A DNA stretch of 63,151 nucleotides, filler included, from Reclinomonas americana ATCC 50394 (taxonomy: Eukaryota): NCBI GenBank assembly GCA_048213135.1. It is 13 parts of 13 records of this genome, joined end to end, with 100 filler letters (N's around TTAATTAATTAA, not from the genome) between each part and the next. Parts side by side here need not be neighbours in the genome. Positions count along the whole stretch, not along the records: positions 36,035 to 47,432 come from AFZH01022335.1; 12 more parts are not named here. One strand, given 5' to 3'. The number at the start of each line of letters is the position of its first letter. Position 1 is the first letter of the stretch. Below the pieces are notes generated by a model. It saw nothing but the letters and a program-made list of their open reading frames with translations, made no database searches and was not told the origin of the DNA. Position numbers and translations under genes: made by a program. Shown here piece by piece: positions 1 to 63,151 of this stretch.

Positions 1-777
1 GGCGGAGAGAGGGAGACAGAGAGAGAAAGAGAGAGAGAAAGAGTGCAGTGTGGGGCGGGAAATCGGTGTATTGTGTGAGATGGAAAAGGGCGCAGAGTGG
101 GGCAGAAAGAGAGTTCGGTATGGAGCAGGTTGAGAGTGCAGGGTGGGAGAAGGAAAAAGGTGCAGTGTGGGGGCGGGAACAGAGTGCATTGTGGGGGCGG
201 GAAGAAAATGAAGTGTGGGAGAAGGAGAAGATTGCAGTGTGGGGAGGCCTCCCTCTCTACCTCTTTCTATCTCCCTCTATCCGTCTCCCTCTCTCTCTCT
301 ATCTCTCTCTCTTCTCCTTCTACACTGCACTCTCTACCTGCTCACACAATGCACCCATTCCTTCTCCCACACTGCACCCTTTCCAGCTCCCACACTACAC
401 TCTGTTCCTGCTCCCACACTGCAATCTCTTCCTTCTCATATAATGCACCTCGTCCTGCCCCCACAATGCACTCTTTCACTTCTCACAATGCACCCCAATA
501 CATCTCTCACTGCACCCCTATACTTTTCTCAATGCACTCTCTCCCTGCTCTAACACTGCACCCTCTCCTTCTCCCACACTACACCCTATTCATTCTCTGC
601 CCCATGGTGTACTCTCCTGCTCCGCACTGCACTCTTCTCCTCCTCCCACACTGTACTCACTTTCTGCCCTTCTCTGCACCCTTTTTCATCTCCCACACTG
701 CACCCTTTTCCCGCCCCCACACTGCACTCTTCTCCTGCTTCCACACAGCTTCTCATCGACACAATGGTGGCACACAC

Positions 778-2693
778 CTGCTCCAGCGTGTCGACTGTGG
801 CTGAGGTGGTCGACTTGGACGACACACCACCGTCGTTCTCATCCACCGACACAAACAGCGGATCCTTCAGCGACAGGCGAATCAGATCCTCAACCTTGGA
901 CGACTGGGTGGCCGAGAACAGCATGGTTTGACGCTCTGCAGGGGAACGGACGGTCACGATAAAGGCAGGAGATAGTGGATACACATACACAAGTGCGCAC
1001 ATGCATACAACAAAGAAACAGACACACATGCATGTACGCAAGCACGCACTGCGCGCCAAACGCACACACAATGATACAGATACACATGCACACAGAACAG
1101 ACAAACAAACAAACAAAACACACGCACGCACGCACAAACATACACATACACACACACACTCTCTCTCCCTCTCTCGCACACACTGTGCCATTGTCGCTCC
1201 CACTCACCCCTCGGCAACAACGCAAGAATCTGGCGCATGTGCTCCTCGAAACCAATCTGCAGGATGCGATCCGCCTCGTCGATGATCAAACACTGCAAGT
1301 TGCGATACACAAATCCGGCCGTGTTCTGCATGTGATCGAGCAGACGGCCGGGGGTGGCGACAATCAGATTGACGCCCTTGACCAAACGGGCGGCCTCCGC
1401 ATTGCGATTGGCGCCACCAATGATCAACCCGTGTGTCTGCGACTGGTGCACCATGAGCTGGCGCACCCAGCTGTACGTCTGCAGCGCCAACTCGCGAGTG
1501 GGAGAGAGAATCACCACGCCAGTGCCTGCGTGTGAGGCGGTAAGTGAGAAAGAGAGTGGCGATGAAGTAGTGGTGAAGAAGAGGAAATGCAAACCGTTGC
1601 GAGGCATGAAGCGCGAATTCACCAGCAGCTCAATCGCCGGCAACAGGAATGCCAGCGTCTTTCCGGAGCCCGTACGCGCTTGACCGAGCACATCGCGGCC
1701 GGCCAGCAAAGCCGGAATGGTTCTACAGCATACAAGACGAAGCTTGAGCAAAGACCACTGCGTCTTCACCGGGAGTGTGCTGCACGCAACTTGGCCTGGA
1801 TCTTGGTGAGGTACGTGAACTGCATCTCGCGAATGGCCTGCTTGGTGCCCTCGTTGATCGGCAGCTCGTCGAACTTCTTGTCGGCGAGGAACGAGTGCGT
1901 CGCCGGCGTCACTGCGCGACAAGCAAGCAGGTGAGTGGATTGAGGGGTGGGAACGAGACGCGCACGCGGAGAAGATGCACGAAACTTGTGGCGCGACTCT
2001 CCTGCGTGACAGACGAGGGGATGCCGGAGGAGGAGGCGTGCTGGGAGGCCGCCTTGATGCGCTGAACGCCGTTTGTCTCCACTGCGTCGGGAAAAGAGTG
2101 AGCGTGAGGGAGGAGAAGGGGGAGACAGGGGGAAGGGAGGAGAAGGGGAGCAGAGGGGGAAGGGGAATGTCGAAGCGAAGACAAAGGGGGGGGGAACAGT
2201 GACAGAGTGGGAGAGGCAGAGCGACAAAGAAAAGTGAAGTGGGATGGGCAGTATGCGGAGAGAAGGACAGGGGAAGCGTGGACATGCAGACTGGAAGAAA
2301 GACAGAAGAACGAGAAAGACAGAAGGCTTGGAGAAACAGAGGAAGGGACGAAGAGAGGAGAGGAAAATGGAGAGCGGAAAAGAATGACGTGAGAAGCACG
2401 GCAGAAGTGGGGAGGCAGAGAGGACAAGGGAGAAGGATGGCGAGGGAATGCAAGGGAGGGAAAACAACAAGCGTGGTGGCGGGAAGAGGAGAGCAAAAGA
2501 GAAGGACGATGAGAGAAGGAGGGGAGGTAGAGAAGAGCTTAGAGTGAGCACGACAGAGATGGGAAGAGAGGGAGGAAGAGGAAGGAAGAAAAGAAGAGGA
2601 GGAATGAGAAGGACAGAGGCAGACTGGAAAGAGGGCGAGAGTGGAGATGCACAATGGAAAGGGAGAGAGATCACAGTGCATCTGTGAACGGAG

Positions 2694-2734
<41 letters not shown>

Positions 2735-3205
2735 TCCGATCACGATGAGTGCACTCCTCAGCATTCATGTGCCAAAAGTGTGAGAAAGTGAGCGGAGCCA
2801 CCTCCACACACCCCAACCAACACATCTGCACACACACCCGCCTGCACACATGCACGTAGAGGCTCACGAGTTTTTGTGCACGTGTGCATGTGCACATGCA
2901 CATGCACACCACCAACCTTCCTCGTCCACCGCCACGTCATCCTCGTCTTCTTGCTCCTCCTCCTCTGGCTCCTCCTGCTTCTTTGTCGCCTTGCTCTTCG
3001 TCTTCTTCTTCTCCTTCTTGCTCTCCTTTACGCCCTTTGTCGCCAGAGATGATGACGTAGTCGACGTGGATGCAAGACGAGCGCGCTTGGGTGGCGATGG
3101 TCTCTCATCCTCCACTTCCTCCTCTTCTGAGTCCTCCACTTCCACCTTCTTCGCCGGCTTCACCTTCAGCTCGCGACCGCGCTTCATGTTTTTCGTGTAG
3201 GACAT
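778..3205 (-). CDS. DDX18: DEAD-box RNA helicase DDX18/HAS1, multi-exon, 3' part runs off the window start
   Basis: Spliced exons give a K/E-rich N-terminus, Q motif ([13 protein letters not shown]), [58 protein letters not shown] and TMLFSAT. The MPRNGTG and ATVDTLEQ signatures are typical of Has1. Confidence 0.95.
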
Positions 3206-4129
3206 GAGGGAGGACATGCAAAAAAGGTACGAAAGGACGTCGATGCCGGGCATCTCCCCTTATGCATGTGCCCTTCTAACCCTTGCTTCCATTCCACACT
3301 TTTGTAATCTCCGTTCGCAAGGGTGGAGAAGAATTCGAAAGCAGGAGGGAAAACCAATTCATTCCAACAAACAAGCAACAGCTGCTTTTGATAAAGTCCA
3401 CAAAACATCAACGCAGACACCAGTTATGCCATCTTCACCCTTTGACCCTTGGCACCTCAATGACAACAAATACGATTTCGTTTATGATTTTTTTGGTCGT
3501 TTGACGCTCCTTCACACACACACACACACAAAACACAAAACAGAGTCCACACTGCAGGAGGGGGCGGGCAGGCGGTGCTCTCTCACAGCACCGGCACCGG
3601 CACCAGCACACACCTCGGGCGGGACGTTAATATAACGCTCAAAACCAAGCAAACAGGAAAAACACACACACACACACGCACACAGACAGACAGACAGAGA
3701 CACCTGCACCTGGTGTGACGAGCGAGCAGGTGACGCGCCGGCAGAGCCGACGTTCAATAAAGAAAATGAGGGGAGACATAACTCGCGGAGGGCATTTGGC
3801 AGAGGAAGGAGGAGGAGGAGGAGGGGAGAAAAACACGAGGGGATTACAGAAAACGTCACGCATATATAACGCGAGTCTCGAGTGAAAGGGGGTAAAACAC
3901 ACACACACAATACACACATAGAGACGAATACACGTGCGCGGCAGGCGCACGCTCAAAAAATAGGAAATCAAATTATACAGTTTGCCAACGAGCAGGTGCG
4001 TCACACAAACCATGTGGACACGCGGAGTACACGAGTGTGTGAATGAACGAGCAGCAGCAGCAGCGGCGGAAGAACGAGACACGTCACGCATCCCGCCGCC
4101 CGCGCACACAAGCAAACAAACACACACAA

Positions 4130-4229
4130 NNNNNNNNNNNNNNNNNNNNNNNNNNNNNNNNNNNNNNNNNNNNTTAATTAATTAANNNNNNNNNNNNNNN
4201 NNNNNNNNNNNNNNNNNNNNNNNNNNNNN
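4130..4229. other. Assembly gap spacer N-TTAATTAATTAA-N; also at about 7512, 17010, 20463, 23715, 26909, 30236, 33745, 35935, 47433, 58490 and 61822
   Basis: Identical 100-bp linker with stops in all six frames, present 12 times. Confidence 0.99.
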
Positions 4230-4649
4230 AGAAAGGGGAGAAAGGGGGAGAAAGGGGGAATGGAGAAGGGGGAAGAGAAGGGAGAAGAGAAGGGGGAAAG
4301 GAGGGGGAAAGGACGGGTAAGAGAGGGGGAGCAAGGGGGTAGAGAGGGGAAGAGAGGTGGAAGAGAGGGGGAGCAAGGGGGAAGAGAGGGGAGACAGAGA
4401 GTGAATAGGGGAGAAGAGAGAGGGGGAAGAGAATGGCGAAGAGAAGGGAGAAGAAGAAGGGAGAAGAGAAGGAAGAAGAGAAGGGGACAAAACAAGAATA
4501 CGAAGGGAAGAGAGACAGGAGGTGAACAGGAAAGACGGAAAATGAGAGAAAAATGCAAAAGTGGAAGGGAAGAGAACAGGACAAGGAAAACAGAGCTCTA
4601 ACACTGGCGTCCTTCGCTGCACATCTATCATGCGTTGCTCAGTACTCAC

Positions 4650-6664
4650 CGACAGTTCTTTCCATAAGCGCAGTACCCAAACCGCGTCCAGCGTCTGCAC
4701 AGCTCCGTCTTGAACAGCAGCTCTTCAAAGTCCGCCGACGGCGACTGCCCCTGCGATGAGGCCGACGAGGCGCTCCCCGTCGACGAAATCGATGTGGTCG
4801 ACGCCGAACTGCGCAGCATTTCGTCAGACTCAACAGCAAACCACACGGAGACGGGAAGGGAAGGGAAGGGAAGGGAAGGGAAGGGAAGGGAAGGGAAGGG
4901 AAGGGAAGGGAAGGAGAGAGAGAGAGAGAGACGCACCGTTCACGGTGCGGCTGACCCACGGCATCCATCACCGCCGGTGGCAGCATCGGCGACTGCTGCT
5001 GATGTTGCTGCTGCATCATCGCCTGCTGTTGCTGCTGCTGCTGTTGCATCATCATTTGCATGTACAACATCTGCTGATGACTCGGCGACTGCGGAGGAAG
5101 CTGCTGCTGCTGTTGCTGTTGTTGTTGTTGCTGCTGCTGCTGATAATACCGCTGCTGCTGCTGCTGTTGTTGCTGCTGATGGTGATACTCCGCCAGCATC
5201 TCTGCAGGAGAAAGCGTACAGGTGAGCAGACACAAGAGACTGAAGGACTCTCGAATGGAGGATGTAGATCAGATGAAGCCACACAACCGATACAGAACCA
5301 AAGATCGACAGGATGCAAAAGGATTCAGAGATCAAAGTGGCTCAGTTGAAGCGACAGAGCCGAAACACAGATGAATCAAAGTGTAAACAGCATGACTGAG
5401 GAATGCGAGGTCAAAGCGGCGCAGAAGAAGCACACTTGGAGCAAAGTAACGACAGGATGCAAAGAGGGTTCAGAGACCAAAGTGACTCAGTTGAAGCGAC
5501 AGAGCCGAAACACAGATGAACCAACTCTCGAAAGAAAACTCAAGAAGCCGAGTGGTTCAGCTGAAGCAACGCAGCCGAACACAGATGAATCATTGTGCGT
5601 CTCACTGTTGTAAGAAGGATCCGGCGCAGTTGAAGTAACACAGCCGAAGCATAGATGGACCAAAGTGTAGACAGCATGCAAAAGGATTCTGAGACCAAAG
5701 TGGCTCGGTTGAACCCACACAGACGAAACACAGATGGACAAAAGTAGTGACAGAAAGCGAAAGGATTCTGAGGCCAAAGTGGCTCGGTTGAAGCGACAGA
5801 GCCGAAGCATAGCCGAAGCATAGACGGACCAAAGAGTAGACAGCATGCGAGAGGAATACGAGGCCAACGCAGCGCAGTTGAACTCACACAGACGAAACAC
5901 AGATGGACTATCGACAGCATGCGCAAGAGAATGCGCGACTCAGAACGCGCGGATGCGACTGACAACAATCGCACAACAACGCGACAAACATGTGTGGCCC
6001 TCTCTCTTCTATCCTCCCCACTCTTCACTCACCCATTGGCGGTGGTGGCGGCTGCGGCGGAGGTGGCGGCATATACTCCACATGCTGCTGCTGCTGCTGC
6101 TGTTGATGCAGATGCGCATGCGCCAACGCATGATGCTGATAGTACGCACTGCCGTTGCCAGCAGGCGACGGCGGCGGCGCATACTGATACGCCTATACAA
6201 CAAACACAGAGAGAGAGTGAGCGAGGCATGCTCATGGCCATGACACGCACACACAAAACTCGCGCGCGCGCGCTGCTTCTCACCTGCTGCTGCTGCTGCT
6301 GCTGCGACGACGACGACGATGAAGGCGACGGAGAGGGCGAGGGCGACGGCGCATCCATCATCGCCGGTGACTCACTCACATATTGACGATGCATGTGATG
6401 CATATGCTGCTGCTGCTGTTGATGATGATGCTGCTGCTGATGATGCGCATAGTGTTGCTGCTGCTGCTGCGGAGGCGGCGGCGGTGGCGGGAGATGTGCG
6501 GCCGCCGGGTGATGGCTCACCGCAAACTGTTGCTGTTGCTGTTGCTGTTGAAGGTGATGCAGTTGCTGCTGTTGCATGTCAAAGAGCATGTAGCCGGCGG
6601 TGGAGTCGGCGGTGGCAGCGGCGGCCGGGGGAGTGGCGCCAAAGAGCGAGGCGGCAGTGGACAT
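4650..6664 (-). CDS. PolyQ/His/Pro-rich CCCH zinc-finger protein (TTP/ZFP36-like lead-in), 3' partial
   Basis: ATG at 6664 (MSTAASLFG). Four GT-AG-bounded exons end in LFKTELCRRWTRFGYCAYGKNCR, a KTELC lead-in plus C-x8-C-x5-C; the final His exon was not found before the gap. Confidence 0.85.
5280..5950. repeat. Degenerate intronic tandem repeat
   Basis: Recurring units resembling GGATTC(A/T)GAGACCAAAGTGGCTC(A/G)GTTGAAGCGACAGAGCCGAAACACAGATG. Confidence 0.85.
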
Positions 6665-7669
6665 TGTGCGCGCGCGCCAAAACAAACAAGACACACACGC
6701 GCACTTCTAACACGACAGAATGATGCGCGGCGTCTCTCTCTCTCTAATAGCGAGTCGCGAGAGATATGCGTGTGCGAGAGGGAGAGAAAGAGAGAGTGGG
6801 AGTGTGTGTGAGGGAGAAAGAGATACCAATATGTGTGGTGCGAGTGGGGGAGAGAGAGAGCGCACACACACAGAGCGGGGAAACAGGTGGCGATCCGCGC
6901 TCTGTGCACTCTCACTCACACGCGCCGCGACACACACACACGCGCGCACACACGAGTTAAACGAACAGTTTTTGGACACGGAGATGAACGTCGCGACGTC
7001 GCAAGCACGCAACCGCCGTTGCTCATGCGAGGCACAGAGAGTGATGCAGATTGCTACACTCACTAAGGCACGTGTAAAAGTGCGCGCGGAAAGTGCTTCT
7101 TTCTGTATGTACGACGTCGCGGATCCTCGACGTTGCAGATACCGGAACGCCATTGCCCAAGCCAGGCTCAGAGAATGATGCAGACGGCTACACTCACTAA
7201 GGCACGTTCAAAGCACGCGCTTGATCCGCTTTTCTCTGTGTTTACGATGCGTTTTGATTTATGCGATGCGCTGAATTGCAAGATGCGGATCAACTGCAAC
7301 GACGGAAGCGCGTCGCAGCGAGTTGCTTCTGCCAGCGTATAAAGCAGAGGAGGATAGATTGATGGATGGATAGGTGAAGAGAAGTGCAGGGTTCTGAGAT
7401 ACGGGACGGAGAACGTCGATCGCATCCATCAGCTTTGCGGTCAGTCAGAAACATTCCGACAAAAAAGGAAAGCAAAAAGGCGGGAAAACAAGTCAGCAAC
7501 GGTTGTCAAACNNNNNNNNNNNNNNNNNNNNNNNNNNNNNNNNNNNNNNNNNNNNTTAATTAATTAANNNNNNNNNNNNNNNNNNNNNNNNNNNNNNNNN
7601 NNNNNNNNNNNACGGGTACGGGTACGGGTACGGTACGGTACGTACGTCGTCGTCGTCGTCGTCGTCGTC

Positions 7670-7738
<69 letters not shown>

Positions 7739-7792
7739 TCTCTTGCTATCTTTGGTGTCCTCGCGTCACGTAATGTCTCACCTGGGCGGTGT

Positions 7793-10700
7793 ATGCACAC
7801 AGCTGCTCACCAGGAGCGCGTGAAACACACTGAGATGGAAGGCATCGTCGAGGTACACTGATTGTGTGTCATTCCGAGATGAGCGTGTCTCTCAGTAATC
7901 TCTCTCTCTCTCTGGCGTGTTTGGCACAGCAACGCGCGAGGAGGCGGCGAGTCGACTCGTCTCTGGTGGATCACCATGAGGACTCGCCTGCACGTGACTC
8001 AGAAGAGGCATCAGCTCGCAAGCGTTCTCTGGAGGTGAGCTCCAATAAGACACGCGTCTCAACTTGCCTCTCGCTTGTGCATCGCAGTTGACACCTGATG
8101 TTTTCTCTTCGTTCTCCACAGGTGGATGCATCCAGCGATGACGAGCTGGCACCGCCAAAGAAGAAGACGAAGGTGTGGATATTCTGTCGCTGAACATTGT
8201 TGTGCTTGTTCGTAGATCTGCATTTGGTTCTTGTGTGTCATCGTGATTTCACAGGGTGGCCAGGGTCAAGCTGCGAAAGAGCCAGAGGAGTTGAGCGCAG
8301 ATGAGAAGCTGTTGCTGAACAAGCTGCTTGTTGCGTGTGCATGCTCTCGCATCATCATTGCAACCCATCTCCTCGTCGCACTCACTATTCTTCGTGTCAC
8401 TCGCAGCGATGCAATCGGAAGAAGGTTCTGGTGAAGGCATTCGGCCTGTTGGCGCCTTTTGTTCAGAAATCTACAGTCCTCTACCATCAGAGTGTTCTCT
8501 TTGAGCTGGCCTGTGACGAGCGCGGAATTCCGTTGTCGGAACGGAGTCGCACGTCGTCCGCTGTCAAGTGTGCATTCGGCAAGAGTCTTGGCTTGAGTGC
8601 CATGGGTTTACGCGCCAGAACGCCAAAATCAGTGGAAGGTGTGCTCCGGCGAGTGGGCAACTACATCGAGGTGAGCAAGCATGTACGCCTGAAACGACCG
8701 TGGCATGTGAACCGACATGCAGGTGATTGCAATCTGCAGATGAGCCAGCTCTCTGGCGAGGCTCTGGTGGATGCCGTTGAGAGACCACTGATTGTGGTGG
8801 ATGAGCGCGGGTATTCGAAAGTGTGTTTGTGATGCATGATTTTCTGCTTGTGTTGTGATCATGTCGACTGACGTACGTTTACTCGGCTTGCTTGTGACAG
8901 GAATCGTGGGTGAGATTGGCACCGCTAAACAAGACCAAGAAAGACAATCTTCAGCCGTTTGTCAAGCAGGCCATGGATGCGTTGCGCGAGTGCAATGGTC
9001 TCATGGCTGCTCTGCTTCGAGACAGCCACCTCTCTGAGTCCGAGATGTCACGTGCTGTCGCTTGGTGTCATTCGAAAGGTCTGCGATCTCAAGTGGCAGT
9101 TAGTGTTGCTTGTGTTGGTGTTGATCAGCACCACGCAGAATCTGGCGGTGTGAAGATGGTGATGAAGGAGGAGAAGGATGTGGAAGAAGAGAAGGATGCC
9201 GTCAAGCTTGAACACGATGACACCAAGGTACGCAGCAATAGTACATGAGTAACGTAGGCTTGGTGCGAATGTGGGAGTCTTCATCGACTCTGTGAAGCGT
9301 TAACGTCTTGTGTGTCCGCAGGTGGAGACCGGCAGTGACAGTGACGAAGAATCGAAGCCGAGCAAGGTACGATGATACAATGTCTGTGTATGGTTGGTTG
9401 GTGAGGCAGGCTTGCTGATTGTGGATGTCGCGTCGCGTGTGCATTTGCAGCGCGTCAATCGCGATCGTCGTGTGCATGATGCGGAGATGAGCAAGGACGA
9501 GCGAATGGTGTTGGACAGACTGCTTGTTGCGTGTCGTGTGCATGTGCACAGCACTCGCCAAGGCTGAGTGATTGATTCTTCCGTGTGCATGCTTGTTGTA
9601 ACACTTGTATTGTGTATGTGCAAACAGCGATGCAACAAGAAGAAGATACTGGTGAAGGCATTCGGCATCATGGCTCCTGTTGTGAAACGACACGCAGTCT
9701 GGCATCATCGGCGAGTTCTTGTTCAACTCGCCTGCAAGGAGTGCGGCATCTCATCATCTGGAAGAGACAGTCTGTGGTCTGCAGTCATGGACTCATTCGG
9801 CAAGAGCCTTGGGTTTTTTGTCCAACATTCACGCGCCAACACACCCAAGTCCGTTGAGGGAGTACTTCAGAGCATGAGCACGTTCATCGAGGTGAGTATC
9901 TGTCTGTTCTGTCCATCTCACACATAACTAGAAAGTGAGCCAACAACGATGCGTGTGCAACTGCACAGAAGAGCGAACTGCACGGCGCCGCACTGGCGAA
10001 TGCCATCGAGAGACCACTGATTGTGGTGGATGAACGTGGTTATTCTGAGGTGCGCCAACTTTTCACTGTGTGCTTCGTGTATTTCTGCTTTTTGAGTTGT
10101 TGACTTACGTGCTTCTTCCACGATGTCGGTCGTGCTGTAGAACTCATGGAAGATGATGGAGAGGAAACGGAAGAGCAACGATCCTCTCCTGCCGCTCATC
10201 GCCCAAGCCGCGCAGGCGCTACGGGAGTGCCCTGGCTTGCAAGCGTCGCTGATTCGCGACGGCTGTCTCTCTGAGGCGGAGATTGCACGCGCCGTCGAGT
10301 GGTGCAGCGAAAGAGGTTGATGACATCGGATGCGTTCTACTGTGCTTGGGGTCAGAACTGACGAGCGAGTTGCAGCTCTGCTGGAGGCGAAGGTGATGAA
10401 AAAAGAAGAGATGAAGGAGGAGGAGGAGGAACGGGAGGATGATTCGAGGGAAGAAATGGACGACGATGAGGGCGACGACGTGGGCGACGGTGAAAGGAGC
10501 AAGGTACGACCATGTTTGGTGTGGCGGTTATGCACACTGTGACAGCATCTCATGATGCGCATTCACAGCAACGAGGGAGAGGTTCTGCAATGATGAGCAA
10601 AGACGAACAGCTGTTGCTGGCGAGGCTTCTTGTTGCGTGTGTTTGCATTTATGGCCTTCTCTGGCAGTCGTCTGGCTGATTGAGTGACCGATGTGTTCCA

Positions 10701-13608
10701 TGCGGGAGCAGTGCTGCAACAAGAAAAAGGTATTGGTGATGGCATTTGGCATCATGGCACCGATGGCGATGAAATCCACCGTCCACCATCACCAGCGTGT
10801 TCTTGTTGACTTGGCATGCAAGGAGTGTGGCATCCCTCCATCGAAAGCAGGCTGCCTGTCGTCGGCAGTTATGAGCTCATTTGGCAAGAGTTTTGTCGGT
10901 GTCGTCCAACATGCACGCACCAAGACGCCTAAGTCAGTGGAGGGAGTGCTCCAGATGATGAGCGATTTTATTGAGGTGAGTATCGTCCATATTACTTGAC
11001 TGAATCAATCAACGGCCAGCGCTAAAGCATGTACCGCAATGCAGAAGAGTGAACTGCGTGGCGCTGCCCTGACGGACGGCATTGAGAGACCTGTGGTTTT
11101 GGTGGATGAACGCGGCTATTCTGAGGTATGCCTGCCTTGTGCTCTGTGTACTTTGTGTGTCGTGAATGGTGTTTTCTCACATTCTGTGCTCTGGAATTCG
11201 GTTGTCAGGAGTCATCGCGCTTGCGCAACCAGCAGAATCCGTTTCTGCCATTTGTCACACAGTCCGTAGATGCCTTCCACAACTGTCCAAGCCTGCTGGC
11301 CACACTTCTTCGAGACGGCTGTCTGTCCGAGTCGGAGATCACACGTGCTGTCGAGTGGTGCAGTGGACGAGGTTCGGCTGTGTGGATTCTTTACTGCACT
11401 TTGTGCACATGTGCTCATTAACGACTGAAAAGCTCTGAGGGAGATGGAGATGGTGAAGAAAGAAGAGAAGTGGGAGGACGAGCAGGAGGATAAGGACGAT
11501 GGCAAGGTACGCCCCCATCGCCCGTTTCCATTAGATGCGAGACGAGTTCGTGTCCCAACTTTGTGTTGATTGTCTTTCACAGCACAGCAAGAGTGGATCT
11601 GCGAAGCTGAGCATCAACGAGCACTTGATGCTGTCGAAACTGCTTGTTGCGTGTTGCTGTTATCTCTATGCATGTCGCCGACATTGCTGTCACTCTCATC
11701 TGCTCACCACATCTTGGAGCAGGGTTGCAACAGGAAGAGGATGATGGTGAAGGCATTCGGCCTCATGGCACCCGTGGTGCTCAGATCCACAGTCCTCTAT
11801 CATCAGCGTGCTCTCTTCCAACTTGCCTGTGACGAATGCGGAGTGCCGTCGGAGGGACCAGGCTGGCCTTCAGCCGCAGTCATTTCTGCATTTGGCAAGG
11901 GTCTTGCCAAAAGAGCCGACACGGCACGCACCACAACGCCCAAGTCGGTGGAGGGCGTGCTCGAGAGTGTGAGCAGCTTCGTAGAGGCGAGTGTCGGTGT
12001 GGTGTTGCAGTGTCCTTCCGATTGTTATGTGCGCGGTACCTGACTTGTCTTCGACGTGGATGTCACCATCAGAAGAGTGGTCTTCGCGAAGCTGAGCTTC
12101 TGAATGCTGTCGAGAGACCGCTGATTGTGATTGACGAATGTGGCTACTCTGAGGCGCGTATGAATTGTGTGTGCTGATGTGCGTCATTGAAAGCTGGCTC
12201 ACATTGCTGTGGCTCGGATGGTAGGAATCAACAGCAAAATCGCAGAAGGGAGGCACTCCTAATGTTCTTTCGCCATTCGTTACCCAGGCCAGGCAAGCTC
12301 TTTGCAAATGTCCTCGCCTGCTGGCCACTCTGCTACGGGACGGCTGTTTACCGGAGGCGGAGATTGCACGCGCCGTCGAGTGGTGCAGTGAAAGAGGTTG
12401 GACTGCTTGTCTTCGTGGCTGCACTGTGCATGCATGTACTCACAAGCAAGTGACCAGTCGTCAGGGAGATGGAGATGGCGAAGAAAGAGGAGGAGAGGGA
12501 GGGTGAGCAGGAAGAAGACGATGACGACAGCGAAAATGAGGGCGATGACGCGAAGGGAAAGAAGGTACGCCCGACGCCCTCTTCAGTGAGATGCGAGGGG
12601 TACATCTTAATATTACGTGGCTTGTGTTTCACAGCGCCGCAAGATTGATCTTGCAAAGTTGAGCGTCAATGAGCAATTGATGCTGGCGAAACTGCTTGTT
12701 GCGTGTTTCTCTGTATGCCGCCACTGATGCTGTCATAACCTGCTCACCTTCATCCACCCGTCCATCTCTCGAGAGCAGAGATGCAACAGGAAGAGGATTC
12801 TGGTGAAGGCGTTTGGCCTCATGGCGCCCGTGGTGACGCCATCCACAGTTCTCCATCATCAGCGTGCTCTCTTCCAACTTGCCTGCGACGAATGCGGCTT
12901 ATTGTCAGGGGGACAGGGCTGCCCGTCATCCGCAGTTATGTCTGCATTTATCAAGAGTCTTGCCGGTAGTGCCAAGGTTGCACGCAATACGACGCCCAAG
13001 GCAGCTGATGGTGTTCTCGAGAGCGTGAGCATCTTTGTGGAGGTGAGTGTTAGTTTGCTTTCTTTGTGTCACATCCGTTTGTGGTGTGTTTGGCAACTGA
13101 TTTGCCTTCCATCTGCGCTTGTCATCATCAGAAAAGCGGACTTCGAGGAGCTGAACTGGTGGATGCTGGCGAGAGGCCTTTGATTGTGATTGATGAGCGT
13201 GGCTATTCTGAGGCATGTCTCATGATGTGTGGTTCTGTGTATCAATGACTCTTTACTTACTTTCTCGTTTTCGATTGACAGGAATCAGCAGAGTTACCGA
13301 AGAGTGGCAGGCCTGATTTTCTTCTGCCATTCGTCACACAGGCCATGGATATGCTCCGCACCTGCCCTGGCCTGCTGGCCACTCTGCTTCGAAATGGTTG
13401 CCTTTCGAAGGAGGAGATTGACCGTGCCGGTGAGCGCACCAAGTGCAACAATCTGAGAGCAACTGGTGTCGTTGCTCGTCGTGCCATCGTCAGTACTGAC
13501 GAGCACGCTGCAGTGCTGGGTGACGAGAAACCGGTGAAGATGGAGGTGGTGAAGAAAGAGGAGGAGGAGGAGGAGGAGGAGGAGGAGGAGGAGGACGAGG
13601 ACGTGTAG
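7793..13608 (+). CDS. Hypothetical nuclear protein with five tandem copies of an unrecognised ~190-aa domain separated by acidic linkers
   Basis: Exons splice into one open frame. Each unit reads LLxKLL|xCNxKxxLVKAFGxMAP...LACxECG...FGKSL...TPKSVEGVL...E|...ERPLIVVDERGYSE|...LPFVxQ...CPGLLATLLRDGxLSExEIxRAVEWC with the same intron positions. NLS-like PPKKKTK near the N-terminus; stop TAG at 13606-13608. The start codon is uncertain. Confidence 0.85.
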
Positions 13609-13960
13609 AGCAAGCAATTCAAGTTGGTGATGGAGAAGGACTTGGATGTGAACAGCAAGACAATGCTGTGGATGGACGATGATATATGCCTGCACCGGTG
13701 CGTGACGAAGGGTGTGGGAGTGAGAGACTGTGGGAGGGATAAGAGAGAAAGGGGAAGAGATTGCATGTTGTTTGTGGGATCGCAAAGCTTGTCGCAGAGA
13801 AAAAAAGAAAAAGAAGCACAGTGCACCAAGTGGACACTTGGAGCAACGACCGGAGGGACTCTGCATGTTAGTATCGTCTTCGTGCAGCTGACTACGGTTG
13901 CCGCAGGAGGAAGAGCGAGACGAATGAAGGAAGATTAGAACCAATTAAACCATATTTCAT

Positions 13961-16900
13961 TCACTCGGCCCAACTTGTCACACTCGACGAGGGCGAATCT
14001 AGCAAATCTACCGACGCCTGCAGCCGCGACGACGACATCGGTGACAAATGACGCGCCGAGTCCACCAGCGACTGATCCTGCATCCCGCTGGCCATCAACT
14101 CGGTGTCGATACTCAAGTCGCGATCGGTGGCCACCGGCGAGTACGGATGCACCTGATCACGTGCCGCAAGCCGATGCTCCATCATTAGCCGATTCATCTG
14201 CGCCATGTCGTGTGAGTGCATTCAACCTAATGCTGAAGAGTGACACTGGCGACCGCACCTGTGCATCCAGCTCGTCCTGCCCAACTGGTAGCATGGCGGC
14301 ATCAGTGCGCAGTCGAACATCGGACCGCGGAATGACCACACCAGCTGCATTTGTTCCAGCTCTAAAGGGCTTGATCTTGTGCTGGCCTCTGCAAGAGTAA
14401 ACGGGAAGAGAGCGTGAGTGACGATAAACTGTCTTTGTCTCACTAAATCAATCAAAAATTAGTTAGTTCTCCAAGTCTCTCGCTCCTCTCCCTCTCTGAG
14501 TCTCTCCTCTCTCTCTCTCTCTCACTCTGTCTCTCTCACTCTCTCACTCTCTCGTTCTCTCTCTCAGTCTCTTTCTGTCTCTCAAGTTTCTCTCAGTCCC
14601 TTTCTGTTCCTTTCAGTCTCACCCTCCTTTCTCAGTCTCTCCTTCTCTCCCATTCTCTCTCATTCTCTCTCATTCTCTCCCATTCTCTCCCATTCTCTGC
14701 CATTCTCTCTCTCGCTCTCAGTCCCTCTCCGTCTCTTTCAATCTCTCTCTCTTCTTTCTCAGTCTCTCTCAGTCTCTCGCAGCCTCTCATTCTCTCTCTC
14801 AGTCTCTTTCAGTCTCTCTCAGTCTTCCTCTTCGTTTCTCTCTCAGTATCTCCCAGTCCCTTTCTGTCCCTTCCTACACTCTCCCATTCTCTCTCATTCT
14901 CTCCCATTCTCACTCATTCTCTCTCAGTCTCCCTCCTCTCTCATTCTAAGACTCTCTCTTCTCTTTTCTTCCCCCTCTCTCCTTCCCCCTCTCTCAGCCC
15001 CTCACTCACCCCTCCATCGGCAACCCGTCGCCGGTCACCGCCACCTGATGCTGATGATGGTGATGCTGATGCTGATGCAGTTGTTGATCCTTCTTCTCCC
15101 GCCTCCTGGCCGACAACGGCCCTCGAGGCGTCGTCGTCGCCGTACTGCTGGCCGGCCGTGCACTGTCCACCGCCACCGTCAGCCGCCGCAACGATCCCGT
15201 CTTGGCGTCGCGCACAAAGTGATTGAGCAGCGGGTTCGACGTCGTGCCGCACACGCCGCAAAAATTGGTCGACTTGCCCGGCTCCACCACGCCACCCACC
15301 AAATCCGTCTGACTCTTTCGCGTGTTGCGATACAAGCGCGGTGTGAGCACCGTAAAGTTGGGCGACGGCTGAGCGAGAGATTCACGGTGAGGCCAGCGGG
15401 AGACGGGGGGTGGACGCAGAAAAATGTAACACAACGTAAACGGTTGGCGACGACAGGCGATCGAGCACACCGAGAAGGCGCTCGGTGGCCGACGCATCGG
15501 GTCGAGGGGTTTGCTGCTGCTGCTGTTTCTGCAGCATGTCAGCGACCGGAAGTAGGGGTACACCAGAGGGAAGCGCCACGCGTGGAGTGCGTGCTCCGCG
15601 TGCCGAGTCTGCACGGAGGGTGAAGGTGAGGAAACAGAGAGGGAGGAAGGGGGGAAGGAAAGAGGGAGAAAGGGGGATGGAAAGAGATATCGTTGAGATA
15701 GGAATGCAGTTGAATAGGGAGGGAAGAATGGCAATCATGCAAACGAAGAACGACCTCAAAATGGGTGAAGGAGTGAAGGGGAAGAATTCACAACCTCAAA
15801 AATGGGTGCCGAAACGCAACAGGGAAAGAAGGTGTAAAGCGGAAAAGGATGGACGACCTCAAAAGTGGGTGAAGGAAACGCAACGGGTAGAGGAGGGCAG
15901 GAATGCACGACCTCACAGATCGGAAAGAGAAAGAGGGAGGAACGAAAGTTACGAGACGATTGCTGGAGAAAATACGCTTCCTGCAATACCGGCGCAACAC
16001 AGAGTGGAAGAGAGCATCTTACAGTGCAGCAGTGAAGAATGAACAAAGGACTCAAGCGTCAACGGCCTCAAAAAACACAGAAAGAAATGAAGTGAGAGAC
16101 AAGGTGTGAAGGAGGTGAAGGGAAAGAAGATGCGACGCGCGGATGAATAAACGAAATGCATGGGGAAAGAATAGAGGGAGCCAAAAAGGACGTCTCTCAC
16201 ATCCATGCCTTCGCAAGACAACGAAACAAGCAACGAACGTGTCGACCACAAGAAGGAAGCAACAACGAAAACCGTACACCAGCATGCACGGCCTCACATT
16301 CAATTGCGGCAGACAGAAAGCACAAGAAGGGTGACATCATGTCTAGACTTGCGATGGTTAACCGGACAGGAATGAACAGACGCACAAGAGCACAGCAGTC
16401 CAGGTTAATCACGCCATCGTACAAAGGGAGTCAAACAACTGCCAACTTCAGTCGCACCAAAATAACAGTAGAGAACTTCTGCGCGAGTCAGAGCGCGCTT
16501 TTCTCCCTCTACTCTGCCTCTCGCACCACACTCACCCAACGGCAATCTTGGAGTCGGTGCTGATGAATCGTGCGGCGTGGACCCAAGAGAGGGAACCGAC
16601 GAGAGCGGCAACGACGGCGCAGGATGCGGCTCCGGGAATGCCGAGTTGTCAAGCAGCACGCGAACTGGGTCCTCCAACACCGCGTCTGCAGAAGGAGAGA
16701 CATTTCGTTAGATTTCCTCTCGTCGACCACCAGAAAATACAACAAGCAATGCCTCACAACGCTCCCTCCCCAACAAAGTCATCTCGCCTCCACGAAGGAG
16801 GAGAGCTCTTCGTGCCTTCCTCTTACCCTCTCAACTTGCCTTCCTCCCCCTTCCCATCCCCCCTCCCATCCCCCTCACCATTCTTCTGCTGCAGCGCTGC

Positions 16901-17009
16901 ATTCCTCGGCGTCCTCAGCGTACTCCGCAAACCACCCCCACTGCGTCCAGACGAGGCGCGCTTCTCCGCCGCCGGCGGCGGAGGTGGTGGCTGCTGCTGC
17001 TGCTGCTGC
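13961..17009 (-). CDS. Hypothetical low-complexity (Q/P/S/H-rich) protein, 5' partial
   Basis: Phase-consistent GT-AG exons at about 17009-16880, 16685-16517, 15608-15441, 15391-15010, 14390-14341, 14284-14259 and 14197-13961 (...VGQDELDAQ|MNRLMMEHR...SWAE*). One CxxC (FCGVCG). Confidence 0.6.
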
Positions 17010-17121
17010 NNNNNNNNNNNNNNNNNNNNNNNNNNNNNNNNNNNNNNNNNNNNTTAATTAATTAANNNNNNNNNNNNNNNNNNNNNNNNNNNNNNNNNNN
17101 NNNNNNNNNCCTCTCTCTCCT

Positions 17122-17190
<69 letters not shown>

Positions 17191-17192
<2 letters not shown>

Positions 17193-17810
17193 CTGCACAC
17201 TCTGCGTCATCTCCCGATGCGCGCGACTCGTCTTTTGCGTCGCCTTTCTCCCATTCCCTTTCGCCTGCACCGCCTGCTCAACCTGCGCATGCTGCTCGCC
17301 TTCCGCCGGCTTCTCCGTCTTGTTGACCATCACCACCTCACTATCATAGTCATAGTCGCCGCCATCATCATCATCGTCGTGATCGCGATCGCGATCGAGT
17401 CCGCGGATCTCGGCGGAGCTGTAGACGCGACGATGATGATCGCTGCTGTTGACGACGCTGTCTACGGTGCCAATGTTGCGTGGAGAGGCGAGGAGAAGCG
17501 AGGAGCGACGTCGACGGGTGGCGTAGCTGATGGGAGAAGAGAGGAGAAAGAAGGGAGAGAGAGTGAGTGAGTGAGAGAGAAGAGAGTGAGTGAGTGAGTG
17601 AGTGAGTGAGTGTGTGAGTGTGTGGGTGTGAGTGTGCGTGTGTGTGAGAGTGAATGAGTGAGAGTGAGTGTGAGAGAGAGAGAGAGAGTGAGTGTGAGAG
17701 AGTAAGAGTGAGTGAGTGAGTGAGTGAGTGAGAGTGAGGGAGTGAGTGCATCTACTGTCGCTTGTGCTGCCTCTGCTCTCCTTATGCCCATCATGCGGTC
17801 GCAGCTGTGC

Positions 17811-17853
<43 letters not shown>

Positions 17854-17976
17854 TTCTCTCATTCTCTTTGTCTCTCTTCTCTCTTTCTCTCTTTCTCTCT
17901 CTGTGTTATGTAACGAAGCACTGGCACTGCGTTGATGGCGTGAGGGAGAGGTGGAGGAGGCAGCGGGAGACCGCAT
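17191..17976 (-). CDS. Hypothetical protein N-terminal exons; may be the 5' part of the 13961-17009 gene
   Basis: MRSPAASSTSPSRHQRSASAS|YATRRRRSSLLLASPR...MTQSVQR| joins in phase; same strand as the gene across the gap. Confidence 0.45.
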
Positions 17977-18377
17977 GTCTCAACTGAGAGGCGGTCAATG
18001 GCACTTTGTGGGTTCGTCCTGCGGCGGTGGTCGTTGATTGCTCGTCCTGCGAATTACGCTTGCGTGGGGCGATGTTGTGCGTGCGCGCGTGTCTGTGTCG
18101 ATAAGAAAGAGCGAGTGGTGGGCAAAGCGGCGATTTGTTTTTTGAGCTGCTCGACTGTCGACGTCGACGATATCGAACGTCGCGTGGCCGCGTCGTCGCC
18201 TGTGCATGAGCAGCGCATGAGCGAATGACGGAGCAGTTGACGCTCAACTGCGCCAGCCAGCGAGCGCGACCAGAACGACGCAGCCAGGCTCCAAAAAACG
18301 CGCGACGTCGACATTGAAAATCGAGCGCAAAGTAAAGTGTGCTCGTTTCACGTGTTTCGTTCATCGCCAGGGTCATC

Positions 18378-18599
18378 GGATAAAGCTGATCTGCGCCTTG
18401 ACCAAATTTGTCCATTTTCCTTGAAATCATGTGAAATCAGTGTCTTCCTCTACCCTTTACCCTTGAACCGATGCGTGAGTGTGATCAGCGTTTTTTTCTA
18501 CCCCAGACCCGTCATCCGCGTGCGCGGAATCGCTGTTCCTCGACCCTTGACCCTTGACCCTTTACCCTTTGTAGGACAAGGCGCAGATCAGCTTTATCC
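18378..18599. repeat. 222-bp element bounded by perfect 23-bp inverted repeats (MITE-like or promoter element)
   Basis: GGATAAAGCTGATCTGCGCCTTG at 18378-18400 and its exact reverse complement at 18577-18599; internal CCCTTGA/CCCTTTA heptamers. Confidence 0.8.
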
Positions 18600-18846
18600 A
18601 ACCGCGATCGCCAGTGTGCATTCCACATAACCACAGCGCAATGCCATCAGTGCGACGAGCGGAGACAAATTACCGCGCGCAGGACAATCCCCGCGCAAAC
18701 GCACTTTCACACCACACCGCGGAGCGCACGCAACCACTGCGCGCAGAAAAAACACACAACAACTCAGCGCTCTCTCCTCTCCCGCGCACGTCTCTGTCTG
18801 TCTCTGTCTCTGTCTCTGTGTGCGCGCCATTTCCCCCTCTCTTGCC

Positions 18847-19163
18847 ATGTCTGGTGTTCCGCCCTCGTCCACTCCTGCAGCAGCCGCCGCGTGGCCTGCT
18901 GCAGTGGCGACTGCTGCAGCAGCAGCAGTGCCGGCGGTTGGTGCTGCAGCAGTGGGTGCGTTGCCGTTGTCGTTGGCGGTGCCTCAGCAGCAGCAACAGC
19001 AGCAACAGGCGGCGCCTGTGTATGCAATGGCGGTGGATGGTGTGGGTGAGTGTGTGTGTGGAGGGAATGGGGATGAAAAGGGGAGGGAATGGGGGTGAAA
19101 AGGGCAGGGGATTGGGGATTGGGAAAATGGTGAAGGGGATGTGTGACAGGGAGGGAGAGCGTT

Positions 19164-19201
<38 letters not shown>

Positions 19202-19539
19202 CGAGAGGGTGTGCACTAGAGATCTCTAGTTGCTTTTGCTCTCTCTCTCTCTCTCATTGTGTGTGTGTGTGTGTGAGAGAGAGAGCGTGCACGAGTGTGC
19301 ATTGGACAGAGACATCTTGCAGAGATATGCATGCAATGCGCTTCGAGTTGTCTGTTGCTTGTTGCATTTGCTCTCTCTCTCTCAATCTCTCTCTCTGTGT
19401 GTGTGAGTGTGTGTGTGTGAGAGAGAGAGAGGCAGAGAGAGCGAGAGGGTGTGCACAAGAGAGAGGCATCTTCTTGTGCAGAGATATGCCATGCATTTGA
19501 GTTGTCTGACTCTCGTTGCATTTGCTCTCGTGTGTGTAC

Positions 19540-19576
<37 letters not shown>

Positions 19577-22500
19577 CGAGAGGGTGTGCACTAGAGAGAG
19601 TGTCTTCTTGTGCAGAGATGTGCATGCAATGCGATTTCGAGTTGTCTGAGTCTCGTTGCTTTTGCTCTCTCTCTCATTGTTGTGCAGCATGTTCTTGTGC
19701 AGAACTGTGCAGGCAATGCGCTTTGTTGTCTGTCGCTTGTTGCATTGCTCTCTCTCTCTCTCTCTATGTGCACTAGAGAGATGCATCTTCTTGTGCAGCC
19801 CTATGCATCCAATGTGCTTTCGAGTTGTCTGTTGCTTGTTGCTTTTGCTCTCTCTCTCTCATTGTGTGTGTGTGAGAGAGAGAGAGAGAGGGTGTGTGCA
19901 ATTGTGAAACACATGTTGTGCGGAGATATGCAATGCGCATTCGACTTGTCTCGCACTTGTTGCATTTGCTCTTGTGTGTGCTTGCACGCAGAAGTGAGAT
20001 ATGCACAGTCGCGTTGTCACTGGTTGCGAGGAGTGAGATAAAAGGAGGCACTGGGGAAACTCGCGTACAACTTGTGCTGTGTGATCTGTGTCTCGTTTGG
20101 ATCGGGAGAGAGGGAGAAGAAGGCATTTGAAGGAGACTCGTTGCTATCACTTGTCTCGTGCTGATTGCACTCGTGAATGAGAGAGGAAGAGAGAGAGAGA
20201 GAGGAGAGAGAGCTGCATGACATCTTCCTGCGCTAAGGCACGCATTCGAGTTGTCTTTCGCTTATCTATGCTGTTCCTCCTTCCTCATTATCCACCTCCC
20301 CCCAGGCACGCCCGCCACTCCAACCCCCTCCGCCACCGCCACTGCCGCCTCATTCGCCGCACTCCAACAGCAAGCGCTTGCCACTGCCGCTGCCCAACAA
20401 AGAGTTTCAATTTCATTCTATTTCATTACCTCACCCTCTTATCCCCTCGCGCTCACCTTTCCNNNNNNNNNNNNNNNNNNNNNNNNNNNNNNNNNNNNNN
20501 NNNNNNTTAATTAATTAANNNNNNNNNNNNNNNNNNNNNNNNNNNNNNNNNNNNNNNNNNNNGAGAGAGAGAGAGAGAAATCTTCCGCTTTTGCTCTTCC
20601 CTGCATTCCATGTTACCCCTCTCGCCTTCCCCCTCTGGTCTCCGGCGATTATCATTCTCTGTCACCTATGCTGCCCGTTGGTTTGATTGTTCGCGTGTGT
20701 GCCTCCTGAAGGGCTCGCTTTGCTTAAAATGGTGACCCGCTTCGTACTTCGTTGCATTCCCCAGTTCCCCTCCCACTTTCGACACCTTCTCCTTGTCCCC
20801 CTTCCTCACCCACCCTTTCTTCCCCTCTTTCGCTCTTTCCCCTTTACCTCACCCTTTGCTCTCCTTCCCCTCTCCGCAGGCCGAGCTCTCCCAATTCCTC
20901 TTCCCTCTCTTCGCGCTCTGCTACCTGGAGCTCATCAACAAGGAGAAAGAGGAGGACGCGCGCCGCTTCTTTGACGAGTTCGCCGACCCTTTCCGCATCA
21001 AGCACGAGCGAGAGGTGGAGCAGCTGTCGCTGGTCACCAGCAAGTCACTGATCGAGCACAGCGACTTTGCCAAGGTGTGTGTTTGTCCACACGGCGTGTG
21101 AGCAGGATGACTCAGCGCACTTTGTCCTTTGCAGCGTGTGGCCGTGCACCAGCACAAGTTCGTGCTGCGGATATCGCAGTACTCGTTCAACATGATGATG
21201 GATTTCCTGTTCGAGGAGGGCCTCATGCTGTTGCTGCCGTTTGTGCACACGCGATTCGATATTCGAGGTGCGTGCGTGTGAAGGAGAGGGCTTGTTATGC
21301 AAGTCGCTCATATCTTCCCCTTGCAGTGTTCCGTGGAGCGCCGCAGCAGAGCAGTCAGGAGGATGCTGCCGCCGCCGCGCTGCTGGGCAGTGGCATTCGA
21401 GTGGACAACTCGGAGACCGTGTACTGGGGCACCACTGACTTCTTTGCGGACATGCCCCTGCAGCAGACGCCGAGGAGGGGGAGGAGGAAGGTGAGCGGAG
21501 GGGGGAAGGGGACAAGGGGGACGGAGGGCTGTTTCTTGCGTCTCGTTTGCTGGTGTGTACGTGTGTGTGTGTGTGTGTGTATTTTGATATTTGAGCCTTA
21601 TGCAGTGCTTGCGTGTGAATGTGCTCTTTGTTTCTTTGTGTGTTTGTCTTGCGTGTCGATCACTGACGTCTTACCCCCTTTTCCCCTTCTCCCCTTCCAC
21701 AGGAAGGAGAACCACCCTCCCTCAAGCGCGCTCGCACCGGACTGCTCTTCGATCCCAGCAACCCACACGCACCGCCGTACGATCGCATCCCGATTCCCAA
21801 GCCGTTTCGTTCCACTCCTTTGCATGCTTCTTCTCGTCCTCGCCATGTCTCACTCTTTCCCTTAGATCGGAGGAGGACAAATTCCTGCGACTGGCGGAGC
21901 TGAGCATGCGCGTGGCACTGGCGCCCTCGGCACTGCCGTCGGTGTGCATGTTTACCGTGCTGAATTCGTACGAGGGGTTTGTCCTTTCTGCTGTTTTCTT
22001 CTCCATTGTCCACTCGCTTATCTCTCGAGCAGCATGACGAGCTCGACGATCTCCAGCGATGCTTCGGTGATCGCGGCCGGCTTCTCGGACTCGTCCATTC
22101 GTGTGTGGGAGATCCAGTCGCGTGAGGACAGATTACGTGCTCTCAAAGTGAAGACGGTGGTGGCGGGTGGTGCTGGTGGCGGTGATGGTGGCGATGTGAG
22201 TGGTGGGGAAAGGGAGAGGGAGGGGGAAGAGTGGCAGTTGCTTACCCTTGGTTGCAGGTGGAGATGGCGGATGGAGTGGGCACTGGATTGTCGGCATCGG
22301 CATCCGCTGCGGCGCCCTCTGTTGACGAAGCAGAGATCGACGAGGAGAAGGCCACCAAACGTTTTGTGATCGAGAAAAATGTGTTGTCTGTTTGTTGAGA
22401 GACTCACCTCGTCTTGTCGACGCAGCGGTGACCAAGCACCTCATCGGTCACTCGGCACCGGTGTATGCACTCAGTCTCAGTCCCGATAACGCGTACTTGC

Positions 22501-23557
22501 TGTCGTGCTCTCAGGTGAGGAAGGGGAAGAGAGATGACATGAGTTGATGAGCAGTGGGACAGGCAGATGGAGAAGCCCGTCTCACAGATAAGCAAGGAGA
22601 GAGGCCAGATGGACAGATGAGGAACGAGTCAAGTTGTTGTGAAGGGAGGGACAACTCAGAGACAAGAATAGCCTTGAATCAGGCAGTGAGAAAACTGCGC
22701 TTCGGATGCCACATGGAGACATAATATCGGGACAAGTTGTTGTACTTAATCAGTTTCTTTAGGTAGAAGGGGGAGGCACAACTCGGTCACAAGCAGAGCT
22801 TTGAGACAACTGTGAATCGGAGGCCATATGGAGAGACTAGGAACAACCCTAGTTGTTGTACTTGAGCAGTCTCTTAGAATAGAAGGGGAGGTACAACTCA
22901 GCGGTGAGACTGGCAGTGAGACAGCTGCGCTTTGGAAGCTTCAAGGAGAGATGAGGAGCGACCCTAGTTGTTGTGCTTGAGCAGTCTCTCGAGGTAGAAG
23001 GGGAGGTGCAAGCGGAGCTGTGAGACTGGCGGTGAGACACTGCGCTTCGGAGGCTAGATAGTGAGATGAGGAAGGAACGAGTCAAGTTGTTGTTCATGAG
23101 CAGCCAGGCAGTATGACGTTTTCAATTTGGAGGCAGAAGGAGTGAGGAGGAACGAGAAAAGCTGAGTATTTCAGGGAGATCAGCATTTTCTCACCTTCCA
23201 TTGCCCTCCACGCAGGACACCACCATTCGCCTGTGGGACCTGTCGATCGGACGCTGCATGTGCGTGTACCGCGGCCACCAGCTGCCCGTCTGGCAGTGCG
23301 TCTTCTCGCCCATGGGATACTACTTTGCCACGGTGTCGAACGATCGCACCGCGCGCTTGTTCTGCACGGAGCGGCTGTATCCGCTGCGGCTGTTTGCCGG
23401 GCACTTGACGGATGTGGATGTTGCGTGGCGAGTGGGGGTGGTGTGTGTGGAGGGTGGTGTATCTCATTCGTGGATGCAGTGTGTGACATTCCACCCGAAC
23501 TGCAACTACATCCTCACCGGCTCCAGCGACAAGACTGTGCGCATGTGGGATATTCAG
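18847..23557 (+). CDS. TAF5: TFIID subunit TAF5 (NTD2 + WD40), spans a gap, 3' partial
   Basis: NTD2 ELSQFLFPLFALCYLELI; LPSVCMFT; WD repeats LIGHSAPVY, YRGHQLPVW, PLRLFAGHLTDVD|CVTFHPNCNYILTGSSDKTVRMWD. The Ala/Gln-rich first exons (18847-20403) are assigned by position and strand only. Confidence 0.92.
19190..19990. repeat. Intronic composite tandem repeat with (GA)n/(GT)n spacers
   Basis: About five units containing GAGAGGGTGTGCA...CTTGTGCAGAGAT...TTCGAGTTGTCTG...TTGCATTTGCTC. Confidence 0.8.
22620..23100. repeat. Intronic tandem repeat (unit about 105-120 bp) in TAF5
   Basis: AGTTGTTGT...GAAGGGGGAGG...GGCAGTGAGA...CTGCGCTT recurs four to five times. Confidence 0.8.
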
Positions 23558-23616
23558 GTGAGTGGAGAGATGCAGGGAATTGAGAGGGAAGGGAAGGGAA
23601 GGGAAGGGAAGGGAAG

Positions 23617-23701
<85 letters not shown>

Positions 23702-23919
23702 GAGACGAGAGAGANNNNNNNNNNNNNNNNNNNNNNNNNNNNNNNNNNNNNNNNNNNNTTAATTAATTAANNNNNNNNNNNNNNNNNNNNNNNNNNNNNN
23801 NNNNNNNNNNNNNNCTTGTCATTCTCCCTGTCTCCCTCTCTCGCTCTCTCTCGCTCTCTCTCTCTCTCTCTCTTTCACTATGCCTCTCCTCTCTCCCCTT
23901 CTCTTCTTCTCCCATTCTC

Positions 23920-24440
23920 CTCTCTTACGAAAACATGCTTACTTTCTCAATCTTCTCCTTATCTCCCTCTCTCGCGCTCTTATGCCATTATGCCTCTCTT
24001 CTTCTCCCGTCCTCCTCTCTCACGAAAACACGCTTTCCTTCTCACTCTTCTCCTTGCCTCTCTCGCTCGCTCTCTTCTCTTCTCTCCCACCCTCCTATCT
24101 CACGAAACACGCTTTCTTTCTCACTCTTCTCCTTGTCTCCCTTTCTCGCTCTCTCTCTTCACTATGCCTCTCCTCTTCTCCTCCCATCCTCCGCTTCCTC
24201 CTCCTTCGACTTCATCTTCATTTCTCTCTCTCCACCCGCTTCCCCCTTGTGCATTTTTCATCTTCACTGCGTGTCCTTTTCTCCTCCTCGCTCTGCCTCT
24301 CAATCTCTCTCTTACACGGAGGAGGTGAGTGGAGGAAGATGAAGGAGGAAGCGGAGGGTGGGCAAGGAAGGGGAGGGGAGAGAGAGAGCGAGAGAGGGAG
24401 ACAAGGAGAAGAGTGAGAAAGAAAGCGTGTTTCATGAGAG
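23920..24440. repeat. Three direct copies plus one inverted copy of a CT-rich unit
   Basis: GAAACACGCTTTCTTTCTCACTCTTCTCCTTGTCTCCC at about 24104 matches the reverse complement at about 24395-24433; related direct copies at about 23930 and 24025. Confidence 0.75.
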
Positions 24441-24752
24441 AGTGAGGGACTCTGCGGGAGTCCATCGGACTCTGAGCTCTCTTTGGTCTTGTCTGTTATC
24501 AATTCGCTTTCTGTTGTCTTTTATCGTGCTGTGCTCTTTTCTTTGTTGCCTGCTCATCTTGTGCTCTCTTCTGCAGTCGCACCAATCTGCTGTTGGCGGT
24601 CGGGTACTTTAAGGCATGAGGATGGAGAATGGAGTGGAGGAAAAGCGAAAATGCCGATGAAAAATTGCAAGGTCATGTGGTTAGCATGTGGTCTCACATC
24701 TCGGCTTCCTGCGATAAGTGGGAGAGTCTATTGTATTTTCATTTTTCGGGTG

Positions 24753-27700
24753 TCAATCATCGGCCAACTTGGACCTCTGCGACGACTTATTGACGAGGTA
24801 GATTACAACCAGGGAGAAGAGGGCGCTGACCAGGAAGATGACGTCGAACCACCGGTGGTAGAACGAGAATTCAATGTCGCCGAGCACCTTGGTGATGATT
24901 TGCCTGCGCGCACATAGCATGAGTGAGCGGGACGAGGACAACAACACGCTGCACTGCAACCGCACCTGTACTTTTCCGGCACACTCATGCGCATCAGCAG
25001 CACGCTGGATAGGAAGTACATGCCCATCACTTGAGAGATGAAGAGCACCATGAAATGCGAGATGCCTGGTCGCGAGTATTGGTGGAAGATCTGCGACGAC
25101 GAGAGGTTAGAGACAAGCAAGCAAGATAATCTGCGCAGCATGTCCACCTTTTGCAGATTGATCACCAGGCCGCGCACGTTGGAGCCGACGAGAATGCCGA
25201 TGAACGCGAATGACAAGTACTGACTCCACAGCTCCACGTCGATCTCAATGTGCACGACACGGAACAGCAGCTCAAAGCCGCGCGTGATGGGGTCGATGCG
25301 TGCGATGCGATTGAACACAATGTTGATGGTACACTGTGGGCGGAATGAGGGGGAGGACAAAGGCAAAGAGGAGGACTAGGGAGATCAACAAACCATAATC
25401 ATGCGGTAGATGCACCAGCCGGCGAAAGTGTATCCGAGAACAACAAAGATGCGGCCCTTGAGGGAGCTGCGCAGGGCCTCGTTCTCGCGGAAGACGTGTG
25501 CATCGTAGATCTCGAGGAAGACGGTGCGGGAGAGGTCTTCCAGGGCGGAGACCTCGCGCTCCAGCACGTGGATGTTGCCTGCGGGAGAGGGGGAAGGGAG
25601 AGAAGGGAAAGGGGGTGAGAAGGGAGTGGGGAGGGAGGAGAAGGGGAGGGGGGCAAGAAGGGCAAGGCGACGACAGGAAAGCAGGAAATATGGCAAAAGG
25701 TGACCAGGAATGCGAGAGATGGCAGGATACGCAATGACGAGAGATGTCCAGAATAATTGCGAGGGAATGAATGACGAGAACTAGCAAGGGGTTACACAGA
25801 ATGAAAGGATGATTGGGAATAATAGCGGATGGCGAAAAGTGGTAGGGATGGCGAGACACGACTAGCTTCCGCTTGGCGACAATGTGCTGCGTGCACTTTC
25901 CGCGTCGTTCATGCGACTGAGTGCACCCTCGCGCATCTGGACATGCAGCCAATACGTTGCGCGATTTGCCAGTTGAGCGCGCGAAAGAGGAAGAGGGAGG
26001 GAGTGGTAAGGACTGGTGAGTGATGGCAGGATAGGGTATGGCATGATACGGCAGAGAATGACGAGGAATGACGAGAGAGTTGACACGTAGTGGCAGAGAG
26101 AGGCAAGGACGAGAGATGACAGGGACAGAGAATGTCACCGGACGGCATCTAGTGAAAGGGAAGGACGAGAGATGGCAGTGAGTGACAGCGAATGACAAGG
26201 AATGTCAAGAACAGGTCGGACTGCCTCTTGCCGCTCGATTCCCCCTCCCACTCGCACGCAACGATCGGCATCGCCGGAGAAGAACGTCAACACCGGAGTG
26301 ACAACTCGCGACAGTAGACCACCGGCACCATTGCGTCCGGCATGCCCGACACCCGCCAGTCGCTTGTCGCGCTCTCTTCTCTCAATGTAAAGCCTGCATT
26401 CTCATAGGTAAGTGGAGAATCGCCACCTCAATTCACGGCCCTGCTACCACCGCACCTCCTCTTCTTGTTCGCAATCTGCTCCATCACATTCTGCAACTGC
26501 CGCTGCAACGCCGTGACGTCGGTGTTGCGATCGCGCTGGAAGAAATACGACAGGTAGCCAAAGGGCGAGTTGACGGCACCAAAGCCCGACAGCACCGCCA
26601 GCAGTGTGACACCAATCACGCCCACTCGACTCACGCCCTGCTCGACACTAAAGAGACTCGACTGCTGCTTGTTGATAACGGGGAAGTCGCCGATGCGCCA
26701 AAAGCCGACGAGGTAGAAGCCGAGGGCGACGAGGGAGATGGGGGCGGCCTTGGCGTAGGACAGGCCGACTGCATGAGAGGAGAAGGAAGGATAGGGTATG
26801 AGGGAGAAGAGTGGTGAAAGAGGGGTGGAGGGAAGGGTGGAGGGAAGGGTGGAGCGAGTGGGAGAGCGGAGTGGGAGAGCGAGAGGGGGAGAGCGAGAGG
26901 GGGAGAGCNNNNNNNNNNNNNNNNNNNNNNNNNNNNNNNNNNNNNNNNNNNNTTAATTAATTAANNNNNNNNNNNNNNNNNNNNNNNNNNNNNNNNNNNN
27001 NNNNNNNNAGAAAAGTGAAAAGTTGACAAATAGCAGAACGTGAGAAGGAGACTGCATCTGCATCATCGAAGCAGAGGGAACAAGACCCTCGATGAGGGAT
27101 GAGGAAACAAAGCGAGTGAGAAAGAAGGGTGAGCACAGAAGATGGGAGACAGTTGAAACGGAAGCAGGCAATGGATTTACAACCGAGAAGAGTCCGAGCA
27201 GGTGAGAGATGAGAAAACAAGCGAGGATAGCCGATGATAGAGATATAAACCGTGATGAATTCAAACAGGAGAGAAGAGCAACTCGAAGAGAGAGCAAGGC
27301 GACAAAACTCGAAGCATGAAAGGATGCAAATGTGAGGGTGAGAGAGAAAGAGAGAGCCAAACAGATCAATCTCTACATTCACCCCTCCCCTTTCCCCTCT
27401 TTACCCCCTTCCCCCACACCTCACCTCCTCTTCGCCCTACTCAACCACTGCCACGCCACTGTCCCCCGCTCCCTCCATTCCCTCCACTGCTCCCCTCGCG
27501 GTGGCGTATCCGGCTCCCCATTCTGCAGCTGCTGCTGCTGCTCCAACTGCTGTTGCTGGGCGGCCGCCAGCGACTCATAATGCCCACGAATGCCTCCACG
27601 ATTGCGCACTCGCACCGGCGAGTCAGGCGGGGTGGCGGGTGTCGGTGGCAACTGCGAGGAGGACGTGGAGAGGGGAGTCGCGGCGGTGATGGAGACTCCG

Positions 27701-28356
27701 GAGGCGGAGGCGGCTGCGGCGGCTGCGTTGGGTGACAAGTGGTGCTCGGGGATGTAGGAGCCGCTGGAGTGGGGGAAGAGGCGGGCGTAGACGTACCTGC
27801 AGAAGAAGGGGAGAAGAAGGGGAAGGGGTGAGGGGGAAAGGAGGGAGAAGGAGGGAGAAGGGTGAGGGAAGAGGGAGGAGAGGGGGACGGGCGGAAGAAG
27901 GGAGGGAGAAGGGAGGGAGAAGGGAGGGAAGTTGGGAGGGAGAGTGAGCGATTGGGCAACCTTCACTCGCTCTCAGCGATCAGGCGACAACTTGAGCACG
28001 TTTCTCAGCGATTCAGGCGCACCTTATCGCCCTCATAGTCTCTCTTATTACTCTCTCTCATACACACTCTCACTGTGATAACAAAGGTGTGTTTCTCATC
28101 GATTTAGGTGCGCCTCAGTCAAAGAGACAACTGCATCTCTCTCTCTGCGCGTGTGTGTGAGAGAGTGTGTGTGTGTGTCATCGATCAAGTTACAACTCAG
28201 ATCGCCCTTTGCATCGACTTGTTCTCTCTCACACACTCTCTTTCTCTCTCTCTTTCTCTCTCATGCACATTGAGAGCGATTAGGCTGCAACTTAGGCGCG
28301 TTTTTTCTCATTGATGAAGGCGCGCCTCAGTCACGGAGACAACTGCATCTCTCTCT

Positions 28357-28447
<91 letters not shown>

Positions 28448-28725
28448 TGTGAGAGAGAGAATGTATGATCGATCAAGTGACAACTCTGATCGCCTTGTTC
28501 TCACACACACGCTCTCTCACACACTCTCTCACTCTCTCTCTCTCTCTTTCTCACTCACTCACTGACAACTTCTCATGTCTTTCTCACTCACTGACAACTT
28601 CTAATCTCATACTCACCCCCTCTCTCTCTTTCCTTTCTTCTCTCTCTTTTCACTCACCATCCCCCTGCCAAAAAGAAGGCCAGCACGCTGAGACCGACGA
28701 CAATCGCGTCGCCAATGAACGACAT
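24753..28725 (-). CDS. GPR89: Golgi pH regulator / GPR89 (GTG/COLD1 family), spans a gap
   Basis: Exon 1 MSFIGDAIVVGLSVLAFFLAGGW|YVYARLF; SRVGVIGVTLLAVLSGFGAVNSP; VFNRIARIDPIT; WSQYLSFAFIGIL; MGMYFLSSVLLMRMSVP; FYHRWFDVIFLVSA; stop at 24753. Confidence 0.95.
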
Positions 28726-29112
28726 GTGTCAAAACAAAGAAACGTCGCGTGTGAGATGTCCTGTGCAGCGCGTCCTGTGCGCTCTTTTGTGTGAGAGAGA
28801 GTGAGAGGAAGAGTGTGTGAGAGAGAGAGAGAGAGGCAATGAGTGGACGCGATGATTGGATGTCGCGGTATGCGCATGACTTTGGAGTTGAGGAAGGTTG
28901 GTGCAATTTGTAAGTGAGACTTTGAGTGTCTCTCTCTCTGTCTCTGTCTCTCTGCGTCTGTGTCTGTGCGTGTAAGTGAGACTGTGAGTGTGTGTCTCTC
29001 TTTCTCTCTCTTCTCTTACCCTCTCCATTTCTCTCTCTTTCTCACTGTCTCTTTCTCTCTCACTGTCTCTCTCTCTCTTCTCTCTCTTTCTCTCTCTCTT
29101 TCTCTCTCTCTG

Positions 29113-29143
<31 letters not shown>

Positions 29144-30417
29144 GCGTCTTTGTCTATGTGTGTCTGTGTGGAAGGGATTTCATGTGCGATTCGCACTTTG
29201 ATGAGAAAGGCACTTTGATGGCGGGGTTCAACTGGACATGAAGAGATGCACACATGTGTGTTATGTGCTCAGTGTGTGTGTGTGTCTGTGAGCAATGCAG
29301 AGAGTGAGAGAGAGAGAGAAAGGCACTCTTTACTATTTGTGATTTCGCGCCCAACTTGTCTCTCTTTGTGTGTGTGTGTCACTGTCAGTGTGTGTTTATG
29401 TCCAGTGTGTGCGTGCTTGTGTGTGTGGGAGAGTGAGAGAGAGCGTGTGTGTGAGAGAGTGAGTGTGTGTGTGTGTGCACAACGGTCGATCGCCATGCTC
29501 GCAGACAACTCGCACGCTCTCACAGAGCTCTCTCTGTCTCTCTCTGTGTGTTAGTTGCTCGCTCTTTCTGTCTCTGTTGTGGCATTCGATGATGTGCGTT
29601 TTTTCGCACATGTGATTGTTGATTTACATAAGCTCATTCGCATGCATTTACTTTCTATCTCTCTCTCTCACTCGCCCTTTCCCATCCCTCCAACCTCTCT
29701 CTTTATGTCTCTCTCTCTCTAAGTCCACTTCCCCTTATACCCATCACACGCTGAATGCACTGTTCCTCGCCGTCTCACTGCTGCTCTCTTTCTAGCTCTT
29801 TCTTTCGCTCTGTTGCATGAGCATTTCTCTCTCTCTCTCTCTCCCTCCCTCCCTCCCTCCCTCCCTCCCTCCCTCCCTCCCTCCCTCCCTCTCTGTTTCT
29901 CTCTCTCTCCACTTCCTACCTTGGCTCGTTCCAATGGTGCTCTGCTGCTCTTCCTTTCTCTTCTCGCTCTCCCTCTCTGTCGATTTATCGCTTACTCGCG
30001 TGTCATTTCATTCATGCATTCATTCGCCGATCATTCTCTTGCATGCGTTCTCTTCCCGTTCATCGCTCTCGTGTTGTTGCTGCTGCCTCTCGCTCGCCGC
30101 CCGTTTTCTCTCTATTTTCCCTCCTCCCATCTCCTTCTCACTATTCCATCCCTTCAACTTCGTACGCCCTTCTCCCTTCTCCCCTTCTCCCCCTCTCCCT
30201 TCTCTCCCTCTCCCTTCCCCCTCTCACCCCTCCCCNNNNNNNNNNNNNNNNNNNNNNNNNNNNNNNNNNNNNNNNNNNNTTAATTAATTAANNNNNNNNN
30301 NNNNNNNNNNNNNNNNNNNNNNNNNNNNNNNNNNNGGGAGGGAGAGAGAGAGAACGCATCGCGTGTTACCTGCTTTTGCGACGAAAGTTGGATTACTTAC
30401 TTGTGTATTTGTCGCAG

Positions 30418-32766
30418 AGGGCCACCTGGAACTGTGGAGACCACGCTGTGCTGCATCGACTGGTCATTTGTGGGGCGACCTGAGTTGAACTTGTCCGGCA
30501 AGGGTGCGCTGCTGGTTCAAGAATGTGCCTTGATTGCGTATCGTTGCTCATTTGATTGTATCGCGGTGCAGTGTCATTGCCGCAGAGGATATTGCAAGAG
30601 TGCTGTTGCGTATCGTGGAGAGAGGGGGCACCGTTGTCATTCGATTGTGTCTTCACTGGTGTTAATATTTCGCACTCAAGTGCTTGTGATACGTCGTGCT
30701 CGTCTCTGTTTCATTGAGTTTATTTTGTTCTCTCTGTTCTCTTCTCCTCGTGTCTCATCTCTTCTCCTCTCATTTTCTATTCTCAGCTGACCTTTTCGCT
30801 GGCTGGAGGTGCTGTTTTGTCCTCAGCCATCCGGTATTCCTTTCACTATTATCGCCGTTTTCCCTTCCCCCTTCACCGTCTTCCTCCCGTTCTCTCCTCT
30901 GCCCATCACTTTCTTTCCCTGTTCCCCTCCTTCACCTCCGTCTTCTGCCGCCTTCTCATCTCCATTCTATCCCCCTTCCTTTCCTTCCACTCATCGTCCG
31001 CTTCCCCTTCTCCCTCCCTTTTCCCACTTTTACATTCCCTGCTCCCCTCCTGTTTTTCCTCCTTCACCTCCCGTTTTTACCCGCATTCCCTTTCCCCTTC
31101 ATTTCCTTCACTCATCTTCCGCCTCCCCTTCCCCCTTTCCTTCACCTATCCTTTTCCCTGTGCCCCCTGCCTCCCTTCTCTTCCCCTCACCTCCCTACGT
31201 GGCAGTGATGCGCGCCGTGCCCATGCCCTTCACCTTCCGCCTCGAGAACCCCATCACGGGCCTGGTGACTCACGCCAGTGCGCCCGAATTCGACGCCGAC
31301 GAGGGCCACGTTGTCCTGCCGCACTGGGTAACGTCACGGATCTCTCGCACATTTGTGAGCATCTCACTCACCGGTGTCACCCACGACACAGATCATGCAA
31401 AACCTGCGTCTGGACTACCAAGACCAGGTCAACATTCGCACTGTGGCGCCGCCACGCGGTGTCAAGGTCACCGTGCAGGGCCACTCGTCAGAGTACGCTC
31501 AACTTGGTGCCGAGTTTGAGAATGTGTTGCGTCTCTCAGTCGGTCTCGATGTCTGTCTGTCTCTCTCTCTCTCTCACACACGCACTGTCTCTCTCTCTCT
31601 CTCTTTGTCTTTGTCTGTTGTGATCTGCATCCGTCAGGCCGTCTCACTGTGTGAGTGGGTGTATCTTTAGTATGCGTGTACTCTTGTGTATCTGTCTCTG
31701 TACAACTCCATCTGCACCCCCCTTTCTGTCTCTCTGTCGCGTCGCTATTATTTCTCTCGCTCTCTCTCGGTCGGTCGGTCTGTGTGTGCGCGCTGTGTTT
31801 CTGTCTCGTATGCTCGAAAGAGAGTATGTGTATGCCTGTGTCATGCCTGTAAGTGTATGTGCATCTGCTTTCTTCGATCTCTCTCCCCAGTCTCCATCCT
31901 GTCGCTCTTTTCATCTAATCTCGTCTCACCCTTCCCCCTCTTAGCCCCTCTCTCCCCCTTTTTCCCCCCTTTCACCATCTCACCTTCCCCCTTCCTACCC
32001 TTTTTCCTCTCCCTTCCTTCCCCCTGTCTCCCCCTTCCCCCTTCCCTCTTCCCCATTCTCCCCCTTTCTCCCCTTTCTCCCCCCTTTCACCATCTCACCT
32101 TCCCCCCATTCCTCCTTCCCCCCTTTCCTCCTTCCCTTTTTCTCCCCCTTCCCCTCCTCTCCAGCTTCTGCCACCACATGAAGGACTTCCCCGTGCTGAC
32201 CACCGGCGACATTGTGTCGCTGGACGTGTTTGGCGAGCCCGTCGCCTTCACCATTCTGGAGGTGTACTCGGAGGAGGGCAAGTGCGAGGTCATCTCCACC
32301 CTCAACACGGATCTGACGTTGCAAATCATGCCGCCTCTTGACGTGGCGCCCGCACCAATGGCCGAGCAGCCGACAGAGACGCACTTTTTCGAGGAGACCA
32401 TGGCCGAGCCGGCGTTCCGCTCGAGTTCGGGCTTTGAGTACTTTTCGTCCATTGACGCCATTCTGCTGAATCAGCCGCCGGGCACGCCGACCACACCGGC
32501 CCCGGAGTCGGTGGATGGGCAGTTTATTGTTGCGTGATGCAACATGAGTGCTCTCTCGCAGAGTTGTGGTGGTTGACAGCTATTGCGGTTTGCAGTCGCT
32601 GCCACGTGGATTCCAAGCATTCACCGGGCAGGCCAGGACGCTGGGACGTAAGCCGGCACCGGGCGGTGGCGGTGGTGGTGGTGGTGGAAGTCCGAGTGGT
32701 TCGCGTGGTGCGGCGAGTGGGAGTGGGTCGTCTGCTGCCGCCCCGCCACCACATCGCTCGCCGTGA
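30418..32766 (+). CDS. UFD1-family p97/Cdc48 cofactor, divergent, 5' partial
   Basis: LNLSGK|VSLPQ, PFTFRLEN, THASAPEFDADEGHVVLPHW|IMQNLRL, FPVLTTGDIV, ISTLNTDL and SHP box FQAFTGQARTLG. Confidence 0.85.
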
Positions 32767-33929
32767 GAAAGGGAGGCGGGGTTGGTGTATGTAGAAAGCT
32801 GGATGGCGTGGTGATAGGAAGAGAAGGAGAATCGGCAATGTAGGCCTGTATGTAGAGACAAGCAGGGAGGGGGAAGGCGGTAAGGGGGAAGGGAAGGTGG
32901 GCACAGAAGAAGAAGATCGACTTCACGAGCAAAGCTGGGAGACGTTGAACTGGAGACAAGGTGTGACATGTGCACGAGTTTCAGGAGCACAATGACAGTG
33001 AATTTGCAGGGCGGGTGAAGGGAATGTAGACACTGAAGAGGATCGACTTTGCGGACAGAGAAGCAAGCTGTGGGAGAGGGAAGAGAGACAAAGTACGAAT
33101 AAGTGAGGGACTCATTATGTGCGGCGTTGTGCAGCATTGTAACAATCCGTGTAGCACGTGACAGTGCTCTCTCTCTCTCTTCCTTTTTTCCTCTTATAGC
33201 ACGTGACTCACACCATCCACAGCCGCCCTCCGCTAAGTCCTCCCCGTGAGAGCAAGTGGTACAATCGCGATGACGTCAGTCTCCTGCATTGCATTTGCTT
33301 TTGTGTAGGAGAGGAGAGGGAGTGTGGGCAAGCATGGCAGCATCGGCGAGAGCGAGAGAAGCAGGTTTGCTGTCTTTTCTGTCTGTTTGTGATGTGTGTT
33401 CTTCATGATGAGAGTTGTATGTGTGTTTGTGTAAAACATGTCGAAACATTGTCGATTGCTCTGTTCTCCTTGCTTTCTTGTGCTATGTATGTGCCCAACT
33501 TGCATGCGCATGCTTGTCTATGCGGCGCTTGTGTGTTCTTCATGATGAGTTGTGTGTGTGTGTGGTTTGTGTAAAATATGTCGCATGATAATCGATTGCT
33601 CTCTTCTTCTTGCTTTCTTGTGCGATGTGTGTGCCAATCTTGGATGAACGTGCTTGTCTATGCGGCACTTGTCTTTTCTTTTCTTCTAATATTTCAACTT
33701 TACACAACGCCAGCAGCTGATGATGATGATGCAATGGCGATCGCNNNNNNNNNNNNNNNNNNNNNNNNNNNNNNNNNNNNNNNNNNNNTTAATTAATTAA
33801 NNNNNNNNNNNNNNNNNNNNNNNNNNNNNNNNNNNNNNNNNNNNGGGATCAACGAGAGGGAGAGGGAGAAAAGCAGGGAGAGAGATCTAATGGCAGGCCC
33901 TCTTCGCACACTACGTGTGCTGCAGCATT

Positions 33930-35934
33930 CTTTGTGTCGCTCCGCTACGACGTGTATGGCTTGAAGCCTGTGCTGCACGGCCTGCTGCAGCCGAGCGTGA
34001 TGCCGCAATCGATCGTTGACGGCATCAAGGCGTTGCTCGATCAAGTCCAGAAAACAGGAGAGCCAACTGATGCTCAAGTCGCCAGGTGCGAAATGTGCAT
34101 GCCGCCAATGCAATGTTCAGCGTCTGTACTCATCGCTCCCTCGCTCGAACAGTGCCTATGCAGTGTGGCAAGTGGGTTGTAAGGCTGTCGAATGCGTCCA
34201 GAACACAGGCACTCGTTGCGTGATTGCAATACACAAACGCATTCAATATTCACACGCTCTGGCTGTTGTTGACGAGGGGGTGTGTGTGTGTTGGTGTGCA
34301 GTGTTTCGCACATCTGAAAAGATGGCCGAGCTGCGCCATTGGGGTCCCACAGTTGCGTTGACGCTGGGCCACGTGTTTGAGAACGACGATGCCGTGAGCA
34401 TGGACTATGGCTTGGCAATCAGCTGTTGCGTGTGTGCTGTAAGATGTCTCTCATACAATTAACCCACAACTGAAGTGTGCTTCTGGTTCCTTGCAGCGAC
34501 GCAAGCGGATCTCATGCTGGTGGCTCGGTCTCCGAATGGGTCGTCGGTGGCACCGTTCTTCTTTATCGAGTGCCAGGCTGGAGCAACGTATCGCAAAGAG
34601 TGAGTGTATGATATGGCAAGGGCCATAGCGAGAGGGGCAGAGAAGTGTGGTGGTGGTGGTGGTGGTGGTGGTGGTGGTGGTGGTGGTGGTGGTGGTGGTG
34701 GTGATGATGATGATGATGATGTGCTGACAAGTGTCCAGGCATCGAACAGTGACGATCATTGATGGCGATCTTGGCGAAGCCGTGCGAGACGCCAATGTTG
34801 ACTACTTTGCCAGTGACGCGTACAATCCCGAGGGCCTGCCGACAGTGGTTCCGGAGGCGGTGGAGAGTGACGCGAGCAGCGGCAGTGGCAGCGGCAGTGC
34901 GCCACGTCCCGTGGGTGTCGATCGCCAACATCTCCCGCTTCGTTCAGCCCTGTTGTGCACCCTGTCCCGCCACCCAGATATGCACAAGGCGATGCACGAG
35001 GCCTGCTGGAATTGGTGGACCCTGGCGGCTCACATGGACCGCGACAAGTGGCCGTCTTTGGTGACGGCGTTTGGCCTGACGACCGAGTGGTCGCTGTCGC
35101 TGTTTGTGGTGACGCATGGCTCGTCGTCGGTCGAGCCGTTGCGCGCCATGCCGCTGCATTGGTTGCCGTGCGGTTCCGAGGAGACGCAGGATGATCGAGT
35201 GGAGGAGATGAATCGTGCTCGAGCTGCCCTGCCGCAGCTGTGCATCTCGGTGGTTGGTACGTGGCATGTGATGCCGCCACCGACAATCGAACCAGATGAC
35301 CGCCAGTTGCCCACGGTGGAGTTGGATTTTTGTGGACACAGGGGTGAGGAGTGTGAGCAGTTGACGACGCGTGCTGCTGCAAGATCGTAATGATGACATG
35401 CTGATGATCGTGAATGCATGTGCACAGTGGGCGATCGCGACTCGTTGTTTGTGGCCCTCGTCAGTGTGGCGAGGATGTGCCGCGAGAGTGTAAGAGGCTT
35501 GCGAGACCAAGCGGATCAGAGACTGACGGACGCACTCGCGAACGAGGGAAGAGATTCCGAAAAAACGACAAGCAGCGACACGTCGGCTGGTGAGTGTGTG
35601 ACTGCAGGACTCGTGCGTGTTCATTAGCGTTTCACCGTGTGCTCCATGTACCTTCTCAGAGGGTCCCGAGTCTTTCGGAGGTGGCGTGTACGAGAAGACT
35701 TGTCAGTCGTGGCGCCACGCCTCATTCGAGATGCGCGTGTTGAAAGAGTTGCGGCATGCCGCCGACTCCCTCTCTACGGAGTCCGATCGCCAGGAGATTC
35801 TCAGCCGCCTGCCGACGCCGCTGGGTGTGGACAACAGAGTGCTGAAGCTGGTCGATTTGGCAAACGACCAAGTGCGCAATGTCGACGAGCTGCGAATGGT
35901 GGTGCGCGACGTGGCGATGGCGCTACAGCATGCT
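33930..35934 (+). CDS. Hypothetical multi-exon protein, partial at both ends
   Basis: Coding-like GT-AG-bounded exons at about 33930-34085, 34302-34424, 34498-34598, 34739-35343, 35428-35589 and 35660-35934; no recognised motif. Confidence 0.55.
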
Positions 35935-36332
35935 NNNNNNNNNNNNNNNNNNNNNNNNNNNNNNNNNNNNNNNNNNNNTTAATTAATTAANNNNNNNNNN
36001 NNNNNNNNNNNNNNNNNNNNNNNNNNNNNNNNNNAGCAGCCACTGAAGGTGGAAGTAAAGATTAGATTGATTGCCTCGTTGTCATCGTCAGTGAATCATC
36101 TAACGTCTGTGGCTTGCTCAGTAGCTCAGCACACGTCGATATATAACTATGCATTGATACCGGTATTAGTCTCGAAGTGAACTTCGCAGTCGCGGAAAGT
36201 GCGTGGACTGCAGACAACGATGTTTACGGCTCCCTTCCACAGTGCACACTCAATGGACTGGCGCACACCAGCACAGACAGATACAGGCATGCTTCCGTCG
36301 TCCCCTTGTCCTCCGCTCACGTCTTGTCACCA

Positions 36333-37090
36333 ATGAGTGCGCGCAAACACCGCAAGCTTCTCGCGAGCAGCAGCACCAAGAAGAAGAAGATACGACATCG
36401 CGAGCCACCTTCTGCCTCAGAACGTGATGACGACAGCGACTATGTGCCTGAAATGGAGGAGGGAGAAGACGAGGATGATGAGGAAGATGAACTTGCAGAT
36501 CTTGTGAAAGAAGAAGAAGAAGAAGGAGAAGAGGAGCAGCTTCCCGAACGCAGTCGTCGTCATCGTCGAGCTTCTGAGGGACTGGATGCGTCGGAGGAGA
36601 GCAGCAATGTTCTGTGCGCAATGGGAATGGTGGAGAGCGCGAGGCACTTGGTGCAGAAGCGGGAAAAGTATTCGGGCAAGAAGCGCGTCGTCGTGAATGA
36701 GGAGAATGTGGAGGAGGGCAAGGGAGGTGAGTGGAGACACACACTCTCTTTGCATTTTTTCATTGCTCCTCGTGTACCTCTCTCTCCCTATCACTCTCCC
36801 TGTCTCTTTCTGTCTCTCTGTCTCTGTCTTCCTGCTCTCTCAGCAGCTGGTTTCGTTATGGCAAGCCTCGCAAATCTTGTCTCTCTCTCTCTGTCTCTCT
36901 GTCTCTCTCTTCATGCACTCAGCAGCTTGTATCGTTTCGGCAAGACCTGCAAGTCTTGTCTCTCTGTGTGTCTGCATCTTTTCATTGCTCCTCGTGTGCC
37001 TCTCTCTCCCTATCTCTCTCTCTCTATCTCTCTGTCTCTCTTCCTGCTCTCTCAGCGGCTTGTTTCGTTATCTCAAGCTTCGCAAGTCTT

Positions 37091-37127
<37 letters not shown>

Positions 37128-37327
37128 TGCATCTTTTCATTGCTCCTCGTGTGCCTCTCTTCTTGCGTTGTCTTGTGCTTGCCTCTCTCTCCCTATCTCT
37201 CTCTCTCTCTCTGTCTCTCTGTCTCTCTCTCTTCATGCACTCAGCAGCTTGTTTCGTTATGGCAAGACCTGCAAGTCTTGTCTCTCTTTCTCCCTCTCTC
37301 TCTCTGCATCTTTCATTGCTCCTCGTG

Positions 37328-37364
<37 letters not shown>

Positions 37365-40300
37365 TCCTGCTCTCAGCAGCTTGTTTCGTAATGGCAAGAC
37401 TTGCAAGTCTTGTCTCTCTCCGCATGTTTTCGTTGCTCCTCGTGTGCCTCTTCCTTTCCGTTGCGCCTTCTTCTCCTTCACCTGTTCCTTCCCCTTATTC
37501 CTTCCCCCTCTTCCTCCCCCTTTCCCCTTCTCCTTCTACCCACTCTCACCCTCCCCTTCCAGAGTACTCTTACTGCCCGATCGAACGCGAGCCTCCCGAC
37601 GACATCTCCGCCACGTGGAACAAGGCATCGCGGTGGAATGTCTTAGAGAAACTCGTCCGCACCTCATGGAGACGGTGCGCTGCTTTTTTTTTCTTGCCCT
37701 CTAGAAGGGGGAAGGGGGCGGAAATTGGAACATCCTTTTCCTCTTCCTTCTCCCTTCGCCATTCCCTTCTATGTTCCCCCTTCTCAAGCGCTCGTTCTCA
37801 AATACTGACATGCAGTGATGTCGACGCTCCGAATCCGAACTTGTTGCCGATTGAGACGGCGCCGTGCAGCTCCACCAACGCCGACGTGCAGGCGGCGTAT
37901 GCAGAACTGCGCGAGATGATTGCGGCGCTGGTGGAGGAACAGCTCTACGCTTCGTCGCTCCCATTGTTGTCCGATTCCATGCCGCCGGATGAGCACGATT
38001 TCGCGGAGGTAGAGAACGCGGCGGCGATGGAGCTCCTCGCTGTTCTCACTTCGTCCCTGCGGCGATTCGAACGCGATGAGCGGTACGTGCGTCCGAGAGC
38101 TTTGTTGCGTGTTCGAGTGCTGTTCACACCCTTGCGCAGCGACGCCACCCTCGTCTCCTCCATCACCGATCGCTGTCTGCGGACGTGTGACGGTGCCGTG
38201 CGTGCCTCGCTGCACCTGCTTGTCCGTCAGTGGTGCGGTGCTGTTGATGCGCGACTGGAGTGTGCGTGGTTGCTATTGCACTCACTGCGGGGTTTTTTTC
38301 GCGTTCTCGACAGGGAGTCGAAAAGGAAGTTGAACAACCCCAGGCGGCCACATGTACCTCTTGCCGCGGCGTGTTTGCAGCCGAATGTGCCGGGGAAGTT
38401 GCGCGAGAAGAAAGGGGAAGGGAAGGGGGGAGAAGGGAAGGGAAAGGGGAATGAGAAGGATATGAGACTGACTTGGAAGAGGGGAGACCGAGAAAGGTTG
38501 AGGGCGAGAATAAGTGAAGAAATGGCGAGGAAATTGAGAAAGTTCAACAGAGATATTGAGTAAGAGACCAGGAGGGGAAAGTAATAGAGGCAACAAGTAG
38601 GCATTAATCGCGAAGAGACTGACGCGTGGGAGAAAGCGAGTGAGGCGGGAAAGGGAAGCCTGAGAACAAGGAGAAGTAAAGAAAGACGAGAAAAGAGGAG
38701 AAGACGCGCAAGGGCGAAAGGGAAAAGAATAGGAAGACCGGAGGGGATATGAGCCAACAAGTTGGCGTGCAGGGTGCAGAGTTTATGAGACTTGACGCGC
38801 GGGAGAAAGAGAGAACAAAGATGTGGGGCGGAACAGGAAGAGCGAGGATGAGGAGAAGCGAGGAAGACGAGAAGCAGAACAGGGCGAGGGAAGGGAATCA
38901 GAGACAACAACTGGAGTAGTGAGGAGACAGGAAGGACAGCAGAAAGATATGGGTAAGAATTGCACGGGAAGGCGGAGAGCGTGAAACATGTGGGAGGTGA
39001 GAAGGCAGATACGCATTGGCGCGGAATGGAGGAATTGGAAGGAAGCGATAAAACATGATAGTTGGCAAGCAGGGTGTAGAGTTGTCACGCCAACATGTTG
39101 GATGAACAGCACATGAAACATGTTGTTTGTATTTCCCCAATCCTATTTCCCCTATTCCTTTCTCCTCCCTCTTTCAGCTCCTCACTCCCTACCATCTCAA
39201 TGCTGTTCCTCGTTCCCCTCGTTCCTCCTTTCCTTCTTCTCTCTCTTCTCCTCACTCTTCCCATTTTTCACTGCCCTCCTTTCCTCCCATTTCCTTCCAG
39301 TTCCCTCCTTCCTCCTCTCGCTCCTCTCTCCTCTCGCTGCTTCGCTTCGCTGACTTTGCATGCCTGCCAGGGTCATCCAACGCGTTCACAAATCCATGGC
39401 CGACCTCTTCTCTGAAAAGACGCCCCAGGTGAGTTGTACACGCCAGAGTACTTTATGCTGCAATGCAGTCGTGATCTTACTGGTGCGAGTGCCCTGTGTT
39501 GCCGATTGAAGAAGCAGACGCCGAAGAAGAGTGCGGTGAGCTGCGTTTTGTAATGCGCCGTAAACGAGTTTTTAGTGTCTCACTCTGACGACAGCCTGTG
39601 GAGCCTGAGGAGGAAGAGGCGGATGAGGTTTGTCGCGTTGCGGGCAAGTCTCGTGGCACACGCATCCACAGCTCACCCGTTATTCGCAGTCGAGCGAAGA
39701 GGAGAGAGGCGAAGACGACAAAGAGCACCGCGAGGCAGTTGCGCTCGCAGACTGCTGCGTGCTGTCCTTTCTTTCCTCACAGCTCCGCACAGGAGGACAC
39801 GGACGAATCACAGGAGATTGTCGCCAAGGTTACGTGCGCGCCCCGCTCTCCTTTCTCCCTTGCCGTGCTCAATTCATCTCTGTCTGCTGCAGCCTGCGCG
39901 ACGCGCCAAGAGAGATTCAGTTACGCAACTTGGAAGCAACCGGCCACGCATTTTGTGTTGACTCATGTTCGGCGTGCAGCGGGCGCGGTCGAAGGGCGAT
40001 GTCATTGTCGAGTCGGTGGGTGCACGAGTTTCTGAGATCGATTGCCTGCAGCCTCTAACATGTGCTTTATCGCAGCTGGAGGTGATGGACAGTCCGCGAT
40101 CGTCACAGGTACTCGCAGTACGCCGCGAAGCGACTGATAGGAGATGGGATTTGTGAGGAGGATGAAGAGGAGAAGAGGATGAAGAGGAGAAGAGTGATCT
40201 CTCTGTGAAAGAGAAATGAGAAACTCTCTCTCTCTCTCTGGAAGAGAAAAGCGAAACTCTCTCACTCTCTCTCTCTCTGAAAGAGAAAAGAGACACACAC

Positions 40301-43000
40301 GCTCTCTCTCTGGAAGAGAAAAGAGAAACTCTCTCTCTCTCGCTGAAAGAGAAAAGAGACACTCTGAAAGAGAAAATAGAAACTCTCTGACTCCGAAGGG
40401 GAAAGAGAAACTCTCTCTCTCTCTTACTGAAAGAGAAACGAGACGTTCTCTCTGAAAGAGAAAAGAGACCCGCACTCTCTCTCTCTCTCGCTATGGTGCT
40501 GACCCTCGTGTACTGCAGGATTCGGAGAGCAAACGCGCTAGTCCACTCGTGTCCTCGGTTTGATGTGTAGTTTGCTCGTTTATCGTCAGCAGTGAACTTA
40601 TCCACTCCATTGCGCAGCTGCACGAGGATGAAGATGAGCACAGGCAGTCGGTGAGTTTATTGCCGAAATGTGCGGTCATTGTGGTGCGAAGTGCTGAATT
40701 CAAATCAATGCAGCCGGTGGTCGAGGAGGACGAGGAGGATGCGGAAGAGGAGAAGAAGGAAAAGAAGAGGAAGAAGAGGGTGCAGAATACGGAGCAGGAG
40801 AAGAAAAAGAAGAAGAAGAAGAGCATGAGGAAGAAGAAGGAGGAGGTTTGTTGGCTCTGAGTGCGTGCAAGGTCGGTTGGATGTGAGATAACTGACTGTG
40901 GTTGCGTTCATTGAACAGGAGAGCAGCGAGGAGGACAAGGAGGTGAGTGGGGAAGGGAAAGGGGGTAGAGGGGGAAGAGGAAACGGAGAAGGGGGAGGAA
41001 GAAGAGCAGGATGTGTTGTGCTTAAGAGCTGCAAAAATGTGTCATGAGCTTTTGTGGAGAAGCAGAGAGAAGCAATGGAATTATGGAGGAGATGGGCATG
41101 ATTGTTGACTAAAATAGGAGAGCAGCGAGGAGGGCGAGGTGATACCAGGAGATAGAAGCAAGGGGAGTGCAGAGGAGAAGAGCAAGAACGAGGAGGGAGG
41201 CGTAATTGTGCACGGCCACGTCGGTAACTGACTCCATTGTGTTGCTTGAACAGGAGAGGAGTGAGGAGGACGATGAGGTGAGTAGTGAGGGGGAGAGACG
41301 GGAAAGGAGAGAGAGGGGGGAGGGGTGGGTGTGACGCGCCGGTTGCTGATCTTGGTCTATTGATCGAATAGGAGGCGGACGATGAGGAGGCGGAGGTGAG
41401 TAGGGAGGGGAGGAGAAGAGAAGGAATGGGAGCGAGGGTGTGACGCGATGGTTGCTGACCTTGGTTTTTATCGAATAGAAGGCGGGCGATGAGGAGGCGG
41501 AGGTGAGTAGGGAGGTGGGAAGAAGGGAAAGGAGAGAGAGGGGGGAGGGGTGGGTGTGACGCGCCGGTTGCTGATCTTGGTCTATTGATCGAATAGGAGG
41601 CGGAAGATGAGGAGGAGGAGGTGAGTAGGGACTGGGAGGAGAAGAGAAGAGAATGGGAGCGAGGTGTGACGCGATGGTTGCTGACCTTGCTTTGTTGATC
41701 GAATAGGAGGCGGACGATGAGGAGGCAGAGGTGAGTTGTGAGTGAGAGGGTAGGAAGTGGAAGGGGGAGTAGGAGGAGAGCAAGGAAGAAGAATATGGAG
41801 ATAGATCGGCTCACTTAAGTTGTGTCAATCTACCAGGAGAGCGACGAGGACGATAAGGTGAGTTTGGTCTCAGCGGCAGAGAAGGAAAGAGAGAAAGGCA
41901 AGCGGAGCAGTGGGAGTAGGAGGAGGGAGTGTGACACTCGATGGATGACTGTGCCACATGTTTGAATAGCAGAAAGATGTTCTTCCAGGTGGAAATGTGT
42001 GAGAGAGAGGATCCAGAAAATAGTTTTGCTTTCTCTTCACTTGTGTGCACGTCGGTTGCTGTCTTTTGTGTCAATCGAACCACGAGAGCAGCCAGGGAGG
42101 ACGAGATGAGCACGGGCACCGAAGACAGGAGGGTGGAGTGGGAGGAGGGAGTGGTTGTCAGAGCGGGAATGAGAGGAGGATGCAGAATTGAGTTTTTGCC
42201 AAGCTACCCCCTGCTTGAATAGGAGAGCGGCGACGACAAGGAGGGCAGAGAAGGGTGGAGAGAAAGTAGAGCAGAGCAGTGGGAGCTGGAGGACAGAGTG
42301 TGGCATGCGAACGGAGTGGTTGTCAGTGTGGAAAATAGAGAGGGATGTAGAGTTGAGTATGGTTAGCACTCCCTGGTGGAATAGGAGAACGGCGAGGACG
42401 ATGAGAGCGGAGAAAGAAGGAGAGAAAGTAGAGCAGAGCAGCAGAGTGAGAGGAGTGCGTGTGACACTCATGTTGAGAGGAAATGAGAGGTGGATGCAGA
42501 AGTGAGTTCGTCAAGCTCCCCCTGCTGGGGGAACGAGATCTGTCGAGCGTTTCATCGAGATCAGCACGAACAATGAGAGAAAGGACGCAGCTCCTTGTGT
42601 GTCACTCACTCGCTTCGTTGCAGAAACGTGCCAAATTGAAGCGACAACGCGCAAAGGTTTGTCAGCACATTTGTGGAGTGCCTCCAGCTTCTCGTCGCTC
42701 ACTTGTTTGCTGCAGGAACGTGCTGAGGCGAAGCAACAGCGCGAACAGGTACCTCGTCGATCACCTCTGTTTCTCTCGTGCCCGTTTTGTCGCTGAGTGT
42801 GCGCCGCGCAGCAGGAGCGTGAAGAGTTGCAGAAGAAGCAGCGGAGCGACAAGAAGGTATGGTTGATTGTGTGCTTGTCCCTTGCCTGTTTGCTGACTTG
42901 TTCCTCGTCGTAGCACGCAAGTCGCAAGAGAGCGCGATCGCCGGCCGAGTCCGACGACTCGCCCTCGCCGGCGCCAAAGAGGCGCACGCGGCGCAAGTGA
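36333..43000 (+). CDS. Hypothetical, probably nuclear, protein with basic termini and an acidic tract built from micro-exons
   Basis: MSARKHRK...KKKKIR N-terminus, internal helical exons, E/K-rich exons, and C-terminus SRKRARSP...PKRRTRRK* (TGA 42998-43000). Not every internal junction was resolved. Confidence 0.6.
36740..37450. repeat. Intronic tandem repeat
   Basis: CAGCAGCTTGTTTCGTTATGGCAAGACCTGCAAGTCTTGTC-like and CATTGCTCCTCGTGTGCCTC-like blocks each recur about five times. Confidence 0.85.
40190..40490. repeat. Intronic minisatellite
   Basis: About nine copies of TGAAAGAGAAAAGAGAAACTCTCTC-like units. Confidence 0.8.
40919..42404 (+). repeat. Tandem array of intron+micro-exon units (21-24-nt phase-0 exons)
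   Basis: AG|exon|GT at 40919, 41118, 41254, 41372, 41479, 41597, 41707 and 41837; degenerate copies near 42084, 42222 and 42384. Confidence 0.8.
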
Positions 43001-43108
43001 AGCGGAGAAGAGTATTGTCGACAGAGTTATTGATTGGTTGTCGTCATTTCACAGCATGTACATTTGATTGGGAAGGCAAAGGATTAATTGCACCACGCAA
43101 GTGTTCCC

Positions 43109-45184
43109 TCACTGCGGCAGCGGCCAGCCGAGGCCGCGGAAGCCGGAGAACATGTCCCAGCACTTGTGCATCGACTTGAGCTTGTCGGACTCGTCGAACA
43201 CCATTGTGTAGACGTAGTCGCACTGGGCGCTCTTCGGCGGCTCCGACGGGGGAATGGGGCCACCGGCCCCAGAGTGGGTGATGAAGAAGCTGCGCGCGAA
43301 AGGGAGGGGGGAAGTGAGTGGTGGATGAGAGGAGAGGGGGTGGGGGTGATTTGCGTGCTCACCGAGCGACGACGACGGCGGTGCGCTCGTGGTCGTTGAA
43401 GGCCCAGGCGCGGACGTCGTAGGTGGCGCCAGGGGCGATGCCGGTGACGAGGCCTGGTCGAGGAGGGGGGAAGGTGAGGGAAGGGGAAGGGAGGAGAGAG
43501 GAGAAGGAGGAAAGAATAGAATGAGAAGTTGAGAAGGATGAAAGAAAGGAATGAGAAGGGGAGTGGGTGGAGAGGAAAGAGAAAGGGGAGAAGGAGGAAA
43601 GAACGGGAGTGAGTGGAGAGGGACGAAAAGGAATGAGAAGGGCAAAAGAATGGGAAGGAGAGGAAACCAAACTACATCAGGTGGATGGGTAAGTTCCACA
43701 TTTGCATGCAAGACAGCAACGATGCGAAGAGCAGATGAGGTGCTGGCGGAGGTGAAGAGCGTACAGTACAAGAACAGTGCACGACAAGAGCAACATGAGC
43801 AGAAACATGACAGTCAGAGTGAGAAAACTGTGCTGAGTGGGTGAACGGGGAGAGAAGTTGCAGATTCTCTCTTGGGGACGACGAGACAAAGCCATACATC
43901 GGTGTTCGTGGCGAGACAGAGAATGAAGAGCGCCAGGTGCGCGAAGGAGAAGGGAAGAGAGCGAGAGAGATAGAAAAGGAGAGACAGACAGATATAGAGA
44001 CAGAAAGAGCGCATACGCTCGCGAAAAAAGAGTTGCGCATTGAGATATCAGAGAATAGAGCAAGTCGACAGCACGGCCAGCAAAAGATTTCAGTCCATGC
44101 CACCTATATAGCGGTGCGAGAACGGAACTCGAGAGTGAGACAGACAGAACTAGAATCCATGGGTGAAGAGCACAAGGTGATGAGAGAAGAGAGCACGTCT
44201 AACGTCGGGTCGTGAGAGGAAAGCAACACTTGCACGAGAGAGCGAGCACATGCAGAGTTTGAGAGTGGAGAGGGAGAGGGAGGGAGTGAGCAAGGACAAG
44301 TCTTGCGCAGAGAGGTGCCACACGAGAGACGAGTGCGCATCCGGGCCTCGTGTGTGACGCGAATGCACAGCCACTCACCCTTCATCCAGTCAGCATCTGC
44401 ACATGCAAGCACCACGTCAGCAACCACTCGCCACACACAGCAAGCACAAAGAAGCACGCAACATTCGCCAACGGTCTTCATCGGCAACACGTCGCACTGG
44501 AACGTGTTGTCCGGGGCCAGGAACTCGGCCACACCTTCACCGCCCTGCGAATATTGGACGGGAAATATATCAGCAATTACGAACACGCGGTGACGAGGGA
44601 AAGAAAGGTGAGCAGACAACGAGGAGGGTGCAGAACAGGAGGTGGTGGAACACGGCGAGTGACAGGAGAAGTGAGACAAGAGACATGCAAGTTTGATGAT
44701 GAATGCAAGAGAGAGAGAGAGAGTACGAGGAGGAGGTGGCGTAGAAGAGAGAGAGGAGTGTGTGTTGAGTGAGTGAGAGGGAGCGAGAGGGAGAGAGGGA
44801 GAGAGAAGGTTGGAGCAAGGAGACATTTCCCACCTCGGGAAAATACTCACGCACTTGTCTTGCACAACACGCAGCGCACAAACAGAAAACGGACACACAC
44901 AGTATGGCAGCACATCATGCAAGAGAGAGTGTGTGTGTGTTACGTGTGTGTGAGGGAGAGAGAGAAGAGAGAGAAAGAGAAAAGTGCAATGCATTCATAC
45001 ACACGCATGCATGCAAGCCAAGCACTCACCGCGCCGCTCTCGACAGCGACAAAGAATGCGCGTGCTGCGTCCTGCGCACACACAAGAGCAGAGAGAGAGA
45101 AAGAGAACAAAAGTCCGTCAGTCACACACACACACAGAACATGAGAAGCATTTTTTGCATTGTGCGACTCACGTGGAAAGACAT
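43109..45184 (-). CDS. SnoaL-like / NTF2-fold 'polyketide cyclase' protein of bacterial type, five introns
   Basis: Spliced: MSFH|DAARAFFVAVESGA|GGEGVAEF...TF...VGE|YADWMKG|LVT...YDVRAWAFNDHERTA...|FFITHSGAGGPIPP...DYVYTMVFD...MHKCWD...LGW. This matches the recalled bacterial motifs AFFEACETG, YxEWMKGL, THTGEGGP, DYVYVM and LGW. Confidence 0.8.
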
Positions 45185-46552
45185 TGTGTGTGTTTGAGAG
45201 AGTTGAGAATGAGAGTGGCTTGCTTGTGCTCAGCGAGACGTGAGAAAGTGGGTTGAGTTTCGCAGGGCCACTCGAATTTTTATCCCCCAAGATTGATGAC
45301 AAATGTTCGATGGCCTGCTTTTTGTCATCATCCGCGTCGCAAACACGAACACGCGCGCGGGGATATATAACTCGAGGATTGCCTTTTGCAGAATTGCATG
45401 TGTGGTGTGTACTGTGAGGAGCACGACGCGCTGCGCACAGAAGGGCGGTCGAACGATTGCGGGCGTAAAGTATTGGCGGTTGCGTGGCGGTGTGGGGTGA
45501 GAAAGGCGCGTGGGAGTTGGCAACGGCTTTCTATAGATACTCCGCTGGACACGCAAACGTTGTGAGTGCGAGACTCGGTTGGAGGGCGGCGTCAAATCGG
45601 ACACACTGGAGCCTGTATTGTTTTTGAGTATTTTTTGTGAAACATGCGGGAAGGCCTCTGTTCCCTCGGTTCTTGGCGACGAAGGCATTGTGCCAGCTGT
45701 TGGCGGGCAGGGCCGTATATGGATGTGGAAGGGAGAGACGTGGATTTCGTTGCAGAATTTTTACTTGGCTTGTAGATCAAGGTTGAAAATAATCGCGCAG
45801 ATGGCCTGGGAGCTACAAAGCCACTAGCGCAAATGGCACCGTTGCTGCGCGAAGATCAACTGAGACATCTCACTTGGTCGGCGCATTGCGATGCCGTTGC
45901 CAGAATCAACAGGCGGCAGTGACAACTCCCGTGAGCAACACCATCGTTGTTTATCAGCGACTACCACTCAACTGACACCTTGGCTCCTTCCCGGACCTCC
46001 ATGCACCTTGCCTGGCTTTGTTGGTTCTTCCTATGTGTTCTGACACCAACACCTCTTGCTATCTTTCTCGTTTCCTTTGTGGAATTCGGCGTCAAATCCG
46101 TGCTTGTCATGAACGCCAGCATTAGCCGTACGTCTTGACTTTTTCTCGGTTTTCCGTGATGTCTGAGTTTCTGGTGCTCACTCAAGATGGAGATCGTCAT
46201 GCAGCTGTGTTCCTGTTTGGATTAGTAAAGCTGTTGTTGTTGTTGTGCTCTTCTCCAACAGTCATCTTCTTTTTTTCGCAGTTTACATGTACATTGCGGT
46301 TTCGATTTTCCTCCATGGTTCAGCATAAGCCAGGGAGTCGCGTTCATTGTTTTCATAATATCAATTCCAAAGTTGCCAGTCGGCTCTCCTGCTCACTGCC
46401 CACCCGCTGCGTCAACGCTGCGTTATGTAAACACGGAGAATATTCTTCATGGACAAATCACCAGCATGACTCACACACAACACACACACCGAGAGCGCGC
46501 GCGTGTCACTCGGCCGCCTCTCCTCTCCCCACCCACCACCACCCCCTTACAC

Positions 46553-47137
46553 ATGCTACGCCATGTGCTCCACCTCTTCTCACCACCGACACACCGACAA
46601 CTAGTCGCTGGTGTCGGTGTCCATGTGCATCTGCACATGCGCACACTCTCCACCTCCACCTCACTCTTCCGCAACTCCTCCTCCTCGCCCACTGCATCAC
46701 CTCCCCCTTCCTCACCCCACCACTCATCATCGTCGCCACCACCAAGACGTCGTCGTCGCGGAGGCAACAACAGAGACAATGAGTCATCGTCGTCTCTGCG
46801 CAACCTCAACGACACCGACTTTTTCTACACGATCCAACGTGAGTTGGCCGCCGGCCGTTCGCGCCACGCGCCGCAGCCACGTCACGCGCAGGTCGAATCT
46901 GACATGGTCGCACAACGCATTGCGGTGGGCGGCGATTTCGACAAATTGGATACGGTGGCGGTGACGGTGGAGGGCGGGAATCGGTTGCCGTTGCCCGGGG
47001 CGTTGGGAGCGTTTGGGGAGTTGAAGGAGCGGGTGCCGGAGTTTCTGGCGCGCAATGTGGAGTTGTGTGGCTATGATAGGCCAACTCCGGTGCAGCGGTA
47101 TGCGTTGCCGGTGGGAATGGCGGGAGAGGATATGATG
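46553..47137 (+). CDS. Ded1/DDX3/Vasa-clade DEAD-box helicase, first exon only, putative mitochondrial presequence
   Basis: GDFDKLDTVAVTVEG...FLARNVELCGYDRPTPVQRYALP...GEDMM| (Ded1-type Q-motif region); R/H/S/L-rich N-terminus without acidic residues. Confidence 0.8.
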
Positions 47138-47258
47138 GTGAGAATGAGGGGAAGGGGGTGAGGGGGTAAAGAGGGGAAGAGAGGGAGGGAAAGGGGACAG
47201 ACAGGCATGACGGAAGAATGAGAGAAAGAAGCCGGCCTGCTGGTATTGAGAATAAGCG

Positions 47259-47332
<74 letters not shown>

Positions 47333-47532
47333 GTACGTACGTAGTACGTACGTAGTACGTACGTACGGTACGTACGGAGTAGGTAGTAGGTAAGGTAAGG
47401 TAACGGGTAACGGGTAAACGGGGTAAACGGGGNNNNNNNNNNNNNNNNNNNNNNNNNNNNNNNNNNNNNNNNNNNNTTAATTAATTAANNNNNNNNNNNN
47501 NNNNNNNNNNNNNNNNNNNNNNNNNNNNNNNN

Positions 47533-49828
47533 TCTCTTTGTGTACACCGCGCAACTCACCAACGTTGATTGTCGCCTGCAGTCCATCAAGCAGCAATGGC
47601 GGCGTTGACAGTTTGTCAGCGCGACGCACTGTGACACTGGCCGGGTCGCGCATTGTGTTGCTCTCACCGCCCTCGTCATTGTCATCGTCGTCGTCGCGTC
47701 CATCGTCGGCAAGAAGCTCTGTCATGTCGCCTCCTGCGCCTCCTCCACCACCGCTGGAGCGGCCGCTGTCGGGCAGGCGCGTCATGGACTCGATGCTGCT
47801 CAGCACGGGCGCGGACGATGTCAGTGAGAGGCTGCGTGCGTGGCGGCAGAGTGGAGGCTTTGGGAAGGGCAGTGTCACGCCGAAGCAGCGTGCAGCCAAG
47901 GTGGCGGCGGCGGCGGCAGCTGCGGCGGCTGAGGAGCACGATGAGGAGACACCGGGGGCGTCGCCGCCACTGACTGAGCGGCTGCTCATGTATGAGCCGC
48001 CAGAGTCGCCGCCCACGTCCATGCCACCCTCGGCAGTGCGTACCCCCTCTTTCTCACTCTTTCTCTCGTCATACCCACATTGTTCCGCTGCAGCGCACGA
48101 TGAACAGCTTTGGGAGTGTGATGATGCAGACGGGTGACAGCAGCAGTGGTATGCGGAAGCAGCGGTTCAAGCGGGCCGCGTTGTCGCCGCGTCCGCGATT
48201 GGCGTTTGTGCCGCCACTGGTGCGATTGCATGTCGGTGGCGCGGCGCAGATTACCGAGGTGGAGCATGAGGTGCTGGTGGCGCAGAGTGGGAGTGGTCGC
48301 TCGACAGCGCGACGTGCCAGCTTTGCCGACGTGTCGGGAAGGCGGCCCGAGTCACCCGGCCGGTCCATCTCGCCGACGCTGGCGGAGCCACGCAGGGCGA
48401 GTCTGTCGTCGGCCATGATGATGGAGTCTCGCCGCGGCAGTCTCTCTGCGTTGGTCATGGCGGCGGCTGTGCGACGGTCTTCACCGTCGCCGACATCGGG
48501 TGGTGAAACATCGTCTCGCACCTCGTCACCGGGTACTGCCGGTGGCAGTGGTCGCAGCCTGCGCTCGTCATCCATGTCGCCACGGCAACGCGTCCTCACG
48601 CCACTGCAAAGACCAGCAGTTGCGCCGCTCCCCCTCCTTCACCCGCCGATGTTGCTTCTGTCGCATGTTTTATTGAATCCGTTGTGCAGAGCACGGCAGT
48701 CAAGCCCGGCTTCAACTCGACGGAGCGCAAGTTCTACCAGCGGAGTGTTGCGTCTTGTCACCCGAGTCTCCGGAGATGAGGGAGGGAGGAGGGTAAGAAG
48801 TCTCATGTGCTTGTGTGGCAGCGTGTGTACACTCGACCGCAAGCGCCGCCTGGCTGGGGAGGCGAAGAAGGTGCGCGAGGGCGTCCGCAATCGGCACCGC
48901 AGGGTCCACGGCCGGTTTCACCCGGCCCGCCACCTTTAGTTTTGTTCCTGGGGACGCGCTCCGCGTTTGCTTTATATTTTTCCTCACTGCTCTCTTTGCA
49001 TCGCCAGGCCAGAGACGCATCTCCGCGACCCTCGTCTGCGGTGCGTGACCTTTGTGCGAAGCGTGTTGTTTGTCGATGACTCACCACCGTGCGCAGCGTC
49101 CGGGGTCGGCACGATACCAGCCGCGACCGATGGTTTGCCACTGCACACGTTGTGTTGTTTTCACACCTCTCCTGACTCCCTGTCAATCAGAGTGCAAGTA
49201 GTCAAGGTGGCAACCGCCACGTGCATCCCGGCCACGAAGAAGAGTCGACGCCGCGGTCGTACAAGGAGTCACCGAGACGACCAGGCTTCGCCTCCACCGG
49301 CAGCATGGCGCACCAGCGACGAGATGTGCACCCGACTGGCGACTTGCTCGGCTACATTAGCTGGAGCGTGGCAGACACGCTGCCGGGCACACCGGTGTGT
49401 TTCCAACATCTCTCTCTCTTTTTCTGTTTGTTTGCTTGGGGTGGCATTGCCGCGTGCTGAATGCACTTGTATGTGTGCAGCGATCGCCAGCGAACCGGCC
49501 CCTCTCTGCACGTGGCGCGCCACCGAGAAAAGTGCCTGTTGTTGCGTCCCTCTGTGGTTTTCTCGTCCTGTGTGCCTGTGCCACCTCGCAACTCCCACTC
49601 ATGCACCCGAGCAGAAGTCGCTGCGAATCAACATCCCGCATGTTGCGTCGACATGGCGTGCGGCGATGGTGCCTCCTTTGCTTTTCTCTCATGGCCGCTT
49701 GTGTTCCCATCTCACAGTCATCAGCGGAGGGTCAACAGGTGCCGCGTGGACGCGGTCTACTACTCCTGGCTCCCGGACACTCGCCACTCGAGGGAGGTGG
49801 CGTGCTGGTGGAGAGCCCGGCCACCTGA
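47533..49828 (+). CDS. Hypothetical S/P/R-rich protein, 5' partial
   Basis: Long coding-like exons at 47533-48035 and 48094-48618 followed by short GT-AG exons; the likely stop TGA at 49826-49828 depends on an uncertain frame. Confidence 0.5.
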
Positions 49829-49865
49829 ATCAGACATGTATATTAATTACACGCCCTACAAAAAT

Positions 49866-51982
49866 CTACGCACTGCTGCTGCTGCTGCTGCTGCTCTTCC
49901 ACGCGTTCCACTGCTCGATGGGCAGGTTGAAGGAGGACGCCAGTCGATGTCCACCGCCTCCGTACGACTTGGAGATGACTGCAGCGATTGTGCGTGAGTG
50001 ACTCTTTCGAGGTCAAGGCACACGGCGTCGCGCACCTTCAGTGTTTTCCTCGCCAATGCCTCGCAGCGAAATCTTGATCATGTTCCTGTTGCGACACAGG
50101 AGTTGTGAGGCACCGCTCAAAATAATGGAGCGTGGATACGGAGCGCAACGGAGGGAGTGACGGATCCACTGTTTGCACGACAGCAAGTGAGAACAAGGTG
50201 TAACGCGGTGTGAAGAAACAGGTGTTACACGTACGTACCGTACGCCACAACACCGATGGCACGCAAACCCATGGCTGTTGCATCGCAATGTCAGTCCTCC
50301 ATGCAATGCCATGTTGTGCAACACGAGAGATGGAAAATCACCCACCAGCACTGCGTGAGGCAAGTTGGTTGCCGAGATCCGAACGCAGTCCGGATTGCTC
50401 GAATGGCACCTGAGTGTGGATGGTGAGAATGCGATAGGCGGCGGAGCGCACCAACACTCGATTCACTCGCCTCCACAGCCAAGCAGCGGCCAACACTGGA
50501 CGGTCCAGCACCAAGCGAGATCGTCGCAGCAGTGCCCACAATGCCGTCAATCTCCAGCTGACGACCGGTCAACTTGCTGCGACCGGCGGCAACCAGCGCC
50601 GAGGGATCAATGCCCTGCAGCGTCTCAAAAATGCCCGGGTTCACTCGCGCGTCAAACTCCAGACCGAGTGCTGCCGCGGGAGTGAGTGGACGCACCCGTT
50701 CACGCAGCAATGAACAACATTACCAAACCTGCAAAGCCGCTACCGAAAGCCTGCACAGGGACAAGAAAGCTAACTCAGCAAAGTAAACAAGAAGAAATCC
50801 ACGGGAAAGCAGTCACCTTCCACTCCTTGTCTGCATTGCAGAGGGACAAGTCAGCGACACACAACTCAATGCAGATCACACTCAGATCATACGCACCACC
50901 TCCATCACGCCACAAATCGCCGTCCTGCCACGTATCACGAGTGAGTTGTCCGCACTCTTCACTGTCCACGATAATGCACGCACCTCCACCAACAAAAACG
51001 CTCGATGCAGACGCGCAGCAGCCTCCGTGCTGCCGGCCAACAACTCGGCCGACGTCTGCTGACCGCGCACATCGCTCCACTCCTCCCTCAGTCGCGCCGC
51101 AAAATAATCCCACGAGATCGTGGCCCCACTGCGCTTCATGTCCAGATGCAACTCCACATTCAACGGCAGCCGCCCACCCTGCGACGACACATGTCAGCAG
51201 ACAACTCTCGCGACCCACCAGAGCGGGGTACACACACACAGACACGGAACATCGGCCAGCTCCTCCGCCTCGTCCAGTGCCGTCTTGTGATGATCGAGAA
51301 CGACAATCTGCACGCGCGTGCGCGTGTGAGAGACACGTTGGAGGGCAGCAGACACAAACGAGCGAAAACAAACCGTGCTCTTTGGCAACGCAGCCGCCAG
51401 CTCACACACAAAGCCACGAGGTCCCATGTAGTCACACAGGTACACTGCACACACACACACACACACACCAACAGTGCGTCAATGCGACACACACACAGTG
51501 AATGCATGCACACATGCAAATCACCTCGCTTGGTGTGCTCCGGATGCACCGGCAGCTCATTCACCTGCAAGCGACGCGTCACCTGATGCGGAACAAAGGC
51601 CACCGACTCACCACTGCGCACACACACGCACACACAGATGAGACACAATGAGAGACAGTGCACAACGAGACACACGCGCACGTTCGATGATGATACAGCC
51701 AGGCACCAAATGCCGCAAAGATACCATCAACGCACTGCACATGCCAGTGAGCACACACATGGGCGAGCACACACGCAGTGATTGGCACACACGCAACGGG
51801 ATAGTGATAGAGCACCACAGTGCTGCTGAACGATTGCTGCTCAGCTGCGAGCGCGGAAGAGTCAGAAACACTCACTCACACACACAAGGAGAGAGAGACA
51901 CACACACACCATGCATCGCCAGTGCCACCGACGATGTCATGTACAGACACAGCGGGGCCGCCCTGGCCAAGTAGCGCATCAT
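49866..51982 (-). CDS. DHH-family phosphoesterase with C-terminal DHHA1 domain
   Basis: VVLYHYP|CVDGIFAA, VYLCDYMGP, IVVLDHHKTA, LDMKRSGATISWDYF, VE|DGDLWR, LRSDLGNQLA, IKISLRG, SYGGGGHRLASSF; stop TAG at 49866. Confidence 0.92.
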
Positions 51983-52048
51983 GTTGCAACGAAGAGAGCA
52001 GTTGTCCTCTCGCGTTGCGTCGTCCCCCTTCATTTTTCCGACATAACA

Positions 52049-53328
52049 ATGAGAGCGTTGGTGGCGCTCACCTGTGGCGCCAGTCTGCTGATGCTGACGA
52101 CACAGCGTCGTCAGCGTTCACTGACGATGCACGCTGCCACGCAAGAGGCACAACTCGTGTCGCGACAAGACGCGGCTCGTGTGCTGCAGTCGTGCGTGCG
52201 ACCTGTGTGCACGCTGCTGCCGACTGACAACGAGCGTCTGCCGTTTGTTCTTGAGTACATTTGTGGTGTGCGTCGTCCGCACTTGATTGTGGTGCCGGTG
52301 GACCACGACAGCATGCGTTGCGTCTCTTTGTCGCGATTGTCAGGGTGGGTGCAAGACTGAGCGTCGCTCGCTCGCAGCCACCGATCTGTGTGAGAGCGAG
52401 TGGTCGCTGCAGGTGCGCCTCTGGGAGACGGTGCAGCGGACGGTGCAGGCGGTGCGGCAGCGTGGAGCTCGAGGCACGGTCAAGGTCTCGTTCCATCAGG
52501 GGTCGTGGCGAACGTGTGACTGGATGCACGTGCATGTGGTGCTGCGGACGAGCGAGTACGTCTCGCTGCTGCAGCAAGACAGCAAGGAAAACGATAGAAA
52601 GGTGGATGTGGCGTTCTGGCAACAGTTTGACGAGCGACTCCTTGCTCGCAGTCTCTCGTACCGCGAGGCCGACAGTGCACAGGCGGCACAGGTGCAGTGC
52701 ACGGGCTCATGTCCGCCTGTTTCTGGCGAGCGCTTCCGTCTCTTCGACGACGCAGACGTGCAACGTGAGTTGAAGCGGCTGCAGCAGCCGGAGCGTGACA
52801 GCAACACCAACAACAACAACACCCACCCACGCATCCACCCGTCTGCTCTACCCCAGGTCTCCCCTCGTGCTCACGCTGTGCATGTTCGTGTGTTGCATGA
52901 GCTGACTCGACGCATGCGCAGTTGCAGATGGCGGCGAACTCGGCCGTGGAGGTGACACTCGACGACACACTGGCTCGAGTGCACTTTACCGTTCCTCACG
53001 ACGACAACAACAACGACGACGACGTGGATTTTGTCAGCCAATGCGGCCGCTTGTACCTGTGCATGATGCTGTTCTACGGCGCCAAGAGACTCCGCGATGC
53101 GCACTTGGTGTTGGTGTTTGACGGTGAGTTCATTCTCTCCTACGCCCCGTCACTTGCTCGACGACAAGCACTGAGCCGCACACCCTTTTCTGATCAGATG
53201 CGACCACGCCGAAATGCACGCACGGCTACGTGCGGCTTGCGCCTGCCGAGTACGTCTGTGTCCATCCGCATCGCGACAATTGGCTTGAGGCGTACCGACA
53301 CGCCGCGGATCCCACCATTGACACGTGA
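52049..53328 (+). CDS. HIT-like superfamily protein (divergent)
   Basis: RPHLIVVP followed by VSFHQGSWRTCDWMHVHVV (partial histidine triad); four phase-consistent exons; stop TGA at 53326-53328. Confidence 0.55.
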
Positions 53329-53369
53329 GTGAAACAATCGCCACGCGCAGCTGTTCGTTCTCCACGCGG

Positions 53370-54734
53370 TCATGAGGCCTCTGGCTGTTCACGATGCCAC
53401 GGCCACTCGGTATTGAAGGTGTCGAGCAGCAAGTCGCGCATGGCGCTGTCCTTGCGCACGGCCAGCAGATCCACGACGCACCACGAGAGGCCGCCCAGTC
53501 TCGTGTGTGAGTCCTGACACATCTCATAGTCGCTGTCCCACCACACCCCTGAAACGGGCAGCAGAAGACCGTCGCCGAGTGCATACAGCTCGTAGCCCAT
53601 GACGTGCACGGCCATGGCAAAATCGCGCAGCGTTGGACTCGGCACGTCGCCAATGGCGCGTGGTGCCGGGTACTTGCGCATGCTTGCCGCTCGATACACG
53701 CCGTTCCACATGAGCGAGTACTCGAACGAGGCCAGCTCCACCAGCCCGGCCCGGAGCAAGCCCTCCATGCCGGCCAACACATGTGACTCCCAACCCTCGA
53801 CATCGACCTTGACGTAGAGAATGCGCCGACCGGCCAGCAAACGCGCTCGCTCGTCGGTGGCAAACAGCGAATCCAGTGTGGTGACAAACACACGGTCCAC
53901 CTTCTCCCCGTGCACACCGGCGGCGACCTCGCGCTCCGACGGCGGTCGCAGAGAGAACAAGTTGCCGGCCCCCACTTCCTTGGAGGCCAGCGAGTACAGC
54001 GGCAACTGTCCGACCGTGTCACCCAGGGCCACCTTGTGCAACTGGAAGGTCGTGCTGGTGCTGTCGGCGTCGGTGATGTTGAAGCGACGCTGCAGCTCCT
54101 GCCGCAGCATGCGATGCGCACGACTGGCCGGCTCAAAGGCCACCACGTGGCACCCACCGCGCATCAGCTCATACGCCATCAGCGCATCCGACGCGTCCAT
54201 GTCGTCGTTCCAGTGCGCCGCCCCCACATCTACGATAATCGGCCACGGTTGCGCCAGCGCTGCGTGTGCCTTGCTGTCGCGCTCTCGCAACTCCGACAGC
54301 GCTCGTCCATACACCCAACGCGCCAGTCGTTTCAGCGGACCAGGCGATCCTCCGGCCGAGTGATGAAACGCGCGACCGTGCTTCCGATACCAGTCGGTGA
54401 GGCGCGAGCGCATGCGCAGCGTGTGCGTCAGTTGCACAGTGGACATGGATGGGCCGGTCGCAGACTGGAAGGCGAGTGTGTGTGAGAGAGAGGGAGAAAA
54501 GGAAGAGGGGGGAGAGAGAGACGCAACGCTGCACAGGCGCTCGCCGATGCGCTCCAACGCAGAGAGAGTGGATGAGTCGCGACGACGCGTGGCAGTTGTC
54601 GGCATTGTGGAGGTGGTGGTGCTCGTGGACTCCATCGCTGAATGGAGAGCAGTGAAGAGCAGCAAGCTGCCGAGCACACAGCCGAGTGTGAGGCCGGCCA
54701 GGAAGGTCAGGGCCAGTGCCCATGATGGGCGCAT
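53370..54734 (-). CDS. FkbM-family (Methyltransf_21) SAM-dependent methyltransferase with an N-terminal membrane anchor
   Basis: Hydrophobic WALALTFLAGLTLGCVLGSLLLF; IVDVGA, VVAFEP, VALG, TTLDSL, YVKVDVEGWESHVLAG; probable in-frame intron at 54527-54465. Confidence 0.9.
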   Translation of the reverse strand: MRPSWALALTFLAGLTLGCVLGSLLLFTALHSAMESTSTTTSTMPTTATRRRDSSTLSALERIGERLCSVASLSPPSSFSPSLSHTLAFQSATGPSMSTVQLTHTLRMRSRLTDWYRKHGRAFHHSAGGSPGPLKRLARWVYGRALSELRERDSKAHAALAQPWPIIVDVGAAHWNDDMDASDALMAYELMRGGCHVVAFEPASRAHRMLRQELQRRFNITDADSTSTTFQLHKVALGDTVGQLPLYSLASKEVGAGNLFSLRPPSEREVAAGVHGEKVDRVFVTTLDSLFATDERARLLAGRRILYVKVDVEGWESHVLAGMEGLLRAGLVELASFEYSLMWNGVYRAASMRKYPAPRAIGDVPSPTLRDFAMAVHVMGYELYALGDGLLLPVSGVWWDSDYEMCQDSHTRLGGLSWCVVDLLAVRKDSAMRDLLLDTFNTEWPWHREQPEAS

Positions 54735-54851
54735 CGATGATGAAGAAACCACGCAATCGTCCCACAGCGTCCGATATCACTTTGCTTCCTTGACAACAAC
54801 AAAGCACGACTGCCGCGACGTGATGCTTGCTAATACATCATCACAGTTCAC

Positions 54852-57035
54852 TTATGTGTCGTTCTCTCCGCGATCGGTCACCGAGTCCCACTGATCGGTC
54901 CATAGCACCACCATGTCTTCGGGAAGTGGATCGGGCTGCAGAAAGGAAGTGAGAAGAAGCTGTCGAGCCAGACAGACAACACGATGAATGCTGTACGCAC
55001 CGAGTTGATCTCTACAAAGGGGTCGGGGATCGGCATGCTGATCGAGGCGGTTTCCATCGACGGCAGCTTGCGCAGACTCTCCGACACTCGCGGCAGCGGT
55101 AATGGCACATGTTCGGTAAAGCGGTGGTGAATGGTGTTGGCTTCGCTGACGCCGCGTGATAATCTGTAGGCATTGGTGAGGAAAAAAGGGGCAGCAAGCG
55201 AGCAAACAGTGTCGACAAACTCAGTACCTTCTCTCGCGCATGCGAGCACGAATGTCGTCCAATGATGGTGGCTTCGGGGCGAAGAACGCCGACTTTTCCA
55301 GCTCACCATCCAACCGGATCCACTCAAACACACGGACGTTGATCGGCAACGGCTGCAACGATGCCAACCGCTGCAGCAATGCCGAGCAGAGGCGGTTCGG
55401 CAGCTTGTTGCTGGGCGACACGACACTGGAGCTCGACACGCCCGTCAGCACCGACCCGTTCATCGATGCCGCGTTCGGAGTGGCCGGCAGAGTCGATGGT
55501 ACCACCGACGACGACACCATCGTAACCAGAGGGTGCGATTCAGCACTGGCGCCCATGTGGCGCTCGTGTAACCGCAAGCTCGAATCCAACTCGGCCTCCA
55601 GACGGCGTGCCAACACGGCCTGTGGAGTGGGCACGAGCACACCGGCACCCCCACCAGCAGCACCACCTGCACCCGCCACAAATGCGCTGTTCCTTCTGTG
55701 GCCTGCAGCACCGCTGTCTCCGCTAACATCAATGGCCTCCACATCCTCCTCCACCAGGTGCTCCAGATGCATCAGTGCCGGCTTTTGTTGCTCGGCGCCG
55801 TGAGCGGGAGACAGCGAGAGAGCATGCAGGCCGCTGGCAAAATGCCTCCGCAGCCAACCGGCCGACGGATTCGTAGTCCGTGGTGGCGACTGTCCGAGCA
55901 ACAGTGGTGGCAGCTGCTGTGCAACGTCGTCGGCATTGTCGGCGCCGACGGTGTTGTCTTGATCGTGGTCGCCGATCTTGGCGGCGGCCTGAGCCCGCAC
56001 CGACAGTGGCGCCAGAGCACTGCGTTCGGTGAAGGCTGGTGCGGATGGGCTGAGAACGCGTTCGCTGCGGTTGTCCATGTCACCCGCCTGCGCCATGTTG
56101 GGCAGCGGCGAGATCGCACCCGACAAGTCGTCGCGAGTGTCGTCCAACGGCGCATGTGCCGCACACTCCGACACCACCTGCATGTCGTCCAGGAATCCCG
56201 CGTGCTCCATCAAGCGTCTCGGACGGATTCCCTGGCTCTTGGTCGACAGTGGAGTCTCTGGAGGTCGGCGGTGGCTGGAGAGCGTGGACGCCTCGGCCAA
56301 GACACGAGCCGGCGTGGATGCGACGACGGCCGGGGGGCACGTGCGTGGCGACACAACCACGCTGCCAGCAGTCTGATCAGGTCGTGCGTGACGGTACTCG
56401 TACAGTGCCTGCGCGTGCAGCGACGACACGGGCGTCGACGGCGATGTGGGCGACACGGCCGGAACCACCACCTGAATCGGCGGTAACCGAGCCACGCGAA
56501 CCACCGGCGACTTGCTGCCGACAGCAACCGCCGCCGCAGCACCACCACCACCACCACCAATGGCCACCACCGCATGCAACTTGTCGGACTCGGAAGGGAC
56601 GCGAGTCATGGGCGACCGTGACACGCGTTGTCTCGGCGGTGGCGATGGTGTCGCCAAGTCACGGTGCGCATGCGAGGAGGATGACGACGACGACGACGAC
56701 GACGACGCTGGCGATGACGGCACAGAGTCGGCGACGGCGATGTAGCCACTGCAGGGCGACTGTGGTGCCGGCGGAAGCGAGGGTGTGACAGTGGACGAGA
56801 ACGACAGGCGACGGCAGGCGGCGGTGAGTCCCGACACGGCCGACGAGGCCGGACACAGTGGCGATGGCGGCTGTGACGGGGCAACAAACGGGTATCGCAC
56901 AGTCGACGAAGTCACCGACGACAGTCCGCACGCTGCGAGATGAGCACGCGGCGAGAGTGACGTTTGGAATCCGGTGGCCGGTCGCGGACCACCGCCGACG
57001 CCACCAGCAATGTGGGCGCTGCAACCACACCCCAT
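54852..57035 (-). CDS. S/P-rich hypothetical protein with an N-terminal dual-acylation motif (MGCGCS)
   Basis: Long first exon from ATG 57035, then two in-phase exons ending TDRGENDT*. Confidence 0.7.
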
Positions 57036-58123
57036 GATCTGTGCGTGTGTCTCTGTGTACACTCCGTTTGTCAGTGCACACCTGGGCACGCAGACGAGGA
57101 GACAAAAGGGACGGACCGACTGGAAAAAGTGGTCGTTGCAGCAAGCACGCGCTGTGCTCGATGACCAGTTTTTGTTCGCGGAATACCAGGCAATCGCGCA
57201 CGGTGCTTGTGTGCTTGTGCGAGAGAAAGCGCGGGAGAGTGAAGGGGGAGAGAGTGTGTGCGAGGTTGCGCTGGCGCGCCAACAGCGTGTCAAGGAGTTG
57301 TGTGGATTTCGCGACGGCGATGATGTGAGGGTAACCGACACATGATGACCAAATCTGGATTGTTGGTGGTTGGTTTTCGCATTTGGTTCCCTCCCTCGCT
57401 GCACACTCACTGCTGCAGTGCTACTCACGAAGGCATAACGTAAAGCATCGTCGATGGAAGCTCACTCTGCGGCATGCGTGCGTGCGTGCGTGCGGAATGC
57501 AGTATGCATCGAATGTATGCCAGCGCTGGTTTTTTTGTTTTTCCGCTGGCTTGTGATTGCAGAAAAGGCAGCACAAGAGTGACTCACTGGGCGTCACCAC
57601 ACCAAACCGAATGCTTCGATCCACCGCCGCGAAAAAGAAGCAGAGGACTGCATGCGGATCCATGCAAGCACGAAAGATGTCGCACACGATGCAGCGATGC
57701 AGCGACGCAGCGATCACCTGGCCTCACACAGGCAAGGCGACCAAGGGGACATTGAGCTGTGCTCTACTGTGCGCCCCTGTGCATGCATGCAGCAGCTTCT
57801 GCGCGCGTGAATCTCGATTTCCAGCGAGTGCGAAACCTGAAGCAGTGAGACATGGATGAACGGTTTCCCCGCCCCCACATCCTCTGCATCTATCCTCATC
57901 ATTGGTTCGTTCACGCTGCATAGCATCACTCTGCACAGTCATTTACCTTGCGATCTCTCGCCATTTGACGCAAAAGACGTTGCTCGCGAGTCGACCGTTT
58001 CTTCCTCAATTCATCCATCAGGCGAGAACAAGCACCAGCCAAGCATCAAGCCACACGCACGCACCTCTCTCTCGCTTTCACACACTTACACGCCAGTCAC
58101 TTTCACCACTCGTTACGTGCACA

Positions 58124-61159
<3,036 letters not shown>

Positions 61160-61359
61160 TATCGCATCGAATCGTGTTTTCCTTCCCATCTCTCCTCTCC
61201 CTTTTTTTGATCACCACTCTCCTTGCCCACCACTCCCACCACTGTGTTCTCTCTCATCTGTGTCGCCGTGGACACGGTGAGAAATGAACACTCACTGGAA
61301 ATGCATGTCCTCCTCCTCTTCCGCGATCAGCCTGTGTGCTTTAAGCGAGAGACAGAAGC

Positions 61360-61740
61360 ATGGAAGTGCTTTTGATAACACACCCCGTCAGCATCTTCAT
61401 GCAAGCAGGGGGCGGGGACGGCGACGGAGGCTCCGGTTCCACTCCTCCTCTGTCGCCCTCCGCCGCTGCCTCCTCGCCCTCCGCCGCCACGGGTCTCCGC
61501 TCACGCGCCACCGAGTTTGTCGACGCACGACTGAGCGTGCAGGGAGTGACGCACGCCAGCATGCTGCGCGATCGCTTGGTGTCGACGAGCGCGACTGGGG
61601 AGAGTGGTGGCTGGTGGTTGCCACAAGAGGCGGAACTCGTGGTGTGCTCGCCACTCACACGCGCACTGGAGACCGCCACTGTCGTCTTTGGCTGCACAGT
61701 GCCCACAATCGCCTGCGACCTCATTGCGCAGTTCCGCCAG
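61360..61740 (+). CDS. Histidine phosphatase (PGAM-like) superfamily, first exon, degenerate RHG motif
   Basis: VLLITHPVS in place of LVRHGES, DARLSVQG, VVCSPLTRALETA. Confidence 0.75.
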
Positions 61741-63151
61741 GTAACTCACGCACGCGTGTGTGCATGTGTATGCATGTGATGAAGGGTCGATCACACGATT
61801 TTCTGTGTGTGTGTGTGTGTGNNNNNNNNNNNNNNNNNNNNNNNNNNNNNNNNNNNNNNNNNNNNTTAATTAATTAANNNNNNNNNNNNNNNNNNNNNNN
61901 NNNNNNNNNNNNNNNNNNNNNCGTGCGTGTGACGAGTTAGTGAAGCTATCCATGTTCGGTTTCATCCCGTATGCCGGATTTGGTGTGCATGGTTGCTGCA
62001 AGGTCGCGCAACCACCGAACTCCGGTGCACATCATTCTTCTTTCTCTTCCTCCTTCTTTACCCCGCACCCTCACTGGCCACTGTCGACAGAGGCAGGAGT
62101 TGCGCATGCGCTGTCCGCATGTGGCAGAAAGAAAAAAATACCCATGACGTACGTGGTACGTAGACGCGGACGCGCGGCATTGGCGGAGGCACATCACCAC
62201 AGTGTCCTCCTCCTCCTCCACCACCGCCACCACCCCCACTGCCTTCCCCAAACACGCACCGCGCTTGAGTGAAATTGTCGTTTCGCATTTGGAAAGTCCC
62301 GTGACACACAATCAACACAAAACCCATTTTCGTGCGCGTTGGCAACCGCTGCTCCACACACAACTTTCATTCTGGTGAGTGCCTCCTCTTCCTCCTCCTC
62401 CTTCTCCTCTCCTCCTCCCCTTTCACATGTGTGTGTGCGTGTGGGGGCCTGTATTTTCTTGATGCGAGAGTGAGTGTGTGTGCGATATGTTTGAATGAGA
62501 GGTCGTGTTTGTGGCGCGGGGTTTCTTCGCATGTCCTCCTTGTTGCACACACTACACTTCTCCCTCTCTCTCTCCCTCATTGTCGCACACACGCAGACAC
62601 ACGCAGACACACTGTGCACATGCATACACACAGAGAGGGAGTGGAGCGCATATAAGCGGCACGCGCATTTAGCTTACAGCATCTGTTGAGACACACACCC
62701 GCGCGTACACCTGTGCACACACACAGTGTAGAGGATCACACACGCGCGCACACACACATGATGCGCAAAATGCGTGTGTGTGTCTGTTGCGTGTGGCGTG
62801 TGTGTGTTGACAGCATTATTGATTCGCTTCAACCGTTTCAGTGTCTGTTCGTCTCTTGTTTCTTTTTTCATTTCCTTCTCGCACACCGAATTGCACTCAC
62901 ACGCACACACACACGCTCCTCTCTCTGCTCTCTCGCAATTTATTGCCACTCGTCACCACCTTGCTTCTCGCACTTGTCGATGCACTTGTGTCCCGCTTTA
63001 TATGGCAGCAATTTTTCTCGACAGAAACCGATGATTGCCTTCTTTTCCCGGCCGCCTTTTCCCAAAATCGGTGAATGTGACTTTGACCATTCTCCCCTTT
63101 CAGGTTCAACTCCTCGGCTCGTCATGTCGTTTGTTCTCGCACACGGCTTGC

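Follow-up and report, generated by a model that had tools for sequence, protein, structure and literature searches.

A predicted five-module protein of Reclinomonas americana, built from a repeated exon cassette and apparently matching no known protein family

Introduction

Proteins of the UBF and HMGB type carry several tandem basic helical DNA-binding boxes together with an acidic tail, and in HMG-box proteins the acidic tail is known to modulate or compete with binding. The predicted protein described here is encoded within a 63,151-nucleotide stretch of DNA from Reclinomonas americana ATCC 50394 (assembly GCA_048213135.1), hereafter the window, and its similarity to these systems is one of layout and not of membership: several basic modules, predicted to be helical, lie on one chain along with acidic stretches, an acidic C-terminal tail and clusters resembling nuclear localization signals (NLSs). 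Unlike the UBF- and HMGB-type proteins, it has no HMG-box match in Pfam (E up to 10), its module of ~175–180 aa exceeds an HMG box more than twofold, its modules carry conserved Cys/His columns, and acidic stretches are found between every module pair. A second point of comparison is offered by the P-loop NTPases, with which the protein shares an hhhhD[DE] motif in all five units; it differs from them in that Walker A is absent, its pieces are predicted to be helical, and no NTPase family scored in Pfam.

Results

The gene is located on a 9.4-kb contig (AFZH01022325.1) and was modeled as a series of short exons and introns comprising an N-terminal region followed by five units. The features, given in positions of the window, are as follows.

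7835..13608, + strand: whole coding gene, with 28 exons, 27 introns of 60–102 nt and a CDS of 3,696 nt encoding 1,231 aa
7835..8172, + strand: N-terminal charged region in three exons, 7835–7852, 7930–8034 and 8122–8172
8255..9366, + strand: unit 1, with exons a 8255–8329, b 8407–8670, c 8740–8820, d 8901–9078 and e 9139–9227
8330..8406, + strand: first intron of unit 1, beginning with a GTTGCGTGT donor
9322–9366, + strand: additional linker exon of unit 1
9451..10503, + strand: unit 2, with exons a 9451–9525, b 9628–9891, c 9969–10049, d 10141–10315 and e 10376–10503, the last encoding acidic linker
10569..11506, + strand: unit 3, with exons a 10569–10631, b 10712–10975, c 11045–11125, d 11209–11371 and e 11433–11506
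11583..12564, + strand: unit 4, with exons a 11583–11645, b 11723–11986 (GC donor), c 12073–12153 (GC donor), d 12225–12396 and e 12458–12564
12635..13608, + strand: unit 5, with exons a 12635–12697, b 12779–13042, c 13132–13212 (GC donor) and d+e 13282–13608
13534–13605, + strand: poly-Glu tail closing unit 5
13606–13608, + strand: stop codon

The preliminary description of this locus had proposed an intact frame, and the spliced frame is indeed open over 3,696 nt with no in-frame stop, while retention of an intron would break the frame in 25 of the 27 cases. All 27 introns end in an AG acceptor; 24 of the donors are GT and the other three are GC. The GTTGCGTGT donor opens the first intron in each of the five units (8330, 9526, 10632, 11646 and 12698), and the exon upstream of it ends in T every time. 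The alternative of reading GTTGCGTGT after exon a as coding sequence ('LVAC') was dropped, as no downstream donor is consistent across the units. Because the inter-unit introns (65–94 nt) are in phase and there are no in-frame stops, all five units are probably covered by a single transcript. The true 5' end of the gene is uncertain because the contig begins at 7612; an in-frame ATG at 7793 is an alternative start that would lengthen the protein by 14 aa relative to 7835. The exons of the N-terminal region, which encodes an RRRR cluster, Ser-rich acidic stretches and the NLS-like PPKKKTK, were modeled from splice signals and the open frame only, without support from the repeats. Antisense ORFs of 182–225 aa were discarded as genes, since they match no family and lie opposite the purine-rich coding strand.

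Five units of about 1.0–1.2 kb had been recognized previously, and their starts were recovered at 8255, 9451, 10569, 11583 and 12635 (the last had been placed at 12636). A repeat finder independently returned the exon a, b, c and d segments five times each, spaced 1,011–1,237 nt apart. Each unit comprises 215–244 aa with its linker, within which ~175–180 aa form the conserved module core. The introns within the units occupy homologous positions with phases 0, 0, 0 and 1, in keeping with the earlier claim of conserved intron positions, the exception being the ambiguous fourth intron of unit 5. At this site an extra in-frame intron is possible at either 13430–13513 (84 nt, with a GTGAGC donor) or 13466–13513 (48 nt); both would end at 13513, where the acceptor is homologous to those of exon e in units 2–4. 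Unit 1 is the most diverged, with 47–50% identity to the other units; a BLASTP comparison of its exon b with that of unit 5 gave E = 2e-31, which excludes a chance resemblance. Profiles built from exon b and exon d each returned exactly five matches in the window, all of them inside the gene, with the next-best matches at E = 0.45 and 0.2.

Between units, exons b and c taken together retain 66–79% nucleotide identity, and dN/dS is 0.22–0.38 in all ten unit pairs. The corresponding dS values of 0.62–1.42 place synonymous sites near saturation. The introns had been described as diverged, and the identity of their interiors (0.29–0.43 between units) is at the level of shuffled controls (0.29–0.37). 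A symmetric five-exon cassette (phase 0 to phase 0) gave rise to the modules by tandem duplication long ago and, as had been suggested, all five modules are retained under purifying selection. This selection also speaks against the gene being a member of a multicopy family of mobile-element or viral origin instead of an ordinary host gene. Such an origin is quite improbable given that the gene has 27 host-type introns, GTTGCG donors among them, is present as a single copy on its contig, and gave no transposase, integrase or viral match in Pfam or among viral contigs.

Alignment of the units revealed the invariant or near-invariant blocks CN, AFGxxAP, LACxExG, TPKxxxGVL, ERPxxxxDExGYS and CxxLxAxLxR. 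All of these had been listed in the preliminary description, and only the spacing of one, written there as TPK--GVL, needed to be corrected to three variable residues. Every unit opens with an LxxLL-type helix (LNKLL, LDRLL, LARLL, LSKLL and LAKLL in order). Cys or His is found in at least four of the five units at seven alignment columns, four of which are invariant, and at one column (H, C, C, C, C) Cys is swapped for His in unit 1; zinc binding by the modules would be consistent with this pattern. The module cores are basic (pI 8.8–9.5), and the linkers and tail have a pI of 4.0–4.4, bearing out the earlier report of E/D-rich linkers. Basic clusters are located at residues 7–13, 52–58 and 983–989, the second of which is the SV40-like PPKKKTK (nt 8152–8172) noted before. 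The protein also contains 23 CK2-like S/TxxD/E sites.

The linkers end in K/R-rich junctions (SK/R, SK/QRGR, GK/HSK and KGKK/RRK, with the stroke marking the junction), as would be expected if a polyprotein were cleaved at the basic linker ends to give five single-module proteins. The junctions differ from one another, however, and the protein begins with a charged segment, not a signal peptide, which makes dibasic processing in the secretory pathway unlikely. We therefore consider a polyprotein highly improbable.

For structure prediction and database searches, contiguous translations were used, and folding was confined to single-exon pieces. AF2 predicted five helices for exon b and returned no confident structure for exon c, with a mean pLDDT of 57, and predicted three helices for exon d, with a mean pLDDT of 67; these models are of low confidence. 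Among the conserved stretches, the two that are most hydrophobic are VLVKAFG, which falls in a low-confidence helix, and PLIVVDE, which is unstructured in the model; these may belong to an alpha/beta core as beta strands. A fold search with the exon-piece models matched no fold, all rows being within the noise for helical models. The module may have a remote kinship to a known fold, an enzyme fold included.

The possibility that the modules are catalytic was weighed on these data. They could be NTPases in which hhhhDE is a Walker B, or metal-dependent hydrolases or nucleases acting through the invariant D-E of ERPxxxxDExGYS. The hhhhDE motif, which had been described as a strand, was found in five of five units (LIVVDE, LIVVDE, VVLVDE, LIVIDE and LIVIDE) and is nonspecific taken alone. 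The loops AFGxxAP, TPK and ERPxxxxDExGYS are invariant, and active sites show conservation of the same kind; moreover, AF2 assigned exon c no confident structure, so a strand is possible there. Set against this, neither form of Walker A that was searched, GxxxxGK[ST] or [AG]xxxxGK[ST], has a match in the 1,231 aa. FGKS, which had correctly been judged not to fit the consensus, is itself variable, being present in three of the five units and replaced by FGKG in unit 4 and FIKS in unit 5. A simple PD...(D/E)xK pattern was also without a match in the protein, motifs as loose as this lying beyond what a pattern search can settle. The predicted pieces are helical, albeit at low confidence, Pfam gave no enzyme family even at E up to 10, and five tandem copies of an enzyme domain in one chain would be unusual. 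The enzymatic, Walker-B-like option put forward in the preliminary description is accordingly disfavored, and catalytic modules of either kind are improbable.

Relatives of the module were sought in several databases. The Pfam scan covered 20 pieces, namely the b, c and d exons of the units together with the N-terminal exons, plus two read-through pieces and four antisense ORFs; as the exons were scanned separately, its power is lower. No Pfam-A family reached the gathering cut-off for any of the 20 pieces, the best scores on sense pieces being DUF6987 (E = 0.085) and, on acidic linker, GeBP-like_C (E = 0.02), and HMG_box matched none of the pieces at E up to 1 or 10. Against PDB sequences, the exon b profile had no matches and the exon d profile had two, at E = 3.3 and 7. 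When 1.84 billion representative proteins were searched with a profile, the one match was P0001 (E = 2.3e-4), in which a stretch of 35 residues aligns with the central part of exon b. P0001 is likewise a fivefold repeat protein, with five Cys-bearing repeats of ~97 aa in 488 aa, but the repeat length is different and the E value is reached as the sum of five weak stretches. With an hhalign probability of 26% and 26% identity over 35 columns, P0001 was rejected as a relative, and the match was put down to chance or composition. Exons b and d were also used in a word-indexed search of longer proteins, a weak test, which found no relative. Pattern matches in metagenome contigs (125 for exon b and 416 for exon c) and in viral contigs (66) were in no case confirmed. 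Of 61 pattern matches in prokaryote genomes, two were nominally confirmed over 16–17 residues that include the search pattern itself, and these were treated as chance. ESM Atlas yielded no usable match for exon b or exon d. The module thus appears to match no known protein family among the databases searched, in agreement with its earlier description as unrecognized.

Discussion

Taken together, these features lead us to propose tentatively, as a reading that is possible and short of probable, that the gene encodes a lineage-specific, non-enzymatic, multivalent nuclear binding protein of five basic modules and acidic linkers. The chain would begin with a short charged N-terminus bearing NLS-like clusters and continue through the five modules, with acidic linkers between them, to a poly-Glu tail. 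Each basic, mostly helical module, possibly stabilized by zinc, would bind a polyanionic or chromatin ligand, and the acidic linkers and tail would modulate or compete with the binding of that ligand by the modules. A nuclear or chromatin-binding role is plausible from sequence composition, as it fits the basic clusters, basic modules and acidic linkers.

Acidic linkers and basic clusters are found in cytoplasmic proteins too, and helical modules with no family match would also suit a non-nuclear scaffold, for example a cytoskeletal or flagellar one, with the modules serving as protein-protein interaction domains. The LxxLL-type helix at the start of every unit is compatible with such a scaffold, this being a kind of motif through which proteins contact one another. 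The combination of basic modules, acidic linkers and three K/R clusters is nevertheless better suited to nuclear proteins, and the fold search gave rows no better than noise. We therefore consider a scaffold unlikely, though a serious alternative to the multivalent nuclear binding protein.

A bolder extension of the nuclear binding protein, and one that we think rather doubtful, is that the module represents a new fold or family of one protist lineage. It would then be a zinc-stabilized helical domain of ~180 aa that binds nucleic acid or chromatin, has increased in number both inside single genes, at five per chain, and across genes, and constitutes a lineage-specific class of chromatin architectural protein.

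Repeat proteins of orphan status are common among protists that have been poorly sampled. The five phase-0-bounded five-exon cassettes are a clear example of a domain being amplified through duplication of a symmetric exon cassette, and the five units provide a handy internal test set for the unusual GTTGCG and GC splice donors of this genome. If the module is truly without relatives, it would be a new domain of considerable size that originated in one protist lineage and was then amplified by cassette duplication and long kept under selection.

Sequence context of the five-unit gene

The N's in the window fall into 24 runs of 44, paired around 12 short AT-only linkers; the window is therefore 13 pieces joined end to end and not one stretch of chromosome. 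The joins, each a 12-nt linker between two such runs, lie at 4130–4229, 7512–7611, 17010–17109 and nine more sites, and adjacency across them is meaningless because the pieces are separate contigs. The five-unit gene lies on the piece at 7612–17009, which has a GC content of about 0.52–0.54 and a G-rich coding strand, and no second gene was recognised between it and the contig end at 17009. Features outside the gene were as follows.

7612–7745, contig start, immediately 5' of the first ATG: stacked microsatellites ((ACGGGT)n-like, (CGT)n and long (CT)n)
14447–15623, 3' of the gene: about 1 kb of CT-rich low-complexity sequence with long Ser/Leu "ORFs" and no family match
954–2936, − strand, another contig: long open frame with a DEAD/DEAH-box helicase domain (PF00270, E = 1.8e-35)
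53370–54776, − strand, a contig of GC about 0.61: FkbM-type methyltransferase domain (PF05050, E = 2.6e-10)

The contigs in 48000–58000 have a GC content of about 0.61, compared with about 0.52–0.55 elsewhere in the window; this could reflect heterogeneous composition or a mixed bin.

Gene model and splicing

The region 7500–14000 was read and translated in three frames, and exon boundaries were then set by coordinate and checked with a script. The resulting gene has 28 exons on the + strand, running from an ATG at 7835 to a stop codon at 13606–13608, and its spliced coding sequence of 3,696 nt encodes 1,231 amino acids without an internal stop. An ATG at 7793, taken as the start in the preliminary description, is in frame and would add 14 residues. 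The three N-terminal exons were placed by splice signals and open frame only. With the contig starting at 7612, the position of the true 5' end is uncertain, and the gene may be incomplete there.

The 27 introns are 60–102 nt long (median 77), with 24 GT and three GC donors and with CAG (24), TAG (two) or AAG (one) acceptors. Retention of 25 of them would introduce an in-frame stop or a frame shift, the two harmless to the frame (8671–8739 and 9079–9138) both being in unit 1. Exons are purine-rich and introns T-rich, and GC3 is 0.63 against an intron GC of 0.49. The first intron of every unit starts with GTTGCGTGT (donors at 8330, 9526, 10632, 11646 and 12698), the sole conserved intron stretch in the gene. 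All five of these GTTGCG donors follow an exon ending in T, whereas among the remaining 22 donors 21 follow G and one follows A; the GC donors (11987, 12154 and 13213) each follow a G-ending exon. Reading GTTGCGTGT as coding sequence was rejected, as no consistent donor was found downstream.

A five-exon cassette present in five copies

Every unit is a cassette of five exons (a–e), in which exon b (264 nt) and exon c (81 nt) have the same length in all five copies. Intron phases within the cassette are 0, 0, 0 and 1, and both ends are in phase 0, so that duplication of a whole cassette leaves the frame intact. The units begin at the following positions.

8255, + strand: unit 1, with an extra linker exon at 9322–9366
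9451, + strand: unit 2
10569, + strand: unit 3
11583, + strand: unit 4
12635, + strand: unit 5

Unit 5 has lost the ancestral fourth-intron donor and retains, at 13513, an acceptor homologous to that of the other units. With either of two donors upstream of it the intron would be in frame (84 or 48 nt), and read-through is equally in frame. A repeat finder independently picked out the segments of exons a, b, c and d, five times each, at spacings of 1,011–1,237 nt.

Conservation among the five units
Invariant columns, exon b: 29/88
Invariant columns, exon c: 11/27
Invariant columns, exon d: 12/59
Whole-unit protein identity: 47–66% (units 4/5, 66%; units 2/3, 61%; unit 1 against the rest, 47–50%)
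Nucleotide identity, exons b+c: 66–79%
dS between units: 0.62–1.42
dN/dS between units: 0.22–0.38 in 10/10 pairs
Intron-interior identity: 0.29–0.43 (shuffled controls, 0.29–0.37)

Exon b of unit 1 matched that of unit 5 by BLASTP with E = 2e-31. No pair gave a dN/dS near 1, the value that the preliminary description had held to be incompatible with its reading. When profiles of exons b and d were compared with the six-frame translation of the window, each gave exactly five matches, all inside the gene and followed by next-best E values of 0.45 and 0.2, respectively, and the gene is thus single on its contig. That the gene belongs to a mobile-element-derived family is improbable. The five units of the preliminary description are borne out by exon structure, the repeat finder, conservation, selection and exon profiles: this is a real gene at a single locus, under selection, that carries an undescribed module in five old copies.

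Search for relatives and predicted structure

In all searches for relatives the module was queried exon by exon as contiguous translations, which reduced sensitivity, and Pfam gave no family above cut-off for 20 such pieces even with E values listed up to 1 or 10. A HMMER profile built from the five exon-b copies and run against 1.84 billion representative proteins (E up to 0.001) matched one protein only, P0001, an unnamed public protein of 488 amino acids with five Cys-bearing repeats of about 97 residues and no obvious family. This match (E = 2.3e-4) is the sum of five weak stretches, and P0001 was rejected as a relative, the hhalign probability being only 26% over 35 columns. No relative of the module was found among PDB sequences, in word-indexed searches among longer proteins, or in metagenome or viral contigs. 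Prokaryote genomes gave only two matches, of 16–17 residues, which contain the search pattern itself and were discounted. The ESM Atlas gave no usable match, with "recognition" values (1306 and 1422) under the level typical of known families. The family thus stays unrecognised, as initially described, across Pfam, the representative proteins, PDB, metagenome and viral contigs, prokaryotes and the ESM Atlas.

Structures were predicted for contiguous translations below whole-module length. The first, unit 1 exon b with its in-frame intron and exon c (138 amino acids, 9-row alignment), had a mean pLDDT of 57, reaching 78–87 only at residues 21–60; helices were predicted at 4–15, 21–38, 43–46, 51–71 and 76–92, and no confident structure was predicted for the exon c part. 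Exon d (59 amino acids; mean pLDDT 67) opens with a variable basic segment, which is followed by predicted helices at 17–30, 32–40 and 46–58. These models show no more than that the pieces appear mostly helical, with no recognisable fold; the two conserved hydrophobic stretches around AFG and hhhhDE may still be strands.

Proposed function

The hhhhDE stretch, previously likened to a Walker B motif, occurs as hhhhD[DE] in all five units, but the protein has no Walker A motif, and FGKS itself varies, reading FGKG in unit 4 and FIKS in unit 5. That the module is an enzyme, as the Walker comparison might suggest, is accordingly rated quite unlikely. Cys or His occupies seven columns of the unit alignment in at least four of the five units, and four of these columns are invariant (three Cys and one His). 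In one of the remaining columns unit 1 has His where the other four units have Cys, an exchange of a kind tolerated by metal ligands. An LxxLL-type helix opens each unit.

The whole protein has a pI of 5.9, in which module cores of pI 8.8–9.5 alternate with linkers and a tail of pI 4.0–4.4. It carries K/R clusters at residues 7–13, 52–58 (PPKKKTK) and 983–989 (KGKKRRK), and 23 S/TxxD/E sites. The layout resembles that of UBF/HMGB-type proteins, although the protein is no member of that family. We tentatively propose, as a reasoned guess, a nuclear, non-enzymatic, multivalent binder, in which basic modules, possibly stabilised by zinc, would engage nucleic acid or chromatin and the acidic linkers would temper that binding. 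A scaffold acting outside the nucleus, built from the same repeated modules, is a less probable reading, and a polyprotein cleaved between its modules is the least probable of all. Orphan repeat proteins are common among unsampled protists, and the five-unit gene of Reclinomonas americana presents a well-formed orphan domain together with a textbook case of cassette amplification.

Follow-up and report, generated by a model that had tools for sequence, protein, structure and literature searches.

According to the accessible parts of the reports, the micro-exon genes (MEGs) of schistosomes encode small secreted proteins with signal peptides, are coded for up to 75% by micro-exons, have introns of 0.1-5 kb and have been shown to undergo exon skipping (10.1101/2023.06.21.545858; PMC4350168; PMC4015677). 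In Schistosoma mansoni, SmPoMuc is described as a mucin gene family at the host interface, with copy-number polymorphism and demonstrated transcript variation and with units of about 1 kb, including the 27-bp exon 2, that are more than 93% identical via concerted evolution (PMC2576457; PMC4015677). Besides, consecutive symmetric exons in disordered proteins are reported to arise by internal tandem duplication, e.g. in AMBN (Schad et al., PMC3632108). As far as the accessible text goes, the aphid bicycle/megacycle genes, which encode salivary-gland effectors with Cys-Tyr-Cys motifs, also have many micro-exons, nearly all of phase 2, and show internal duplication (PMC9168663). The literature search, outside which most subscription papers fell, turned up no report of protist micro-exon arrays that are acidic and include dead copies.

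The locus presented here belongs to Reclinomonas americana ATCC 50394 and lies on the contig at 36035-47432 (AFZH01022335.1) of the window, i.e. the whole stretch of 63,151 nucleotides that was analysed, which consists of 13 contigs joined by N linkers and whose DNA is eukaryotic and rich in introns. It comprises eight micro-exons (u1-u8) of a larger predicted gene and their decayed copies (d0-d4; Table 1). The likeness to schistosome MEGs put forward in the initial annotation stands for the many short symmetric exons that could be skipped without frameshift, but not for the micro-exon share, the signal peptide or the long introns. Exons of at most 36 nt make up 468 of 1824 nt (26%), as against up to 75%; a hydropathy scan, the only signal-peptide test applied and made on the predicted start, gives a best 19-residue value of -1.25 in the first 40 aa (1.01 overall) and thus no signal peptide; and the array introns measure 83-175 nt, as against 0.1-5 kb in the MEGs as described in the accessible parts of those reports. 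Since these three defining features fail, the host gene is not a schistosome MEG.

Closer to SmPoMuc, as portrayed in the accessible text, are the tiny in-frame exon and flanking intron halves in tandem within one gene, the purine-rich simple sequence at unit junctions and the exon size, 27 bp there and 21-24 here (PMC2576457; PMC4015677). In contrast, the Reclinomonas units are diverged and 107-199 bp long, with only the sister introns of u4-u7 approaching the >93% identity; no paralogue was found, dead copies lie in place, and the product is Glu/Asp-rich rather than mucin-like. With the exons of Schad et al., insofar as that source is accessible, the array shares same-phase runs, repetitive sequence and similarity between neighbours; the former are human and have long introns, whereas the latter sits among introns of 60-175 nt in an intron-dense protist and displays decayed copies beside live ones (PMC3632108). 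The symmetric-exon class is defined by at least three successive same-phase exons, and 22 modelled phase-0 introns follow one another in the host gene. Regarding the bicycle/megacycle genes, the accessible account agrees in the many micro-exons of nearly a single phase and in the internal duplication, but not in the phase itself, which is 0 here, nor in the product, a charged, likely nuclear protein (PMC9168663).

Four conserved genes of the window, hand-spliced into frames without stops, served as the point of comparison for gene structure. Their matches were DDX18 and the Pfam families WD40, ABA_GPCR and UFD1_N2, the last under the cut-off; the DDX18 exon, on a separate contig, showed a top identity of 78% (to a jakobid), the remaining matches being at 64-77%. 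We take two of the four to be TAF5-like and GPR89-like. Introns in these genes are mostly 56-100 nt long and 8 of 22 are in phase 0. Splice-signal matrices were trained on 50 hand-picked introns of the window outside the array, 28 of them from one gene, for which the median branch score is 7.0 and the 10th percentile 2.9. Six parses of the array region were run, frame-blind in three settings and frame-constrained in three; these parses recovered 13-15 of the 22 modelled introns and over-predicted on their own training genes. Of note, 8 of the 50 hand-annotated introns begin with GTTGCG, as does the long fifth intron of the host gene (from 38398), and 3 of the 50 begin with GC. Runs of short GTAC/ACGG-type units occupy the contig ends at 7612-7670 and 47329-47432; presumably they reflect a sequencing artefact, and we assume that homopolymer lengths in the assembly may be unreliable.

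Table 1. Predicted features of the host gene, its micro-exon array and the remnants downstream (positions in the window; scores from the splice-signal matrices)
Feature	Position	Strand	Description
Host gene	36333-43000	+	28 exons; 607 aa, free of internal stops; hand model plus splice scores
Exon 1	36333-36726	+	basic NLS-like start, acidic disordered segment, no hydrophobic signal
Exons 2-5, span	37563-38397	+	sole non-charged part, probably helical
Exons 2-5	37563-37674, 37816-38082, 38140-38232, 38314-38397	+	hand model
Eleven small exons upstream of array	39371-40845	+	modelled with phase-0 introns; 58, 18, 33, 45, 36, 27, 36, 33, 39, 33, 132 nt
u1	40919-40942	+	live, 24 nt; acceptor 98th percentile, branch 7.0, donor 9.1
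u2	41118-41138	+	21 nt; weak: acceptor 1.1, branch 4.4, donor 2.9
u3	41254-41277	+	live, 24 nt
u4	41372-41395	+	live, 24 nt
u5	41479-41502	+	live, 24 nt
u6	41597-41620	+	live, 24 nt
u7	41707-41730	+	live, 24 nt
u8	41837-41857	+	live, 21 nt; donor opens predicted 766-nt intron 41858-42623
d0	41925-41988	+	intron tail akin to u4-u7, z 3.4-5.4; AG kept at 41970
d1	42084-42105	+	branch A lost, AG to AC, GT to AT; 22 nt, extra base in G run
d2	42223-42243	+	AG kept; branch site lost (0.3); donor gone by 14-17-nt deletion
d3	42385-42405	+	duplicate of d2 (repeat family, 84%), identical donor deletion; branch site weak
d4	42490-42540	+	intron tail akin to d2/d3, z 5.2-8.5; no exon (about 42538)
Final four exons	42624-43000	+	33, 33, 45, 87 nt; stop at 43000

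In the hand model, the intron phases of the host gene read 1, 2, 2, 2, 2 and then 22 times 0, and 17 of the 28 exons do not exceed 36 nt; most introns outside the array are near 60 nt. Several donors of the pre-array exons are weak (a GC at 39735, then 39920, 40016 and 40558), so some of these exon boundaries are model-dependent; likewise, the run of 22 phase-0 introns is partly so because several weak boundaries within 39690-40650 were missed by the unbiased parse. The exon at 38140-38232 has an alternative donor at 38260. The phase-0 bias is partly expected from Glu/Lys/Gln codons: in the array-side coding half, 105 of 140 positions following an AG are in phase 0; for the 14 non-array introns, the resulting value is 0.018. 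In a strict frame-blind scan, lengths were multiples of three in 13 of 14 candidates within the array-side half (two of the 14 being alternative acceptors of the same exons) versus 16 of 36 elsewhere.

The predicted protein lacks any hydrophobic segment and bears basic clusters at its N- and C-terminal ends, which together suggest that it is likely nuclear; its tail, encoded by the last four exons, is basic and Gln/Glu-rich, with an NLS-like cluster right before the stop. The array forms residues 481-542, with a mean hydropathy of about -2.5, between two Lys/Arg-rich blocks. No homologue emerged among 7140 candidates of 335-1068 aa, and the sole phmmer match among 1.84 billion representatives, a 788-aa tandem repeat aligned over 36 residues, was set aside as unrelated. 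Pfam gave nothing at cut-off for the three pieces of the gene searched, Atlas matches were all at or below 0.84 and HEAT/ARM-like, a lead only, and a single-sequence AlphaFold model of 37565-38398, in-frame introns included, reached a pLDDT of 37.7. In metagenome contigs, no match to the array pattern was obtained and, among 170 stretches fitting the peptide patterns, none was confirmed; Rfam returned no match on the array contig. Sequence searches with the array and with exon 3 likewise yielded no look-alike stretches. An antisense ORF at 40705-41814 was rejected as a gene, being judged by eye a Ser/Pro/Leu shadow of the purine-rich strand. A convergent intron-containing gene (43109-44600, -) ends 109 nt past the host gene stop, without a Pfam match in the two frames tried.

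Eight frame-preserving exons with defined peptides had been proposed at this place, and all eight were recovered, each preceded by AG, followed by GT and lying between codons, hence symmetric (0-0); their peptides are as proposed (ESSEEDKE, ESSEEGE, ERSEEDDE, EADDEEAE, KAGDEEAE, EAEDEEEE, EADDEEAE and ESDEDDK). The pattern YAG-(21 or 24 nt)-GTGA occurs nine times in 40846-42623, eight of the nine being array exons; 2000 order-2 Markov resamples gave 1.4 on average and 8 at most. As the copies are related, the observed count is not one of independent events. Seven of the eight have donor scores of 9.1-10.3, ranking in the uppermost 1% of the 7577 GT sites, as well as branch scores of 6.9-7.8, and seven were found exactly by the frame-blind parse in all three settings. 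The exception, u2, is missing from all six parses, and its weak signals make it the foremost candidate for an exon that is dying or subject to skipping; of the whole array, it is probably the likeliest to be skipped. Retention of the array as unspliced sequence is unlikely because every one of the seven internal introns would bring one or two in-frame stops and the frame runs through four more exons to the stop at 43000.

Alternatively, the array might be a minisatellite within an intron, G/A-rich and only resembling exons, that leaves the transcript in one piece; or the host gene might be mis-assembled or a pseudogene in decay. The host protein is indeed without homologue in the searches, exon-free tandem repeats do occur in other introns of the window, and purine-rich DNA yields Glu, Asp and Lys without selection, the coding sense of d2 and d3 being still acidic. 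Yet the five older live lineages (u1, u2, u3, u4 and u8) agree at 52 of 60 pairwise positions of donor +1 to +6 (87%) and at 24 of 30 of the acceptor triplet (80%), while intron middles match at only 144 of 370 (+9 to +45, 39%) and 103 of 310 positions (-30 to -60, 33%). In addition, exon lengths are multiples of three in 8/8 cases, the 607-codon frame is intact and closes just before the stop of the convergent gene, and the many substitutions between copies argue against collapse, so that these possibilities are held to be very improbable.

Rather than a mimic, the array is probably a set of working exons derived from one another. The introns around them had been annotated as near-duplicates in an alternating pattern, and this is borne out: between those at 41278-41371 and 41503-41596 (94 nt each) there are 2 mismatches and 2 gap columns, between those at 41396-41478 and 41621-41706 2 and 5, respectively, whereas the two types stand 12 mismatches and 11 gap columns apart. 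The youngest live exons, u4-u7 (41372-41730), stem from a 225-bp duplication of two units (clade support 91) with breakpoints at about 41296 and 41521, in the purine-rich start of the intron. Apart from this clade and d2+d3 (98), supports in the unit tree, from which d0 and d4 were left out, are 35-66, too low for a full order of events. Within u4-u7, changes affect 5/24 exon sites, similar to the 10/45 of intron sites (series 5/24, 10/45, 3/12), four of the five exon changes being non-synonymous; the exact residues of the array look to be under little constraint.

Downstream of u8, three broken copies had been pointed out, and their sites are as described, with AC before and AT after d1 and with AG kept and GT absent at d2 and d3. 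The predicted 766-nt intron holds five remnants rather than three, all with low branch scores (0.3-3.3). In d0, the branch site is weakened (2.5) and the sequence past the AG is unrelated to the exon. The 22-nt length of d1 could be a homopolymer error, its substitutions could not. The branch score of d3 (3.3) exceeds the 10th percentile of the training introns, which makes this copy weak and not proven silent; d1 and d2 were never parsed as micro-exons in any of the three frame-blind settings. Both d2 and d3 lack the first 14-17 nt of the intron after u8 and are sisters, from which it follows that the donor was lost first and the dead unit then duplicated; d4 is, judging by its similarity, a further partial copy of the d2/d3 unit. 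A U12 (AT-AC) intron was considered for d1 and rejected: U12 introns start with AT(ATCCTT) and end with AC, and at d1 the AC ends an upstream stretch starting with GT while the AT opens the downstream stretch and is followed by GAGC.

Some of these copies might nevertheless be used via shifted sites: d3 might supply a 43-nt exon (42385-42427) that is joined to a 2-nt exon (42500-42501, +) within d4, or d2 a 75-nt exon running to a donor at 42298. In the 2-nt candidate, acceptor, branch site and donor are all strong, and it passes the strict thresholds that live exons pass; by itself, it would shift the frame and remove the basic tail, and the combination of 43 and 2 nt, chosen in two of three frame-constrained parses, restores the frame. 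Such a restoration is, however, due to chance one time in three, and the 36 strict candidates elsewhere in the window lead to about 0.2 being expected per 766 nt. Moreover, the branch scores of d2 and d3 are poor, the donor at 42428 is below the listing threshold, and the positions homologous to it after d1 and d2 are TT and not GT; usage of this kind is deemed highly doubtful.

Internal repeats were also seen in 4 of 10 other long introns examined, introns of the conserved genes among them. The introns at 36727-37562, 38398-39370, 22515-23215 and 30504-31205 contain internal tandem repeats and no evident exon, and several long introns run from a purine-rich 5' end to a pyrimidine-rich 3' end. 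With a dead unit duplicated and repeats in exon-free introns, duplication looks blind to function. A neighbouring contig carries a stop-free gene of about 1200 aa (7836-13609, +) in which a multi-exon unit is repeated five times in tandem, with exons of 63-75, 264, 81 and 148-178 nt plus an acidic linker exon; 23 of its 28 introns are in phase 0, three GC donors sit at homologous positions, and neither a Pfam match at cut-off for two pieces nor a usable Atlas match was obtained. Elsewhere in the window, an ORF without introns at 53370-54776 (-) encodes an FkbM-type methyltransferase (PF05050, E 2.6e-10) on a contig of 61% GC, compared with 52-58% in most others; this contig may come from another organism.

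Granting the same origin, the eight exons could instead be cassettes, any combination of which might be left out, so that isoforms with net charges of about -12 to -51 would coexist, as in schistosome MEGs or SmPoMuc and in keeping with the charge tuning suggested in the initial annotation; this is considered rather unlikely. Their symmetry would keep the frame for any subset; the array, 62 residues of which 69% are Asp or Glu, contributes -39 of the protein's net charge of -51 and moves the predicted pI from 5.8 to 4.9; and its introns exceed the typical 56-100 nt. Sister pairs alone also change more in exons (5/48) than in introns (4/177; Fisher p=0.023), an excess that drift alone does not predict and that is gone on the four-copy tree; since only nine substitutions are involved, it is not read as selection for diversity. 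Symmetry is, though, equally a precondition of tolerated duplication and so no sign of skipping, sites are near consensus in seven of the eight exons, units were duplicated even when dead, and a nuclear-looking protein without signal peptide is under no evident host-driven pressure for variation. In the accessible part of the comparative literature, weak sites and long flanking introns accompany skipping, which exon shortness favours too; outside animals, retention of introns is the more frequent mode, and it is largely in animals that multiples of three are enriched among skipped exons. Bigelowiella, where skipping is associated with short introns, departs from this pattern in intron length (PMC6142364). 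As the sites here are strong and the introns short, the opposite of what accompanies skipping in that source, inclusion is likely the rule, and charge tuning by skipping would be possible but less likely than constitutive splicing. A protist rheostat, in which combinatorial skipping of young phase-0 micro-exons would adjust the acidity of a protein that is intracellular and likely nuclear, by way of its acidic tract, with births and deaths at the array edge, is an improbable proposal; if true, it would extend MEG-style diversification beyond animals and beyond secreted proteins.

The preferred explanation, considered probable, is that of eight working and mostly constitutive exons, generated by tandem duplication of half-intron, phase-0 exon and half-intron, which would add a 62-residue acidic tract to the presumably disordered tail of a likely nuclear protein, the downstream copies having lost their splice signals and being likely removed within one long intron. 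Birth of exons by duplication with their introns and death by splice-site loss, as initially suggested, is supported by what the sequence shows, namely unit homology, a recent two-unit block duplication, signals kept in live copies and broken in dead ones, and a donor deletion common to two of the latter. Mechanistically, slippage or unequal crossing-over in the G/A-rich middles of introns would copy half an intron, the exon and half of the next intron, each event yielding a new chimeric intron with intact ends. As a 0-0 exon preserves the frame and a tract that is presumably disordered would tolerate added residues, copies could persist, selection acting on clean splicing and frame and not on exact residues. 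Copies would then die through signal loss, merging into a longer intron, and loss of a donor may be tolerated once the branch point or acceptor of the copy is also dead.

Beyond the three broken copies, the present analysis brings out the loss of branch points, the common donor deletion, two more remnants and the repeats in exon-free introns, as well as the weakness of u2 and the embedding of the array in a longer run of small phase-0 exons, the array not being a gene of its own. The locus clearly exemplifies a known mode of gene growth, and offers within 1.7 kb a snapshot in which exon copies that are young, old, weakening or dead lie next to one another. Tandem duplication went on where no exon was left to select, and the duplication of a dead unit is an argument that arrays of this type need no selection on each copy in order to grow.
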